Sequence record: DRR378314_409 | Strand: one strand, 5' to 3' | Length of the DNA: 64,000 nucleotides | In this document: positions 1-64,000 of the stretch, piece after piece | Layout of the letters: each line of letters begins with the position of its first letter | Position numbering within the stretch: the stretch's first letter is position 1 | Program-made: the position numbers and the translations under genes | The notes under the pieces: model-generated | The model's database searches: none | The model's input: the letters and a program-made list of their open reading frames with translations, nothing else | What the model was told of the DNA's origin: nothing

Positions 1-2
1 CG

Positions 3-2444
3 CTGAATGTCGGCGATGTGAACGAAGCGGTTCATTCAGTTTCACTGGACGATAATTCGGTGAATGAGAGTGCGGGTATTGGGGATGTTGTTGGATCCGT
101 TGCCGCCATTGATCCTGAAAATGAAGCGCTTTCCTATACGTTGACGGATGACGCCGATGGGATGTTTACCATTGATGCGGCTACCGGTGAGATTAAGGTT
201 GCAGGCCCGCTCGATTATGAAACAACAACGAACTATGAGGTGAGCGTTGAGGTTTCTGATGGCACGCACACTGCCACTGAAACATTCACCATTAATATTG
301 ATGACAATTTATCGCCGGTTCTGTCCGGCGGTGGGAATGAAATCGAAATCCAACAGGTTGGTGATGCGGTTGATCTGAGCAATATGGATGTATTCCCTGA
401 GTTGAATACAGCCGGAGATGTGGAGGCGCGCGTTGGAACCGAGGTCTTTGAGGATATGGTTTCCGATGCGGAAAACCTGACCATCAATTATCAATCCGAA
501 GTGACCGTGACATTTGAAGGCGAGATTGCCGGATACCGCAATAGTATCGGTGCCTACCAGATCAATAGTGACGGAACATTGACCGGTGCGGAGCTTCTTT
601 GGGGCGATGCATCTAGTGACAAATTGGAAGCCGGTGTTTCCACCGCGACTTATGATGGGATTGAGACGGGTGCGACCCTGGGATTTTTCGTGATATCCAA
701 TGGGTTTGGTAAACTGCCTGACGAGGCCTATTCTGGTGATGGCAACAGTTTTCCCGAAGAAGGAAGCTGGATGTTTGTCAGCCCTGATTTTAACGCAGCC
801 AGTGATAACCCTGAAGATCATCTGTATAATATCAATACAGATAACGGAGTGCCCAAGCTGGTCTTTGTCGAGGCTGATGGCACCGTTCATACCCAAAGCG
901 GAGATGTGTTCCACTCCACCAATCAGGAGGAGTTTAACCCAGATAGCAACGAAGCTGTCCGGGAGCATTTTATCGCCGGTGTGGATCAGGACAACGGTAT
1001 TCTGAATTTCGGCTTTGAAGATACGAAAGGTGGCGGTGATCACGACTTTAATGACGGCATGTTCAGTGCGGAAATCGATGTCCGGGATCTGATGGAAGCG
1101 CCAAACCCGCTGTTTAGTCGGGATGAGCAAGGCCGTTCTTCTTTTGAAATTGAAGATCTGGATAGCGGTGAACTGCAACAGGTTGTGATCACTGTAAGCG
1201 ATGTCCAGGACGGAGACGCACTGTCGTTAAGCGGACCTTATAAAATCGTCGATGGTATGGTCCAAACCTATGATGGGCAGGATACCGGTATTGCCATTTC
1301 GATGGAGACTGAAGAGGGAACCACCACGCTAACCCTGAGCGGGGAAGGCGATTTGGATCATTATGAAGCGATTGTTCAGAATATCAATTTCTCCAACACC
1401 TCGGGCAGTCATGACATAGCGGGCGACCGGCCGATTACGGTTGTCGCAACCGACAGCGGCGGCGAAGTTTCCGCACCATTGGATGCGGTGTTCACGATTG
1501 CCATGGACGAAGCGGTTCATAGTGTGGGACTGGATAACGACAGTATTGCCGAAGATGCGTCCGAGGGGACGGTTCTGGGCACCGTTTCAGCGGTCGATCC
1601 GGAAGGTCGGGATCTGACCTATACCCTGAGCGATACAGCCGGTGGCCGATTTGAAATTGACACATCCACGGGTGAAATCCGACTGGCGGGATCTCTTGAC
1701 TATGAAACTGCCGACAGCCATCAGATTACGGTTGGTGTTAGCGACGGTGTAAATACAACTTATGAAATGTTTACGATCAATGTTGGTGATGTGGAAGAGG
1801 GAACACCCGGAGATCATATCGAGGGCACCAACAAGGCCGATAACCTGACCGGTACAGAAAATGACGATTACATTGATGCCTGGAATGGCGACGATGTGGT
1901 TTACGGTTTAGGAGGCAATGACACTATCGAAGGCGATAACCACGAGGACCTCATTTATGGCGGTTCGGGTGACGACAATATCGATGGTGGGCGTCATGAT
2001 GATACACTTTATGGTCAATCGGGTGATGATAATATATCCGGTGGCCATCATGACGATCTGATTTACGGCCAAAGTGGAAATGACACAATCGATGGCGGCA
2101 AACATGACGACACCATTTTTGGTGGGTCAGGTGAAGATCTGATAACTGGTGGTCAAGGTGACGATGTTGTTTATGGGGAAGCTGGAAATGACATTTTTGA
2201 GTTTGGATTAGACGATGGGATGGATACATTTTCCGGCGGCGTTGGCGGCGGCTGGTCTGATACCATTGTTCTTTCTGACGGCGCGCCATCGGGAGAGGTC
2301 GGCGATTGGCTGACATTGACCAGTGGATCAATCGAATCCACTGAAGATGGTGAGATTTTCTTGTCTGAAGATGCGGCTGGTACCATTACATTGGATGATA
2401 ATGCCGTTCTGACCTTTGAGGGTGTTGAAAAAATAGAAGGCTAG
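3..2444 (+). CDS. Large RTX/cadherin-domain secreted protein (adhesin-like), 5' end outside window
   Basis: Frame is open to the window edge (LNVGDVNE). Two cadherin-like domains (A.DPE..., LDYET motifs), a DUF4114-like motif GFED..GGGDHDFND, C-terminal GGxGxD nonapeptides and an acidic T1SS-type tail (FEGVEKIEG). Confidence 0.85.
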   Translation: MNVGDVNEAVHSVSLDDNSVNESAGIGDVVGSVAAIDPENEALSYTLTDDADGMFTIDAATGEIKVAGPLDYETTTNYEVSVEVSDGTHTATETFTINIDDNLSPVLSGGGNEIEIQQVGDAVDLSNMDVFPELNTAGDVEARVGTEVFEDMVSDAENLTINYQSEVTVTFEGEIAGYRNSIGAYQINSDGTLTGAELLWGDASSDKLEAGVSTATYDGIETGATLGFFVISNGFGKLPDEAYSGDGNSFPEEGSWMFVSPDFNAASDNPEDHLYNINTDNGVPKLVFVEADGTVHTQSGDVFHSTNQEEFNPDSNEAVREHFIAGVDQDNGILNFGFEDTKGGGDHDFNDGMFSAEIDVRDLMEAPNPLFSRDEQGRSSFEIEDLDSGELQQVVITVSDVQDGDALSLSGPYKIVDGMVQTYDGQDTGIAISMETEEGTTTLTLSGEGDLDHYEAIVQNINFSNTSGSHDIAGDRPITVVATDSGGEVSAPLDAVFTIAMDEAVHSVGLDNDSIAEDASEGTVLGTVSAVDPEGRDLTYTLSDTAGGRFEIDTSTGEIRLAGSLDYETADSHQITVGVSDGVNTTYEMFTINVGDVEEGTPGDHIEGTNKADNLTGTENDDYIDAWNGDDVVYGLGGNDTIEGDNHEDLIYGGSGDDNIDGGRHDDTLYGQSGDDNISGGHHDDLIYGQSGNDTIDGGKHDDTIFGGSGEDLITGGQGDDVVYGEAGNDIFEFGLDDGMDTFSGGVGGGWSDTIVLSDGAPSGEVGDWLTLTSGSIESTEDGEIFLSEDAAGTITLDDNAVLTFEGVEKIEG
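1821..2195 (+). repeat. RTX nonapeptide tandem repeats (27/54-nt period)
   Basis: Translated repeats e.g. GGSGDDNID-GGRHDDTLY-GQSGDDNIS-GGHHDDLIY-GQSGNDTID-GGKHDDTIF. Confidence 0.9.
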
Positions 2445-2624
2445 ACTCTTCGGGAAACACTGGGCAATATGCGTGCGTTGTTTGTGCGCATATGAGCTTA
2501 GTGTCCCAAAATCTTTGGCAAGCTCGAGTGCAAACAGTCTCGTGAAACTTCGTAATTTAGTGGCGTATCGTTTTATGGCTGCACGGAGATGTGCAGTTTT
2601 TGTGTGAAGTGGGCTCTCCAGACA

Positions 2625-4550
2625 ATGACGTCTGATAGCAGTTTACATACCATCCTGCAGGATGCGGTTGATCGGGCTACAGATGCAATTGTGATCTATG
2701 GCAAAGATGGTCGCGTCCTTTTCGGTAACAGAAAATACCGAAACCTTTACGGGTATCCCGACAGCTTTTTCAACGCAGATACATCAATTGTTGATTTGGT
2801 GCGCCATGACCTGAAAACGGGTAAGGTGGATCCGGATCAGACAAGCTACATGCGCAATCTGAACCGTGAAACTGGGGGCGCAGGTGAAGATGCGCCCAAT
2901 TCCAGTTATTTTCTGGAACTGAATGATGGCACGCATCTGCATATCTCTGAATATGAGTTGGATGACGGCAGCCTTGCCAGTGTTCAAAGGGATGTCACGG
3001 CCCTGAAAAGCCAGGAGAAAGAGGCCTTGTGGAATGCGGAGCTGTTTAGGTCCGCTTTTAATATGAACGCAAGTATCTGTTCCCTTTCCGAACTGGAGAC
3101 AGGCCGGTTTCTGGATGTTAACCAGAATTGGCTGGATACCATGGGATATGAGCGGGATGAAATCGTGGGGGTTACGGCTGGCGAGTTAGGCTTGTGGGCT
3201 GATCACGGTGGGCGGGAATTAGTAATTGATGAAATTCGTAAAAACCCGCAGCTTCGCAATTTGCGTACAACGGTTTTACGAAAAGACGGCGAGGCTCTTG
3301 ATATCATCCTGAATTCTGAAGTGCTTCAGATTGATGGGCTGAGCTATCTTTATATCTCCTCCCGCAATATCACTGAAGAGTTGAAGACGGAATTCGAACT
3401 GACCGTGAGCCGGGAGAGGCTGGATGATTTTAACAAGATCAGCTCCGACTGGTACTGGGAAACGGATTCCATGCTTCGTTTTACTTTTATTTCTGCGCTT
3501 GTTGAGGAAACATCCGGTATTGCATCGCAAACCTATCTGGGTGCCACAGTGGCAGATGTGCTTGGGACCAGTGGCCGAAATCAGGCCGCCCTTCGCCAGA
3601 TATTTGCACTGATGAGTGAGAAAAAACCGTTCCGTGAACATATCATTTATCGCTTTAATCAAAACACGGGCGAGAAGCGTTGGGTGCGGATCAGTGGACT
3701 GCCTTTCTTTGGTGTGGATGGAGTGTTCGCTGGTTATCGCGGTTGCAGCGCAGATGTGACCGATCAGGTCAACATGCAGGAGCGGGTGAAGCAGTCTCAT
3801 AAGCTTGAGGCGGTGGGGCAGTTGACCGGTGGCGTTGCCCATGACTTTAACAATATGCTGGCCGTTATTCAGGGAAATGCCGAACTGGTGATGGAAGCGC
3901 TGGGCGATAGTCATCCTGAACTTGTTCACCATTTAAAAGCAATTATGCGCGCCTCAGACAGGGGAGCAAGCCTGACTGAAAATATGCTGGCCTTTTCGCG
4001 CAGTCAAAAACTGGAGCCCAAGGTCGTGGATCTGGACCGGTTTGTGGACACGGAGCTTGAAAATATCCGTAAAGCCATGGGCCCGGAAATTACTATTCGA
4101 ACGGATCGGGACCGGGATTTGTGGCAGTGCTCAGTTGATGCGAAAAAGCTTGAGACCGCCTTGATGAATATTTGTCTGAATGCGCGGGAAGCCATGCCCG
4201 ATGGCGGCACCCTGACCATTGAAACCCGAAATTTGACAGTGGATCAGACTTACGCCCTGATGGAAAAAGAGGTGGAGCAGGGCAGATATGTTTCCTTGAT
4301 CGTCAGCGATACGGGTGTTGGTATTTCACCAGAAAAGCTTTCCCATGTTATTGAGCCTTTTTACACCACCAAGGAAATGGGAAGTGGCGCCGGGCTTGGG
4401 TTGAGCATGGTGTATGGCTTTGCCCGCCAATCGAATGGGACCTGCTCTTTATATTCGGAGGTGGGAATTGGCACAACGGTGCGATTACTCTTGCCGATTG
4501 CCGAAGGGGCTCAGCAAAGCGACAGTCAAGTCCAGGAACTTCAGGATTGA
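2625..4550 (+). CDS. Cytoplasmic multi-PAS sensor histidine kinase, no receiver domain (alternative start 2589)
   Basis: Three PAS-like segments; H-box GQLTGGVAHDFNN, N-box NAREAM, G1 DTGVG, F/G2 FYTTKEMGSGAGLGL. Confidence 0.9.
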   Translation: MTSDSSLHTILQDAVDRATDAIVIYGKDGRVLFGNRKYRNLYGYPDSFFNADTSIVDLVRHDLKTGKVDPDQTSYMRNLNRETGGAGEDAPNSSYFLELNDGTHLHISEYELDDGSLASVQRDVTALKSQEKEALWNAELFRSAFNMNASICSLSELETGRFLDVNQNWLDTMGYERDEIVGVTAGELGLWADHGGRELVIDEIRKNPQLRNLRTTVLRKDGEALDIILNSEVLQIDGLSYLYISSRNITEELKTEFELTVSRERLDDFNKISSDWYWETDSMLRFTFISALVEETSGIASQTYLGATVADVLGTSGRNQAALRQIFALMSEKKPFREHIIYRFNQNTGEKRWVRISGLPFFGVDGVFAGYRGCSADVTDQVNMQERVKQSHKLEAVGQLTGGVAHDFNNMLAVIQGNAELVMEALGDSHPELVHHLKAIMRASDRGASLTENMLAFSRSQKLEPKVVDLDRFVDTELENIRKAMGPEITIRTDRDRDLWQCSVDAKKLETALMNICLNAREAMPDGGTLTIETRNLTVDQTYALMEKEVEQGRYVSLIVSDTGVGISPEKLSHVIEPFYTTKEMGSGAGLGLSMVYGFARQSNGTCSLYSEVGIGTTVRLLLPIAEGAQQSDSQVQELQD

Positions 4551-4638
4551 TCCTGTCTTCAGAACTAGCCGTTTATTTTCGCGGAAAAACCTGCTAGATC
4601 AGGCCTGCAATTCAATGCAGTGACTGGTATGGAGTGAC

Positions 4639-5067
4639 ATGGCCGAAACCGTAGCCCCGACAGAAGAGATCATTCAGGATTATAAAGACGCGTTCGAGTT
4701 CCTTGACGACTGGACTGATCGCTATGGTTATATCATTGATCTTGGCAAGAAGTTGCCCCCCTTCCCAGAAGAGTTGCGGGTGGAAGAAAATCTGATGCCC
4801 GGTTGTCAATCCCAGGTGTGGCTGATTTCCTATATGGAAGGTGACCGGTTGCGCTTTCAGGCGATCAGTGATGCGATGATTGTCAGTGGTCTGATTGCAT
4901 TGATTCTGGGTGTTTATGATAATCATACGCCGGAAGAGATCCTGAAAACCGGTTCGGATTTTGTTGAGGAATTGGGCCTTCAGAAACATCTGTCCCCATC
5001 CCGAAGCAATGGACTGCATTCTTTGGTGCAGCATGTCATGGCCGCCGCCAAGCGCCACGCAGGTTAA
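4639..5067 (+). CDS. sufE: SufE-family sulfur acceptor protein
   Basis: DWTDRYGYIIDLG, GCQSQVW (active Cys), LSPSRSNG motifs; GGAG RBS. Confidence 0.93.
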   Translation: MAETVAPTEEIIQDYKDAFEFLDDWTDRYGYIIDLGKKLPPFPEELRVEENLMPGCQSQVWLISYMEGDRLRFQAISDAMIVSGLIALILGVYDNHTPEEILKTGSDFVEELGLQKHLSPSRSNGLHSLVQHVMAAAKRHAG

Positions 5068-5182
5068 GGCGGCTTTTTCCCTTCTTGACGTTTTCCCGGC
5101 GATAGGTCTTTCGTGATTGATCCTGGCGGTGTAGATTATGGATTAATCAAGAAAGAACTGCACATAAGTGCCCGGGGAAGCC

Positions 5183-8100
5183 ATGCCAATAAAACGTCTG
5201 TTGATTGCCAATCGCGCAGAGATTGCAGTCCGAATTTTCCGTACCGCCCGCAATCTGGGAATGGAAGTTGTGGGCATTGCCCCAAAGGATGATCTTGCCG
5301 CGCTTCATGCCCTGATGCTGCCAGAGATCGCGCAGCTGAGCGGTGAAGGAACAGCAGCTTATCTGGACATTGAAAATATTCTGAAGCTGGCAAAAGATCA
5401 TAAAATTGATGCCATCCATCCGGGATATGGGTTTTTAAGTGAAAACGCGACATTTGCCCGGCGCTGCGAAGAAGAAGGTTTGATATTCATTGGTCCGGAT
5501 CATCAAACACTGGCGCGGCTTTCTGATAAAAGCGCAGCGCGGACCCTGGCAATGGACTGTTCTGTGCCGGTGCTTGCCGGGCGAAATGAGGCTGTCAGTC
5601 TTGAGCTGGCAACAGAATTTTTTGCATCCCTCAAAAGAGGCAGCGGCATGTTCATCAAGGCAATCGCAGGTGGCGGTGGCCGGGGCATGCGGCTTGTCAC
5701 CGATGCTGCGGATATTCGCGATGCCTATGAAAGTGCGGCGCGTGAAGCCGAAGCCTCCTTTGGAAATGGCGATCTTTACGTGGAGCGGTATATGCCCGAC
5801 GCCCGGCATATTGAAGTGCAGATCCTTGGTGATGGAGAGGATGTCCTGCATTTTCATGAGCGCGAATGCTCATTGCAGCGGCGCAATCAGAAGGTTCTGG
5901 AAATTGCCCCGGCGGTTGATTTGGACCCGACGGTCAAGAGTGCGCTATTGGAGGCGGCCGTTCAGATGGCCAAGGCCGTTTCCTATAAAGGGCTTGGGAC
6001 ATTTGAATTTCTGGTGTCCGCAAAGGATGACAGCTATGCCTTTATGGAGGCTAACCCGCGCATTCAGGTGGAGCATACCGTTACCGAAGAAATTCTTGAT
6101 GTGGATCTTGTCGACGCTCAGTTGCGGGTTTTTGCAGGTGAGAAATTGACGGCCCAAGGGCTGATGGCGTTGACGCTGGAGCCCCGGGGTTATGCCATTC
6201 AGGCACGGATCAATGCGGAACATTATAATAAGAAGGGGCGCTTGCTCCCCTCTGGGGGGAGTATTACCCGAAATGAAGTCCCGCAAGGTCGGGGGATCCG
6301 GATTGACAGTGCAGCTTATGCAGGGTGGCAGTCCAACCCCCGTTATGACTCGCTGCTGGCAAAGTTGATTGTCAGCGACCCACGGGGAAGCTACCGGGAT
6401 GCGCTGGCCAAGATGGATCAGGCGCTTGCTGATTATGAGATTGAGGGGGTGAAAACCTCTATCGGCTTTTTGCGGGCGTTGATCGGGCAGGAAGCGGTTC
6501 AAAAAGGGTCGGTGACGACCGGCTACATCGATGCCCATTTACCAGATATTCTGGCGCAGATCACCGAACCCACCTCCATCCATCAGGGCGCCAGTGACAC
6601 ATCTGCGCCCGTTGAGGACGCTGCCCAAAAGGCCGAGAATATCGTCGTTGCCCCGCTGCCGGGAACGGTTGTCAGTTATCTGGTGGCGGTGGGCGAAACC
6701 GTTCGTAAAGGCCAGGAATTGGCCGTTCTGGAAGCCATGAAGATGGAGCATCTAATCCACGCCCCAAGCCATGGAACCGTGATCGCCCTGCACCGCAAGG
6801 TTGGGGAGACCCTGAATGAAGGTAGCGGTATTTTACAATTAGAGCCGCTTGAAGAAGTGGCTGAGGATCAGGAAATAGCGGAGGCGCTGGATCTGGATTT
6901 CATTCGCCCGGACCTGGCGGAGTTGCTGGACAGGAAGCTGGCGCTTCTGGATGAGGCGCGCCCCGAAGCCGTTGCCAAACGGCGCAGCAAGGGCAAAAAC
7001 ATGATCCGGGAGAATATCAGTCATTTGGTGGATGCCGGTAGTTTTTCAGAATATGGCGGTCTTAATCTGGCGGCGCAGCGATCCCGTCACTCCGTTGAAG
7101 TGCTGGAGAAAATCAGCCCTGCGGATGGTATGGTTTGTGGAACCGGATCGATAAATGCAGATCAGTTCGGGGAGGAGGCCGCAGCCGTTGCAATCCTTGG
7201 ATATGATTATACGGTCTTTGCTGGCACACAAGGGGGCATGAACCACAAGAAAACTGACCGGATGCTTCATCTGGCGGAAGAGCGCCGCCTGCCGATTATT
7301 TTCTACGGAGAAGGCGGCGGTGGTCGTCCGGGTGATACGGATATTTTCGCCGCGTCCACCCTGGATGTGCCAACCTTTCAAACCTACGCTCGTATGTCCG
7401 GTCTGGTGCCGCGGATCGCCATCGCCTCTGGCCGGTGTTTTGCCGGAAATGCAGCCTTGATGGGGGTCAGTGATATTCTGATCGCAACCCAGGATACGTC
7501 CATCGGGATGGGCGGCCCCGCCATGATCGAAGGCGGCGGACTTGGCACCTATACGCCTGAAGAAGTCGGACCTGTTTCTGTGCAGGGCCCGAACGGGGTG
7601 ATTGACATTGTGGTGGCGGATGAAACCGAAGCAACCGCAGTCGCAAAAAAAGTGTTGTCTTATTTTCAAGGGAAGGTGGCCCAATTCGAAGAACATGATC
7701 AGCGGGAGCTCAGATTTGCCATCCCTGAGAACCGGCTTCGGGTTTATGATATTCGAAACGTGATAGACTTGCTGGCCGATAAACAATCGGTACAGGAGCT
7801 TCGGCCAGACTTTGCCGAGGGTATGCTAACCGGGTTCCTTCGCATCGGGGGTCATCCTGTTGGCTATATCGCCAATAACCCGAAACATCTGGGCGGTGCC
7901 ATTGATGCGGACGGATCAGAGAAAGCCGCCCGGCATATCCAGTTATGCGATGCTTTTGATATTCCGATCCTCAGTCTTTGTGATACGCCCGGCTTTATGG
8001 TGGGTCCGGATGCTGAAAAAACGGCACTGGTTCGAAAAACTTCCCGTTTATTTGCCGCAGCGGGCAGCATTACGGTTCCCGTATATACCCTGATCTTACG

Positions 8101-8458
8101 CAAAGGATACGGGCTTGGTGCGCAGGCCATGGGCGGCGGATCCACGCATGTGCCGTTTGTGACCCTGGCCTGGCCAACTGGTGAAATGGGCCCTATGGGT
8201 CTTGAAGGGGCGGTGCGTCTGGGCTTCAAAAAAGAATTGGCTGCGATAGAAGATGAAGCTGAGCGGCAAGCCACTTTTGAAGCGATGGTCGCGAAAGCCT
8301 ATAAGCGGGGTAAGGCGACAAATGCCGCCGCGTTTATGGAAATTGATGATGTTATCGACCCGGCAACCAGTCGGGATCGCTTGATTAAAGCCATTAGAGC
8401 CAGCCATTTTCCAAAACCCCGTTCCGGTAAAAAGCGCACCTTTGTGGACACATGGTAG
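5183..8458 (+). CDS. Single-chain acyl-CoA carboxylase (biotin carboxylase + biotin carrier + carboxyltransferase)
   Basis: LIANRAEIA, HPGYGFLSEN, GGGGRGM, RIQVEH (BC); EAMKM biotinylation motif; CT motifs GGGGRPGD, DTPGFMVG. Confidence 0.93.
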   Translation: MPIKRLLIANRAEIAVRIFRTARNLGMEVVGIAPKDDLAALHALMLPEIAQLSGEGTAAYLDIENILKLAKDHKIDAIHPGYGFLSENATFARRCEEEGLIFIGPDHQTLARLSDKSAARTLAMDCSVPVLAGRNEAVSLELATEFFASLKRGSGMFIKAIAGGGGRGMRLVTDAADIRDAYESAAREAEASFGNGDLYVERYMPDARHIEVQILGDGEDVLHFHERECSLQRRNQKVLEIAPAVDLDPTVKSALLEAAVQMAKAVSYKGLGTFEFLVSAKDDSYAFMEANPRIQVEHTVTEEILDVDLVDAQLRVFAGEKLTAQGLMALTLEPRGYAIQARINAEHYNKKGRLLPSGGSITRNEVPQGRGIRIDSAAYAGWQSNPRYDSLLAKLIVSDPRGSYRDALAKMDQALADYEIEGVKTSIGFLRALIGQEAVQKGSVTTGYIDAHLPDILAQITEPTSIHQGASDTSAPVEDAAQKAENIVVAPLPGTVVSYLVAVGETVRKGQELAVLEAMKMEHLIHAPSHGTVIALHRKVGETLNEGSGILQLEPLEEVAEDQEIAEALDLDFIRPDLAELLDRKLALLDEARPEAVAKRRSKGKNMIRENISHLVDAGSFSEYGGLNLAAQRSRHSVEVLEKISPADGMVCGTGSINADQFGEEAAAVAILGYDYTVFAGTQGGMNHKKTDRMLHLAEERRLPIIFYGEGGGGRPGDTDIFAASTLDVPTFQTYARMSGLVPRIAIASGRCFAGNAALMGVSDILIATQDTSIGMGGPAMIEGGGLGTYTPEEVGPVSVQGPNGVIDIVVADETEATAVAKKVLSYFQGKVAQFEEHDQRELRFAIPENRLRVYDIRNVIDLLADKQSVQELRPDFAEGMLTGFLRIGGHPVGYIANNPKHLGGAIDADGSEKAARHIQLCDAFDIPILSLCDTPGFMVGPDAEKTALVRKTSRLFAAAGSITVPVYTLILRKGYGLGAQAMGGGSTHVPFVTLAWPTGEMGPMGLEGAVRLGFKKELAAIEDEAERQATFEAMVAKAYKRGKATNAAAFMEIDDVIDPATSRDRLIKAIRASHFPKPRSGKKRTFVDTW

Positions 8459-8467
8459 GGGAATTGC

Positions 8468-9376
8468 CTAAGCGGAGAAATCGCGCGTACTGATAAATGG
8501 CTCCAGCCGGGTTTTGAAATGCCTGATGAAATCCTGCATCAACAGGGAGCGCGGGTGGAATTTTGGATAGAGCAGGTCCAGACGAAACAGGATTTCCGGC
8601 TCAAACGGTCGGGCAATTAGACCTCGGTTCGTATATTCTGCGGCATCAATGGAACTGACAATCGCTGCGCCGACACCCTGCATGGCGAGCAGGCAGGCCG
8701 TGGCGAACTGGCGAACCTCTACCTTTACATTCAGGGCAACCCCATTTTTATCGAAGGTGGATTTAACCCGATGGAAAAACCGGTTCTCCTGATCCTGAAC
8801 AATCATCGGCATATTGTGTAAATCACCGACGTGAATCACTCTCTGTCCGGCAAGGGGGTGCTGCGGAGACATGACGCAGAGCGTTCGAATATCCAGCGGC
8901 TCGTTTTGAACGGCGGTATGCCCCTCAAATTCATCAGCAACCCCGATATCATATTGCTGGGCGGCAATCCATTCACGCACCCGAAGGCCAGAGCGGGTTT
9001 GAATGGAAATTGTGACGTCTTCACGCGCCTTTAAAAACTCTGCAATAACAGACGGCATCAAGGATGTGGCAAAGCCTGAAAGGCAGGCGATCCGCAGGTG
9101 TCCAGCTTTTTGGTTTCGAATATCTTCGGATAGCCGGGAGAGGTTTTCAAGGTTGGAAACCGCCCGGTCAACTTCCTCCAAAAGGAATTTTGCTTCATAG
9201 GATGGGTATAAACGGCCTTGTCTGCGTTCAAATAAAGCCAGGCCCATAGACTCTTCAAGACTAGCAATCAAGCGGCTTACAGCAGGTTGGGAGATGCCAA
9301 GGATGCGCGCGGCAGAGGTAACGCCGCCGGTCGACATGACGGCCCGGAAGGCTTCGAGCTGACGGAGACGAATCAT
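8468..9376 (-). CDS. LysR-family transcriptional regulator
   Basis: N-terminal HTH LRQLEAF...SQPAVSRLI..LE, 302 aa; divergent from ugpB. Confidence 0.93.
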   Translation of the reverse strand: MIRLRQLEAFRAVMSTGGVTSAARILGISQPAVSRLIASLEESMGLALFERRQGRLYPSYEAKFLLEEVDRAVSNLENLSRLSEDIRNQKAGHLRIACLSGFATSLMPSVIAEFLKAREDVTISIQTRSGLRVREWIAAQQYDIGVADEFEGHTAVQNEPLDIRTLCVMSPQHPLAGQRVIHVGDLHNMPMIVQDQENRFFHRVKSTFDKNGVALNVKVEVRQFATACLLAMQGVGAAIVSSIDAAEYTNRGLIARPFEPEILFRLDLLYPKFHPRSLLMQDFIRHFKTRLEPFISTRDFSA

Positions 9377-9405
9377 AGAGGGTGTCGATCTAAAAAGAGG
9401 CAGTA

Positions 9406-9422
9406 CATAACATAATGTTATG
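9406..9422. promoter_or_regulatory. LysR-type T-N11-A operator
   Basis: Palindrome CATAACAT-A-ATGTTATG, 30 nt upstream of the LysR start. Confidence 0.7.
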
Positions 9423-9485
9423 GATTAATTCTAAGCCTTTATCAAGGGTGAAGAAAAATGAAGGTTAAACGGTATTAATTCGCAC

Positions 9486-9503
9486 TTGTCATTAAACGGT
9501 CAT
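9486..9503 (+). promoter_or_regulatory. Pho box upstream of ugpB
   Basis: TTGTCAT-TAAA-CGGTCAT; each half matches CTGTCAT at 6/7, with an A/T 4-nt spacer. Confidence 0.75.
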
Positions 9504-9621
9504 TGAAGGAAGTCTAAATCCCCCTATTGTGAGCGGGGGGAGGAGTTTAACCTCCGTTGATAAACAATGAACCGCGGCTCATTAAGAGCCACAAAATGAC
9601 GTACATCAATAGGGAAACGAT

Positions 9622-10932
9622 ATGTCTATTTGGAAAAAACTCGTTGTGCCTGCAACACTTGCAGCACTGGCTGGCAGCACGGCAATTGCCAATGCTGCGA
9701 CAGAAATTCACTGGTGGCACGCTATGGGCGGCACAAACGGTGAGCGCGTGAACAAGATTGCAGACGATTTCAACAAGTCTCAATCAGAATATAAAGTTAT
9801 CCCAACTTTTAAAGGGAACTACACCGAAACAATGACATCTGCCATTGCCGCATTTCGGGCAAAAAAGCAGCCACATATTGTTCAGGTTTTTGAGGTTGGT
9901 ACAGCAACAATGATGGCTGCTGAAGGCGCTATCTATCCGGTTGAAGATGTGATGAAAGACTCAGGTGTTGAGTTTGACAAATCAGATTATCTGCCAGCAG
10001 TTATCAGTTACTATCAGACACCAGATGGGGATCTGCTGTCCATGCCGTTCAACAGTTCCACACCGGTGTTGTGGTACAACAAAGATGCTTTCAAAAAAGC
10101 TGGCGTTTCTAAGGTTCCAGCCACATATGCTGAGCTGAAAGATACATCTGACAAATTGAAAGCTGCCGGTTACGACTGCGGTTTCTCGTTCGGTTGGCAG
10201 TCCTGGGTCATGGTTGAAAACTTCGGCGCATGGCACAACATCCCAATGGGAACAAAAGAAAACGGCTTTGCCGGTTTCGACACAGAATTTTCTTTCAATA
10301 ACGATGCAATGAAAAAGCATTGGAAGAACCTGGCTGACTGGTCAAAAGACGGCACCTTCGCGTATGGCGGACGTCGCGGTGACAGCCTGCCAATGTTTAT
10401 CAACCAGGAATGCGGTATGTGGATGAATTCGTCTGCTTATTACGGTTCCATCAAAGGCCAGGCTAAATTTGAATTTGGTCAGACAATGCTGCCTTTCTAT
10501 AAAGATCTGATCGACAGCCCGCAAAACTCCATCATTGGCGGTGCTACCCTTTGGGTTCTCAAAGGCCAGGAGCAGAGCGAATATAAAGGTGTTGCCCAGT
10601 TCATGAAGTTCATGTCTTCACCTGAAATTCAGGCTTGGTGGCATCAGGGAACAGGTTATGTTCCGATCACGAAAGCGGCTTATGAGTTGTCTAAAGAACA
10701 GGGTTTCTATGATGAGAATCCAGGCACAGATACAGCCATTAAGCAGCTTTCCCTGAACACACCAACGCCAGCCTCTCGGGGTATCCGTTTCGGTAACTTC
10801 GTTCAGATCCGCGATGTGATCAACGAAGAAATGGAAGCTGTTTGGTCAGGTGACAAAACAGCCGAAGCTGGTCTCGAAGCCGCTGTTGAACGCGGGAACG
10901 CGCTTCTTCGCAAGTTCGAAAAAGCAAACTAA
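9622..10932 (+). CDS. ugpB: sn-glycerol-3-phosphate ABC transporter substrate-binding protein
   Basis: Signal peptide; WWHAM, VQVFEVGTATM, MPFNSSTP, QNSIIGGATLW motifs; operon context. Confidence 0.93.
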   Translation: MSIWKKLVVPATLAALAGSTAIANAATEIHWWHAMGGTNGERVNKIADDFNKSQSEYKVIPTFKGNYTETMTSAIAAFRAKKQPHIVQVFEVGTATMMAAEGAIYPVEDVMKDSGVEFDKSDYLPAVISYYQTPDGDLLSMPFNSSTPVLWYNKDAFKKAGVSKVPATYAELKDTSDKLKAAGYDCGFSFGWQSWVMVENFGAWHNIPMGTKENGFAGFDTEFSFNNDAMKKHWKNLADWSKDGTFAYGGRRGDSLPMFINQECGMWMNSSAYYGSIKGQAKFEFGQTMLPFYKDLIDSPQNSIIGGATLWVLKGQEQSEYKGVAQFMKFMSSPEIQAWWHQGTGYVPITKAAYELSKEQGFYDENPGTDTAIKQLSLNTPTPASRGIRFGNFVQIRDVINEEMEAVWSGDKTAEAGLEAAVERGNALLRKFEKAN

Positions 10933-10949
10933 ATATTTCGCCTCCGTAA

Positions 10950-10989
10950 TCCCGCCGTTTGAGTTAAACTCAGCGGCGGGACTTGTTTG
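10950..10989 (+). terminator. Hairpin after ugpB (terminator or mRNA stabiliser)
   Basis: TCCCGCCG..TGAG TTAAA CTCA.CGGCGGGA followed by CTTGTTTG. Confidence 0.65.
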
Positions 10990-11007
10990 TACTAGGTTAT
11001 TATTTAG

Positions 11008-11892
11008 ATGTTGAAACGTGTTCATTTCTCACCATCGGCGCTGCCCTTTCTGCTGGTTCTTCCGCAGATCGCAGTCACTTTGGTGTTTTTTATCTGGCCA
11101 GCCAGTCAGGCGCTCTACCAATCGTTGCTGGTAGAAGATGCTTTCGGGCTTTCCTCTGAATTTGTCTGGTTCCAGAATTTCGAAGAATTATTTGCGGATC
11201 CGCATTATTGGCAGGCCTTTGAGCGAACTTTTATTTTCTCGTTCCTGGTAGCTTTTACAGCGATGGCTTCTGCCTTGTTGCTGGCCGTGATGGCGGATCG
11301 GGTGATCAAAGGATCGGCCGTTTACCGAACCATGCTGATCTGGCCTTACGCTGTTGCCCCGGCTGCGGCAGGGGCCCTATGGTTTTTCATGTTCAATCCG
11401 TCGCTTGGGATCATGCCCTATCTGCTGAATTTTGTCGGATATGACTGGAACCATAAAATTAACGGCAATGAAGCGATGGGTTTGGTTATTCTATCGGCAG
11501 CCTGGAAGCAGATTGCCTATAATTTCCTTTTCTTCCTGGCGGGACTTCAGTCCATTCCAAAATCCTTGATTGAGGCGGCAGCCATTGATGGCGCTGGACC
11601 CGGTCGGCGGTTCTGGACAATTATTTTCCCGCTGCTGTCGCCGACAACCTTTTTCCTGCTGGTGGTGAATGTGGTTTACGCGTTCTTTGAAACCTTCGGG
11701 ATTATTGATGCGTTGACATCTGGTGGGCCTGCTAACTCCACCCAAATCCTGGTCTATAAAGTCTATAATGACGGCTTTGTCGGGTTGGATCTTGGCGGCT
11801 CTGCGGCTCAGTCCGTAGTCCTGATGGCAATTGTTGTTGCCCTGACGGTTGTTCAGTTCCGCTTCATTGAGAAGAAGGTGTCCTATCAATGA
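11008..11892 (+). CDS. ugpA: G3P ABC transporter permease
   Basis: Hydrophobic; EAA loop [19 protein letters not shown]. Confidence 0.92.
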
Positions 11893-12737
11893 TTGAAAAT
11901 AGACCTTTCCTCAAATTTATGGAGCATCTGGTTCTGATCCTCGGTGTTATCGTGGTGGCCTTTCCGCTGTGGTTGACATTTGTGGCGGCAACCCATGATG
12001 CAGGCCGGATGTCGGAATTGCCACTGCCGGTTTTGCCCGGGAGTCATTTTTTTGACAATCTGGAAACCCTTCTGGCAACAGGTTTGAAAGGTGGCGACGG
12101 GATCGGCATTGGATATATGCTGGTCAACAGCCTGATCATGGCGCTGATGATTGCCATTGGCAAAATCATCATTTCCCTGATGTCGGCCTTTGCCATCGTT
12201 TATTTCCGCTTTCCTTTTCGGATGTTCTTCTTCTGGCTGATTTTCATCACCCTGATGCTGCCCGTTGAAGTGCGGATCCTACCCACCTATGAGGTGGTTG
12301 CCAATCTGGGGATGCTGGATAATTACTGGGGTCTGTCGGTTCCCTTGATCGCCTCGGCGACGGCAACATTTATGTTCCGCCAGGTGTTTTTGACAATTCC
12401 GGATGAATTGCTGGAAGCTGCGCGGATTGATGGGGCGGGTCCGCTTCGGTTCTTCAAGGATATCCTGATCCCCATGTCGCGGACCAATATTGCGGCCTTG
12501 TTCGTGATCCTGTTTATCTATGGCTGGAACCAGTATTTATGGCCCTTGTTGGTGACAACCGATCAAAGCATGTACACCATTGTCATGCAGATCGGCCGTA
12601 TGCTGGAAGCGGGTGAAGAAGCGCCCCAATGGCATTTGATTATGATGACAACCCTGCTGTCGGTGATCCCGCCAGTGCTGGTCGTCGTGTTTATGCAGCG
12701 CCTGTTTGTGCAGGGCTTGACGGAAACAGAAAAGTAA
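11889..12737 (+). CDS. ugpE: G3P ABC transporter permease
   Basis: [20 protein letters not shown]-terminal GLTETEK; ATGA overlap with ugpA. Confidence 0.92.
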
Positions 12738-12753
12738 GACGTGAAGGTATGAA

Positions 12754-13842
12754 ATGGCCAGTGTAGCGCTTGAAAATATTCAAAAAACCTATCCCAATGG
12801 TTTCCAGGCCATCCATGGCGTGGATGTGAATGTCAAGGATGGGGAATTCCTGGTTCTGGTGGGTCCGTCCGGCTGCGGTAAATCAACGTTGCTACGGATG
12901 ATTGCCGGGCTTGAAGGGGTTACCGAAGGAAGCCTGAAAATCGGTGACCGGGAAGTCAGCGGGATTGAACCGTCGCAACGGGATATTGCGATGGTATTCC
13001 AGAACTATGCCCTTTATCCGCATATGACGGTCTATAACAATATGGCTTATGGGCTGAAAATCATGGGGCTCAGCAAACAGGAAATCGCGGAGCGGGTTCA
13101 AAACGCAGCGTCCATCCTGGAGCTGACCGAGGATCAGATGAGCCGCAAACCCCGCGAGCTGAGCGGTGGTCAGCGTCAACGGGTCGCCATGGGTCGGGCT
13201 ATTGTTCGTGAACCCAGTGTGTTCCTGTTTGATGAGCCGTTATCCAACCTGGATGCGAAACTGCGGGTACAGATGCGGGTCGAGATTAAACGCCTGCAGG
13301 AGCGGCTGGGCATTACCAGCATCTATGTGACCCATGATCAGGTGGAGGCCATGACCCTTGGGCATCGGCTGATGGTTTTAAACAGCGGAAATGTGGAGCA
13401 ATTGGGAACCCCGATTGAGCTCTATGAAAAACCAGCGTCTCTGTTTGTTGCGGAATTTATCGGATCACCCTCCATGAATATCATTGAGACTAAAATCAGT
13501 GAGACTGGCCATGAGATTGCGATTGCTGACGGTATAAATCTACCGGTGGGCGGTGATGGATTGCAGGCCTTGGCGGGCAAGCCCGTCAAGTTGGGGGTCC
13601 GGCCAGAGCATTTGGAAATAGCGGGATCCGAAGCGGGTGCGCTGCCGCTAACGGTAACAGTGGTGGAACATCTGGGCGCAGATACCTTGATCCATGGGCA
13701 TTTTGGGGATGATCAGAATGACATGACAGTTCGCTGCGGTGGGATCCAGCCCGTAACGGCTGGAGAAATCCTGCCCATAGCGGTCTCCCCGGATCATCTG
13801 CATCTGTTTGATCCAGTGACGACCCGGCGGATCGACATTTAA
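12754..13842 (+). CDS. ugpC: G3P ABC transporter ATP-binding protein
   Basis: Walker [29 protein letters not shown]. Confidence 0.93.
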
Positions 13843-13869
13843 AGTTTTGGGGTGCAGGGGAAAAGGGTT

Positions 13870-14496
13870 CTATCCGTTGATAGGCCATTTTCCTCTGTAG
13901 GGTTTTTGAATGGCTCGTTCCATCATTTCCAGCCGGTCTTGCCCATAGAACATATCGCCGTTCAGGAAATAGGTGGGGGAGCCAAAGACTGACCGGTCGA
14001 TGGCTTCTTGAGTGTTGCGGTTATATTCAGCCAGAATTTCCGGTGTCCGAGCGGCCGCCAACAGGGGTTGGCCATCCACATCTGCTGTTTCGCAGATCGC
14101 GAGCAGCGTCTGGTCATCATCAAGATCAGCATCCGCTGCCCAGTGAGCTGCCATCATCACATTTGTTAAATTTCGCATATCCACACCCGCCTGAATGGCC
14201 GCGATCAGCAGGCAATTGGACAGGGTAATGTCATGGGCGTGATGTGTTGGGGTGCGGTCAAGGATTTCAAGCCCCCGATATTCCGCCGTTCGCAGAATTT
14301 CACGCCCAAAGAAGTAATCTTTATGGGCTTGGGTTCGCTTTGCCAGCGGCTGGGCGCCCGCAGCGGGAAGAATAGCCCGCAGATCAAACGGAACATACCG
14401 GATAGAGAGTTGGTGCCGACTGGCCAGTCGATGTAACTCTTCGTTGCCGATATAGGCAAAGGCGGAGTAGGACGCAAAAAAATACTCAAATGTCAT
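13870..14496 (-). CDS. 2-hydroxychromene-2-carboxylate isomerase / DsbA-like (GST kappa) family protein
   Basis: N-terminal FEYFF.S.S.FAY; C-terminal VFGSPTYFLNGDMFYGQDRL. Confidence 0.85.
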   Translation of the reverse strand: MTFEYFFASYSAFAYIGNEELHRLASRHQLSIRYVPFDLRAILPAAGAQPLAKRTQAHKDYFFGREILRTAEYRGLEILDRTPTHHAHDITLSNCLLIAAIQAGVDMRNLTNVMMAAHWAADADLDDDQTLLAICETADVDGQPLLAAARTPEILAEYNRNTQEAIDRSVFGSPTYFLNGDMFYGQDRLEMMERAIQKPYRGKWPING

Positions 14497-14508
14497 GTCG
14501 TTACCTGT

Positions 14509-15999
14509 TTATCGGTTTGTTAAAGTCCGTGATACGGCGTCTTTCCATCGGGCATAAGAGGCGTCGCGGGTTTCCTGCTCGATGCCGGGCTCGAAGCGTT
14601 TTTCCTGTTTCCAGAGTTTGGCAAAATCGGCAGGCGGTGGGTAAAACCCGACCTTCAGGCCCGCTAGATAAGCCGCGCCAAGGGCCGTGGTTTCCAGGAT
14701 TTCCGGACGGTCCACCGGTGCCCCGGTCAGGTCGGCAAGGCGCTGCATGGTCCAGTTGGAGGCAACCATCCCGCCGTCCACCCGAAGGACTGTTTCTGAG
14801 TTTTCACCCATATCACCGATCATCGCTTCCAGAAGGTCGCGGGTCTGAAAACAGACAGATTCAAGGGCCGCGCGGGACAGCTCCTTAGGTCCGGTTCCGC
14901 GGGTCAGGCCAAAAATCGCGCCGCGGCAATCTGCATCCCAATAGGGCGCGCCGAGCCCGACAAAGGCCGGGACCATGACCACTTCCTGCTCCGGATCGGC
15001 CTGATCGGCAAAATCCCCTGAATGGCTGGCGTCTTCGATAATCCCCAGCCCATCGCGAAGCCATTGAACGGCTGATCCGGCGACAAAGATAGAGCCTTCC
15101 AGGGCATAGGTCGGCTTGCCATCCAGTTGGTAGGCAATGGTCGTCAGGAGTTTGTGCGCTGATTGAACCGGTTTTTCTCCGGTGTTAATGAGGGCGAAGC
15201 AACCCGTGCCATAGGTTGATTTCATCATGCCAGGTTCAAAGCAGGCCTGGCCGATCGTCGCGGCTTGCTGATCCCCGGCGATCCCGGCAATGCGAATGGG
15301 CGCGCCAAACAGATCAGGGTCGGTTTCGCCAAATTCGGCAGAACAGTTATCGACATCGGGCAGCAGGGTTGCCGGGATGTTGAGGATTTTTAAAAGCTCA
15401 TCATCCCATTTGCCATCCTGAATGTTGTAAATCAGCGTTCGGCTGGCATTTGTGGCATCGGTTTTATGGACTTTCCCACCGGTTAATCGCCACAGCAGAA
15501 AGGTATCCACCGTTCCAAAAGCAAGCTTGCCGGTTTCCGCTTTTTCGCGCGCATCCTCCACGTTATCAAGAAGCCAAGCGATCTTGGTGCCGGAGAAATA
15601 CGGATCAAGCAAAAGCCCGGTTTTCTCGTTGAAAAGCGGCTCCAGTCCTTTTTTCTTCAAGCTATGACAATGATCAGAGGTTCGCCGATCCTGCCAAACA
15701 ATGGCGTTGTGGATTGGCTGTCCTGTGTCCCGGTCCCAGACAAGTGTGGTTTCCCGTTGATTGGTGATACCGATGGCGACAATGTCGGACGCCGTTGCAC
15801 CTGCTTCATCAAGTGCCTGCCGGCAGGTGGACAGCGTTGTCTGCCAGATGTCTTCCGGATCATGCTCAACCCAGCCAGAGGCGGGGAAATGCTGCTCAAA
15901 CTCCTGCTGTCCGATGGCGACGATATTTGTTTGCTGATTAAATAAAATGGCCCGCGAAGAGGTCGTGCCCTGATCAATTGCCAGCACATATTTTGACAT
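14509..15999 (-). CDS. glpK: Glycerol kinase
   Basis: [44 protein letters not shown]. Confidence 0.97.
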
Positions 16000-16021
16000 A
16001 ACGGCGTTCCTTCCCTGACTG

Positions 16022-16080
16022 ACTTTCTTATTATTTCGAATTTATCAATAATCGACCGAAAAAAGAAAGTAAATGAAAGT
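16022..16080 (-). promoter_or_regulatory. Candidate GlpR (DeoR) operator repeats upstream of glpK
   Basis: ACTTTC direct repeats 10 nt apart on the minus strand (16075-80, 16065-70), an inverted copy at 16022-27 and TTTCG units. Confidence 0.4.
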
Positions 16081-16082
16081 GA

Positions 16083-16886
16083 TCACCGATTGCTATCTGC
16101 AGGAGAAGTCACGAAACCATTCGCTTCAGTAAGTTCGACTTTGACGTCATTTTCATCACATATGGCTTGCAGATGTTTTGGCAGTTTTTTATCCGTTACG
16201 ATATAGTCAAGCTGGGTCAGGTGACCAATGCGAACCGGGGCGGAGCGTTCCAGTTTCATGCTGTCCGCGACAAGAATTGTGTGGCGGGCATTTTCGATAA
16301 TCGCCTGAGCGACTTTCACTTCGCGGTAGTCATAATCCAGCAGGGAGCCATCTTCATCGATGGCAGAGGCGCCAATGACCGCATAATCCACTTTGAACTG
16401 TTTGATGAAGTCGACCGTTGCCTCCCCGATCACGCCACCATCAGTTGGTCGAACAACGCCGCCCGCGACGATCACTTCAAATCCGGGCGTGCCGGAGAGA
16501 ATATTGACCACATTAATATTGTTGGTGATCGCCATCATCCCTTCCTTGCCGCGAAGCGCAATGGCAACCTGTTCGGTGGTGGTGCCGATATTGATCAGCA
16601 AGGTGCAATTATCCGGGATCAGTGTCGCGGCTAAAACCCCAATATGCCGTTTTTCTTCAACGGCCAGAAGGCGCCGGGCTTCATATTCAAAATTTTTGAC
16701 GCCAGAGGACAGGACAGCGCCACCATGAACGCGTTGCAATAGGTCCTGATCACCCAGTTCATTCAGGTCTTTTCGAATAGTTTGGGGGGATACGCTAAAA
16801 AACTCTGATAATTCGTCAACACCAACACGCCCATCTTGACGCAGCATATTCATAATTTCAGTCTGCCTAGGGCTTATGACTTCCAT
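16083..16886 (-). CDS. glpR: DeoR-family glycerol regulon repressor
   Basis: VSPQTIRKDL, RVHGGA, INIGTT, LLDYDYREV; adjacent to glpK. Confidence 0.9.
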   Translation of the reverse strand: MEVISPRQTEIMNMLRQDGRVGVDELSEFFSVSPQTIRKDLNELGDQDLLQRVHGGAVLSSGVKNFEYEARRLLAVEEKRHIGVLAATLIPDNCTLLINIGTTTEQVAIALRGKEGMMAITNNINVVNILSGTPGFEVIVAGGVVRPTDGGVIGEATVDFIKQFKVDYAVIGASAIDEDGSLLDYDYREVKVAQAIIENARHTILVADSMKLERSAPVRIGHLTQLDYIVTDKKLPKHLQAICDENDVKVELTEANGFVTSPADSNR

Positions 16887-17093
16887 TCGACTTCCCCATT
16901 TATTTTTTTAACGCCCGACCTTTGAAAAAAGCTATCTTATCAAGGGCTGAAGTACAATAAATTTCAGGCAACTGTTAAGGTTATATGACACCGTTGGAAA
17001 TAAATTTTCAGGCGCGTTATTTACCCCGACGGAGATAGGCTTTATCCTCAACCCAGTTAATCTGGGGTGCTCATCAAAGGACGACTGCAAAAA

Positions 17094-18086
17094 ATGCAAA
17101 AAAGAAAAATTGCCGACCTCTCTGTTTCCGCGATCGGTCTGGGGTGCATGAACCTGTCTTACGGGTATGGGCCGGGTCCGGATGAAGCTTATGGTATCCG
17201 CCTGTTGAATGAAGCTTTGGACGCTGGCTATACATTGATGGATACAGCCGCCCTTTATGGGTTCGGCGAAAATGAAAAACTGGTTGGCAAAGCGCTGAAA
17301 TCCCGCCGCGATGAATTTACATTGGCCAGTAAATGCGGCCTTCGCCGAAACCGTGAAGGGGTCAAGGAAATCAACGGACATCCGGATGCCATTCGGGAGA
17401 CCTGTGAAGATAGTCTGAGCCGTTTGGGCGTGGATGTAATTGATCTGTATTATCTGCACCGGGCCGATCCGAAAGTGCCCTTGGAAGACACAATCGGGAC
17501 CTTGTCTGATCTGGTGGGTGAAGGAAAGGTTCGGTATATCGGCCTGTCAGAAGTGTCGGCAGAGCAAATCAAGCGGGCCCATGCGGTCCATCCGATTGCC
17601 GCGGTGCAAACGGAATATTCCTTATGGACGCGCAATCCGGAAATTGCGGTTTTGCAAGCGTGCAAGGATATCGGGGCTGCCTTTGTGGCCTTCAGCCCTG
17701 TCGCCCGAAAATTCCTGACGGGGACATTGCAGGATGTGAACGGGCTGCATCCGGATGATATCCGGGTCACCATGCCTCGTTTCCAGGCTGACACTTATGA
17801 GCAGAATCTGGAATTGCTGGAAGAGTTCGCTAATCTGGCTCAGGAAACCGGGTGCACCATGGCGCAATTGGCACTTGCCTGGCTGCTGCACAAAGAGGAT
17901 CACATCATTCCGATTCCGGGAACCACAGTCATTGAGCATATGGCGGAAAATGCCGGTGCGGATGCGGTCTCCATCAGTGAGGACGTAATGGCCTGTCTGG
18001 AAAAGCTGATCAATCAGGACACCGTGATTGGTGGGCGTTATAATGATCAGGCCCAGTCGACGGTCTTTACAGAACAGTTTACCTGA
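17094..18086 (+). CDS. Aldo/keto reductase
   Basis: IGLGCM, DTAALYG, DLYYLHR, IGLSE, IPIPGT. Confidence 0.93.
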   Translation: MQKRKIADLSVSAIGLGCMNLSYGYGPGPDEAYGIRLLNEALDAGYTLMDTAALYGFGENEKLVGKALKSRRDEFTLASKCGLRRNREGVKEINGHPDAIRETCEDSLSRLGVDVIDLYYLHRADPKVPLEDTIGTLSDLVGEGKVRYIGLSEVSAEQIKRAHAVHPIAAVQTEYSLWTRNPEIAVLQACKDIGAAFVAFSPVARKFLTGTLQDVNGLHPDDIRVTMPRFQADTYEQNLELLEEFANLAQETGCTMAQLALAWLLHKEDHIIPIPGTTVIEHMAENAGADAVSISEDVMACLEKLINQDTVIGGRYNDQAQSTVFTEQFT

Positions 18087-19097
18087 TCAGGTCAGGTTAA
18101 ATTCCTGCGCCAATAATTCATAGGATTTGAGGCGAGCTTCGTGGCTGTGGGTGATCGTCACGATCACCGCTTCGTCCACTTGATACCGATCGAGGGTTTC
18201 CAGCAGCTGTTGTCTGACCTGCGGCGGGGTGCCGACAATGTTGCGCCGCGCATGAAACTGACGTCGTTGCTCCTCAGCCGGTGAATAGTCATGGGCGAGG
18301 GCTTCTTCGATGGTTGGGACAGGGCCGATCTTCCCGGTATCGAGGCGGGTCCGCCACAGATCACGGCTAGCAGCCAGGCGAACGGCTTCGTCTTCGGTTT
18401 CGGCGCAAATGACAAAGATACCGATATTCCCTTGCGGCGTTTGGGCAATGTCGGAAGGTTCAAACAGTTCCCGATACAGTTGCATGATTTGCGGGCCCTG
18501 TTCATCGGTGATGAAATGGGCGAAGGAAAACGGCGTTCCAAACAGTGCCGCCATCTGGGCAGACTGATCACTGCTGCCGAGCATCCAAAGGTCGGGTTGT
18601 GAGGGCGGAACAGGTGTTGCCATGACCGATTTTAGCGGATGTCCGTCTTCAAACTCACCGCTTAAAAAGCTCATCAGATCCCGAACCTGAGAGGGGTATT
18701 CCCGCGGTCCGCGCGGCGCATTGCCATAGGCGAGGGCATGGGCGGTTATCTGGTCGCTGCCAGGCGCCCGGCCGATCCCCAGATCGATGCGACCCGGATA
18801 CAGACTTTCCAGAAGATTAAACAGCTCGGCGACCTTGAACGGGGAATAATGAGAGAGCATGATCCCGCCGGAGCCGAGCCGGATACGAGAGGTTTCCGCG
18901 CCCAGCCGGGCGAGCAACACCTCCGGTGCTGATCCTGTCAGGCCACTGGACGCATGATGTTCGGCGATCCAGTAGCGATGATAGCCAAGCTGATCGGTCA
19001 GGCGGGCAAGTTCAATGGTTTCGGCCAGCGCGTCTTGCGCCGTGGTGCCGGACCGGACAGGGGATTGGTCAAGAACTGAAAGTTTAATCTGGGTCAT
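18087..19097 (-). CDS. Luciferase-like (LLM class) flavin-dependent oxidoreductase
   Basis: LSVLDQSP, YWIAEHH, RLGSGGIML, GRIDLGIGRAPG. Confidence 0.92.
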   Translation of the reverse strand: MTQIKLSVLDQSPVRSGTTAQDALAETIELARLTDQLGYHRYWIAEHHASSGLTGSAPEVLLARLGAETSRIRLGSGGIMLSHYSPFKVAELFNLLESLYPGRIDLGIGRAPGSDQITAHALAYGNAPRGPREYPSQVRDLMSFLSGEFEDGHPLKSVMATPVPPSQPDLWMLGSSDQSAQMAALFGTPFSFAHFITDEQGPQIMQLYRELFEPSDIAQTPQGNIGIFVICAETEDEAVRLAASRDLWRTRLDTGKIGPVPTIEEALAHDYSPAEEQRRQFHARRNIVGTPPQVRQQLLETLDRYQVDEAVIVTITHSHEARLKSYELLAQEFNLT

Positions 19098-19201
19098 TTT
19101 CTGATTTGTATTTTATAGAGCGCCCTCTCCTTAATCTGATGGCTCTTGATCGCTTTGTCAATGAAAGCGAGATCACAGAAGTTGAATGAATGGGGGTTTA
19201 G

Positions 19202-19230
19202 CTGTCATGAAAGTTTAACCGGACTGCAAA
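19202..19230 (+). promoter_or_regulatory. Pho box upstream of olsB
   Basis: CTGTCAT-GAAA-GTTTAAC-CGGA-CTGCAAA: one perfect and two degenerate units at 11-nt period. Confidence 0.6.
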
Positions 19231-19293
19231 GAAGGTGTAGGCGCTGTTTAATAGTTTTTTCCAAACACGGCCTTGGGTATTTGGAGAGAGTTT

Positions 19294-20100
19294 ATGCAAC
19301 GTATGACGCCCACAAACCTGACCGTTCGCCTGGCGCGGACACGAAAAGAAATCATCAAGGCGCAGGAGTTGAGATATCAGGTTTTTTACGAGGGGATGGG
19401 CGCTCTGCCTTCACCGGAGATCCGGGCCTTAGGCCGGGATATGGATAGTTTCGATGACTATTGTGATCATCTGATCGTTATTGAAAATGAATATTTCCCT
19501 GATCCGGAGGATTTCAAAGTGGTCGGAACCTACCGGCTGCTTCGTAAATCTGTGGCGGAAAACCATAGTGGATATTATTCTGCTTCCGAATTTAATTTGA
19601 ACCGTTTGAAAAACTATTCCGGCGAACATGTCGAGCTGGGCAGGTCCTGCGTTGATCCGGATTATCGCGGTAAAGCCATTATGCAACTGTTGTGGCGGGG
19701 TATTGCGGATTATCTGCTGGCTCATGATATCAGTCTGATGTTTGGCTGCGCCAGCTTTCCAGGCACTGATGTTCGGGAATTTTCCTCAGCCCTTTCTTAT
19801 TTAAACCGGTTCCATAAAGCGCCTTCTTTTTGGCGGCCAGCGGCACAGGATGCCCGGCATGTCCCCATGAAGCTGTTGAAGAAGGATCAACTGGATGTGC
19901 GCCAGGCGATGCGTGAAATGCCTGCCTTGATCAAGGGATATTTGCGGGTTGGCGGCGTGGTCGGCGACGGTGCGGTCATTGATCACGAGTTTAACACGAC
20001 AGATATTTGTCTGCTGGTCGAGACGTCGAATATTACCGGACGGTATCAGAAACACTTTATGAAAGCCCCAGAGTCCCTGGAAGCGCAAGTCTCTGCGTGA
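19294..20100 (+). CDS. olsB: Ornithine N-acyltransferase (ornithine lipid synthesis, GNAT)
   Basis: AQ.LRYQVFY, D.D.FD..CDHL, VVGTYRL, ELGRSCV, FGCASF, P.LIKGYLR.G; GGAGAG RBS. Confidence 0.85.
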   Translation: MQRMTPTNLTVRLARTRKEIIKAQELRYQVFYEGMGALPSPEIRALGRDMDSFDDYCDHLIVIENEYFPDPEDFKVVGTYRLLRKSVAENHSGYYSASEFNLNRLKNYSGEHVELGRSCVDPDYRGKAIMQLLWRGIADYLLAHDISLMFGCASFPGTDVREFSSALSYLNRFHKAPSFWRPAAQDARHVPMKLLKKDQLDVRQAMREMPALIKGYLRVGGVVGDGAVIDHEFNTTDICLLVETSNITGRYQKHFMKAPESLEAQVSA

Positions 20101-20191
20101 TCGGGTTGGGCATATTTAGCTTCGCTGAATTAAACTCTGGTACTCTTTTTACCCCTCTCGTATGATTTAAAAAACTGGAGAGGGGTTTCCA

Positions 20192-20734
20192 ATGAAAAAA
20201 ACTTTTGCAGCCCTTGGGCTGATTGTCGCGATTTGTCTTCACCTGGGCCCGGCGCGCGCGGATCTGTCGATCAAGGCGTTTGAAGGGGTTTGGCAAGGCA
20301 GCGCGATTTCCGAAAATAACAATAGCGAGCTGTTTCCAGTCTCCGTTCGGGATATGGATGTGGAAATCCGCCTTCTTGATAAAGGAGGGTTCGCATTGAA
20401 ATGGCGAACGGTTCAGCGCCAAAAGGGAAGCGCTGAAGATCCGAAAGAGGTTCTGAAAGAGACCGAGCGGGTCTATCTGCCGGAGCCGGGGAAAAGCTTC
20501 TGGGGCGCAGAGAAATCCGAAAACCCGATCAAGGGGGGATATACGTCATGGGCGATGTTGGAGGGGCAAAGCCTGAGCGTTTATAGTCTGGCCATCCGCG
20601 ATAGTGGCACGTCTGATTTGTTGATCTACAAACGCACCTTGACCGGTCTTAACATGAAGCTGGATTTTACGGCCTATCGCAATGGCAAGCTTCGCCGGAC
20701 GGTCAGCGGCACGCTGATCAAAACGGGCAAGTGA
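20192..20734 (+). CDS. Exported hypothetical protein
   Basis: GGAGAGG RBS; Sec signal peptide (MKK, hydrophobic core, ARA); beta-strand-like pattern. Confidence 0.8.
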   Translation: MKKTFAALGLIVAICLHLGPARADLSIKAFEGVWQGSAISENNNSELFPVSVRDMDVEIRLLDKGGFALKWRTVQRQKGSAEDPKEVLKETERVYLPEPGKSFWGAEKSENPIKGGYTSWAMLEGQSLSVYSLAIRDSGTSDLLIYKRTLTGLNMKLDFTAYRNGKLRRTVSGTLIKTGK

Positions 20735-22351
20735 CTACCACTCCCCAATGCCGGGGGAGATGTTTCGCTGGGTGGACGGGGTTCGCGCGCTTTGTTTGGG
20801 CGGTGGGGCCGCCCGGTGGGCGCAGTTTTTCCGATCGCAGAGCCGACAGGTGATGCCAGCGGGCATCACGGTTTTGGGCGTTTCCAGATCCATGCCATCT
20901 GCATAAATCAGCCGGTTTGCATGAGAAATTTCACACCCAATACTGATGGCATAATGGCGCTTTGGGTATTTGAAGCCGAGGCTGGGCTTGCTGACGGTGC
21001 GGGCGATGGAGAAGTATTGATCGCCATCCGGCATTTCGGAAATCTGGGTGCACAGTGTGCCGGGCGTCAGTAGAGAGGCGTGGACGACCCACCGGGGGCA
21101 GGCGCTGCCATATCGCGGAATGCGTAGGCCCGATGCGCTAAACCGTTTGGAGATATTCCCGGCGATATCCGTGCGGATGAGATGAAAGGGGATGCCGCTT
21201 TTTTCCGGCTTTTGCAAGGTCGTCAGGCGGTGGCAGATTTGCTCGTAACTGGCGCCAAACTGCTGTTGCAGAAGCTCGATATCATAGCGCTGTTCCTCGG
21301 CCGCAGAATACAGCATGTCATAGGGAAGGACGCAGGCGCCGGCGAAATAGTTAGCCAGTGCTGCCATTCCTTTTTCATGCGCCATGTCCGGTAGCAGTTC
21401 TGATTTCTCGACAAGATCGCTTAGCAAGTCATGGAACTGTAATTGGCCGATCAGAAGTGCCAGGTGAAATTTGACACTGCTGGGGGGCAGGGAGCGGGAT
21501 AAGATCAGGTGCTGCCGTTCTTCATCAAAGAGAGAGATTTCTGTGTCATGGCGATCTTTTTCTGCAAATTCCACTGTTACATTTAGCTGCTTGAGAAGGT
21601 AATCGCTCAAAGCTTGAATGTTGGGTGCAAACGGGATGTCGAGACGGGCAATCAGATCGGTTGCAGCAGTTTCGATTTCCTCAAAGTAATTGTTGTTATG
21701 CTGAATAAAGTCGGTAACCGCATCATCGGGGGAGACGCTGATGGTCGATCCGGCTTCTTTGTCCATGCCCACAAAGCCGAGCATTTCATTGATGGTTTCT
21801 GTCAGGGTCGTGCTGTCATTTACAACAATCTGCAAAAATTCCTGTCGTTGCTGGGGATCCATATCGGCATTGTCGCGCATGATTTCTGTCAGCGACATGA
21901 TGGACGTAACAAGCGTGCGAAGGCGAAAAGAACTGTCAGCAAGGATGCTGTCCTGGGACAGGCGTTCGCGGAGATATTGCAGGTCTGTGGTTGCGGTTTT
22001 GTATCCCTGATACAGTTTGGAAATGGCGTGGGCAATATCCTGATGATCCCCAATAAAACGGGAAAGGGACGTTTCCGAGGGGAGGCTGGAATCCAGCAGT
22101 GGATCCTGTAGTACTTCGCGGATGTCAGCAAGAAGCTGCCCATCCTGTTCTTTTGCAAAGATCAGCGGATCAACTTTCAGTATCTGGCTGACCTTCAGCA
22201 ACAGAGGGACTGTCAGGTCCCGCCGGTCATGTTCGATCAGATTAAGGTAGCTCGCTGAAATTCCAAGCTCCGCCGCCAGGTCAACCTGCGAGAAACGTTT
22301 GTCGATGCGGAGCCGCCGAAGTTTGTTTCCGAGAAACGTCTGCTTTGCCAA
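20735..22351 (-). CDS. Short-chain fatty acyl-CoA regulator (ScfR/RamB/PrpR family, XRE HTH) with inserted pseudo-DHp segment
   Basis: XRE HTH LGISASYLNLIEHDRR; LANYFAGA, SYEQICHRL.TLQ, R.D.AGNISKRFS, ACPRW; C-terminal CRLCDRKNCAHR; TTG start. Confidence 0.92.
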   Translation of the reverse strand: MAKQTFLGNKLRRLRIDKRFSQVDLAAELGISASYLNLIEHDRRDLTVPLLLKVSQILKVDPLIFAKEQDGQLLADIREVLQDPLLDSSLPSETSLSRFIGDHQDIAHAISKLYQGYKTATTDLQYLRERLSQDSILADSSFRLRTLVTSIMSLTEIMRDNADMDPQQRQEFLQIVVNDSTTLTETINEMLGFVGMDKEAGSTISVSPDDAVTDFIQHNNNYFEEIETAATDLIARLDIPFAPNIQALSDYLLKQLNVTVEFAEKDRHDTEISLFDEERQHLILSRSLPPSSVKFHLALLIGQLQFHDLLSDLVEKSELLPDMAHEKGMAALANYFAGACVLPYDMLYSAAEEQRYDIELLQQQFGASYEQICHRLTTLQKPEKSGIPFHLIRTDIAGNISKRFSASGLRIPRYGSACPRWVVHASLLTPGTLCTQISEMPDGDQYFSIARTVSKPSLGFKYPKRHYAISIGCEISHANRLIYADGMDLETPKTVMPAGITCRLCDRKNCAHRAAPPPKQSARTPSTQRNISPGIGEW

Positions 22352-22352
22352 C

Positions 22353-22378
22353 TTTACAAACCTTTACAAATTTACAAA
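22353..22378. promoter_or_regulatory. Triple TTTACAAA repeat, candidate ScfR operator
   Basis: TTTACAAA at 22353, 22363 and 22371, next to the regulator start codon; one base from the TTTGCAAA repeat known for ScfR-family PccR/PrpR. Confidence 0.7.
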
Positions 22379-22542
22379 AATTTATTTTCAATATTAACAT
22401 TAAAAAATGATTAAAATCAATGTTTTATTGGATTTGCTTATTAAAGTGTGAAATTTTTACAATTCCAAAGCGATTATGAACATGCTGTTCCTCCTGTGTG
22501 TGGTGGAGGCAAGCAATCGCAGGACTTAAAGGGAGGAACAAG

Positions 22543-23889
22543 ATGACAGATAAGCGTAAATTTGATTTCTCAAGACGTGGCCTTTTAAAGGCGGGTGCCG
22601 GTGCAGGTCTCGTGGCTGCGGCCCCAACCTTCATCATGAAGAATGCATGGGCGAATGAGTTTAGAAATAATCCAGGCAATGCCAGCTCTATCAAGCTGGG
22701 CTTTAACGTGCCGCAAACCGGCCCTTATTCAGAAGAGGGTAAAGATGAGCTGCGTGCCTTTAAGCTGGCGGTTAAGCATCTGAACGGTGAAGGCGATGGC
22801 GGTATGCTCAACACGTTCAAGCCTTCCAGCCTGAAAGGCAATGGTGTTCTTGGCAAGAAAGTGGAATATGCAACGGGTGATACCCAGACCAAATCTGATG
22901 CCGCGCGTGCATCTGCCAAGCGCCTGATCGAAAAAGAACAGGTTCTGATGGTCTCTGGTGGGTCCTCTTCCGGTGTGGCGATTGCGGTGCAGTCCCTTTG
23001 CCAGGAAGAAGGCGTTGTCTTCATGGCCGGCCTGACCCATTCCAATGATACAACAGGTAAAGACAAGCGCCGGTATGGTTTCCGTCACTTCTTTAATGCC
23101 TATATGTCCGGTCGGGCGCTGGGTCCAGTGCTGGAGAAGGAATATGGCAAAGAGCGCCGCGCCTACCATTTGACAGCCGATTATACATGGGGCTGGACAC
23201 AGGAAGAATCCATTAAAGCGACAACGGAAGAGCTGGGTTGGCAAACCACAGCAACTGTCAAAACGCCAGTTGGTGCCGGTGACTTCTCTCAGTATATCAC
23301 CCCGGTTCTGAACTCTGGTGCTGATGTGTTGATCCTGAACCATTATGGTAAGGATATGATCAACTCGCTGAGTCAGGCGGTTCAGTTCGGTCTGCGGGAA
23401 AAACAGGTCAACGGGAAAAATTTCGAAATTGTTGTGCCGCTATTCTCTCGTTTGATGGCCCAGGGTGCTGGTGAAGCCATTAAGGGTATTCTTGGAACTA
23501 CCAACTGGAACTGGTCGCTGCAGGATGATGGCTCTCAGGCTTTCGTAAAATCCTTCGGTGCAGAATATGGCGCGCCGCCATCCATGGCCGCCCATACCTG
23601 CTACGTGCAGACACTGCTTTATGCAAATGCCTGTGAAATGGCCGGAACCTTCTATCCACCGGAAGTCATCAAGGCGCTGGAAGGCTTCAGCTTCGATGGA
23701 ATGGGCAATGGTCCAACCGAATATCGGGCTGAGGATCACCAGTGCTTTAAAGATGTGCTTGTGGTGCGCGGTAACGAAAACCCAACCAGCCAGTTTGACT
23801 TGCTGAACGTGGAACAGATCGTTCCGCGCTCTCAGGTTGAGTATGACTGGAAGATCTTTGGAGGCGAATTAGGCCCTTATAAAGTCTAA
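22543..23889 (+). CDS. LIV-type ABC transporter substrate-binding protein with Tat signal
   Basis: SRRGLLK twin-arginine motif; P.TG.Y...G, GGSSSGVA, ADYTWG periplasmic-binding motifs; GGGAGG RBS. Confidence 0.9.
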   Translation: MTDKRKFDFSRRGLLKAGAGAGLVAAAPTFIMKNAWANEFRNNPGNASSIKLGFNVPQTGPYSEEGKDELRAFKLAVKHLNGEGDGGMLNTFKPSSLKGNGVLGKKVEYATGDTQTKSDAARASAKRLIEKEQVLMVSGGSSSGVAIAVQSLCQEEGVVFMAGLTHSNDTTGKDKRRYGFRHFFNAYMSGRALGPVLEKEYGKERRAYHLTADYTWGWTQEESIKATTEELGWQTTATVKTPVGAGDFSQYITPVLNSGADVLILNHYGKDMINSLSQAVQFGLREKQVNGKNFEIVVPLFSRLMAQGAGEAIKGILGTTNWNWSLQDDGSQAFVKSFGAEYGAPPSMAAHTCYVQTLLYANACEMAGTFYPPEVIKALEGFSFDGMGNGPTEYRAEDHQCFKDVLVVRGNENPTSQFDLLNVEQIVPRSQVEYDWKIFGGELGPYKV

Positions 23890-23900
23890 TTCAGCTTTTT

Positions 23901-23941
23901 GGCGGGTCGGCGATGCTGCGGAAGGTCGACCCGTCCTTTTT
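23901..23941 (+). terminator. Hairpin with U-tract after the substrate-binding protein gene
   Basis: GGCGGGTCGGC pairs with GTCGACCCGTC (2 G.U), then CTTTTT. Confidence 0.65.
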
Positions 23942-23995
23942 CCAGAGTTTCGAAAAGGCGTTTGATCAGGCCTTTTCATCAGTGGGATAGATGTA

Positions 23996-25012
23996 ATGGA
24001 TGCTGTATTTCTTCAAATACTGAACGGGTTGGACAAGGGGGCGGCTTATGCGCTGATTGCGCTGGGACTGACCCTCGTTTTTGGGACCCTTGGTATTGTG
24101 AATTTCGCCCATGGTGCCCTGTTTATGCTGGGCGCCTTCTGTGCGGTTTCCTTCAATAAATTGATGTTATTCTCAACCAAGGTTGAAGACACCAATGTAA
24201 CGCTGTTCAAGGCGTTTAAGGAAAAGCCTTATTTGGAAATCTGGTTCCCCGACTGGGGTCCTTTATTGATCCAGTATTCGGTGCCGCTATCTATACTACT
24301 GGCCATACCCGTGATGATCCTGGTGGGATATGTCATGGAAAGGGGCCTGATCAAGCATTTCTACAAACGGCCCCATGCCGAACAGATTCTGGTTACATTT
24401 GGTTTAGCGATCGTTCTACAGGAAATTATCAAGGTCGTCTTTGGGGCGAACCCGATCCCGCAAACAGCGCCTGATATCCTTTCCGGAAGTGCGCCGATCG
24501 GTAGCTGGATCGGGCTTGGCGAAGCTGTTGTCTACCCCTGGTGGCGACTGGTTTACCTGGTGTTCTCCGGCTTGATTATCTTTGGGGTTTTCTCCTTTTT
24601 GCAATTTACCACCTACGGGATGGTGGTGCGGGCCGGTATGCGCGATCGAGAAACGGTCGGGTTGCTGGGGATTAATATTCAAAAGCGCTTCACCATTGTC
24701 TTTGCCATGGCAACCGTTGTCGCCGGGCTTGCCGGGGTGATGTATACGCCGATTTTGCCACCCGATTATCATATGGGTATGGATTTCCTCGTTCTGTCCT
24801 TCGTTGTTGTGGTTGTAGGGGGCATGGGCTCCCTCGGCGGTGCGGTGATGGCAGGTTTCCTTCTGGGGATTGTGCAGTCATTCGCGTCCATGACCGAGGT
24901 CAAATCGATCCTGCCAGGTATTGACCAGATTATTATTTACCTGGTCGCTGTTATTATTTTGTTGGTGCTGCCCCGGGGTCTGTTGGGCCGTACCGGTGTG
25001 ATGGATGATTAA
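23996..25012 (+). CDS. LivH-like ABC permease
   Basis: [26 protein letters not shown]. Confidence 0.92.
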
Positions 25013-26162
25013 CATGAAATTTGCTTCCATGAACGATATCACCCGGTTCGTCCTCTTTGCGGTAATTATTCTGGCAATGCCGCTGTGGCTGGAACCGCTG
25101 GGTGGCAATTATCCGGATCTTCTACAGAAATTTGCGATCTACGGCATTTTTGCAATTGGCTTTAACATCCTCTTTGGGTTGACGGGGTATCTCTCCTTTG
25201 GCCATGCAGCATTTCTGGGGGTTGGATCCTACGCTGCAGTCTGGTCATTTAAATTATTCACGATGAATGCCGTTCCGGCGGTCATTTTTGGAATGCTCTT
25301 TGCCGGTCTTCTCGCCGCTGCAATCGGGTTTTTGAGCTTACGCCGATCAGGGATTTATTTCTCAATTCTGACGCTGGCCTTTGCTCAGATGTCTTATAAT
25401 CTTGCCTATTCAGTTTTAACGCCGATCACCAATGGCGAGACAGGCCTGCAACTCTCGCAGCAGGATCCACGCATTATCGATAGCCTGTTTATTGAGGCTG
25501 GATCAGGGTTGCCGTCGACCAATCTGTTTGGCTTGAAGATGAGCGGTTATCCGGGCTTTTACTTTTGCGCCGTGCTGTTGATCATCTGTTTCTATATTTC
25601 ACTTCGGATTTTCCGGTCTCCATTCGGCTTGATGCTCAGGGGTATCAAATCAAATCAGAACCGAATGCGTTATACCGGTCTGAATACCCGTCCTTATATG
25701 CTGACTGCCTTTATCATTTCAGGCATGTATGCCGGATTGGCAGGCTCCCTTCTGGCGGTGACAGATCCGCTTGCCGGCGCGGAGCGCATGCAGTGGACAG
25801 CATCCGGTGAGGTGGTCTTGATGACCATTCTGGGAGGCGTTGGCACGTTGGTTGGCCCCATGCTGGGTGCCGGTCTGATCAAGTATTTTGAAAATATCTT
25901 CTCTGCCTTTAACAACAATGTGCTGATGGAGATGTTCTCGTTCCTGCCAGATCCAGTAGCGGAAGTACTGGTTCCCGTCGTCGGGCTTTTTGTTGGCGGT
26001 GGCTGGCATCTGACCCTTGGGCTGTTATTCATGATTATCGTGATCTTTCTGCCCGGCGGAATTGTTGAAGGCCTTTCAAAATTGACGAACTGGGTCAGTG
26101 GTGCCCGCAAGAAAAACGGTATGGGCGGGACGACCTCCCCCCAAGATCAACCGGGTGAATAG
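25005..26162 (+). CDS. LivM-like ABC permease
   Basis: [37 protein letters not shown]. Confidence 0.92.
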
Positions 26163-26174
26163 GGAGTAAAGCGT

Positions 26175-26933
26175 ATGAATGATCTGGTGCTTCACCTGGA
26201 TAATATCCAAAAAAGTTTTGGCGGCCTGAGTGCACTGTCTGATGTTAATCTGCAAGTGGAAGAGGGTACAACACATGCCATCATCGGCCCGAACGGCGCT
26301 GGCAAATCCACGCTTTTGAATGTCTGTATCGGGCGTTTGAAACCGGACTCTGGTCATGTCACCTTTCAGGGGCAGGAACTGATCGGGCGGGAGCCTCATG
26401 AGATTGCCCAAATGGGGGTTGCCCGGGTGTTCCAGACACCAGAAATTTTCCCGGAAATGTCATTGCTTGAAAATGTCATGCTGCCCGCTTTTTCCAAGCG
26501 GGATGGGGCGTTCAAGATGAACGGCTACAGCCAGCTAGCCGGACAGAAAGATATTCGGGGCGAGGCCGAACATACCCTTGAGGATGTCGGCCTGCAGGAG
26601 CAAATGATGCAGGAAGCCGGAAGTCTGTCGCGCGGAGATAAGCGACGCCTGGAACTGGCGATGTGTCTGATCCTGCGGCCACGGTTGCTCCTCTTGGATG
26701 AGCCGACCGCCGGAATGTCCCGGCATGATACGAACCAGACAATTGACCTGCTTAAAAAGATCAAGAGCCGCGGGATGACGAAGGTCATTATCGAGCATGA
26801 CATGCATGTGGTTTTCAGTCTTGCGGATAAGGTGAGCGTGTTGGCCCGTGGGCAAATCATTGCCGGCGGCAAACCAGAAGATGTTCGCGAAGATCCGAAA
26901 GTCAAAGAAGCCTATCTGGGAGGAGCTCACTGA
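26175..26933 (+). CDS. LivG-like ABC ATP-binding protein
   Basis: IIGPNGAGKS, LLLDEPTAG, IIEHDM. Confidence 0.93.
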   Translation: MNDLVLHLDNIQKSFGGLSALSDVNLQVEEGTTHAIIGPNGAGKSTLLNVCIGRLKPDSGHVTFQGQELIGREPHEIAQMGVARVFQTPEIFPEMSLLENVMLPAFSKRDGAFKMNGYSQLAGQKDIRGEAEHTLEDVGLQEQMMQEAGSLSRGDKRRLELAMCLILRPRLLLLDEPTAGMSRHDTNQTIDLLKKIKSRGMTKVIIEHDMHVVFSLADKVSVLARGQIIAGGKPEDVREDPKVKEAYLGGAH

Positions 26934-27649
26934 TGAGCGAAAACACAGCCTTTTTCAGTGTCCGCGATATCCACGCCTATTATGGCGAGTCCTATATTGT
27001 TCAGGGGGTTTCCCTTGATGTTGAGGAGGGGGAGATCGTTGCCTTGCTCGGGCGGAATGGGGCGGGAAAAACCTCGACCCTTCGCGCGTTGGCACGGGTA
27101 GATGATCCGCAATTGACCAAGGGCGAGATTTATTTGAACGGCCAAGCGGTTCATGAGATGAAAAGCTATCAGGCGGCCCAGGCCGGCATTCAACTGGTGC
27201 CAGAGGATCGCCGGATCATTGGCGGACTGACCGTTGAGGAAAACCTGATCCTGTCACAGGTCGCCGAGCCAAGAGGTTGGGAGATTGAAAAGATTTATGA
27301 TCATTTCCCCCGGTTGGGAGAGCGGCGTAATCAGGAGGCGACAACCATGTCTGGCGGAGAGCAGCAAATGCTCGCCGTTGCACGGGCGTTGGCCCGGGAT
27401 CTGAAAATCCTCTTTCTTGATGAGCCGTATGAGGGGCTTGCCCCGGTGATTGTGGAAGAGATTGAGCGGATCCTGATGGAAGTGCGCAAGTTGGGTATCA
27501 CAACAATTATTGTTGAGCAAAATGCCGTTGCTGCCCTTCAGCTTGCGGATAAAGCGCTTATTCTCGACATGGGGAAAATTGCTTTTCGCGGGACAGCGAA
27601 AGAAGTTCTGGATGATAAGGAATTGCGTCACGAATATTTGGCAATCTGA
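26933..27649 (+). CDS. LivF-like ABC ATP-binding protein
   Basis: LLGRNGAGKT, MSGGEQQML, LDEPYEGLAP, VEQN. Confidence 0.93.
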   Translation: MSENTAFFSVRDIHAYYGESYIVQGVSLDVEEGEIVALLGRNGAGKTSTLRALARVDDPQLTKGEIYLNGQAVHEMKSYQAAQAGIQLVPEDRRIIGGLTVEENLILSQVAEPRGWEIEKIYDHFPRLGERRNQEATTMSGGEQQMLAVARALARDLKILFLDEPYEGLAPVIVEEIERILMEVRKLGITTIIVEQNAVAALQLADKALILDMGKIAFRGTAKEVLDDKELRHEYLAI

Positions 27650-27808
27650 CAATTTATCAATGAATTCAAAGGTGACGATAATTCTATTATTCGTCCAGAG
27701 TGTTTGACAAACCATGTCGAATTGATACGAATAGACGCAGAATAGGTCAAAAATGCGAGAATCGGGAACAACCTGAACACGCGTTAAAGGGAATCAGGGA
27801 AACAGGAA

Positions 27809-29749
27809 ATGTCCACGAACGAACTATATCCAGTGTCTGACGAAGTTGCCAAATCCGCCTGGGTTGACAACGCCAAATACGAAGAAATGTACAAGGCTTC
27901 CATCGATGATCCGGAAGCTTTCTGGGCCGAGCATGGAAAACGCATTGACTGGATAAAGCCTTACACCAAGGTGAAGGATGTTTCCTTTGATGCGAATGAT
28001 CTGCATATCCGATGGTTCCATGATGGATCGTTGAATGTCAGTGCCAATTGCATCGACCGTCATTTGGAAACCAAGGGCGATCAGGCCGCCATTATCTGGG
28101 AGGGGGATGAGCCCACGGATGATAAAACCCTGACCTATCGGGAGTTGCATCGGGAGGTTTGTAAACTTTCCAACGCCATGAAATCAAACGGCGTTAAAAA
28201 GGGTGATCGCGTTACCATTTACATGCCGATGATTGTCGAAGCGGCGATTGCCATGTTGGCCTGCACCCGTATCGGAGCCGTTCATTCCGTTGTGTTCGGC
28301 GGTTTTTCCCCGGATGCACTTGCCGGACGGATCAATGATTGCGAGTCAACTTGTGTCATCACTGCTGATGAAGGTGTGCGGGGTGGGCGAATTATCCCGC
28401 TTAAAGTCAATACCGACGAGGCGCTGGAACATTGCCCTGATTGTAAAACCTGTATCGTGGTTAAACATACCGGCAACGACATCAACTGGGTTGAAGGGCG
28501 CGATCTTTGGTATCATGAGATTGTCGGTGATGCGTCTGAAGATTGCCCGCCAGAAGAAATGAATGCGGAAGATCCGCTGTTTATTCTGTATACGTCCGGC
28601 TCAACCGGTCAGCCCAAAGGTGTGATGCATACAACTGGCGGCTACTTGGTCTATACGTCCATGACCCATCAGTATGTGTTTGATTATAAAGATGGTGATA
28701 TTTACTGGTGCACGGCTGATGTGGGCTGGGTTACCGGGCATAGCTATATTCTTTATGGTCCGCTTGCCAATGGCGCGACAACCTTGATGTTTGAAGGGGT
28801 TCCCAATTATCCAACAATGTCCCGGTTCTGGGATGTGTGTGACAAACATAAGGTCAATATATTCTATACCGCGCCGACGGCCATTCGGGCATTGATGCAG
28901 GCGGGGGATGAACCTGTTAAATCCACATCACGTAAATCCATTCGTCTGTTGGGATCCGTTGGAGAGCCGATCAACCCCGAAGCATGGAGATGGTATCACG
29001 AGGTAGTCGGTGACAAGAGATGTCCGATCGTTGATACCTGGTGGCAGACGGAAACCGGCGGGATCCTGATTACACCTTTGCCAGGGGCGACGGACCTGAA
29101 ACCGGGGTCGGCAACCCGGCCTTTCTTTGGAATTGAGCCGATTATGGTGGATAATGACGGTCAGGTTTTGACCGGTGAATGTGAAGGCGTACTTTGCATC
29201 AAGGATAGCTGGCCCGGTCAGATGCGGACCGTTTATGGTGATCATGAACGCTTTATCCAGACTTATTTCTCCAATTTCCCGGGCAAGTATTTCTCCGGTG
29301 ATGGGGCGCGGCGTGATGCGGATGGATATTACTGGATCACCGGTCGGGTTGATGATGTGATCAACGTTTCCGGTCATCGGATGGGCACTGCCGAAGTGGA
29401 AAGCGCCCTTGTCGCACATCCAAAAGTTTCAGAGGCTGCCGTTGTCGGATATCCGCATGATATCAAGGGACAGGGTATCTATGCCTATGTCACCTTGGGA
29501 TTAGGGGCGGAGCCGACTGATGAGCTGCGCAAAGAGCTGGTTGCATGGGTTCGCCATGAAATCGGCCCGATTGCATCCCCGGATTTGATCCAGTGGGCAC
29601 CGGGGCTTCCCAAAACCCGATCTGGAAAAATCATGCGGCGGATTTTGCGGAAAGTCGCTGAGAATGACTTTAAAACATTGGGCGATACATCAACATTGGC
29701 AGACCCGGCTGTGGTTGAGGAATTGATCGAAAACCGGATGAACCGCTAG
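27809..29749 (+). CDS. acs: Acetyl-CoA synthetase (AMP-forming)
   Basis: [39 protein letters not shown] (acetylation Lys). Confidence 0.97.
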
Positions 29750-29822
29750 GGGCATTCGGGCCCGATACCGGGTATATATGTGTCCGGGTCTTATCAGACT
29801 TGGCTAAACCTTGGGTAATAAG

Positions 29823-29848
29823 CTACACTCACTGATGTGTGAGTGTAG
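29823..29848. other. Perfect 10-bp inverted repeat between acs and the receiver gene (terminator or operator)
   Basis: CTACACTCAC-TGATGT-GTGAGTGTAG. Confidence 0.6.
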
Positions 29849-29950
29849 TGGCTTTTGTGCTGACCGTAAATTTGTACAAAATCAATCTAATGACAAATTG
29901 AGGTCAGGGTTAAAGTCATGTCGCTGTGTCTTGGGAGGGAACGCGACAGA

Positions 29951-30328
29951 ATGTCAAATACTGTGTTGGTTGTGGAGGACGAGCCAAATATCGTCCTCTC
30001 TCTGCAATTTATCATGCGCCAGTCCGGATATACCGTTCGGGTTGCATCCGATGGAGAGCAGGCGTTGCGGGCGATCGAGGAATATGTTCCAGATCTGGTT
30101 CTGCTGGATATTATGCTGCCCAAACGGGATGGCTTTGCTGTTTGTAGCGAAATACGGAACAACCCGGCATGCAAGAATGTGAAGATTATCATGCTATCCG
30201 CAAAAAGCCGGGAGGCCGATCGAGAAAAGGCGCTGAAGCTGGGGGCAGACCGGTTTGTAACCAAACCTTTTTCAACTCGAGAGCTGTCGGATACCGCCAA
30301 GCAGCTTTTGAAGGTTGAGCTGTCTTAA
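29951..30328 (+). CDS. Single-domain response regulator (receiver only)
   Basis: VLVVEDE, DLVLLD (phospho-Asp), MLSA, KPF; 125 aa with no output domain. Confidence 0.93.
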   Translation: MSNTVLVVEDEPNIVLSLQFIMRQSGYTVRVASDGEQALRAIEEYVPDLVLLDIMLPKRDGFAVCSEIRNNPACKNVKIIMLSAKSREADREKALKLGADRFVTKPFSTRELSDTAKQLLKVELS

Positions 30329-30358
30329 CCGCAGCCACCGGATCTGGAGGGTACGGTT

Positions 30359-30637
30359 ATGCAAAGGACAGGACGAAAAAAAGAATGGGCCATTCTAGCG
30401 TTTTGTGTGTTTCTTCTTGGGATCCTGCCGCCACTCATTCAGGTATTTGATCGCTCAGACCTGATTTTTGGTTTTCCGCTTAGTTTTCTATATTTATTTG
30501 GCTTCTGGGCGTTGATGATCGTTTTTGTGGCGATCGGCGCCCGCAGGCGACATCCGAATGGCGATAAACCTTTGGCGATGCCAACGCCGTCAAATGATGC
30601 GCTGGACCAGCAGAAGGAGAAACTGGATGTCCAGTAG
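30359..30637 (+). CDS. Small two-TM membrane protein accompanying the SLC5 domain
   Basis: GGAGG RBS; two hydrophobic helices with FGFP..F.Y.F..W motif; overlaps the start of the kinase gene. Confidence 0.8.
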   Translation: MQRTGRKKEWAILAFCVFLLGILPPLIQVFDRSDLIFGFPLSFLYLFGFWALMIVFVAIGARRRHPNGDKPLAMPTPSNDALDQQKEKLDVQ

Positions 30638-33383
30638 TGTGGTCATTACCGTCTCCTTTCTATATCTGGGGTTGTTGTTTGCGATCGCGCATTATGTAGA
30701 TAGTCGCAGCAGCGTGAAGAACTTTCTGTCCCGTAATCCCTACATTTATACTCTGTCGATTGCCGTTTTCTGTACATCCTGGACCTATTACGGCAGCGTG
30801 GGACGGGCGGCCACTTCCGGGCTGGATTTCCTTCCCATTTATTTGGGTCCAACGCTGGTTTTTGTGCTCTGGTCTTTTCTCTGGATCAAAATCATCCGGA
30901 TCTGTAAGCAAAACCGGATTACCTCGATCGCTGACTTTATTGCCTCTCGATATGGTAAACGCTCGGCACTGGGTGGGTTGGTGACGATCATCGCTGTTGT
31001 CGGAACCATGCCTTATATTTCCCTGCAACTGAAATCCATTGCGACCAGCTTTCGCATTCTGATTACCTATTCCGGTGGCCAAACCATTCCGGAAATCCCG
31101 ATCGAGCCAATTTTCTTTCTCGATACAACCTTGATCGTGGCTATTGCTCTTGCCCTTTTTGCAATCCTTTTCGGCACCCGTCATATCGATGCGAGCGAGC
31201 ATCATGAGGGACTGGTTGCCGCCATTGCGTTTGAATCTTTGGTGAAGTTGTTGGCGTTCCTGTGCGTGGGGGTGTTTGTCACATAGGGTATTTTTGATGG
31301 CTTTGCCGACATCTTTCAGCGGGCGTCCGTGGATACTGAATTGTCGTCGTTATTTACCATTTCAAATAACGTGGATTACAGTCGATGGATCACGATGACC
31401 ATTTTGTCCATGGCCGCGATTATCTGCTTGCCGCGGCAGTTTTATATAACCGCCGTGGAAAACCCCGACGAAGGGTATTTGCGAACTACAGCCTGGCTGT
31501 TTCCGGCGTATCTACTGGTTATCAATCTATTCGTATTGCCGATCGCTCTTGGGGGACGGCTGGCGTTTCTGGATGCACCTGTGGATGCGGATATGTTCGT
31601 TCTTACGGTTCCTCTTTATTATGACCATGGGTTTATTTCCCTTATTGCTTTTTTAGGTGGTTTGTCGGCGGCGACCTCCATGGTGATTGTGGCGTCAATT
31701 GCGTTGGCTACGATGGTTTGTAATGACCTTGTGATGCCTCTTTTGTTGCGGTGGGGCTGGTTCAAGGTGACAAAAAATGCGGAATTGACCGGGCTATTGC
31801 TGGCCATTCGGCGGGCAAGTATTCTGCTGATCCTGATCCTTGGATATGGCTATTACAGGTTCGCCAGCGAGTCTTATTCGCTCGTGACAATTGGTCTTGT
31901 CTCTTTTGCTGCCGCGGCACAATTCGCCCCCGTCATTATTGGCGGAATTTTTTGGCGAAACGGAACATTCAGTGGCGCGCTTGTTGGCCTCTCCCTTGGT
32001 TTCATGGCCTGGCTATACACGTTGTTGCTACCCTCACTGGCTCAGTCGGGTTGGCTGCCCATCAGCTTTATTGAGCAGGGGCTTTTTGGGATTACCTGGT
32101 TGAAGCCATACGCGCTTTTCGGTCTGGACGGGTTTGACCGTCTGACACATGCCATGATCTGGAGCATGCTTGTAAATATTGGCGCTTATTGGGTGATCTC
32201 TTTGTTGAGCCACCAAAGCGCCATTGAACGGATTCAATCCCGGCTGTTTGTTGATGTGTTTAAGCTGACGGAAAAAGGCGGGGATAGCAGCTATTGGCGC
32301 GGGACGGTAACCGTTGGAGAATTACAGGCATTGGTCGGCCGGTTTGTTGGTGTCAACCGGGTCGATGAAGCCTTCCGCCAGTTCGCTGAAGAGCGAATGC
32401 TGCATATTCGGAAAAGTCAGGTTGTGGATGCTGCCTTGCTCGAATATGCCGAAAGGCTTTTGGCTGGTTCCATCGGTTCAGCAACGGCTCGGGTGCTGAT
32501 CGGGTCCATTGTAAAAGGGGACATCGTAAGCCTGGATGAGGTTTATAAGATCCTGGATGAAACCAGTCAGGTAATTGAATATAGCCATCAATTAGAACAG
32601 AAATCAGCGGAACTAGAGGAAGCGACCCAACAACTGCAAATGGCCAATGCCCGACTGAAAGAGCTGGATGGTTTGAAGGATGACTTTTTGTCCATGGTGA
32701 GCCATGAGCTGCGCACACCGCTGACCAGCCTTCGCGCCTTTGGAGAAATCCTGTCAGATAACCCGCAGGTTTCTGCAAAAGAGAGAGCTCAGTTTCTGGG
32801 GATCATTATCACGGAAAGTGAACGACTAACGCGTCTGATCGACCAATTGTTGGATCTGGCCAAAATGGAAGCCGGGCGAATGGATTGGTCGCTGGAGAAT
32901 GTCGACCTGTCGGATACCATCGAAGCGGCGGTGTCCGCGCTGAACGGGTTGATCAAGGAAAAGGATATCCAGCTTCATCTTGAGGTGCAGTCGGATCTTC
33001 CAGATATTCGGGCGGATCGGGATCAACTGATCCAGGTGATTGTTAATCTGGTGTCCAACGCCATCAAATTCTGTGATCAGAATAACGGGGAAATTCGGTT
33101 GCAGGCGGGTTATGACGGTGGAGAAATCTGGGTCTCGGTTCGGGATAATGGGCTGGGTATTCCTGCCCCCTTGAAAGAGAAGATTTTTGAGCGCTTTCAT
33201 CAGACTTTTTCTGCGCTTGGCCATAAGCCGCAGGGATCTGGGTTGGGGCTGGCCATCTGCCGGCAGATCGTGACCTATCTGGGAGGGCGGATCTGGGCTG
33301 AAAACAGCAATCAGGGTGGGGCCGTTTTCACCTTCACTTTGCCGATAGAGGGGGCAGACGCCCTGCCAGCAACCGGTGACTAG
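30627..33383 (+). pseudogene. SLC5 (Na+/solute symporter)-STAC-HisKA-HATPase sensor kinase (CrbS/CbrA-like) interrupted by in-frame TAG at 31284-31286
   Basis: AAGGAG RBS and ATG 30627; YTLS.AV.CTSWTYYGSVG, IADFIASRYGK, AIAFESLVKL; the same frame continues after TAG (GIFDGFADIF); STAC-like ERLLAGSIGSATAR; SHELRTP; N, G1 and G2 boxes intact. Confidence 0.85.
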
Positions 33384-33389
33384 TTGTCT

Positions 33390-34160
33390 CTAAAAGCCAA
33401 TGGTTGAGCGGTAGATCATCGAGATGCCGATCAGCAGGATCATTGCCAGGACGACCTTTCGAAACAAGGCCTGATCCACTCTTTTCCGAAGCTGGGTTCC
33501 AACCCAGATGGCCAGCATGATCGGGATCATGCCCAGCAGTCCGTAAACCCCTTCCAATATACCCAAATGATCTGTGCGCTGCAGGCTGATGGCCAGCAAA
33601 GTACTGCCAGAGAACAGCAGAACGCTGACCGCTGAGACAAACCGGTCTTTTTCGATCCCGAGAGCGACCAGGAAAAAGATGGGCATGATGGCAAACAAGG
33701 ATGTCATGCCGCCGATAATTCCTGAAAAGACACCAATGACAGGGCCGACGATGGCTTGCTTGGTTTTGACGAAAGATAGGCTGATGCCCAGTAGCTCCAG
33801 CGAGGTGACAAAGATCAGGACCGCACCCAATATGATCGAGAGCGTGTTGGTATCCGCCGATGCCAGAAAATAAACCCCGATCGGTAGGGTGAGCAGAACC
33901 GAGAGATAAAGGCTCCAATGACGCTGGATGGATCCTTTGATATCTCCTGAAATCATCATTTGGTAAAAATTGCTGAGGACCAGTGGAACCGCGAGGATCG
34001 AGATGGCGGTCGGCAGGGGAAGGGCGAAGATCAGGATCGGAATTGAGACCGTCGGCAACCCAAAGGATGAGATCCCTTTGACCAATCCGCCAAGGCTAAA
34101 GGCCAGACAAATCAGCCCGAAATGGTATATGTTAAATTCAGTTATTATTTGATCGATCAT
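33390..34160 (-). CDS. TauE/SafE (sulfite exporter) family membrane protein
   Basis: GGLVKG.SSFG motif, about 8 TM, internal two-half pattern. Confidence 0.85.
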   Translation of the reverse strand: MIDQIITEFNIYHFGLICLAFSLGGLVKGISSFGLPTVSIPILIFALPLPTAISILAVPLVLSNFYQMMISGDIKGSIQRHWSLYLSVLLTLPIGVYFLASADTNTLSIILGAVLIFVTSLELLGISLSFVKTKQAIVGPVIGVFSGIIGGMTSLFAIMPIFFLVALGIEKDRFVSAVSVLLFSGSTLLAISLQRTDHLGILEGVYGLLGMIPIMLAIWVGTQLRKRVDQALFRKVVLAMILLIGISMIYRSTIGF

Positions 34161-34347
34161 ATGGTCAGCAACGCTTACGGCGGGTTCTGTTATTTTCCCG
34201 ACAGCCTACCCCAAGACCGGCGGGTCTGAACAGCTTATTTGTCAGAAGTTTTCACAAGGTGGGATGAGAGCATCTTACGTGAGCTGTAAATGATGGTATA
34301 ACAGAGATATAATATTTGATGGGGCCAGCAAAGAAAAGGAAGAAGAA

Positions 34348-35199
34348 ATGAAACTGTTGCGTTATGGGCCAGTTGGTGCGGAACAACCCGGTATATTGGA
34401 CGAAAATGGCGTAATTCGGAGCCTGCAGGGTGTGGTTGATGATATCGACGGATCTGTTCTGAGTTCAGAAAATTTGGCCAAATTGCAGGCGATTGATCTG
34501 GCAACCCTGCCTGAAGTGGGCGGCGATCCAAGGATCGGCCCTTGTGTTGGCAATGTGGGAAAATTTATCGGTATTGGCCTGAATTATTCCGATCATGCAG
34601 CGGAGACGGGAAATCCAATTCCCAAAGAGCCGATTGTCTTCATGAAAGCAACAACGTCAATTTGTGGTCCTGATGATGATGTGGAAATCCCCCGGGGTTC
34701 AGAAAAAACCGACTGGGAGGTTGAACTGGGCGTGGTCATTGGCAAGCGCGCCAAATATGTCACCAAGGAAAGTGCCCTGGACTATGTAGCCGGTTATTGC
34801 ACGGTTAATGATGTGTCCGAGCGGGCCTTTCAATCGGAACGCTCCGGCCAGTGGGTGAAAGGCAAAAGCCATGACACCTTTGGGCCGATCGGGCCATGGA
34901 TGGTCACCAAAGATGAGGTTGGTGACACTAGCAACCTTCCCATGTGGCTGGAAGTGGATGGTCATCGCTACCAAAACGGGACAACGGCGACCATGATTTT
35001 TGATGTGCCTACAATTATCGCCCATCTGTCAGAGTTTATGACGCTGGAGCCGGGTGATGTTGTTACGACCGGAACGCCGCCAGGCGTTGGCATGGGGATC
35101 AAGCCAGCACCAATTTTCCTGAAAGCCGGGCAGACCATGACGCTGGAAGTCGAGGGACTTGGACGGCAGACCCAGAAAACGGTACCGGCTAAACCTTAA
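34348..35199 (+). CDS. Fumarylacetoacetate hydrolase family protein
   Basis: GIGLNY.DH, DWEVEL, NDVSER, KGK..DTF.P.GP, TGTPPGVG. Confidence 0.92.
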   Translation: MKLLRYGPVGAEQPGILDENGVIRSLQGVVDDIDGSVLSSENLAKLQAIDLATLPEVGGDPRIGPCVGNVGKFIGIGLNYSDHAAETGNPIPKEPIVFMKATTSICGPDDDVEIPRGSEKTDWEVELGVVIGKRAKYVTKESALDYVAGYCTVNDVSERAFQSERSGQWVKGKSHDTFGPIGPWMVTKDEVGDTSNLPMWLEVDGHRYQNGTTATMIFDVPTIIAHLSEFMTLEPGDVVTTGTPPGVGMGIKPAPIFLKAGQTMTLEVEGLGRQTQKTVPAKP

Positions 35200-35234
35200 C
35201 CACAGAATAAAAACAAGATCAGGGGGATTACCAG

Positions 35235-36452
35235 ATGGAATTGACAAACACACCGGAGAAACTTGGTTTTTCAAGCGCGCGGCTTGAAAATATCACAAAC
35301 TGGATGCAGCGTTATGTGGATGCAGGCAAGCTTCCGGGGGCTCAGACGCTGGTCGCCAGGGGCGGTGAAATTGTCTATTCCAACTGGACCGGTTTTGCTG
35401 ATGTGGAAAAGAACAAGCCATGGCAAAGCGATACCATCGCCCGCTTTTATTCCATGAGCAAGCCGATCACGTCCTTTGCGTTAATGACCCTTTATGAGCA
35501 AGGGCTTTTTCATCTGGATGATCCGGTTGAAGATTTTATCCCGGCCTTTAAGGATATGCGGGTACTTCGCAAAAACGCGCAGTCTGTGGAGGATACCGAG
35601 CCCTGCCAGACAAAACCGACTATTCATCACCTGCTGACCCATTGTTCTGGCCTGACTTATGATTTCAATTTAGGAGTCCTGGAAAGCCTTTACGCCAAAG
35701 ATCGGATCAATTTTGGCCCCAAGGCAAAAGGCCTGGAAGCCGAAGTGGATCGCCTTGCGCAACTGCCACTCAAATTTGAGCCGGGCTCCAGGTGGAATTA
35801 TGGGGTTTCCACGGATGTGGTTGGCCGTTTGGTTGAGGTGATTTCCGGCAAGCCGCTGGATGAGTATCTGCAATCTGTCTTTTTTGATCCGCTGGGGATG
35901 TCAGATACAGCCTTTTCCATCGCGGCGAATAAGCAGGGACGACTTGCCAATAGCTACACGCCCGATGAAAAGGGCCAGATGAAGTTGGTAGATGTGGCAG
36001 AGAAAACTGTTTACATGTCGGAAAAGGTAACCTGTTTATCGGGTGGCGGCGGGCTTTTGTCTACCGTTGGGGATTATCTGAAATTTGCCGAGATGATCCG
36101 CCGGCGGGGCCAGGTGGGCCGTGAGCAATTGATCGGTAGCCGGACCGTAGATTTTATCACCAGTAATCATATGCCAGGGGATTTGGCATCCATGGGTCAG
36201 GCCGTCTTTTCGGAGGTGTCTTTTGCAGGGGTGGGCTTTGGGCTTGGCGGTTGGGTGATGTTGGAGCCGGCCAAGGCACAAATGATGGGCTCACCCGGTG
36301 ATTTTGGCTGGGGCGGTATGGCCAGTACAGTTTTCTGGGTAGATCCGATTGAAGATCTGGTCGTGCTGTTTGCAACTCAGCTTCTGCCGTCCAGTTATTA
36401 TCCTCTTCGAAAAGAGCTTCGGGCGTTAGTCTATCAGGCGATGATTGACTGA
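35235..36452 (+). CDS. Serine hydrolase (beta-lactamase fold / family VIII esterase-like)
   Basis: SMSK (SxxK), LLTH.SG, PG.RWNY, SGGGGL.ST, FGWGG; no signal peptide. Confidence 0.9.
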   Translation: MELTNTPEKLGFSSARLENITNWMQRYVDAGKLPGAQTLVARGGEIVYSNWTGFADVEKNKPWQSDTIARFYSMSKPITSFALMTLYEQGLFHLDDPVEDFIPAFKDMRVLRKNAQSVEDTEPCQTKPTIHHLLTHCSGLTYDFNLGVLESLYAKDRINFGPKAKGLEAEVDRLAQLPLKFEPGSRWNYGVSTDVVGRLVEVISGKPLDEYLQSVFFDPLGMSDTAFSIAANKQGRLANSYTPDEKGQMKLVDVAEKTVYMSEKVTCLSGGGGLLSTVGDYLKFAEMIRRRGQVGREQLIGSRTVDFITSNHMPGDLASMGQAVFSEVSFAGVGFGLGGWVMLEPAKAQMMGSPGDFGWGGMASTVFWVDPIEDLVVLFATQLLPSSYYPLRKELRALVYQAMID

Positions 36453-36472
36453 GCGGCGGGACCGGCCAACAG

Positions 36473-39400
36473 CTAGTTGGTGAAGGAGAGATAGCTGGGC
36501 AGGATAATCCGGGCGCGCGTCCCTTCGTTCAGAACACTTTGTAGCGTGACAGTCCCGTTGGATTGATGGGCAAACCCATAGACCATGCTGAGGCCCAGGC
36601 CGGTTCCTTTGCCCACATCTTTTGTGGTGAAAAACGGCTCAAAAACGCGCTCAAGAGTTTGTTGGTTCATCCCATTCCCGGTATCGACAACCTCCAACCA
36701 GCTATATGCACCGGGTTTCAGTTCCGCGTAGTCATTGTTGATCATACTCTCTGTTAGCGTCATGCTGCCTGTTCGGATTTCCAATTTCCCACCGTCCGGC
36801 ATAGCGTCACGGGAATTGATGCACAGGTTCATCAAGGCATTTTCCAACTGACTGGGATCTGCCAGCACATGCGGAATATCCACTGAGAAGTCGGTGCTGA
36901 TCCTGATGGTCTCTCCAAGCAATCGGTCGATCAATGTCAGGATATCTTTGACCAGCAAGTTTAAATTGATTTGCGTTGGACGAAGCTCCTGTTTTCGGGA
37001 GTAAGCGAGCAGACGCTCTGTCAATTGTGCACCCTTGACCGCCGAATTCTCGATCGTTTGCAGGTGACCTCGTAAATGCTCATCCTGTTGGAGCTTTTCA
37101 CCAGCAAGCTCCACATTTCCAAGGATGACCGCCAAGATGTTGTTAAAATCGTGGGCGATGCCCCCCGTTAGCTGGCCAATCGCTTCCATTTTTTGTGATT
37201 GCTGCAGCTTTTCTTCCATTTCCCGGGACTGTTCTTCTGCCAGTTTCTCGTATGTGATGTCCCGACCGGCCCCACGGTAGCCTTTGAATTTATTATTGTG
37301 ATCATAAATGGGAATACCGCTGATGGATGCATGAAAGGTTTTTCCGTCTTCGCGAGAAATTGAATATCGAAAATCCCGAAACGGAAGATGTTTGCGCAGC
37401 ATATTTTTATGGTCTTCCAAGTCACCTTCGATACCAATTTTATCGACGACACTTAGCCTTTGTTGACCCAGTATGTCTTCCCGCTTCAGACCAGTAATTT
37501 CAGTGAAACGATCAGACAGATGATTGAAGTTTAAATTTTCATCTGTTCCCCAAAACCAGTCGGAGGCGGATGTGGCGAAGGCCTCAAACTGTTCTTCACT
37601 TTTTCGAAGGGCCGTTTCAACTTTGAGACGTTCCTCAATCTCCGCCTGAAGTTCTTCCGTTCGTTCCTGCACCCTTTTTTCGAGCAACTCGTGGGATTCC
37701 TTAAGAACGGACTCTGCTTCCTTGATTTGGGATATATCGTTTAGCCAGAAGACAATTTTCCGTTCGTTATCGATGAAAATACTGGTCCAACTGATGAGGA
37801 CCCATATGGGCTCACCCGTGAATCGCTGAATAAGCATCTCACGTGGTTTTACCTGACCGGTTGCCGTGAATTCTTTAACGAATAATTTCCGGTCTTCCTC
37901 ATTTTTCCAGAATTGGAAAGTGGTGTTTTGGAACAGTTCGTCTTCTGAAATATTTAACAGTCGACAGAGGCTGTCGTTTACAAGTGAGATCTCGCCAGAT
38001 ACCAAATCTGAAATTCCAAGAGCAACAGGGCTGGCTGCTAGCATCTCCCGTAAAGCCTCTTCATTATCTGCCACTTTTTGAAGAATTCTTTTCTCTTCGG
38101 TTAGATCAACGACCCAGAACACAGAATAATCTTTGCCAGACCGTTGCAGATATTTACCGTATAGTTTTGCTGGAAAACTCTCGCCGTTCATTCGAAGAAG
38201 TTCAATTTCAGAAAATTCAAATTTTCCGTGTTTTCGGATATTGGAGATAAAGGCGTTTCTGTCTTCGGGATCTTTCCATCTTTCGATCGCTTTCTGGCCG
38301 ATAAGGGATGTTTCTCCAGGCGCAAAAAGGTCAACCAGGCTCTGATTTTCCATGGTGATGATGCTGGTTTCTAATTCGGCAACGCCCACGCCAATGGGAC
38401 TGATGGACAAAATTTCATGAATATTTTTTTCCGCTTGCTCCCGGATCTCAACTTCTTCTGACAGCTCCTGAGTGCGTTGGCGAACCTGTTCTTCCAGGTT
38501 GTCGGCGGCCAACTGCAGTTGATCCTCAGCATTTTTCAAATCTGTGATATCGGTGGCAATGCCGGCAACACCAATCAGGTCATCGTTCGGGTCAAATAAC
38601 GGGAATTTAACTGTCAGGTAATGAATTTCGGACCCGTTGTTGGCAAGTGTTGTTCGTTCTGTAATCGGCTGGAGGGTCTCCATAATCTGTTTGTCATTCT
38701 CTACGAACTTAGTCGCGATTTCAGGAGGGAGGATTTCAAAATCGGTCTTTCCGGTAATAGCTGTGGGATTTGGGGATATTCTGTCAGAAAGCTCTTCACT
38801 GGCCAGTTGGTAAACGCCTTCCAGATCTTTGACGAAGATATGGGCGGGGCTGTAATTGATAACTGCCGTTAGCAGGTTTTGGGTTTCCCCCAGTTTTCGT
38901 TCTGTGTTTTTCCGCTCGGTTATATCCAGGGCAATACCGATCAATCCCAGTGGATTATTCTGGCGATCATGAATAACTGATTTGTGGAACATGACATCGC
39001 GGACCTCAGCATCGGCCCGTTGAGTCTGAGTTTCGTATATTTGCCGCCCCCCTTGGGCGAATATTTCTTCATCAGCTTGTCGGAAAACCTGCGCCATTGC
39101 TTTGGGCACAACTTCGAAAACATTCTTCCCAATAACATTCTCTCGTTTGAACCCATGGAATTGGAGAAATTCTTCGTTGCAAGCCGTATAAATGTGATCG
39201 GTATTTTTGCAAAAAACAGGTGCTGGAATTGTTTCCAGTAGCGAATTTACCAGCTCGGAAGAGCCAATTTTAGCGAATATATTCTCCGTTGTGTCACTCC
39301 TTATTTCAATTTTCAAAATGAAATACGCTTGAAATGCAGTCAGGGAAATTCCGTCAATTTCCGTAACATGATCGTTGATCACCAGTTCAGTTTGCTGGAG

Positions 39401-39658
39401 CTCAAGGGGAGTGACAAAATTATTTTGAGAAATGTAGTCCGCAATTTCCCCGGTTGGGATTTCGGCCAAAAAATCCGGTAATTTACATCCGTGCAGAGGA
39501 TTGGTTTCGGTGATCGCTAGATTTTTGAAAGACTCATTTATCTGAAGCACTTGCAATTGTGCGGAAATCAAACAGGCAGGCTCCGAAATCAGGTTTAACA
39601 GGTTGGTAATTTGCTGCTCGTCCACGTCCGGTCGAGCTTTGCCTGAGGTCTGTTGCAT
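36473..39658 (-). CDS. Cytoplasmic multi-PAS histidine kinase, no receiver
   Basis: About 6 PAS/PAC segments (DITE-type ends), coiled coils [36 protein letters not shown]. Confidence 0.92.
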
Positions 39659-41599
39659 TTAAATTCTGCTCTCAGATATTTCAACGGTTTCAGAGGCGTT
39701 CGCCTGTGGTTCAGTTAGCGCAGGACGCGCGGTATGTTCTAAACTGCTGGGTAAGTATAGTCTAATGTTAGTGCCTTCTCCAACCCGACTCTCGATTTTA
39801 ATGTTACCGTTCGACTGCGCGACAAACCCATAAACCATGGCCAGTCCCATTCCACTTCCTTTTCCGACCTCTTTTGTCGTGAAAAAAGGCTCCATTGCTT
39901 TTTCGATTGTGTCGGTATCCATTCCACAGCCGGTGTCTGAAACAGTAATCTCTGTATAGGTTCCCGGGGACATAAATCCGGTAGGACCCTCAATCGTTTT
40001 GGATAGAACGAAGTTCTGTGTCCTAATTTTAAGAACGCCCCCATTTGTCATTGAATCCCGCGCATTAATCGCCAGGTTCAGCAGCGCGTTTTCAAACTGG
40101 GCGAAGTCCACATAACTTTCCACCAGATTTTCATCAAGGCAGGTCTCGATCTCAATTGTTTCCCCAAGTGTGCGCCTTAGCAGCACTACCATTTCAGTGA
40201 TCAATTGGTTGCAATTGATAGAGGTTGGATTAAGCGATTGTTTGCGAGAGAAGGCGAGTAGCTGCTGCGTAAGAGTTGCCCCTTTTTCACTTGAGATCAG
40301 CGCGGCATCAAGCATTTTGATATAGGTTGGATTTTCTTCCAAATGTTCGCGCAGAATTTCCAAGTTGCCCATGATAACAGCTAACAGGTTGTTAAAGTCG
40401 TGGGCAATACCGCCAGTGAGTTGGCCGACAGCTTCCATTTTCTGCGCTTGCCTTAGGCGCTCTTGTGTGTCGGCAATTTCCTGATCTTTTAGATAAGACA
40501 GGGTCACATCTGCTGCGGTTCCCAGATACCCAAGAAACACACCGTTCTGATCTTTGCGAGCCGTTCCGTCAAAGGAGAGGATCAGCAGGATCCCGTCAAT
40601 TTCAAACTTTAGCCGAATATTCCGAAAATCCGCCTGCTCTTGTGCTACACACAGGTCGTGATTTTCATTAAGTTCCATAGACTGTTGTTCGATCAGTTCA
40701 CAAAGGTTTGCACCGTTCAGATTGATCAGGGAATTAAGCTTAGTGGATTTAGGGTCATGATAAGATAGGGACATTCGGCAATTTGCATCGGTCTGCCAGA
40801 AGATGTCGGAGCTGGTTTGGGCAAATGACTGGAACAGGTTTAACTGATCTGCTTTTGCGGTCTCTGCCTGGCGGAGTTGATCAATGGTGTTGCCAAGGCC
40901 GGTTAATGTCGTGTTGAAACCATCTACCAGGATGCCCAGCTCGTTCGTTTCATGTCCTTTAGGTTTTTTCAGCAATCCCGTATTGGGTTCCATTGGATTG
41001 ATCTGGCGGATTTTTTGCGCCAACAAAGAGATGGGACGTGTGAGGGTTGTGTAGAAAATTAGAACCAGGACTAATGCCAGGGTCAGATTGCGGGCAAGTC
41101 CCGCTGTAATCACCACATAGGCTCTCTCCAGAAAGTTGGAGAGTTGGTAGTTGGCATTGATGCGAAGTTGTAGGATGCCAATGGGGGGTACATCTTCTGT
41201 CAGGGTTAGGGGAAGCTGATATCGTTTGTCATCCTTGAACAGAAGTCGGGCCAGCCAGGAAATATCTTCGTCTTTGATGTTCCGATGTTTTTCTGCAAGA
41301 AGTTCTTTGTCGCCATCGCTGAAGGTCGCATACAGATAGCCGTCACGAACCTGCGGATTTTGAAAAATACCGTTCAGGACTTTCATGCCCAGATCACTGC
41401 TAAGATTGTAGCTAGCCGTGACGGCAGGATCTTTCATACTGTTCAAGATATGAGAGACAGTTTTGTCGGTTCCTTCACGCTCCTCCAGAAGTTCATATCC
41501 AAGTTGAGCGAGGCTAAAAAATGTGCCAACCAGAACGGTCGCAATAAGAGCGTTTTTTGCCTGCCGCAAGGCGATGCTGCTCTGAACCCAATTCCGCAT
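39659..41599 (-). CDS. Membrane HAMP-PAS histidine kinase, no receiver
   Basis: Two TM helices around a periplasmic domain, HAMP (LTRPI..L...NELG.L...FN), PAS, HDFNN H-box, HATPase. Confidence 0.92.
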
Positions 41600-41719
41600 A
41601 AGATCACTAAACTTTTACATAGTTGTCCAGGGAACCTTTTCCCAAGCGGATTATTGGCGGAATTCCTTTAATATATCTTAAGTTCAAAATATTGGGCCGT
41701 TATGTGTGAAGGTCTTTGG

Positions 41720-42745
41720 TTAGCTTTTTGTAACCTCGCTAAAGAGCTGCTTCCAGTTCTGCATCGCCCGGTCTTGCGTGTAGCCGGCTTCAAATGCAGT
41801 CTGTGCGTTGTTTTGGATCGCTGAATAGAGGGGTTTGTTTCTCAGGATTTGATTGAGATTATCCGCAAATGCAGGCACGTCATCAATGTTGCAAAGAAGG
41901 CCCGTCTCTCCGTGATCGATGAGGGCTTCTGGCCCCTCTGCCCGGGTGGCAACCATGGGTGTCCCTGATGCCCAGCTTTCCAGAATCACATTTCCAAACC
42001 CTTCCTGGCGGGAGGGAAAAACGGTGACATCAGCGGTCGACAACAAAGCTTCCTTATCCGTTCGCCACCCCAAAAACCGGACGCGTGCGCTAAGGTCCAG
42101 TTCCGCGACCAGGGCTTGTAGTTCGGTTTTCAGGGGACCGTCGCCGGCAATCCAAAGATAGGCATCCGGGACCTCAGTAAGGGCCTTGATTGCCGTATCA
42201 ATTCCCTTGATCGGGTGAAGCCGTCCCAACAGGAGGAGCAAGGGAGCATCTGCCGGGGTGTCAAATTCGGAGCGATCCAGTGGGGTGCTTTGATGATGTG
42301 TCAGAAAGTTTGGGATATGGTGAACCCGATCCGCTGGCCAGCCTTGCTGAATTATGTAGTCGCAAAGATGCTGTGTAACACCAACCAGATGGTCACATTT
42401 TTTGAAATATTTTAATTTGTAATAACCGCCAAGGCGGGCCAATTTCGGAAACGGACCCGATGGGGTCATGGAGGCAGCCCGGCTCATCCAGCTTAAGTAG
42501 ATATCCGGTTTGTATGATCTGGAAATTTGGGCCAGCCGCCGGGGAGTATTCAAATCCAATGCGCCCCCGAATTTCAGATGTTCAAATGAAACACCGGCTT
42601 TTTTCAGTTCTGCATCCCGCACAGGGTGGGATCTTGTCACCACATGCTGCTCAAGACCGGTGCGCTGAAAGGCTTGGGTCAGGTGAACAAAGAAATTTTC
42701 AGCACCGCCGTGACCAGCACCACCAATGGCCTGCATTAGTTTCAT
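41720..42745 (-). CDS. Glycosyltransferase (GT4 family)
   Basis: GGAE, GRL...KG, FLGW, PSRQEGFGNV.LE. Confidence 0.92.
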   Translation of the reverse strand: MKLMQAIGGAGHGGAENFFVHLTQAFQRTGLEQHVVTRSHPVRDAELKKAGVSFEHLKFGGALDLNTPRRLAQISRSYKPDIYLSWMSRAASMTPSGPFPKLARLGGYYKLKYFKKCDHLVGVTQHLCDYIIQQGWPADRVHHIPNFLTHHQSTPLDRSEFDTPADAPLLLLLGRLHPIKGIDTAIKALTEVPDAYLWIAGDGPLKTELQALVAELDLSARVRFLGWRTDKEALLSTADVTVFPSRQEGFGNVILESWASGTPMVATRAEGPEALIDHGETGLLCNIDDVPAFADNLNQILRNKPLYSAIQNNAQTAFEAGYTQDRAMQNWKQLFSEVTKS

Positions 42746-42792
42746 GAAGAACCTCTGTTTTCAGACCTTATAGGCGATGCATCACGAGATTG

Positions 42793-43995
42793 CTAGTCGA
42801 TCTCGCCCCCTTGGGCAATCCACCGGCCAATTGTAAGGCGTTCATCTTTTGTCATTTCAGTGATATTGCCAAGAGGCATCGCATCACTTTCCACAACCTG
42901 TTGGCGGATCCGATTAATTTCCCGCTTGATTTCAGCAAGGCTTTCCAGCTTGACGGCCTTGGGCGCAGTCTCAAAATCTTCGTTTGTTGGTTTGGCGGCA
43001 TGACAACTGACGCAGCGGGCCTCAATAATGGATTGAACTGCGGTGCCGGAGACGGTTGGCCCCTCGGACAAGTCAAGTTTTTCAGGCGCGGCCAGATAGG
43101 CAATGGCAAAGAAAACGACGCAGGCCAGCGGCAGTAAAAACGCACCCTGTTTGGCCCGGCCCTGATTTTTCATATTGAAAAAATGGCGCACCATGATGCC
43201 GACAATGGAAAGGCCCGCCAAAACCGCCCAACCATATTCATGCCCGAAAGTACCTGGGTAGTGGTTGCTGATCATGATGAACAGAACTGGCAAGGTAAAA
43301 TAGTTATTGTGCAGGGAGCGTTGCTTGGCTCTTAAACCGGGTGCGGGGTCAGGGGTTTCCCCTCGTTCTGCAGCGGCGACGAGTGCCCGTTGTCCCGGCA
43401 TAATAATCATCAGGACATTAGCCGCCATGATCGTGCCGATGAGCGCGCCGATATGAATGTAGGCCCCGCGACCACTAAAGACATGAGACAGTCCCCATGC
43501 GGCCAGGGTCAGCAGGATAAACAGGACCGCCCCGAAAATGGCCTGGTTGTTGATTAGCGGTGTTTTGCAAAGGAAATCATAGACAATCCAACCCCCAGCA
43601 AGAGTGCCCAGCCCGATCAGAATGGCCGCATCGGTTGAAATATCCGCAACAGATTTGTCGATCAGATAAATCTCGGCCCCGAAATAATAAAGCACCGCAA
43701 GAAGGGCAAAGCCGCTTATCCAGGTAAAGTAGGCTTCATATTTGAACCAATGTAAATGCGGTGGGAGTGCAGGCGGGGCAAGCCGGTATTTCTGTACCTC
43801 GTAAAATCCGCCGCCATGGATCGCCCAAAGTTCACCGCCGACACCATCCTGATCTTTTCGGCCTCCCTTTTCAGGTGGGGTCAGGTTCATATCCAGCCAA
43901 ACAAAGTAAAAGGAGGCGCCAATCCAGGCGATACCGGTAATAATGTGGATCCAGCGAATGCCTAGCTGAAGCCATTCCATAAAATCAAATGCCAT
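42793..43995 (-). CDS. puuD: Membrane urate hydroxylase with cytochrome c domain
   Basis: RWIHII.GIAWIG.SFYF, W..HGGGFY, HWFK.EAY.TW.SG, RS.HN.Y.TLP, ISNHY; C-terminal CVSCH and MP.GN.T.MT. Confidence 0.92.
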   Translation of the reverse strand: MAFDFMEWLQLGIRWIHIITGIAWIGASFYFVWLDMNLTPPEKGGRKDQDGVGGELWAIHGGGFYEVQKYRLAPPALPPHLHWFKYEAYFTWISGFALLAVLYYFGAEIYLIDKSVADISTDAAILIGLGTLAGGWIVYDFLCKTPLINNQAIFGAVLFILLTLAAWGLSHVFSGRGAYIHIGALIGTIMAANVLMIIMPGQRALVAAAERGETPDPAPGLRAKQRSLHNNYFTLPVLFIMISNHYPGTFGHEYGWAVLAGLSIVGIMVRHFFNMKNQGRAKQGAFLLPLACVVFFAIAYLAAPEKLDLSEGPTVSGTAVQSIIEARCVSCHAAKPTNEDFETAPKAVKLESLAEIKREINRIRQQVVESDAMPLGNITEMTKDERLTIGRWIAQGGEID

Positions 43996-44106
43996 AAGTC
44001 CATCCCACTTACATGTCGCAAAAGCCCCCGCTTTTGCGCCGCGCTCATCTGTGGACAGTGTCGCCAATTTTTTGGCTTCTGAAAAGCTTTATAATAATAT
44101 ATAAAC

Positions 44107-44125
44107 TATCAAAAATTATTTGATA
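44107..44125. promoter_or_regulatory. Palindrome between puuD and LysR (candidate operator)
   Basis: TATCAAA-AATTA-TTTGATA; spacing is not the canonical T-N11-A. Confidence 0.45.
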
Positions 44126-44131
44126 ATCGAC

Positions 44132-45049
44132 ATGACGAATTTAACAGATATGGCGGCTTTCGTTGCCGTTGTGGAACAAGGTAGTTTTTCACAGGCAGGG
44201 CGGGAATTGCGGGTTTCTACCGCCGTGATAAGTGCGCGCCTTGCCAAACTGGAAAAGGATCTTGGGGTCCGGTTACTGAACCGCACAACGCGGCAAGTCT
44301 CCCCGACCGAAGAAGCCATCCAGTATTATGAGGATTGCAAGAAAATACTGGCCCAGATTGACGCAGCCGAAGCGTCCTTGTCATCACGGCAGAAATTTCC
44401 AAGTGGCAGTTTGAAATTGTCCGCGCCGGTGGTGTTCGGTCGCCGATACATTGCGCCGCTAATAGCTGAATTTCAACAGTTATATCCTGATTTGCAGGTG
44501 CAGTTGCACCTGTCCGATAGTTTTGTTGATCCGGTGAAAGAAGGCTACGATCTGATCCTGCGCATTGCCAGATTATCGGATTCCTCCCTGGTTGCGCGAA
44601 AGCTGGCGGATAGTCCCCGCATTCTTTGTGCGTCGCCGGATTATTTGAAGGAGCGGGGCACGCCGAGGACGCTTGATGATCTGATGGAGCATAATTGCCT
44701 GCTGCTGCGTTTTCCCGGCTCCCTTCAGTTTCAGTGGGAATTTACCAATGCCAACGGGGATCGACAGACCGTGCCGGTTAAGGGGACATTGGATAGCAAT
44801 AACGGGGATGTCATCCGGCAATGGGCGCTAGCGGGATATGGGATCTGTCTAAAATCCCGGTGGGAGGTCGAGGCGGACTTGACGGCTGGTAAACTGGTCG
44901 AGCTCACCTTGGACACCGCGCCCAGTCCCGTGGATATTTTCGCGCTTTATCCGGTGGGGAAAATCAATCCGCCAAAAGTGCGCTTGCTGCTGGATTATCT
45001 GGTCAGCGCCTTTGCCCGCGACGTGCCGCGTTCCAAATCCTATCTATAG
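44132..45049 (+). CDS. LysR-family regulator divergent from puuD (alternative start 44120)
   Basis: F.AVVEQGSFS.AG, LE.DLGVRLLNRTTR. Confidence 0.93.
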   Translation: MTNLTDMAAFVAVVEQGSFSQAGRELRVSTAVISARLAKLEKDLGVRLLNRTTRQVSPTEEAIQYYEDCKKILAQIDAAEASLSSRQKFPSGSLKLSAPVVFGRRYIAPLIAEFQQLYPDLQVQLHLSDSFVDPVKEGYDLILRIARLSDSSLVARKLADSPRILCASPDYLKERGTPRTLDDLMEHNCLLLRFPGSLQFQWEFTNANGDRQTVPVKGTLDSNNGDVIRQWALAGYGICLKSRWEVEADLTAGKLVELTLDTAPSPVDIFALYPVGKINPPKVRLLLDYLVSAFARDVPRSKSYL

Positions 45050-45487
45050 GTTTAACCTATGACGACTGGCCGGGTTATAAAACATTCCTAGAGATAGGCT
45101 CTGTGCAATATTTTCCGCTTTTTGATAAATATAAGCCTGATCGTCTTCATCGAATAGCTCTGCCAGGGTCTCCTGAAAGAGTGATAGCCATTGCCCAAAA
45201 TTATCGGGCGCAACAGATTGTTTCAGGTTCATATGAGCCGCCATGGGATTGCCGCTATAAACACCGCTGGTATTTAGAACGGAGGACCAAAAGCGATACA
45301 TTTTCTGAAGATGGTGGGGCCAATTGTCCTGAATGGCATCATTAAAAATGGGACCAAGGTCTGGATGGGTGCGGATTTTATCATAAAACCCATCAACCAT
45401 CTGGACGATCATTTCGTTCGGAATGCGGACGGCGCGGGACTTCCGCTGCTCTTCAACTCGGTCTTGCATGTCTTTCACTCCATTCAC
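45044..45487 (-). CDS. Group III truncated hemoglobin (trHbP)
   Basis: VD.FY.KIR....LGPIF, W.HH...M..FW, Y.G.PM..H, F..WL.LF. Confidence 0.9.
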   Translation of the reverse strand: MNGVKDMQDRVEEQRKSRAVRIPNEMIVQMVDGFYDKIRTHPDLGPIFNDAIQDNWPHHLQKMYRFWSSVLNTSGVYSGNPMAAHMNLKQSVAPDNFGQWLSLFQETLAELFDEDDQAYIYQKAENIAQSLSLGMFYNPASRHRLNL

Positions 45488-45543
45488 CTCAGTTCAACAT
45501 AGACAGATAATGGGGTTCCGCCTATGTGACATATGGTCCCGGC

Positions 45544-46566
45544 TCAGGTGACGCCATGCAGTTGCAGATAAGAGTTAAGCTTGGCCATCAGGACAATTTT
45601 TTCATCTTCGTCGCAAAAGCTGGCTTCGATCCCGTTCCGGGCAAGGGTGCCGATCTGCTCTTTGGAGAGGTCAAGCGCCTCAGCGATCGCGCGGTAATTT
45701 TCGGTCATATATCCGCCGAAATAAGCTGGATCATCTGAATTAATCGTGGCTTTCAAACCAAGTTCCAGCATCTTTTTAAGTGGATGCTGTGTCATATCCG
45801 TGACCCCGGCGAGTTTGTAATTGGACAGCGGGCAAACGGTGAGGGCCATTTTATCTTTGACGAGCCGGGCGGTCAGTTTCGCGTCTTCCAGGCTCCGATT
45901 GCCATGATCAAGCCGATCCACCCGCAACAGGTCGAGCGCTTCGGTCACATATTCCGGGGGGCCTTCTTCACCGGCGTGGGCGACCAGAAGAAATCCTTCG
46001 TCTTTGGCACGGGCAAAGACATTCTGAAATTTGGATGGCGGATGGCCAAGCTCGGAACTGTCCAGTCCAACGCCGGCAATCCGGGTCTTGAAGCTTAGCG
46101 CGGTATCGAGGGTCCGCTCAGCAGAAAGTTCATCCAGGTGGCGAAGGAAGCACATAATGACTTTGCTGGTGATCCCGAAATTCTCTTTGGCTTCGCTTAA
46201 GGCGCGGGAAATGCCGTTAATCGCCGTTTCAAAGGAAACGCCCCGTTCCGTATGGCCCTGGGGATCAAAGAAGATTTCTGTATGCTGGACATTTTGCTCA
46301 TGCATTTTCGTCATGTAGGCCATGGTCAGGTCGAAGAAATCTTGTTCCGTTTGCAGGACACCCATTCCCTGATAATAAATATCCAGAAAATCCTGCAGTT
46401 CGGTGAATTGATAGGCGTCGCGAACGTCCTGAACCGAGGCGTAAGGCAGGTCGATCTTGTTGCGTTTCGCGAGTTCAAACATCAGTTCCGGCTCCAGACT
46501 GCCTTCAATGTGCATATGAAGTTCTGTTTTGGGTAAGCCTGCAATAAAGCTGTGCATATCTGTCAT
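45544..46566 (-). CDS. add: Adenosine/adenine deaminase
   Basis: PKTELHMHIEG, HAGEE, RLDHG, CPLSN, NSDDP. Confidence 0.9.
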   Translation of the reverse strand: MTDMHSFIAGLPKTELHMHIEGSLEPELMFELAKRNKIDLPYASVQDVRDAYQFTELQDFLDIYYQGMGVLQTEQDFFDLTMAYMTKMHEQNVQHTEIFFDPQGHTERGVSFETAINGISRALSEAKENFGITSKVIMCFLRHLDELSAERTLDTALSFKTRIAGVGLDSSELGHPPSKFQNVFARAKDEGFLLVAHAGEEGPPEYVTEALDLLRVDRLDHGNRSLEDAKLTARLVKDKMALTVCPLSNYKLAGVTDMTQHPLKKMLELGLKATINSDDPAYFGGYMTENYRAIAEALDLSKEQIGTLARNGIEASFCDEDEKIVLMAKLNSYLQLHGVT

Positions 46567-46590
46567 AGGTATCCTCCTCGCTTACTCCTA

Positions 46591-46632
46591 AAATAAAACC
46601 CCCGCCGGAAGCTTCAAGTCCAGCGGGGGTTT
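46591..46632 (-). terminator. Hairpin after BMP gene
   Basis: AAACCCCCGC...GCGGGGGTTT stem; TTTTATTT follows on the minus strand. Confidence 0.7.
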
Positions 46633-46649
46633 CTTTTGAACTTTAGCCG

Positions 46650-47729
46650 TTAGTTTGGCAGTTTGCCCTGGACGCCTTCAACGTACCAGTTCATGCCAAG
46701 CAGGGAGCCGTCATCAAGGGTTTCCCCTTCTTTAACCGCAATCGTGCCGTCCTGTTTCTTGATTGGACCTGCAAAAGGATGGATGGAGCCATCCATGATG
46801 CCATCACGGGTTTCCTCGGCCAGTTTGACCACATCAGCAGGAATGGCGTCATTGAATTTAGCCAATGCGACCATTCCGTCTTTCAGACCCGCCCATGTGT
46901 CCATGGATTTCCAGGATCCATCAAGCGCAGCTTTCGTCCGTTCTACATAGTAGATATCCCAGTTGTCGATAATGGCTGTCAACTGAGCTTTCGGCGCGAA
47001 ATGATTCATGTCAGAGGCCTGGCCAACACCCCAAACGCCACGGGCTTCAGCGACCTGAAGTGGAGCTGGGCTGTCTGTGTGTTGCAAAATGATGTCCGCG
47101 CCCTGGTCGATCAGGGCTTTGGCAGCATCGCCTTCTTTACCCGGATCATACCATGTGTTTACCCAAGCGATTTTGATCTCGACATCTGGATTAACACTAC
47201 GAGCGGCCAGAGCCGTTGCGTTAATGCCGCGAACCACTTCGGGAATTGGGAAGGAGCCAACATAACCGATGACGTTTGATTTGGTCATTTTACCGGCAAT
47301 TTTACCGACAACATAACGCCCTTCATAGAACCGGCCAGAATACGTGCTGACGTTATCAGAGCGTTTAAAGCCTGTTGCATGTTCAAATTTTACATTTGGA
47401 AATGCTTTGGCGACTTTCAGCGTCGGGTTCATGTAGCCAAAAGATGTGGTGAAGATGATTTTGTGGCCATCCGCAGCCATTTGGCGGATCACCCGTTCTG
47501 AATCAGGGCCTTCCTTAACGCTTTCAACGTAAGTTGTTTTGACCTTATCGCCGAGGGCTTTTTCAACGGCTTGACGGCCGATATCATGGCGGTAAGTCCA
47601 GCCGTGGTCACCCACTGGGCCCACATATACAAAGCCCACTTTGTCTTCAGCGGAAGCTGTGCCTGCCAGAAGGGCAGTACTGGCAACAGCCACAGCGCCG
47701 AATAGGGACGCGATTGTCTTTAATTTCAT
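46650..47729 (-). CDS. BMP-family purine/nucleoside ABC substrate-binding protein
   Basis: Signal peptide; VGPVGDHGWTY.H, TTSFGY, FPIPEV, QHTDS. Confidence 0.92.
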   Translation of the reverse strand: MKLKTIASLFGAVAVASTALLAGTASAEDKVGFVYVGPVGDHGWTYRHDIGRQAVEKALGDKVKTTYVESVKEGPDSERVIRQMAADGHKIIFTTSFGYMNPTLKVAKAFPNVKFEHATGFKRSDNVSTYSGRFYEGRYVVGKIAGKMTKSNVIGYVGSFPIPEVVRGINATALAARSVNPDVEIKIAWVNTWYDPGKEGDAAKALIDQGADIILQHTDSPAPLQVAEARGVWGVGQASDMNHFAPKAQLTAIIDNWDIYYVERTKAALDGSWKSMDTWAGLKDGMVALAKFNDAIPADVVKLAEETRDGIMDGSIHPFAGPIKKQDGTIAVKEGETLDDGSLLGMNWYVEGVQGKLPN

Positions 47730-47768
47730 AAAGTTTCTCCTCTGTCGTGTGATTATATTATGCCCTGA

Positions 47769-48695
47769 TTATGCCGCTGGATGGAAGATTTTTCCGATAC
47801 AGGCGGGGGCGTGTTTTCGAATTCGTGACTGATCCTTGGAAATCAGGACCAGAACAATAACGGTTGCCAGATATGGCAGCATGGACAGGATCTGTGACGG
47901 GAGTTCCAATCCGGCAGCCTGTGCATGCAATTGTAAAATGGTGATACCACCGAACATGTAAGCGCCGACCAGCACAAGTCCCGGTTTCCAAGTGGCGAAA
48001 ACGATCAGTGCCAAGGCGATCCAGCCGCGACCTGCTGTCATATTTTCTGCCCACATGGGGGTATAGGCCAAGGACAGATAAGCCCCGCCAATACCGGACA
48101 TGGCCCCACCGAACATCACAGCAAGATAGCGGATGCCGATCACTGAATAGCCGATGGAATGAGCCGCATCATGGGAATCGCCAACGGCCCGCAAGATCAG
48201 ACCTGCCTTGGTTTTATAAAGGAACCAACTAACGGCCATAACGGCGACGAAAGACAGGTAGACAAGGATATCCTGACCAAAAAGAATTGGGCCAATGATT
48301 GGAAGATCAGAAAGGCCACTGATATTCAGCTTGGCAAGGGCAGCAACCGGGGTTCCCACATAGTCCTGACCGATCAGCGCACTTAATCCCACCCCGAACA
48401 AGGTCAATGCCAGGCCAGTTGCAACCTGATTGGCCATGAGGCTGAGCGTTAAAACGCCAAACAGAAATGCCATAAACATTCCCGCCAGCGCTCCGGCGAG
48501 AATTGCAATGAAATAGCTTCCAGTAAGTGTGGCGGCGACAAAGGCGGATACGGCACCGACCAACATCATCCCTTCAACCCCCAAATTCAACACACCGGAT
48601 TTTTCGGTAATTAATTCCCCGATACTGGCAAAGACAAGCGGAGTTGCCGCCGTAATGACCGTCAAGATTACCGGAACCAGCCATTCGTAACTCAT
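47769..48695 (-). CDS. Nucleoside/purine ABC permease
   Basis: EKSGVLNLGVEG, GRGWIALA, LPYL. Confidence 0.92.
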   Translation of the reverse strand: MSYEWLVPVILTVITAATPLVFASIGELITEKSGVLNLGVEGMMLVGAVSAFVAATLTGSYFIAILAGALAGMFMAFLFGVLTLSLMANQVATGLALTLFGVGLSALIGQDYVGTPVAALAKLNISGLSDLPIIGPILFGQDILVYLSFVAVMAVSWFLYKTKAGLILRAVGDSHDAAHSIGYSVIGIRYLAVMFGGAMSGIGGAYLSLAYTPMWAENMTAGRGWIALALIVFATWKPGLVLVGAYMFGGITILQLHAQAAGLELPSQILSMLPYLATVIVLVLISKDQSRIRKHAPACIGKIFHPAA

Positions 48696-49768
48696 CCTGC
48701 TGCCCTCCCCAATGACTTAAACTCGAACCGATAATTGACCAATACATCGCAGGCCAGCAGATAGAAAAGGACCATTCCTTGAAAGACGCCGGTTACAGCA
48801 ACAGGAAGGCCCAGGTTGATTTGCGCCGTTTCACCGCCAAGATAGGTAAGTGCCATCAACAGACCGGCAAAAATAATGCCGACCGGATGCAGCCGACCCA
48901 GAAAAGCAACGATAATGGCTGTAAATCCATAACCCGGCGAAATGGAGGGAAGGAGCTGTCCAACAGGGCCGGAGACTTCAGTGACCCCGGCAATTCCCGC
49001 CATGGCGCCCCCAAACAGCAGGACAAACCAGATGATTTTCTTTTGACTGAAGCCTGCATATCCGCCGGCTTTTGGGGCGGCACCAATGACTTTGACCTGA
49101 AAACCGACGAGGGTTTTCCCCAGCATAAGCCAGGTGCCAAACACCGCCAGTAAAGCCAGGATAGAGCCAAAGTGAAGACGGGTGCCCTCCAGGATCAGCG
49201 GCATGGTGGCGCTTTCACTGAAAATTCGGGATTCCGGGAAGTTAAAGCCATCCGGATCTCGCCACGGGCCATGGATCAGGACACTGAGCAGTAAGGTGGC
49301 CACATAGACCAGCATCAGGCTGGTGAGGATTTCATTGGCGTTAAATTTGGTCTTGAGAAGCGCTGGGATACCCGCCCATAACGCACCGCCGATCGCGCCC
49401 ATAATAACCATGCCCGGTAGCAGGAATATGCTGTCGACATCATGCAGATAAACAAACAGGCCGCCGCCGAATATGGCGCCCAGGGTCAGTTGCCCTTCTG
49501 CACCGATATTCCACACATTCGCCCGAAACCCAACGGACAGGCCAATAGCACATAAAACGAGTGGCGTTGCCTTGACCAGTAGTTCTGATGCGCCATAGGC
49601 ATTGTTAATCGGTACAATGAAGAAATTTCGAAGCGCCTCCAGCGGATCAACGCCGAGCAGGGTAAAGACGACCATGCTGGTCAGGACGGTCAGCAGCAGC
49701 GCATAAACAGGTGTCAGATACACCATGGTACGGGATGGTTCTGGCCGTTTTACAATTCTAGGCAACAT
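48692..49768 (-). CDS. Nucleoside/purine ABC permease
   Basis: WNIGAEGQ, NEILTSLM, GYGF.AI.VA.LGR. Confidence 0.92.
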   Translation of the reverse strand: MLPRIVKRPEPSRTMVYLTPVYALLLTVLTSMVVFTLLGVDPLEALRNFFIVPINNAYGASELLVKATPLVLCAIGLSVGFRANVWNIGAEGQLTLGAIFGGGLFVYLHDVDSIFLLPGMVIMGAIGGALWAGIPALLKTKFNANEILTSLMLVYVATLLLSVLIHGPWRDPDGFNFPESRIFSESATMPLILEGTRLHFGSILALLAVFGTWLMLGKTLVGFQVKVIGAAPKAGGYAGFSQKKIIWFVLLFGGAMAGIAGVTEVSGPVGQLLPSISPGYGFTAIIVAFLGRLHPVGIIFAGLLMALTYLGGETAQINLGLPVAVTGVFQGMVLFYLLACDVLVNYRFEFKSLGRAAG

Positions 49769-51311
49769 GCTCAGTCCCCTCTGTTGATGAGGAACCGTGA
49801 GTTCCGCCCATGAGGAGACCGATTTCCTCAATCGTGATTTCCTGAATGTCACGGGCCACCGACAGGCGTCCGTCCGCGATCACAGCGATCCGATCGCTGA
49901 TGGCAAAAAGTTCGTCCAGATCCTGGCTGACGACCAGAACCGCAGCACCACTTTCGGACAGGTTGATAATGGCCTGATGAATTGCAGCGGCCGCTCCGGC
50001 ATCAACCCCCCATGTGGGATGGGCAATGATAATCAATTGAGGATCCTGCAGCATTTCACGGCCAACGATGAACTTTTGCAAGTTCCCGCCAGACAGGCTG
50101 CTGGCTGTATGGCTAACCCCAGCGGTTCGAACATCAAATTTTTCAACGATCTCTTCTGCAAAATTTGTTGTTTTTGCGGTGTCGATCAAGCCGTTGCTGA
50201 TCAGGTTTTTCTGGGAATAGGCGCTGAGAAACGCATTGTTGATCAGGCTCATATCCGGGACAGATCCATGCCCCAATCGATCTTCGGGAACAAAAGCAAT
50301 CCCAAGTTTGCGGCGCTCAACCGGGTTTAGCCGTCCAATAGCTGCGCCTTCCAGCACCAATTGGCTAGCATCGGTGCAGGGGACTTCGCCGCTTAACGCC
50401 TCCAGCAATTCTACCTGGCCATTTCCGGCAACACCCGCGATCCCAAGGACTTCACCGACCCGAACTTCAAAATTGATCAGGTTCAGATCAACACCGAACT
50501 GTTCCGGGCTTTCCAGCGATAGATTATGGACTTTCAGACGAACCGGACCCCGTTTAGGGTCTGTTTTTTGTTCAGGTGCCGTCAGATTGGTGCCGATCAT
50601 CATTTCGGCGAGGCTTTTGGCCGTTTCCTGGGTCGGATCACATTCAGCGACATATTTACCGCCGCGAAGGATCGTGGCCTTATGGCAGAGAGCTTTGATT
50701 TCATCCAGTTTATGGCTGATATAGAGGATAGAAACCCCTTCCTTGGACAGGCGGCGCAGGGTTTCAAACATCTTGTCGGCTTCCTGCGGGGTAAGCACCG
50801 ATGTCGGCTCATCCATGATCAGGAGTTTTGGGTTTTGTAGCAGACAGCGCACAATTTCGATCCGCTGCTTTTCCCCCACAGATAGAGTGTGGACAGAGCG
50901 GTTCGGATTGAGGGGTAGCCCGTAATTTTCAGAGACTTCAATAATTTGCCGTGCAAGGTCAGCCATATTCTGGCGCCCCGGCATGCCAAGGGCGATATTT
51001 TCCGTGACAGTCATTGCTTCAAACAGGGAGAAATGTTGGAAGATCATGCCGATCCCCAGTTTGCGCGCCGCCTGTGGATTAGCAATATCGACAAGCTGAC
51101 CATTCCAGTGAATGGTTCCACTATCCGCTTTGAGAACCCCATAAATCGACTTTACCAGTGTACTTTTTCCAGCCCCGTTTTCCCCAAGTAAGGCGTGGAT
51201 TTCCCCCGGTAAAATTTTCAGGTCGATATTATCATTTGCCAGAACCCCAGGGTATTGTTTGGTAATGCCCTTGAGTTCCAACCTTGGTTGAACCATCCCC
51301 GTTTCACTCAT
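49758..51311 (-). CDS. Nucleoside/purine ABC ATP-binding protein (double NBD)
   Basis: GENGAGKS, MDEPTSVL, LSGGNLQK, PTWGVD. Confidence 0.93.
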   Translation of the reverse strand: MSETGMVQPRLELKGITKQYPGVLANDNIDLKILPGEIHALLGENGAGKSTLVKSIYGVLKADSGTIHWNGQLVDIANPQAARKLGIGMIFQHFSLFEAMTVTENIALGMPGRQNMADLARQIIEVSENYGLPLNPNRSVHTLSVGEKQRIEIVRCLLQNPKLLIMDEPTSVLTPQEADKMFETLRRLSKEGVSILYISHKLDEIKALCHKATILRGGKYVAECDPTQETAKSLAEMMIGTNLTAPEQKTDPKRGPVRLKVHNLSLESPEQFGVDLNLINFEVRVGEVLGIAGVAGNGQVELLEALSGEVPCTDASQLVLEGAAIGRLNPVERRKLGIAFVPEDRLGHGSVPDMSLINNAFLSAYSQKNLISNGLIDTAKTTNFAEEIVEKFDVRTAGVSHTASSLSGGNLQKFIVGREMLQDPQLIIIAHPTWGVDAGAAAAIHQAIINLSESGAAVLVVSQDLDELFAISDRIAVIADGRLSVARDIQEITIEEIGLLMGGTHGSSSTEGTEHVA

Positions 51312-51408
51312 CCATCAACTCTCCCGACCGGATCTATTAGTTGCTAATCCGGCTGACTTATCCCTGTTTACGGTACGCCTGTTTCAATGGCACGTCTTTT
51401 CTTTTCGT

Positions 51409-52470
51409 CTATCGATTGACCACTGACAATTGTAGCGGCGCGCTATCTGGCCGTGTTTGGCGACTTTCCAGATGACGCTGCTGCAATTGCAGGATTTCCG
51501 CGCTAACGGAAATCGCAATCTCGTTTGGATGTTTCCCACCTGTGCCCGTTATCCCGATCGGACATGTGACCTTTTGCAGGTCTGTTTTTGTAAATCCAGC
51601 GTCTTCAAAGCGTTTGAAGAAGCGGTTTCGCTTGGTTTTTGACCCAATTAATCCGAGATAGGCTGCATCCTGTCTATTGAGGATTTCAGCTGTTAGATCA
51701 AAATCAAGCTGATGACTATGTGTCATGACTAGAAAATACCCTGAAGCGACCGCTTTGTGAACCTCTTCCGGCGGGTTGCTTGTGATAATTTTCTGCACAC
51801 CGTTTGGAATGACGGTTGGAAATTCCGTTTCCCGCGGATCAATCCAATGGATGCAAATCGGCAAGGGAGCCAGGGTATGGACAATTGCCCGTCCCACATG
51901 GCCAGCCCCAAAAAGATAAAGATGAAACAGTTCTGATTGAACTGGTTCAATCATTTGGAAATGACCGGAGTATCGCTCTGCTTGGTCAAAAGACACCAAA
52001 CCCGCGTCGAAATTTTCCGCTGTATAAGAAGGGAAGGATGTTTTTGACAGCTTAAAAAGCGGTACTAGCTGATGCCTGACGGTTGATCCCTGCCAACTGG
52101 TGAGGAGGACTGTTTTGTCCCGGCTGTTTAGCGCTTTGCCAACTGCGTTTAACCAGATTTCATCTTCGGCGGTTAATCGTTCCAGCATGATTTCCGCATA
52201 CCCGCCGCAACATTGGGAGAGTTCCGGCCCCAAGGGCAGTTGCAGGAGTTCAGTTTTTGCCGCGCCCGCACTGAGAAGCTTGCGGGCTTTCAGGATGGCC
52301 TGAAGTTCCAGTTGGCCGCCGCCGATTGTCCCAAGTGTCTGATGATCGCAGACAAGCATTCGGGTGCCACTATTGCGGGGGGTCGATCCCCGGGCAATGC
52401 CTACAGTGACCAGCACCCAGTTTCCCTGTGTCAGGTCCGGCTGCTTCAGAAGTTGGGGCCAATGGGTCAA
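51409..52470 (-). CDS. xdhC: Xanthine dehydrogenase accessory protein
   Basis: GSTPR, GTIGGGQLE, LGP.L.QCCGG, FGAGHVG, MTHSH, GLIGSK.K, CPIG. Confidence 0.92.
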   Translation of the reverse strand: MTHWPQLLKQPDLTQGNWVLVTVGIARGSTPRNSGTRMLVCDHQTLGTIGGGQLELQAILKARKLLSAGAAKTELLQLPLGPELSQCCGGYAEIMLERLTAEDEIWLNAVGKALNSRDKTVLLTSWQGSTVRHQLVPLFKLSKTSFPSYTAENFDAGLVSFDQAERYSGHFQMIEPVQSELFHLYLFGAGHVGRAIVHTLAPLPICIHWIDPRETEFPTVIPNGVQKIITSNPPEEVHKAVASGYFLVMTHSHQLDFDLTAEILNRQDAAYLGLIGSKTKRNRFFKRFEDAGFTKTDLQKVTCPIGITGTGGKHPNEIAISVSAEILQLQQRHLESRQTRPDSAPLQLSVVNR

Positions 52471-54800
52471 GCGGCACCTTCCTTTACGGCTTTCATCTGC
52501 ATAACGGCTTTGAGGACCCTTTCGGGGGTTGCGGGCGCATCCAACTGAGGAAATGCCTGATAATCAGACACGCTGCTGACTGCATCCGTCAAAGCGTTGA
52601 AGGCAGAGATGGCCAGCATGAAGGGTGGTTCACCAACGGCTTTGGATTTGTGGATGCTGTCTTCGACATTCTCCCCATCGAATAATTCCATGTTGAAAAC
52701 TTCCGGCCGGTCGCTACAGGCCGGGATTTTATAGGTGGACGGTGCATGGGTTTTCAGGTTTCCAACGTCATCGAAGAAGAGTTCTTCGGTTGTCAGCCAC
52801 CCCATTCCCTGTATGAAGCCCCCCTCGATCTGACCAAGGTCAATTGTCGGGTTCAGACTTTTGCCGGTGTCATGCAGGATATCAACACGTCTGATTTTAT
52901 ATTCGCCAGTCAGTGTATCGATAATGGCTTCAGAAACGGCAGCACCATAAGCGAAATAATAAAAGGGACGCCCACTATAATTTTCAGCATCGTAATGAAT
53001 TTTGGGTGTGCGGTAATAGCCCGTCGCAGATAAGGAGATGCGATTGAAATAGGCCTGCTGCACCAACTCAGCAAATGGGATAACCTGATCACCGATCCGC
53101 ACCCGATTGGGTAAAAATTCGATGTCGGATTGATCAACAGAATAATGGACCGCAGCAAAGTCAATCAACCGATCCCGGATGGTAAGGGCCGCATTCTCTG
53201 CGGCTTTGCCGTTCATATCCGAGCCTGACGACGCGGCTGTTGCCGAGGTGTTGGGCACCTTGTCCGTCCGGGTCGAGGTGATTTTGACCCGCTCGATATC
53301 AATTTGCAGGGTTTGGGCGACAACTTGGGCAACCTTGATGAACAGGCCCTGTCCCATTTCTGTACCGCCATGGTTCAGCATGACACTGCCATCTGTATAG
53401 ACATGGAGCAGGGCTCCGGCTTGATTAAGGAAGGTGGTGGTGAAGGAAATGCCAAACTTCACAGGTGTCAGGGAGAGGCCTTTTTTGAGGACAGGGCTGC
53501 TGGCGTTAAACGACCGAATAGCCTCCCGCCGGGCCAGGTAGTCGGAGTTTTCCTGGAGCGTATTAATGATCTCTGGCGCAATATTATCTTCTATCACCAT
53601 GTCATAGGGGGTGACGTTGCGGTCTGTTTTGCCATAGAGGTTTTTCTGCCGCACCATCAGGGGGTCAAGGCCCAGATCAAAGGCAATGGCGTCAATCACC
53701 CGTTCGATGGCGATCATGCCTTGCGGCCCACCAAATCCGCGAAAGGCCGTATTGGACACCGTATGAGTTTTGCAGCGGTGAGAGGTGATGCGGATGTTGT
53801 TGAGATAGTAACAGTTATCAGCATGAAAAATGGTGCGGTCATTGATCGCAGCAGATAAATCGGCAGAGCGACCGCAGCGGGAAGCGAAGGTGAAGTCTAT
53901 TCCCTTGATGGCGCCGTCATCGTCGTAACCAACAGTATAGTCGACGACAAAATCATGCCGTTTGCCGGTCATGATCATATCATCGTCGCGATCAAGGCGG
54001 AGTTTGGCCGGCCGGCCCGTTGTTTGCGCGGTCAGGGCGGCCATCGCCGCAAACCAGGCCCCTTGCGTTTCTTTGCCGCCAAACCCGCCACCCATCCGGC
54101 GAACCTCTACAGTGACCGAATGGTCCGGGATATTGAGGAACTTGGCTACATTATGCTGAACCTCTGTCGGGTGTTGGGTGGAGCTGAAAACATGGACATC
54201 ACCGTCTTCGCGGGGATACGCCATGGCCACATGGCCTTCCAGATAGAAATGATCCTGTCCACCAATTTCAAGGCGCCCCGTCAGTTGCCGGCTTGCAGCC
54301 TTAATGCTTGCATCCGGCTCACCGCGCAGTAACGTCCGTGTTGGCAGCACAAAAGAGTCTGCCTTGACGGCCTGATCAACGGTAATAAGGGCGTCCAGTT
54401 CTTCATATTCAACGGCGGCGAGGTTGGCAGCGGTGCGTGCCGCCTCCAAGGTTTCTCCGGCCACAACGAAAAGCGCCTGGCCGATATATTCGACCACATC
54501 CTCGGCGAAGACCGGGTCATCCCCGGCAACGGGAGAGGCGTCATTGATCCCCGGTACATCTTTGGCGGTGAAAACGGCAACCACACCCGGTGCCTGTTTA
54601 ACCGCTGTTACATCCAGGTTCAGGATTTTGGCGTGGGCCTTTGTGCTTTGCGCCACATAGAGGTGCAGAAGGTCTTTTGGCTCCGAAATGTCGTCAATAT
54701 ATTCAGCTTCACCGGCCACCTGTTTCAAGGCGCTGTCATGGGGAAGTTTTGTATGAACGGCGCCGCGGATCACGGTGTCGCTGAGCGGTGGATTACGCAT
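52467..54800 (-). CDS. xdhB: Xanthine dehydrogenase molybdopterin-binding subunit
   Basis: QDHFYLE, RMGGGFGGKE, TAFRGFGGPQ, GGTEMGQG, SKAVGEPP; start inferred at MRNPP. Confidence 0.95.
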   Translation of the reverse strand: MRNPPLSDTVIRGAVHTKLPHDSALKQVAGEAEYIDDISEPKDLLHLYVAQSTKAHAKILNLDVTAVKQAPGVVAVFTAKDVPGINDASPVAGDDPVFAEDVVEYIGQALFVVAGETLEAARTAANLAAVEYEELDALITVDQAVKADSFVLPTRTLLRGEPDASIKAASRQLTGRLEIGGQDHFYLEGHVAMAYPREDGDVHVFSSTQHPTEVQHNVAKFLNIPDHSVTVEVRRMGGGFGGKETQGAWFAAMAALTAQTTGRPAKLRLDRDDDMIMTGKRHDFVVDYTVGYDDDGAIKGIDFTFASRCGRSADLSAAINDRTIFHADNCYYLNNIRITSHRCKTHTVSNTAFRGFGGPQGMIAIERVIDAIAFDLGLDPLMVRQKNLYGKTDRNVTPYDMVIEDNIAPEIINTLQENSDYLARREAIRSFNASSPVLKKGLSLTPVKFGISFTTTFLNQAGALLHVYTDGSVMLNHGGTEMGQGLFIKVAQVVAQTLQIDIERVKITSTRTDKVPNTSATAASSGSDMNGKAAENAALTIRDRLIDFAAVHYSVDQSDIEFLPNRVRIGDQVIPFAELVQQAYFNRISLSATGYYRTPKIHYDAENYSGRPFYYFAYGAAVSEAIIDTLTGEYKIRRVDILHDTGKSLNPTIDLGQIEGGFIQGMGWLTTEELFFDDVGNLKTHAPSTYKIPACSDRPEVFNMELFDGENVEDSIHKSKAVGEPPFMLAISAFNALTDAVSSVSDYQAFPQLDAPATPERVLKAVMQMKAVKEGAA

Positions 54801-56259
54801 GTGCGATCTTCCCCTCTCCCACCAGGCGGGTTTGAATGTCCGGTGAGGTTGTCTCCAGATAAAATTTACGCAGCAGATTTTGGGCGACCTGCAGGCGATA
54901 AGTTTGACTGGCGCGCATATCACTGAGGGGTTGATAATCTTCAGCCAGAAGTGATGCAGCCTGCTCGATCACAGTTGCGGTCCAGTCCTTGCCGTTCAAG
55001 TAGTCCTCGGTCCGGCTGGCGCGAAGGGGGGTGCCCGCCATTCCACCAAAGCAGATCCGGATGTCATTAACGGCGGATCCGTTCAGGCTCAGATTAAAGG
55101 CACCACAAAGAGCAGAGATATCCTGATCGAACCGTTTGGAGATTTTGTAGATGCGAAATTGCTGCGCGATCGTTGGTTTGGGAATTTCTACACCGGCGAC
55201 AAACTCGCCAGTTTTCAGGTCCTGCTGGCCATATTCGATAAAGAATTCTTCCAGGGGCAGGGACCGCGTTCCGTTTTGAGATTGCAGATGAAGGGTTGAT
55301 CCAAGGGCAATTAATGCGGGCGGCATATCCCCGATGGGGGAGCCGTTTGCGATGTTGCCGCCGATAGTTCCAGAATTGCGGATTTGGGTGGAGGCGATCC
55401 GGCGGATCAATTCCCCCAGATCCGGTGATAGGCTTTTCAGCAGCGGCCAAGCGTCAGAATAGGTGACGCCCGCGCCGATCATGACCGTCTCGCCTAGATC
55501 CTCAATGGATTGCATATCTGATACTTTGCCAATGGAAATCAGGGTTGGCAGGTCTTTGTGAAGTTTCGTCACCCAAAGCCCAACATCGGTTGCCCCGGCA
55601 AGGAGGGTTGCTGTTGGATGTTGGGTCAGCAACTGGGCAAGTTCGGCTTTGCTTTTTGGGGCAAAAAACCTGCTCCCTTCATGCTCAAGGGCGAGAGGGG
55701 CATCATCGGCAAGTGTTTTCAGCAGTTCCGCTGTGAGTTTGCTCCGCTCAGCAGTGTGGTCGCTGGTTGTTTGACCGGCGGCTTGCTGCGCGGCTTGCAG
55801 GATTGTTCCATACCCCGTACAGCGGCAGAGATTACCGGCCAGCACATCATTGAGGCTTTCGGTATCGGATCGATTGGCGCCCTGCTGTTCAGCAAAAAGA
55901 GACATGACAAAGCCCGGAGTGCAAAATCCACATTGGGTGGCATTGGTATCGACCATGGCCTGTTGCACGGGATGGACATTGCCATCGATGGCTTTCAGGC
56001 TTTCCACGGTGATCAGTTCTTTGCCATCCAGCATCGGCAGAAACTGGATGCAGGCATTGACCGCCTGATAGGATAGTTCCCCATTTTTCAGATCTCCAAG
56101 GACAACAGTACAGGCGCCGCAATCGCCCTCTGCGCAGCCTTCTTTTGAGCCGGTGAGGGCTTTTTCATAACGAAGGTAGTTCAGGAGGGTTGCTGTTGGC
56201 TCCCAGTTGATTAACTCCTGTATCTGGCCGTTATACACGAACCGGATTGTGTTACGCAT
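54793..56259 (-). CDS. xdhA: Xanthine dehydrogenase 2Fe-2S/FAD subunit
   Basis: KEGCAEGDCGACT, QCGFCTPG, GNLCRCTGY, NGSPIGD, SKRFDQD. Confidence 0.95.
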   Translation of the reverse strand: MRNTIRFVYNGQIQELINWEPTATLLNYLRYEKALTGSKEGCAEGDCGACTVVLGDLKNGELSYQAVNACIQFLPMLDGKELITVESLKAIDGNVHPVQQAMVDTNATQCGFCTPGFVMSLFAEQQGANRSDTESLNDVLAGNLCRCTGYGTILQAAQQAAGQTTSDHTAERSKLTAELLKTLADDAPLALEHEGSRFFAPKSKAELAQLLTQHPTATLLAGATDVGLWVTKLHKDLPTLISIGKVSDMQSIEDLGETVMIGAGVTYSDAWPLLKSLSPDLGELIRRIASTQIRNSGTIGGNIANGSPIGDMPPALIALGSTLHLQSQNGTRSLPLEEFFIEYGQQDLKTGEFVAGVEIPKPTIAQQFRIYKISKRFDQDISALCGAFNLSLNGSAVNDIRICFGGMAGTPLRASRTEDYLNGKDWTATVIEQAASLLAEDYQPLSDMRASQTYRLQVAQNLLRKFYLETTSPDIQTRLVGEGKIAHA

Positions 56260-56316
56260 TCTTGTCCTCTAAAGCTCTTTCACCGTCTATATTTAGACAT
56301 AGGTCAGCATTTTTAA

Positions 56317-56350
56317 ATGTCGCCCCGGATCCGCTGCTCCGGGGCGACGT
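56317..56350 (-). terminator. Hairpin between NCS2 permease and xdhA
   Basis: ATGTCGCCCCGGA / TCCGGGGCGACGT inverted repeat with 8-nt loop; only a short U tract. Confidence 0.55.
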
Positions 56351-56360
56351 TGGTTCCATT

Positions 56361-57752
56361 TTAGTGAACGGGATCTTCATTTGGAAGGATTGCGTTCAGC
56401 AGGATGGATAGGAAGGCAACCGGGAACAAGCCGGAGGTCAGGATCATCGTCGCCCAGCCGGGGAAAACGCCGCTAACGACCCCCGGTTCTGCTTTCAAGC
56501 CCAGGCCAACGCTGAGTGAAACAGCGATAATCACCATGTTCCGGCGGCTCATCTTCACATCGGCCAGCAGATTGAGGCCCGCACTGGCAATCATGCCAAA
56601 CATCACGACTGCACCACCGCCAAGCACGGCATAAGGCATGGCCGAAATGATGGCGCCGATTTTCGGGAAAAATGCCGCGAGGATCAGAACAATTGCGCCG
56701 ATGGTCACCACGTGTCGGCTCATGATACCGGTTAGGGAAATGACACCAACGTTTTGACTGTAAGAGGTGTTAGGCATGGAGCCAAACAAACCCCCAAGCG
56801 CAGTTCCAAGACCATCGGCCATGGTGCCGCCTGAAATTTCCTTGTCGGTTGCTTCCCGGCCAGCACCGCCCTTGGTGATGCCAGAAATATCGCCAACCGT
56901 TTCAATAGCCGAAACGATGGCCATCAGGCACATCCCGATAAGAGCCGCGAAAATCACTGATTGGGTGGTGTCATCCGGACTGGTAAATGTCAGACCATAT
57001 TTCAGCGGCTGCGGGATGGAGAACCAGGCCGCATTGGCAATAGTATCCGCCTTGATCATCCCCATGGGAATGGCGGCCAGATAGCCAGCGACCAGACCAA
57101 TTAGAATGGCGGACGCAGACGTCATGCCCTTGGTCAGGAATTTCACAGCGAGAATAACAACAATCACAAAGGTTCCCAGGAACAGATGGTATCCAGCCCC
57201 AAAATCCTTGGTGACAAATTTGGCAAATTTGCCGCCGCCCACATATTCAATGCCGACAGGTAATAGGGTGAGGCCAATGGTTGCAACAACCAGCCCTGTG
57301 ACCAAAGGAGGGAGGGCACCCCGGAAGCGGCCAATAACCGTTCCGATCAGGAAGTGAAAAATGCCACCAACGAGGGAGGCCGCGAAAATAATGCCGAGGG
57401 CATCAGTTCCCTTGATCGCCGCAGCAACAGGTAACATGACCGGAATGAAGGCAAAACTGGTTCCCTGCATAATGGGAAGTCGGGCGCCAATCGGGCCCAT
57501 GCCGATGGTTTGCACCAACGTTGCCAGACCGGCAACCAGCATCGCGATTTGGATCAGGAAGATTTTATCCCCGCCATCAAGTCCGGCTGCATTGGCGATG
57601 ATGATCGGTACCGTCACATTTCCGGCAAACATGGCCAGGGTGTGCTGAACGCCAAGCGGGACAGCCTTTATCAGTGGCGGTGTATAATTGGGATCTTTAA
57701 GCCGGGTTGGATCCATTTGAGATCTCCCCGAAGACTGCGATATCTCACTCAT
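56361..57752 (-). CDS. NCS2 nucleobase:cation symporter (xanthine/urate permease)
   Basis: QH.LAMF in TM1, GARLPI.QGTSF, ETVGD, NAT motif SQNVGVISLTG. Confidence 0.93.
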   Translation of the reverse strand: MSEISQSSGRSQMDPTRLKDPNYTPPLIKAVPLGVQHTLAMFAGNVTVPIIIANAAGLDGGDKIFLIQIAMLVAGLATLVQTIGMGPIGARLPIMQGTSFAFIPVMLPVAAAIKGTDALGIIFAASLVGGIFHFLIGTVIGRFRGALPPLVTGLVVATIGLTLLPVGIEYVGGGKFAKFVTKDFGAGYHLFLGTFVIVVILAVKFLTKGMTSASAILIGLVAGYLAAIPMGMIKADTIANAAWFSIPQPLKYGLTFTSPDDTTQSVIFAALIGMCLMAIVSAIETVGDISGITKGGAGREATDKEISGGTMADGLGTALGGLFGSMPNTSYSQNVGVISLTGIMSRHVVTIGAIVLILAAFFPKIGAIISAMPYAVLGGGAVVMFGMIASAGLNLLADVKMSRRNMVIIAVSLSVGLGLKAEPGVVSGVFPGWATMILTSGLFPVAFLSILLNAILPNEDPVH

Positions 57753-57816
57753 TTTAAATAGCCCCCTGCTATTTTAATAGACGCTGCCTGTTGCTCCCAT
57801 TTCAACAGAACGAATG

Positions 57817-58170
57817 TCAGCTGCCCCGATAAGTGGAGTAGCTGTATGGCGACATCAGAAGGGGGACATGATAATGTTGAGAGGCATCTGGCACGCCAAA
57901 TCTCAGGACAATTTCATCTAGAAATTTGGGTTCCGGAAGGTCAATGCCGGCGGCATCAAAATAGGCACCGGCGTGAAAGACCAGTTCATACTGTCCGACC
58001 AGAAATTCATCTCCGGCGATAAGTGGCTCATCACATCGACCATCTGCATTAGAGACGGTTTCCTTGATAAGGTCCCAGCTGTCCCCATTCAGAAAATAGA
58101 GCTGAATGGTCACATTTTTTCCCGGGGCGCCCGCACTCGTGTCCAGAATATGTGTGGTCAATTTTCCCAT
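57817..58170 (-). CDS. uraH: 5-hydroxyisourate hydrolase
   Basis: LTTH.LD, DGR, HYHVPLL, C-terminal YRGS. Confidence 0.96.
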   Translation of the reverse strand: MGKLTTHILDTSAGAPGKNVTIQLYFLNGDSWDLIKETVSNADGRCDEPLIAGDEFLVGQYELVFHAGAYFDAAGIDLPEPKFLDEIVLRFGVPDASQHYHVPLLMSPYSYSTYRGS

Positions 58171-58445
58171 AATCTATGTTCCCTGTCTGAAGTCATGCGA
58201 CCTGGCGAGTAGCCTTCTTGACGAGGCAATCTTGTCCAGACCGTCAACTTACAGGAAAAAGGATGCATGACTCTTAAAATATTGTCTACGGTTTTTGTGA
58301 ACTTTGTATGAAATTTTAATTCTACGAAAAATAAATGTTGCAACGCGGTATAAAAATTGTTTTTTGTGTGCGCTTGCGAAATTCGTTGAAAATAAAGGAA
58401 GCTAGGGTGGAGTGGTGGCAGAAATAATGTGATATTCTGCTATTT

Positions 58446-58457
58446 ATTGTATACAAT
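58446..58457. promoter_or_regulatory. GntR-type operator palindrome
   Basis: Perfect ATTGTATACAAT; degenerate copies at 58281 (ATTGTCTACG) and 58303 (TTTGTATGAAA) near uraH. Confidence 0.7.
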
Positions 58458-58518
58458 GTTAAAAAATTTTGTAAAACTGATCATCTAAATTGTTTCCATT
58501 TCTGTCAAAGGCAGAGAA

Positions 58519-59268
58519 ATGCTTCATTCTGTAGCCATCGATTCCACTTCTGAAAAGGGAAAGAAGATTTCCCAGGATGATCAAATCTATGATCAGATGT
58601 TTTCAGCGATCCTGGAGCAGAAGTTGTTGCCCGGAACCAAGTTGTCCGAAGATACCCTGGGTGAAATTTTTGGCGTAAGCCGAACAATTATTCGCAAGGT
58701 GTTGCAGAAACTGGCTTATGAAAAGGTGGTGCAGATTTTACCGAACCGTGGCGCTTTTGTTTCTGAACCGACCCCGGATGAAGCCCGCGAAGTGTTGGAG
58801 GCCCGCCTGGTGATCGAGGAGGCAATCATGCGGCGCGTTGTCTGCAGTGCGACGGAAAAAGATCTTCTGAGCTTGGAAGCTAATCTTGAAGCTGAAGCCA
58901 GCAGCATTGAAAAAGGCGTGCATAGCGACTGGGTTGCCCTTTCTGGTGATTTTCATTTGATGCTTGCCCAGATTGCCGGAAATACCTCCCTGGCGGAATT
59001 CCTTCGAGAGCTTGTTACCCGCACGTCCCTGATCCATGTGCAGTATCAGAGTGGCAAGTTAAGTCATGAAACCTGCTCTTGTGATGAGCATGCAGAAATC
59101 ATCAAGTCGATCCGGGAGCGGGACGAGGCGGGGGCAGTTTCTTTGATGCGCCGCCATATCGAAGGAATTGAAAAATCACTTAATCTGGACGGAGAACAAT
59201 CGGTAAGTGATTTATATGCGATTTTTGGCGCTGCAGCCGGTCGGGATAAGAAGGGTACTGAGGTATGA
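58519..59268 (+). CDS. GntR (FCD) family regulator of purine catabolism
   Basis: PGTKL.E..L...FGVSRT.IR, PNRGAFV; FCD motifs FH..LA...GN, EH..I, M.RH. Confidence 0.93.
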   Translation: MLHSVAIDSTSEKGKKISQDDQIYDQMFSAILEQKLLPGTKLSEDTLGEIFGVSRTIIRKVLQKLAYEKVVQILPNRGAFVSEPTPDEAREVLEARLVIEEAIMRRVVCSATEKDLLSLEANLEAEASSIEKGVHSDWVALSGDFHLMLAQIAGNTSLAEFLRELVTRTSLIHVQYQSGKLSHETCSCDEHAEIIKSIRERDEAGAVSLMRRHIEGIEKSLNLDGEQSVSDLYAIFGAAAGRDKKGTEV

Positions 59269-60185
59269 TGATGGACAGCTATCCACGGGATCTGATCGGG
59301 TATGGTGAAAACCCACCGAATCCAAAATGGCCTGATGGTGCCCGCATCGCTGTGCAGTTTGTGTTGAATTATGAAGAAGGCGGGGAGAATTGCATCCTCC
59401 ATGGGGATGATGCATCGGAGGCCTTCTTATCGGAAATTGTAGGGGCAGATATGCTGCCGGATGTGCGCCATATCAGTATGGAGTCCATTTATGAATATGG
59501 AAGCCGGGCTGGCGTATGGCGCTTGCTGCGTCTGTTTCGGGAGTTCGATATTCCCCTGACCATTTTTGGGGTCGCCATGGCGATGGAGCGAAACCCGGCG
59601 GTGGTTGAAGCATTTCTTCGGGACGGTCACGAGATTTGCAGTCATGGATATCGCTGGATCAATTACCAAGATGTTCCTGAGGAGGTTGAGCGGGAGCATA
59701 TGCAAAAGGCGATTGAGATCATTACGCGGATGACAGGTGAGCGTCCGTTGGGATGGTATACCGGCCGAACAAGCCCCAATACCCGCAAACTGGTGATTGA
59801 AGAGGGCGGTTTTATATATGATGCGGATGCTTATGATGATGATCTGCCCTATTGGACAGAGCATGGCGAAAAGCAGCAGTTGATTGTGCCTTATACATTG
59901 GATGTCAATGATATGCGCTTTGCCGCATTGCAGGGCTTTAACAGCGGTGATCAGTATTTTACCTATCTGAAAGACAGTTTCGACACCCTTTATGAGGAGG
60001 GTGCACACAGCCCCAAAATGATGTCTGTTGGTCTGCATTGCCGGCTGGTTGGACGGCCTGGCCGGATTGCCGCACTGAAGCGGTTTTTGGCTTATGTGAA
60101 AAGCCATGACAAGGTTTGGTGCGCCCGGAGAATTGAAATTGCCCGTCATTGGCTGAAAACGCATCCGGCGGAGGTTGCCAGATGA
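59265..60185 (+). CDS. puuE: Allantoinase PuuE (polysaccharide deacetylase fold)
   Basis: YPRDL.GYG, NYEEGGE, ES.YEYGSR.G, GWYTGR, GLHCR..GRPGR. Confidence 0.95.
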   Translation: MMMDSYPRDLIGYGENPPNPKWPDGARIAVQFVLNYEEGGENCILHGDDASEAFLSEIVGADMLPDVRHISMESIYEYGSRAGVWRLLRLFREFDIPLTIFGVAMAMERNPAVVEAFLRDGHEICSHGYRWINYQDVPEEVEREHMQKAIEIITRMTGERPLGWYTGRTSPNTRKLVIEEGGFIYDADAYDDDLPYWTEHGEKQQLIVPYTLDVNDMRFAALQGFNSGDQYFTYLKDSFDTLYEEGAHSPKMMSVGLHCRLVGRPGRIAALKRFLAYVKSHDKVWCARRIEIARHWLKTHPAEVAR

Positions 60186-60694
60186 CTGTGTTAAAGAATA
60201 AGCCCAGCGAGATGACACGAGACGAATTTATTCAGGTTTTTGGCGGCGTGTATGAGCATTCGCAATGGGTGGCGGAGCAAGCCTGGGATCAGGGTTTGGC
60301 AGAACAGCATGACGAGGCTGACGCGCTGGCTGATGTGATGAGCAATATTGTGGCCGCTGCGGATGTGGATGCGAAAATGAAGTTGATCAAGGCGCATCCG
60401 AATCTGGCGGGAAAAGCGGCCGTTCGCGGTGAGCTGACGGAAGAGTCAACGTCGGAACAGGCGCAAGCCGGATTGTCTGAATGTACAGAAGAGCAATTCG
60501 CCCGGTTTCATGAATATAATGCGGCCTATCAGCAGAAATTTGGCTTTCCGTTTATCAAAGCGGTTCGAAACAGCAATCGTTTTGAAATTCTACACGGGTT
60601 TGAAGAGCGGCTGAAAAATGATGTGAATACAGAGTTTTCTACAGCGCTGAGAGAAATTGATAAAATCGCGACGTTTCGATTGCAGGATCTGTAA
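60182..60694 (+). CDS. uraD: OHCU decarboxylase
   Basis: YEHS.W, AHP.LA, S.SEQ..AGL, Y..KFGFPFI, IA.FRL. Confidence 0.94.
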
Positions 60695-60729
60695 GGTCCC
60701 AATCCCCGTCTTTATTGGAGAGAGTAAGC

Positions 60730-61734
60730 ATGAAACCCCTTTCAGCAGATCAAGCTGAGTTCCTGAACGGATATGTCAATCTGGCCCAGCCGCGCCTGGG
60801 CGCCGAAGTGACATACGCGACCGACGATTTCTTTGCCGATAAAAGCCGGCTTATTGATCCGGCAAATCCTGTGTTCATCGACGGAAAATATGATGAAAAC
60901 GGAAAGTGGATGGACGGATGGGAAAGCCGCCGAAAGCGGGGCGAGGGCTATGACCACTGTATCGTGCGGTTGGGGCTTCCGGGTGTGATTGCAGGGGTTG
61001 ATATTGATACCCGTCATTTCACCGGTAATTATCCGCCTGCGGCATCGATCGAAGCCTGTTATGTGCAGGGAGAGCCTGATGCGGATACCCAGTGGGTTGA
61101 ACTGGTGCCCTCTGTCTCCCTCGGTCCGGATAGTCACCATTACCTGAAAGTGCAAAGTGAGGGAACCTGGAGCCATTTGCGTCTGAATATTTACCCGGAT
61201 GGCGGTGTCGCCCGGCTTCGGGTTTATGGCAGGATTAATTGTAATTGGGAAAGCCGAGATGCGGGTGAAAGTGTGGATCTTGCCTCCATGTTGAACGGAG
61301 CGCGGGCCGTTGCGGCCAATAATCAGCATTTTGGAGAGCCATCCAACCTGCTAACGCCTGGCCGCGGTGTGAATATGGGAGATGGATGGGAAACCCGGCG
61401 GCGGCGGGAGCCTGGGAATGACTGGGTGTTGATTGAATTGGGGCATGCGGGTGTGATTTCTGCCGTTGAGGTGGATACAGCCCATTTCAAAGGCAATTAT
61501 CCAGATCGATGCTCTTTGCAGGCAGCTTACATGGAAGGCGGAACGGATCAGTCCCTGATCACTCAAAGCATGTTCTGGAAAACCTTGTTGCCAGAACAAA
61601 AATTATCCATGGATGCAATTCATAAATTTGCGGATGAGCTTGAGGATATCGGGCCCGTGACCCATGTTCGTCTGAATATTTTCCCGGACGGCGGTATCAG
61701 CCGTTTACGTCTTTTTGGCAAGATTTCGAAATAG
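60730..61734 (+). CDS. alc: Allantoicase
   Basis: [34 protein letters not shown]; two-repeat structure. Confidence 0.95.
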
Positions 61735-61741
61735 GGCACCG

Positions 61742-62236
61742 ATGAAACTGGATCTGACACCTCTCTCAAAAGAAGCTTTCGCCCCATATGGTGATGTGAT
61801 CGAAACCGCCGGTAGTGATTTCTTTCCGATCAATAACGGCTCTACCCGGCGCTATCATGATTTGGCTAAGGTGGAAATTCTGGCCAGCGGGCGGGCCTTG
61901 ATCAATATTTTTCAAGCAACCCCTTTGTCCTATCCTTTATCTGTAAAAATGGTGGAGCGGCATCCGTTGGGAAGTCAGGCGTTCATTCCGCTTGGAAGCA
62001 ACCCTTATCTGGTTCTGGTTGCCAAAGCAGCCGAGGATGTGAGGCCCAACGATTTACAGGCCTTTATCGCCACAGCAGATCAAGGTGTGAATTATCACGC
62101 TGGCACCTGGCATCACCCGGTCCTTGCGCTTGAAGGTGTGAGTGATTTTCTTGTGGTTGATCGCGGTGGAGAAGGGCATAACTGTGATGAATTTTTCTTT
62201 GCAGATGACGTGCAGATCCTGCTGGACCGCCCTTAG
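61742..62236 (+). CDS. allA: Ureidoglycolate lyase
   Basis: FAPYGDVI, IN.G...R.HD, ERHPLGSQAF, QGVNY..G.WH, VVDR. Confidence 0.93.
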   Translation: MKLDLTPLSKEAFAPYGDVIETAGSDFFPINNGSTRRYHDLAKVEILASGRALINIFQATPLSYPLSVKMVERHPLGSQAFIPLGSNPYLVLVAKAAEDVRPNDLQAFIATADQGVNYHAGTWHHPVLALEGVSDFLVVDRGGEGHNCDEFFFADDVQILLDRP

Positions 62237-62239
62237 GAT

Positions 62240-63007
62240 CTATCGCTTCAGATAATAGATATAGCTGTAAAGCGGGCCTTGAAATCCTTGTTTTTGCCAA
62301 AATCCGGTCCCTTTGTGATTGTCTCCGACAACTTGTAGATAAGCAATTTTGATTTGATCCTTAGCCCCCTCCGCGAGGAGGGTGTTGAGGATCCGTGTGG
62401 CCAGGCCTTGTCTTTGATACGCTGGATCGGTGGCAAATTCGAACAGACCCATCAGCCCATCCCCATAGGTTGCCATGCCAACCGCGATGGCCCTGGTCCC
62501 TTCATACAGAAATGCAAACCGGGTCTTATAGGTAATGTGATTTAGGTTTTCCCGATAGATCAGGGCTTTGCTGACTGGTTTGTCGGTCAGCAAGCACAAG
62601 TCGGTAAATTGTTTGTCATCCAGGTGATCAGTTAGGAAAACCTGGCGGTCAGCCGCCAAAAAGGTATCGAGTTTTCGGGTTAGAATATCGGTTTCATCCA
62701 GGGGCTTGTAGTTGCGCTCTTCCAATAGCTGTACCAGCCCGGCATCGGCGAGGCTGGTGACGCGAAATACGACCGGCTGTTTGAGGGACCGGTATAGGGT
62801 TTCGCAATGCGCGACCTTATCAGCAAGAGAGAGCTGGCTTGCCTCAGTTCCCGGAAAATTCACAGAGTTGGCCCGTTTCGCCAGATGCTTTGATTGTCGG
62901 ATTAACCAGCCGTCATAAAGGTCTTCACCTTCGCTGGGTAAAGAGTGAAAGGAGTGCTTCTCAATAAGTTCAATCATGACGCTATGCTGTGAATGCGTTA
63001 AGGTCAA
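62240..63007 (-). CDS. GNAT-family acetyltransferase (start may be 62977)
   Basis: DGWL.R....KRANSV; acetyl-CoA motif YQRQGLA; AYLQV...N. Confidence 0.87.
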   Translation of the reverse strand: MTLTHSQHSVMIELIEKHSFHSLPSEGEDLYDGWLIRQSKHLAKRANSVNFPGTEASQLSLADKVAHCETLYRSLKQPVVFRVTSLADAGLVQLLEERNYKPLDETDILTRKLDTFLAADRQVFLTDHLDDKQFTDLCLLTDKPVSKALIYRENLNHITYKTRFAFLYEGTRAIAVGMATYGDGLMGLFEFATDPAYQRQGLATRILNTLLAEGAKDQIKIAYLQVVGDNHKGTGFWQKQGFQGPLYSYIYYLKR

Positions 63008-63044
63008 AAATCATCAATACAGACGGAAAAAGGAAAGCCGTACC

Positions 63045-64000
63045 GTGATTTTTGTTTCAGGATCAGTTTCAAGGATCTGGCTGGCAATAGCAATGCTGTT
63101 GATGGGGCTGGCGGTGAGTTTATTCTATATCTTCGTCGACCTGAAGCCTCAAGTCTCCCCGGATTTCTTCTTTGGATCGGACGATCCGGAAATGGCAGAT
63201 ACACGCGATATTTCTGAAAAATTTCCAGCGGAGGAATTCCTGATTTTAAGGGTGGCTGGACCGTCCATCTATGATGAGACATATCTGAGAGAGCTTGAAA
63301 AACTCACCCTGCGTCTTTCAGACCTGAAAACGTTCAATCGGATCCTTAGTCTGAGCAATGGTCCTGAGAATGTGGCGGAGGCAGCGAAAAGCCCGTTCTG
63401 GAAGCCATTACTCATTGATGAGCGGGGGAATGCTTCTTTTCTGTTGGCGTTTTTACCGCGACAGGTGCCGGACGGCCTGATTGCTGCGGTTGAGGAGATC
63501 GTTGCAGATTTTGAAAACAGGGATGCAATTCAGGGTATCGACATTTCCGGAATGCCTTTTATTGCTGAGCATATCAAGCGCAGCATAGTGCGGGATGCCC
63601 AGCTTTTCAGTCTGACAGGGCTTGTTGTTTTTGGCGCGCTTATTTTTTGGCTTTACCGGTCCTATGCCATCGTGGTGGGGGCGGCGTTTAGCGGTATTTT
63701 TGCGGTGGTTAGCGGGTTGTTGTTTCAATCTTTTCTGGGCCAGCCCGTCGGGATCCTGACCGCCAATCTGGCGATTATCATTTATGTTCTGGTTCAGTCG
63801 CAAGTGATTTACCTGACTAATAACTGGCTTTCCTTGAAAGGTGAAAAAGGGGAACAGGCTGTTTTTACTGCCGTAAAGATGACCTCCGTTCCGGCGCTTT
63901 GGTGTGGAATCACCACCCTATTGGGATTTGTCAGCCTTTTATTTGTCTCCGCCGAACCGCTTCGCCAATTGGGATTGGGTGGATCTGTCGGGGTTGCAGC
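63045..64000 (+). CDS. MMPL/RND-family transporter, 3' end outside window (absent from the ORF track)
   Basis: Hand translation from GTG 63045: TM helix, periplasmic domain (DFFFGSDDP), ISG.PF....I...D, several TM helices, ITTLLGF.SL......PLRQLG. Confidence 0.8.
   Translation, partial: MIFVSGSVSRIWLAIAMLLMGLAVSLFYIFVDLKPQVSPDFFFGSDDPEMADTRDISEKFPAEEFLILRVAGPSIYDETYLRELEKLTLRLSDLKTFNRILSLSNGPENVAEAAKSPFWKPLLIDERGNASFLLAFLPRQVPDGLIAAVEEIVADFENRDAIQGIDISGMPFIAEHIKRSIVRDAQLFSLTGLVVFGALIFWLYRSYAIVVGAAFSGIFAVVSGLLFQSFLGQPVGILTANLAIIIYVLVQSQVIYLTNNWLSLKGEKGEQAVFTAVKMTSVPALWCGITTLLGFVSLLFVSAEPLRQLGLGGSVGVA

Follow-up and report, generated by a model that had tools for sequence, protein, structure and literature searches.

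The locus at positions 20,735–33,383 of the window (the whole stretch of DNA analysed here, 64,000 nucleotides of record DRR378314_409) raises the question of how a two-component system can reach DNA when its response regulator is a bare receiver. The sequence-only reading of this DNA had suggested that a transcription factor encoded in the same locus carries a mimic of the dimerisation and phosphotransfer domain (DHp) of the neighbouring SLC5-type kinase, on which the receiver could dock. We found no description of such a DHp-bearing ScfR relay in the literature searched, and the combination of a regulator carrying a kinase-derived DHp with a bare receiver suggests an undescribed route from a two-component system to DNA. 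The features of the locus are compiled in Table 1.

Table 1. Predicted features of the locus, with positions in the window.
Feature	Position	Strand	Detail
ScfR-family (PrpR/RamB-like) XRE transcription factor, 538 aa, with inserted DHp-like domain	20735–22351	minus	
IrrE/M78-like and ScfRs C-terminal sensor core	20756–21592	minus	Cys418, Cys502-X2-Cys505-X4-Cys510
DHp (HisKA)-derived helical hairpin, residues 120–203	21743–21994	minus	Core 21773–21955, residues 133–193
HTH domain, residues 11–63	22163–22321	minus	Pfam HTH_3, E 2e-9
Three TTTACAAA repeats in divergent promoter region	22353–22378	plus	Directly upstream of regulator start
Inverted repeat TGTGAAA-N-TTTTACA	22447–22461	plus	Near start of ABC transporter operon
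HAAT-type ABC transporter	22498–27649	plus	Pfam Peripla_BP_6, BPD_transp_2 (two), ABC_tran (two)
Transporter binding protein	22498–23889	plus	
Transporter permeases	23996–25012 and 25005–26162	plus	
Transporter ATPases	26175–26933 and 26933–27649	plus	
Acetate--CoA ligase (acs)	27809–29749	plus	NCBIfam PRK00174 1116 bits, TIGR02188 1051 bits, above cut-off
Single-domain response regulator, receiver only, 136-aa ORF	29918–30328	plus	Pfam Response_reg 16–126, E 8.9e-32
SLC5-type sensor histidine kinase, 953 codons	30525–33383	plus	Pfam HisKA E 5.8e-20, HATPase_c E 1.9e-28
Kinase DHp	32676–32858	plus	His at 32703–32705

The transcription factor has an intact ScfR core. Pfam placed HTH_3 at residues 11–63, Peptidase_M78 at 254–377 and ScfRs at 378–532, and the AF2 model matched M. 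tuberculosis PrpR (6CYY) in a Foldseek search (E 4e-29, TM(target) 0.88). The NCBIfam RamB model gave 419.6 bits, under its cut-off of 700, in a two-piece match in which regulator residues 201–533 correspond to model positions 133–464, so that residues ~133–200 represent an insertion relative to RamB. The C-X2-C-X4-C motif and the fourth Cys of the acyl-CoA-sensing PrpR, as given in the available part of PMC6765138, are kept in the regulator, which makes the integration of two inputs by this protein plausible.

The peptides that the sequence-only reading had quoted for the insert and for the kinase DHp proved to be exact translations, and its hand count of 21 identities over 61 ungapped positions was right; BLASTP of the two 61-mers, as a single comparison, gave 21/59 identities and 37/59 positives without gaps (E 1e-12). 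As it had stated, the tenth residue, which is the acceptor His in the kinase, is Phe142 in the regulator (21926–21928), the following Glu is replaced by Arg, and T, S, E and I are common to both at H+7, H+8, H+14 and H+15. It had also proposed a HisKA profile search, and this gave a match with Pfam HisKA at residues 137–193 (E 6e-5; 23.4 bits, short of the gathering score of 26.9) and with NCBIfam histidine-kinase models at residues 135–200 (PnpS, E 8e-9; WalK, 1.3e-4; VanS, 2.1e-4; PhoR, 1.6e-3). The best PDB match of a profile of 36 inserts was HK853 (2C2A/3DGE, E 2.5e-6), and DivL (4Q20) was matched as well (E 4e-4). The AF2 model, a monomer with a pTM of 0.59, folds the insert into helices 135–160 and 166–194 joined by a short loop, with block-mean pLDDT values of 72–85 across residues 141–190 and values below 50 in the flanking helices (126–133 and 195–204). 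Pfam detected no CA domain beside this DHp. Among 40 Sneathiella proteins many insert residues, including Phe142, are invariant, and the insert ranks among the most conserved regions of the Sneathiella regulator. The insert is thus homologous to a genuine DHp.

The insert is also specifically closest to the kinase of its own module. When the window's insert was compared with five whole genomes, the co-located SLC5 kinase was the best non-self match in each (35.2–38.2 bits), followed at 15.3–27.6 bits by the next kinase, which bears out the closeness to the co-located DHp that had been proposed. With the insert profile, module kinases scored 52–70 bits and all other kinases of 38 genomes at most 42.3 bits. 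Among 28 other HisKA kinases of two genomes, 13 were not matched at all and the remaining 15 scored 10.0–30.2 bits. The resemblance to the module kinase does not stop at the Pfam HisKA boundary but continues N-terminally into the coiled coil, with R at H-12, L at H-11 and D at H-8. The specificity positions were less informative. H+12 is Phe in 55/55 kinases, varies in the inserts and is common to 9% of the pairs. The identity at H+14 and H+15, taken earlier as a sign of specificity, is real, but E at H+14 and I/L at H+15 are found in HisKA domains generally, those of unrelated kinases included, and therefore say little about specificity. Nor was the suggested covariation of insert and kinase specificity residues borne out: among the 55 aligned pairs (29 of them non-Sneathiella), the identity was 0.32–0.33 for cognate and 0.30–0.34 for non-cognate pairs, in a test of low power since the kinase DHp is nearly invariant.

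The receiver is, as had been noticed, the only response regulator in the locus and a bare one: Pfam detected no further Response_reg match within 20735–33383, and the receiver ORF has no output domain. Its translation likely begins at Met12. In 28 orthologues the acidic pocket E20/D21, Asp64 and Lys116 are invariant, the Thr/Ser position is T or S throughout, the aromatic switch position is kept, and the chains stop after helix 5. The receiver active site is intact. The N-terminal half of a kinase orthologue (L082) matched the SLC5 domain of CbrA (PDB 10ED, E 1.5e-62); no STAC domain was detected in the kinase by sequence. The kinase frame of the window is broken by an in-frame TAG (31284–31286), where 13 of 15 pattern-matched orthologues have Tyr, and hence the relay may be inactive in this genome, or the stop may be a base-calling error. 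Of the orthologous frames in 28 related genomes, 27 are open (890–975 aa) and one is cut by a contig end.

We examined the history of the insert in an ScfR core tree of 98 proteins, built with the insert columns removed. A single change (support 100) accounted for the 60 insert-bearing and 38 insert-less proteins. In agreement with this, a single branch (SH-aLRT 99) set 52 distinct inserts apart from the other sequences, and trees grouping the inserts and the module kinases against other kinases were not rejected (p-AU 0.87). These trees show a single origin of the insert, which marks one ScfR clade; it is carried by at least ~150 clusters at 50% identity.

The co-occurrence and synteny of the insert-bearing ScfR, the receiver and the SLC5 kinase, another expectation of the sequence-only reading, were strict. 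The insert is present in 42 of 80 ScfR loci, and 33 of these 42 hold the receiver and the kinase inside the locus, either closing the transporter operon (21 Sneathiella-type loci) or directly following the regulator (12 other loci). In seven further insert-bearing loci the kinase lies elsewhere in the assembly, with the receiver just before it in six. Thus, with two short contigs left out, all 40 insert-bearing genomes examined (33 + 7) have the ~900-aa SLC5 kinase, as against no receiver and kinase near the insert-less ScfR in 38 loci. Sixteen of the 38 genomes with insert-less loci do hold such a kinase, and all 16 have a second ScfR that bears the insert; in 15 of them it shares a contig with the kinase and lies at most ~8 kb from it, and in G066 the two are on different contigs. 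The trio persisted in Sneathiella, where receiver and kinase have moved ~7.5 kb away to the operon end, and also in L036 and L079, where it is unlinked. Hybrid-length SLC5 kinases of the same genome set (open frames of 1163–1249 aa) were not matched by the insert profile, and the insert-bearing ScfR is absent from the five genomes whose only SLC5 kinases are of this type. All of this co-occurrence may be traceable to one ancient event, in which case the many genomes are not independent observations, and control by the regulator of the operon in which receiver and kinase lie could by itself be enough to maintain the linkage.

We favour a three-part relay, to which we assign a probability of about 0.55. 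In this relay the SLC5-type membrane kinase would phosphorylate the stand-alone receiver, presumably in response to a monocarboxylate, and the receiver would act on the ScfR regulator by docking on its DHp-derived hairpin, a contact that we infer. With the DHp of this kinase family as the source, the hairpin would have entered an ancestor of the clade a single time, at a site between the DNA-binding domain and the acyl-CoA/[4Fe-4S] sensor core. Because the acceptor His is Phe in Sneathiella, the hairpin could serve there only as a docking site, comparable to DivL with DivK. Binding of the phosphorylated receiver may alter how the neighbouring HTH domains are arranged or oligomerise, and so affect their DNA binding at the TTTACAAA repeats. 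The divergent promoter that holds these repeats would control both the regulator gene and the operon of ABC transporter, acs, receiver and kinase. The DHp homology, the likeness to the kinase, the co-occurrence and the Cys pattern support the relay as it had been proposed, whereas the missing covariation, the retention of His in the family at large and the interrupted kinase frame do not.

The acceptor position bears most directly on the alternatives. The description of the insert as His-less holds for Sneathiella but not for the family, 96 of whose 101 representatives retain His; among the 29 non-Sneathiella proteins of the aligned pairs it is present in 23, and Y, N or Q replaces it in one further subclade. 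The best-kept non-core positions of the 101 representatives line up as a single stripe along the helix (H0, T/S at +4, T/A at +7, A/S at +8, R at +10, S at +11 and I at +15), within which the co-evolving specificity positions of EnvZ fall, as reported in the available part of PMC2991266. A pure docking model leaves the conservation of His in 96/101 relatives unexplained, and phosphotransfer to the regulator is therefore a live alternative outside Sneathiella. In such a His-Asp-His phosphorelay the receiver would pass its phosphoryl group to the regulator His, as in Spo0B/ChpT, and His~P would switch the regulator, the Sneathiella Phe form being a derived variant that is phospho-blind or confined to docking. 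This scheme agrees with the descent of the insert from a genuine phosphotransfer domain, with the presence of T or S at H+4 in 96/101 representatives, and with a single-domain receiver as the partner, like Spo0F, the donor of Spo0B. It is inapplicable to the window's protein, given the invariant Phe142 in 40 Sneathiella proteins, and since lineages lacking His conserve all three genes and the remainder of the domain, His~P cannot be indispensable. In addition, no downstream receiver exists and the Pro at H+5 is missing in 55/55 inserts, and we regard the phosphorelay as unlikely. The hairpin might instead dephosphorylate the receiver and set the lifetime of the signal, as isolated HisKA DHp domains can. 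According to the available part of PMC3510030, T/N at H+4 of HisKA is needed only for phosphatase and E/D at H+1 only for kinase activity; the window and 34/55 inserts have Thr at H+4, and E/D at H+1 is lost in 54/55. Yet Ser (17/55) or Ala (4/55) is common at H+4, and Ser is not among the residues reported as working in that part of PMC3510030. As a transcription factor is also an odd carrier for a pure phosphatase, we consider this role highly improbable, while docking and dephosphorylation are not mutually exclusive.

Two further explanations dispense with the docked receiver. The regulator hairpin could pair with the kinase DHp, tethering the regulator to the membrane or inhibiting the kinase in the manner of RetS with GacS, and the receiver would act separately. 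That the kinase's own DHp, preceding coiled coil included, is the closest relative of the insert fits such a heteromer, as do the shared hydrophobic residues (L at H-5 in 67% of pairs, I at H+15 in 100%, L at H+41 in 96%, F at H+30 in 89%). The overall identity is only ~33%, however, and no higher in cognate than in non-cognate pairs, and the second helix is poorly shared, ten of the 11 positions from H+43 to H+53 being identical in 0–13% of pairs and H+49 in 42%. A heteromer would also leave the strictly co-inherited bare receiver without an output, and bundle packing does not call for the stripe of conserved polar residues to which the His position belongs; we find this reading quite unlikely. 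A similarly low probability applies to the view that the hairpin does no more than let the HTH domains dimerise through a four-helix bundle, while receiver and kinase are regulated by, or co-regulated with, the regulator and signal to another target. DHp domains are indeed dimerisation domains, one ancestral arrangement may account for all the co-occurrence, and insert-kinase covariation was not found. Dimerisation would not explain the conserved His (96/101), T/S at +4, T/A at +7 and S at +11, why the donor was the DHp of this kinase family and no other, or the cohesion of the trio after the Sneathiella rearrangement or its unlinking in two genomes, and would leave the kinase's partner without an output domain.

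The docking relay has partial counterparts among known systems. DivL has Tyr in place of His and binds DivK~P through its regulator-docking face, and its Y550F form still binds, as described in the available part of PMC4211667. The two cases share a HisKA-type DHp with a non-phosphorylatable aromatic residue for His, a single-domain receiver as partner and, as proposed here, a flow of information from receiver to DHp. DivL differs in keeping PAS and CA domains and acting on the kinase CckA in Caulobacter, whereas the regulator's DHp stands alone in a DNA-binding protein whose output would be transcription, and most of its relatives keep the His. Spo0B and ChpT likewise rely on a four-helix bundle of DHp type that lacks kinase activity and takes its input from a receiver domain, but their phosphate is passed to a response regulator that binds DNA; here the DHp lies within the DNA-binding protein, with no further receiver and with Phe in the window's protein. 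RetS acts on GacS by DHp-DHp contacts, and so resembles the present case in using a DHp for protein-protein regulation rather than for its own phosphorylation; it is a membrane hybrid kinase homologue and not a transcription factor, and a heteromer is not indicated for the regulator here. In CrbS/CrbR, CbrA/CbrB and RpuS/RpuR an SLC5 transporter-like membrane domain is followed by HisKA and HATPase_c, as in the module kinase, and the linkage to acs, here in Sneathiella, recalls CrbS/R, which controls acs (available parts of PMC5436829 and PMC5715377). CrbS and RpuS of S. fredii are hybrid kinases that end in a receiver and have LuxR-type DNA-binding partners, according to the available part of PMC9100948, in contrast to the module kinase of ~900–950 aa, which lacks a receiver and is partnered by a bare one. 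PrpR, RamB and PccR share with the regulator the XRE HTH, the IrrE-like domain, the GAF-like/ScfRs C-terminal domain and the C-X2-C-X4-C motif with a fourth Cys; the insert-bearing proteins differ from them in the DHp hairpin of ~65 residues inserted in the flexible 'DII' linker, and constitute a separate clade invariably coupled to a two-component pair.

The promoter region and the transporter complete the locus. We found six matches of TTTACAAA in the 64-kb window against 2.05 expected, three of the six being those directly upstream of the regulator; this operator-like motif differs by one base from TTTGCAAA, a motif known for the ScfR family. Most of the other loci compared, in all three clades, have TTGTAAA-type repeats upstream of the regulator, and the inverted repeat near the transporter operon is conserved in the Sneathiella loci compared. 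The transporter gave only distant matches, below cut-off, with Urt/Liv models. Its binding protein is 60–93% identical in all but two of the 41 related loci with both the insert and this protein.

The ScfR family was reportedly defined by Carter and Alber in 2015. Pfam identified in the regulator of the window the domains of this family, namely an XRE-type HTH at residues 11-63 (HTH_3, E 2e-9), an IrrE/M78-like Peptidase_M78 domain (E 1.5e-16) and a C-terminal ScfRs/DUF2083 domain (E 9.4e-59), and no HATPase_c catalytic domain. The RamB equivalog model of NCBIfam (NF038139) matched the protein in two stretches with 419.6 bits, short of its curated cut-off of 700 bits; the regulator therefore represents a subfamily related to RamB and not RamB proper. 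In a Foldseek comparison, its AlphaFold2 model, a monomer model with a mean pLDDT of 78.7 and a pTM of 0.59, matched M. tuberculosis PrpR (6CYY) with E 4e-29 over 310 columns, 36% identity and a TM(target) of 0.88. As described in the available portion of PMC6765138, PrpR ligates a [4Fe-4S] cluster by a C-X2-C-X4-C motif and a fourth Cys. This pattern is kept in the regulator as C418 and C502-X2-C505-X4-C510 (across 44 sequences, C418, C502 and C510 do not vary, and C505 is conserved to at least 90%), and the regulator may bind such a cluster and CoA.

The two stretches of the RamB match skip residues ~133-200, and this part is therefore an insertion (hereafter, the insert) in an otherwise ordinary ScfR protein. 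The possibility that it is the ordinary 'DII' linker of ScfR proteins was rejected, since insert-less relatives show a gap of ~60 residues there and the RamB model passes over the stretch. A sequence-only reading of this DNA had described the insert as a mimic of the DHp of the SLC5-type kinase in the same locus. Both peptides on which that reading relied were present in the sequence exactly as quoted, and their gap-free alignment was recovered by BLASTP (21/59 identical, 37/59 similar, E 1e-12 in a single comparison), with Phe142 opposite the phospho-accepting His of the kinase and Arg opposite the next Glu. Kinase profiles also recognised a DHp here, as had been surmised: Pfam HisKA matched residues 137-193 (E 6e-5) with 23.4 bits, under its gathering score of 26.9, and NCBIfam kinase models matched residues 135-200 (PnpS, 8e-9; also WalK, VanS and PhoR). 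The AlphaFold2 model folds the insert into a helix-loop-helix with helices at 135-160 and 166-194, and a profile of inserts matched HK853 at E 2.5e-6 and gave DivL as a significant match. In place of the acceptor motif H-E/D-x-x-T/N, the regulator of the window carries F-R-L-R-T.

Features of the regulator locus and their positions in the window
Feature	Position	Strand	Remark
ScfR-family regulator	20735-22351	-	insert core at residues 133-193
Phe142 codon of the regulator	21926-21928	-	phospho-acceptor position (H0) of the insert
TTTACAAA repeats	22353-22378		three copies; likely candidate operators
TGTGAAA-N-TTTTACA	22447-22461		inverted repeat upstream of the transporter genes
HAAT-type ABC transporter	22498-27649	+	operon divergent from the regulator
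Transporter binding protein	22498-23889
Acetate-CoA ligase (acs)	27809-29749	+	same divergent operon
Receiver-only response regulator	29918-30328	+	same divergent operon; 136 aa
SLC5-type kinase	30525-33383	+	same divergent operon; 953 codons
TAG in the kinase frame	31284-31286		codon 254
Phospho-acceptor His codon of the kinase	32703-32705	+

The earlier description of the insert as lacking the His was borne out for Sneathiella, where Phe142 was invariant and the insert was among the best conserved parts of 40 regulators, and did not extend to the family, since the acceptor position was His in 96 of 101 diverse representatives (Y in 2; Q, N and F in 1 each). Phe is thus a peculiarity of Sneathiella, and one further subclade has Y, N or Q at this position. 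Counted from H0, the residues D H-8, T H+7, E H+14, I H+15, F H+30 and L H+41 were shared by insert and kinase in 89% or more of 55 aligned pairs. The phospho-accepting His of EnvZ is His243 in its own numbering. On this numbering, H+7, H+14 and H+15 fall within the co-evolving specificity set of EnvZ, given in the available text of PMC2991266 as T250, R251, L254, A255, E257, M258 and others. The sequence-only reading had counted these positions among those that set kinase-receiver specificity. Unrelated HisKA kinases from the same genomes also carry E at H+14 and I/L/V at H+15, and these two residues were thus rejected as proof of shared specificity; only T at H+7 remains somewhat telling.

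We compared the insert of the window with the proteins of five whole genomes, in which the regulator ranked first and the co-located kinase second with 35.2-38.2 bits, as against 15.3-27.6 bits for the next kinase, confirming that the insert is nearer to the DHp of its neighbour than to other HisKA domains. Similarly, an insert profile gave 54.2 and 58.0 bits with the module kinases of two genomes, as compared with 10.0-30.2 bits for 15 of the 28 other HisKA kinases there, the remaining 13 being unmatched. The likeness between insert and kinase extends into the coiled coil preceding the Pfam domain boundary. A tree built on 64 columns placed the 52 distinct inserts together on one side of a branch (SH-aLRT 99), and the grouping of inserts with module kinases against other kinases was not rejected (p-AU 0.87, with the weak support of so few columns). 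In an unrooted FastTree of the ScfR core, made with the insert columns removed, a single branch with a support of 100 split 60 insert-bearing from 38 insert-less proteins. The simplest reading of these data is that the DHp of this kinase family was copied once, long ago, into an ScfR gene and that the genes have since been inherited together. Repeated or recent acquisition of the insert from the kinase next to it was rejected, since all inserts belong to a single clade and do not resemble their own kinase (identity 0.32-0.33) more closely than those from other genomes or clades (0.26-0.37). The covariation between insert and kinase DHp that had been suggested gave no signal; the kinase DHp hardly varies, so that this comparison had little power.

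The host is Sneathiella, and the closest regulator, with the source name S. limimaris, was 89% identical over the insert region. In a survey of one genome per species, the insert was found in 42 of 80 ScfR loci, comprising 28 of the Sneathiella type and 14 of other Alphaproteobacteria (among them Inquilinus, Aestuariispira, Curvivirga, Ferruginivarius, Roseospirillum, Thalassospira, a Devosia MAG and further MAGs). A search of 1.84 billion representative proteins with a profile of 36 inserts gave 606 matches at E <= 1e-10, and nearly all of the best 150 fell near residues 120-200, either in proteins 400-540 aa long or in fragments. HTH_3 was detected in 96 and ScfRs in 92 of 102 scanned proteins (that of the window and 101 matches of at least 400 aa), and HATPase_c was missing among the families that they matched. 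The Sneathiella chinensis orthologue (protein P0020) is labelled 'histidine kinase' in UniRef, which appears to be automatic naming set off by the insert. Family members of the Rhodobacterales type (loci L139-L141) are short, at 414-430 aa; L139, the one scanned among them, keeps HTH_3, the insert and ScfRs and gave no Peptidase_M78 match, so that its middle domain is either reduced or diverged. Another locus, L004, lies on a contig titled as a Pseudomonas marincola MAG and holds a regulator (66% identity) and a binding protein (85% identity) of the Sneathiella type, probably owing to a binning error.

The sequence-only reading had anticipated that insert-bearing regulators co-occur with an SLC5 kinase and a single-domain receiver, and this held in 33 of the 42 insert-bearing loci and in the flanks of 0/38 insert-less loci. 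The receiver and kinase close the transporter operon in 21 of 28 Sneathiella-type loci; the contigs of the other seven measure 12.4 kb or less and stop short of these genes. A search of the assemblies behind five of these seven loci (all but L008 and L025) located the kinase on a separate contig each time, and in four of them the receiver precedes it. In 12/14 of the remaining insert-bearing loci, the pair directly follows the regulator on the same strand, and for L036 and L079 it is encoded elsewhere in the genome. The usual gene order is a divergent binding protein gene followed by regulator, receiver and kinase, and in Sneathiella the receiver and kinase have moved behind acs. Behind the insert-less loci, 16 of 38 genomes encode an SLC5 kinase of ~900 aa with 40-45% identity, preceded by a single receiver in every locus that reaches far enough; all 16 hold a second, insert-bearing ScfR gene (62-87 bits), in 15 of them on the same contig within ~8 kb of the kinase. 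In genome G036, the regulator and receiver lie at a contig end. Neither the ~900-aa kinase nor an insert-bearing ScfR was found in the other 21 genomes, where two intermediate matches to the insert profile were a kinase fragment and an ordinary kinase. SLC5 kinases of hybrid length, CrbS-like by this measure (open frames of 1163-1249 aa), occur in eight genomes (G029-G063) and gave no match to the insert profile, and the five genomes with hybrid-length SLC5 kinases alone lack an insert-bearing ScfR. All of these genomic associations may descend from one event.

The frame of the window's kinase is broken by TAG, at a site where 15 related kinases, matched by residue pattern, have Tyr (13, encoded by TAT/TAC) or Phe (2). 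Since the kinase orthologue has no internal stop in 28/28 related genomes, the break is particular to the sequence of the window, and reflects either a genuine nonsense mutation or an error in base calling. The N-terminal piece of the kinase matches MctP of NCBIfam (E 6.5e-9), and residues 23-493 of the intact orthologue at locus L082 match Pseudomonas CbrA (PDB 10ED, E 1.5e-62); the module kinase thus shares with CbrA/CrbS-type kinases an SLC5 transporter-like membrane domain. Pfam SSF was undetected in the kinase, and for the STAC domain there was no Pfam match, the match of L082 to 10ED (606 residues) ending at chain residue 456, before the STAC part. The frame of the receiver-only partner spans 119-147 aa in the majority of relatives and is longer in a few, owing to upstream start candidates.

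Two-component signalling is thought to reach DNA via response regulators with a DNA-binding domain of their own or via partner switches. We propose here a three-part relay, in which the receiver would be the substrate of the kinase and the DHp-like domain of the regulator would be the target of the receiver. In Sneathiella, the relay would work by docking only, because Phe142 cannot be phosphorylated. In this respect the regulator would resemble DivL, which has Tyr for the His, binds DivK~P on its docking face and still binds as the Y550F variant, according to the available part of PMC4211667; unlike DivL, it lacks PAS and CA domains and therefore is not a member of the DivL family. The insert lies in the segment corresponding to the stretch between HTH and sensor core of PrpR, which is flexible as described in PMC6765138, so that a change in a hairpin dimer could reposition the HTH domains. 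A plain dimerisation role of the hairpin is a further rival. Helix 1 carries a stripe of conserved non-core positions (H0, T/S at +4, T/A at +7, A/S at +8, R at +10, S at +11 and I at +15), which we infer to be the face by which kinases meet their regulators, that is, a docking face. A DHp-DHp heteromer of the regulator with the kinase is another rival to the proposed relay, as is a hairpin that acts as a phosphatase of the receiver. In HisKA domains, as far as the available text of PMC3510030 describes them, E/D at H+1 is a kinase-only residue and H+4 a phosphatase-only position. E/D at H+1 was lost in 54 of 55 aligned inserts and present in 34 of the 101 relatives, H+4 was occupied by T (34), S (17) or A (4) in the 55 inserts, and the Pro at H+5 was missing in all 55.

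For the His-bearing majority, a serious alternative to docking is phosphotransfer from receiver to regulator in the manner of Spo0B or ChpT. The regulator of the window differs from such phosphotransferases in having no acceptor His, and the module has no second receiver. The His was lost on at least two occasions without loss of any of the three genes or of the remaining domain, which argues for docking as the common denominator. On a bolder and less likely reading, with a probability of about 0.3, the family would represent a novel kind of two-component output, namely a transcription factor with its own DHp, in which the His-bearing majority would relay from kinase His to receiver Asp to transcription factor His, the same factor would read acyl-CoA through its [4Fe-4S] core, and Sneathiella (Phe) and one subclade (Tyr/Asn/Gln) would be natural variants gone over to DivL-like docking.

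It appears that a DNA-binding protein of an unrelated, metabolite-sensing family (ScfR/PrpR) became connected to a two-component pathway when it gained the receiver-docking domain of the kinase itself. We rate the module as a combination of known kinds, namely a two-component relay, DivL-type receiver sensing and ScfR regulators, in which the coupling variant is new. In the full-text literature, a scope outside which lay the founding ScfR paper and supplementary files, we found neither an ScfR/XRE regulator with a HisKA/DHp nor an SLC5 kinase acting via one. The characterised SLC5/STAC systems covered by abstracts and the available part of PMC9100948 work through LuxR- or NtrC-type regulators, unlike the bare receiver of this module. 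If confirmed, this would be a new and widespread coupling of kinase to transcription. It would show a simple way in which evolution can link any transcription factor to a kinase, by copying the DHp of the latter; it would unite, in one natural protein, an external carboxylate signal with the acyl-CoA state inside the cell; and it would assign an output to orphan single-domain receivers, which form a widespread class in Alphaproteobacteria of sea and soil. Should the His relay be true, it would be the first two-component phosphorelay to end on a histidine inside a DNA-binding protein. The acceptor position, which in nature is His, Phe, Tyr, Asn or Gln, provides a ready test case of phosphotransfer versus docking as the signal carrier.

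Of the partners of the module, the ABC transporter is the most constant, with below-cut-off Urt/Liv matches as its only matches in NCBIfam. Its binding protein was 60-93% identical in all but two of the 41 related insert-bearing loci in which it is encoded (L031-L152), and the regulator beside it only 26-41% identical outside Sneathiella. The three TTTACAAA repeats next to the regulator gene are likely candidate operators; the window contains 6 copies versus 2.05 expected, and TTGTAAA repeats of a similar kind lie upstream of the regulator gene in the majority of the loci displayed, with examples from all three clades. The inverted repeat TGTGAAA-N-TTTTACA is kept in the Sneathiella loci compared and may be a second operator.
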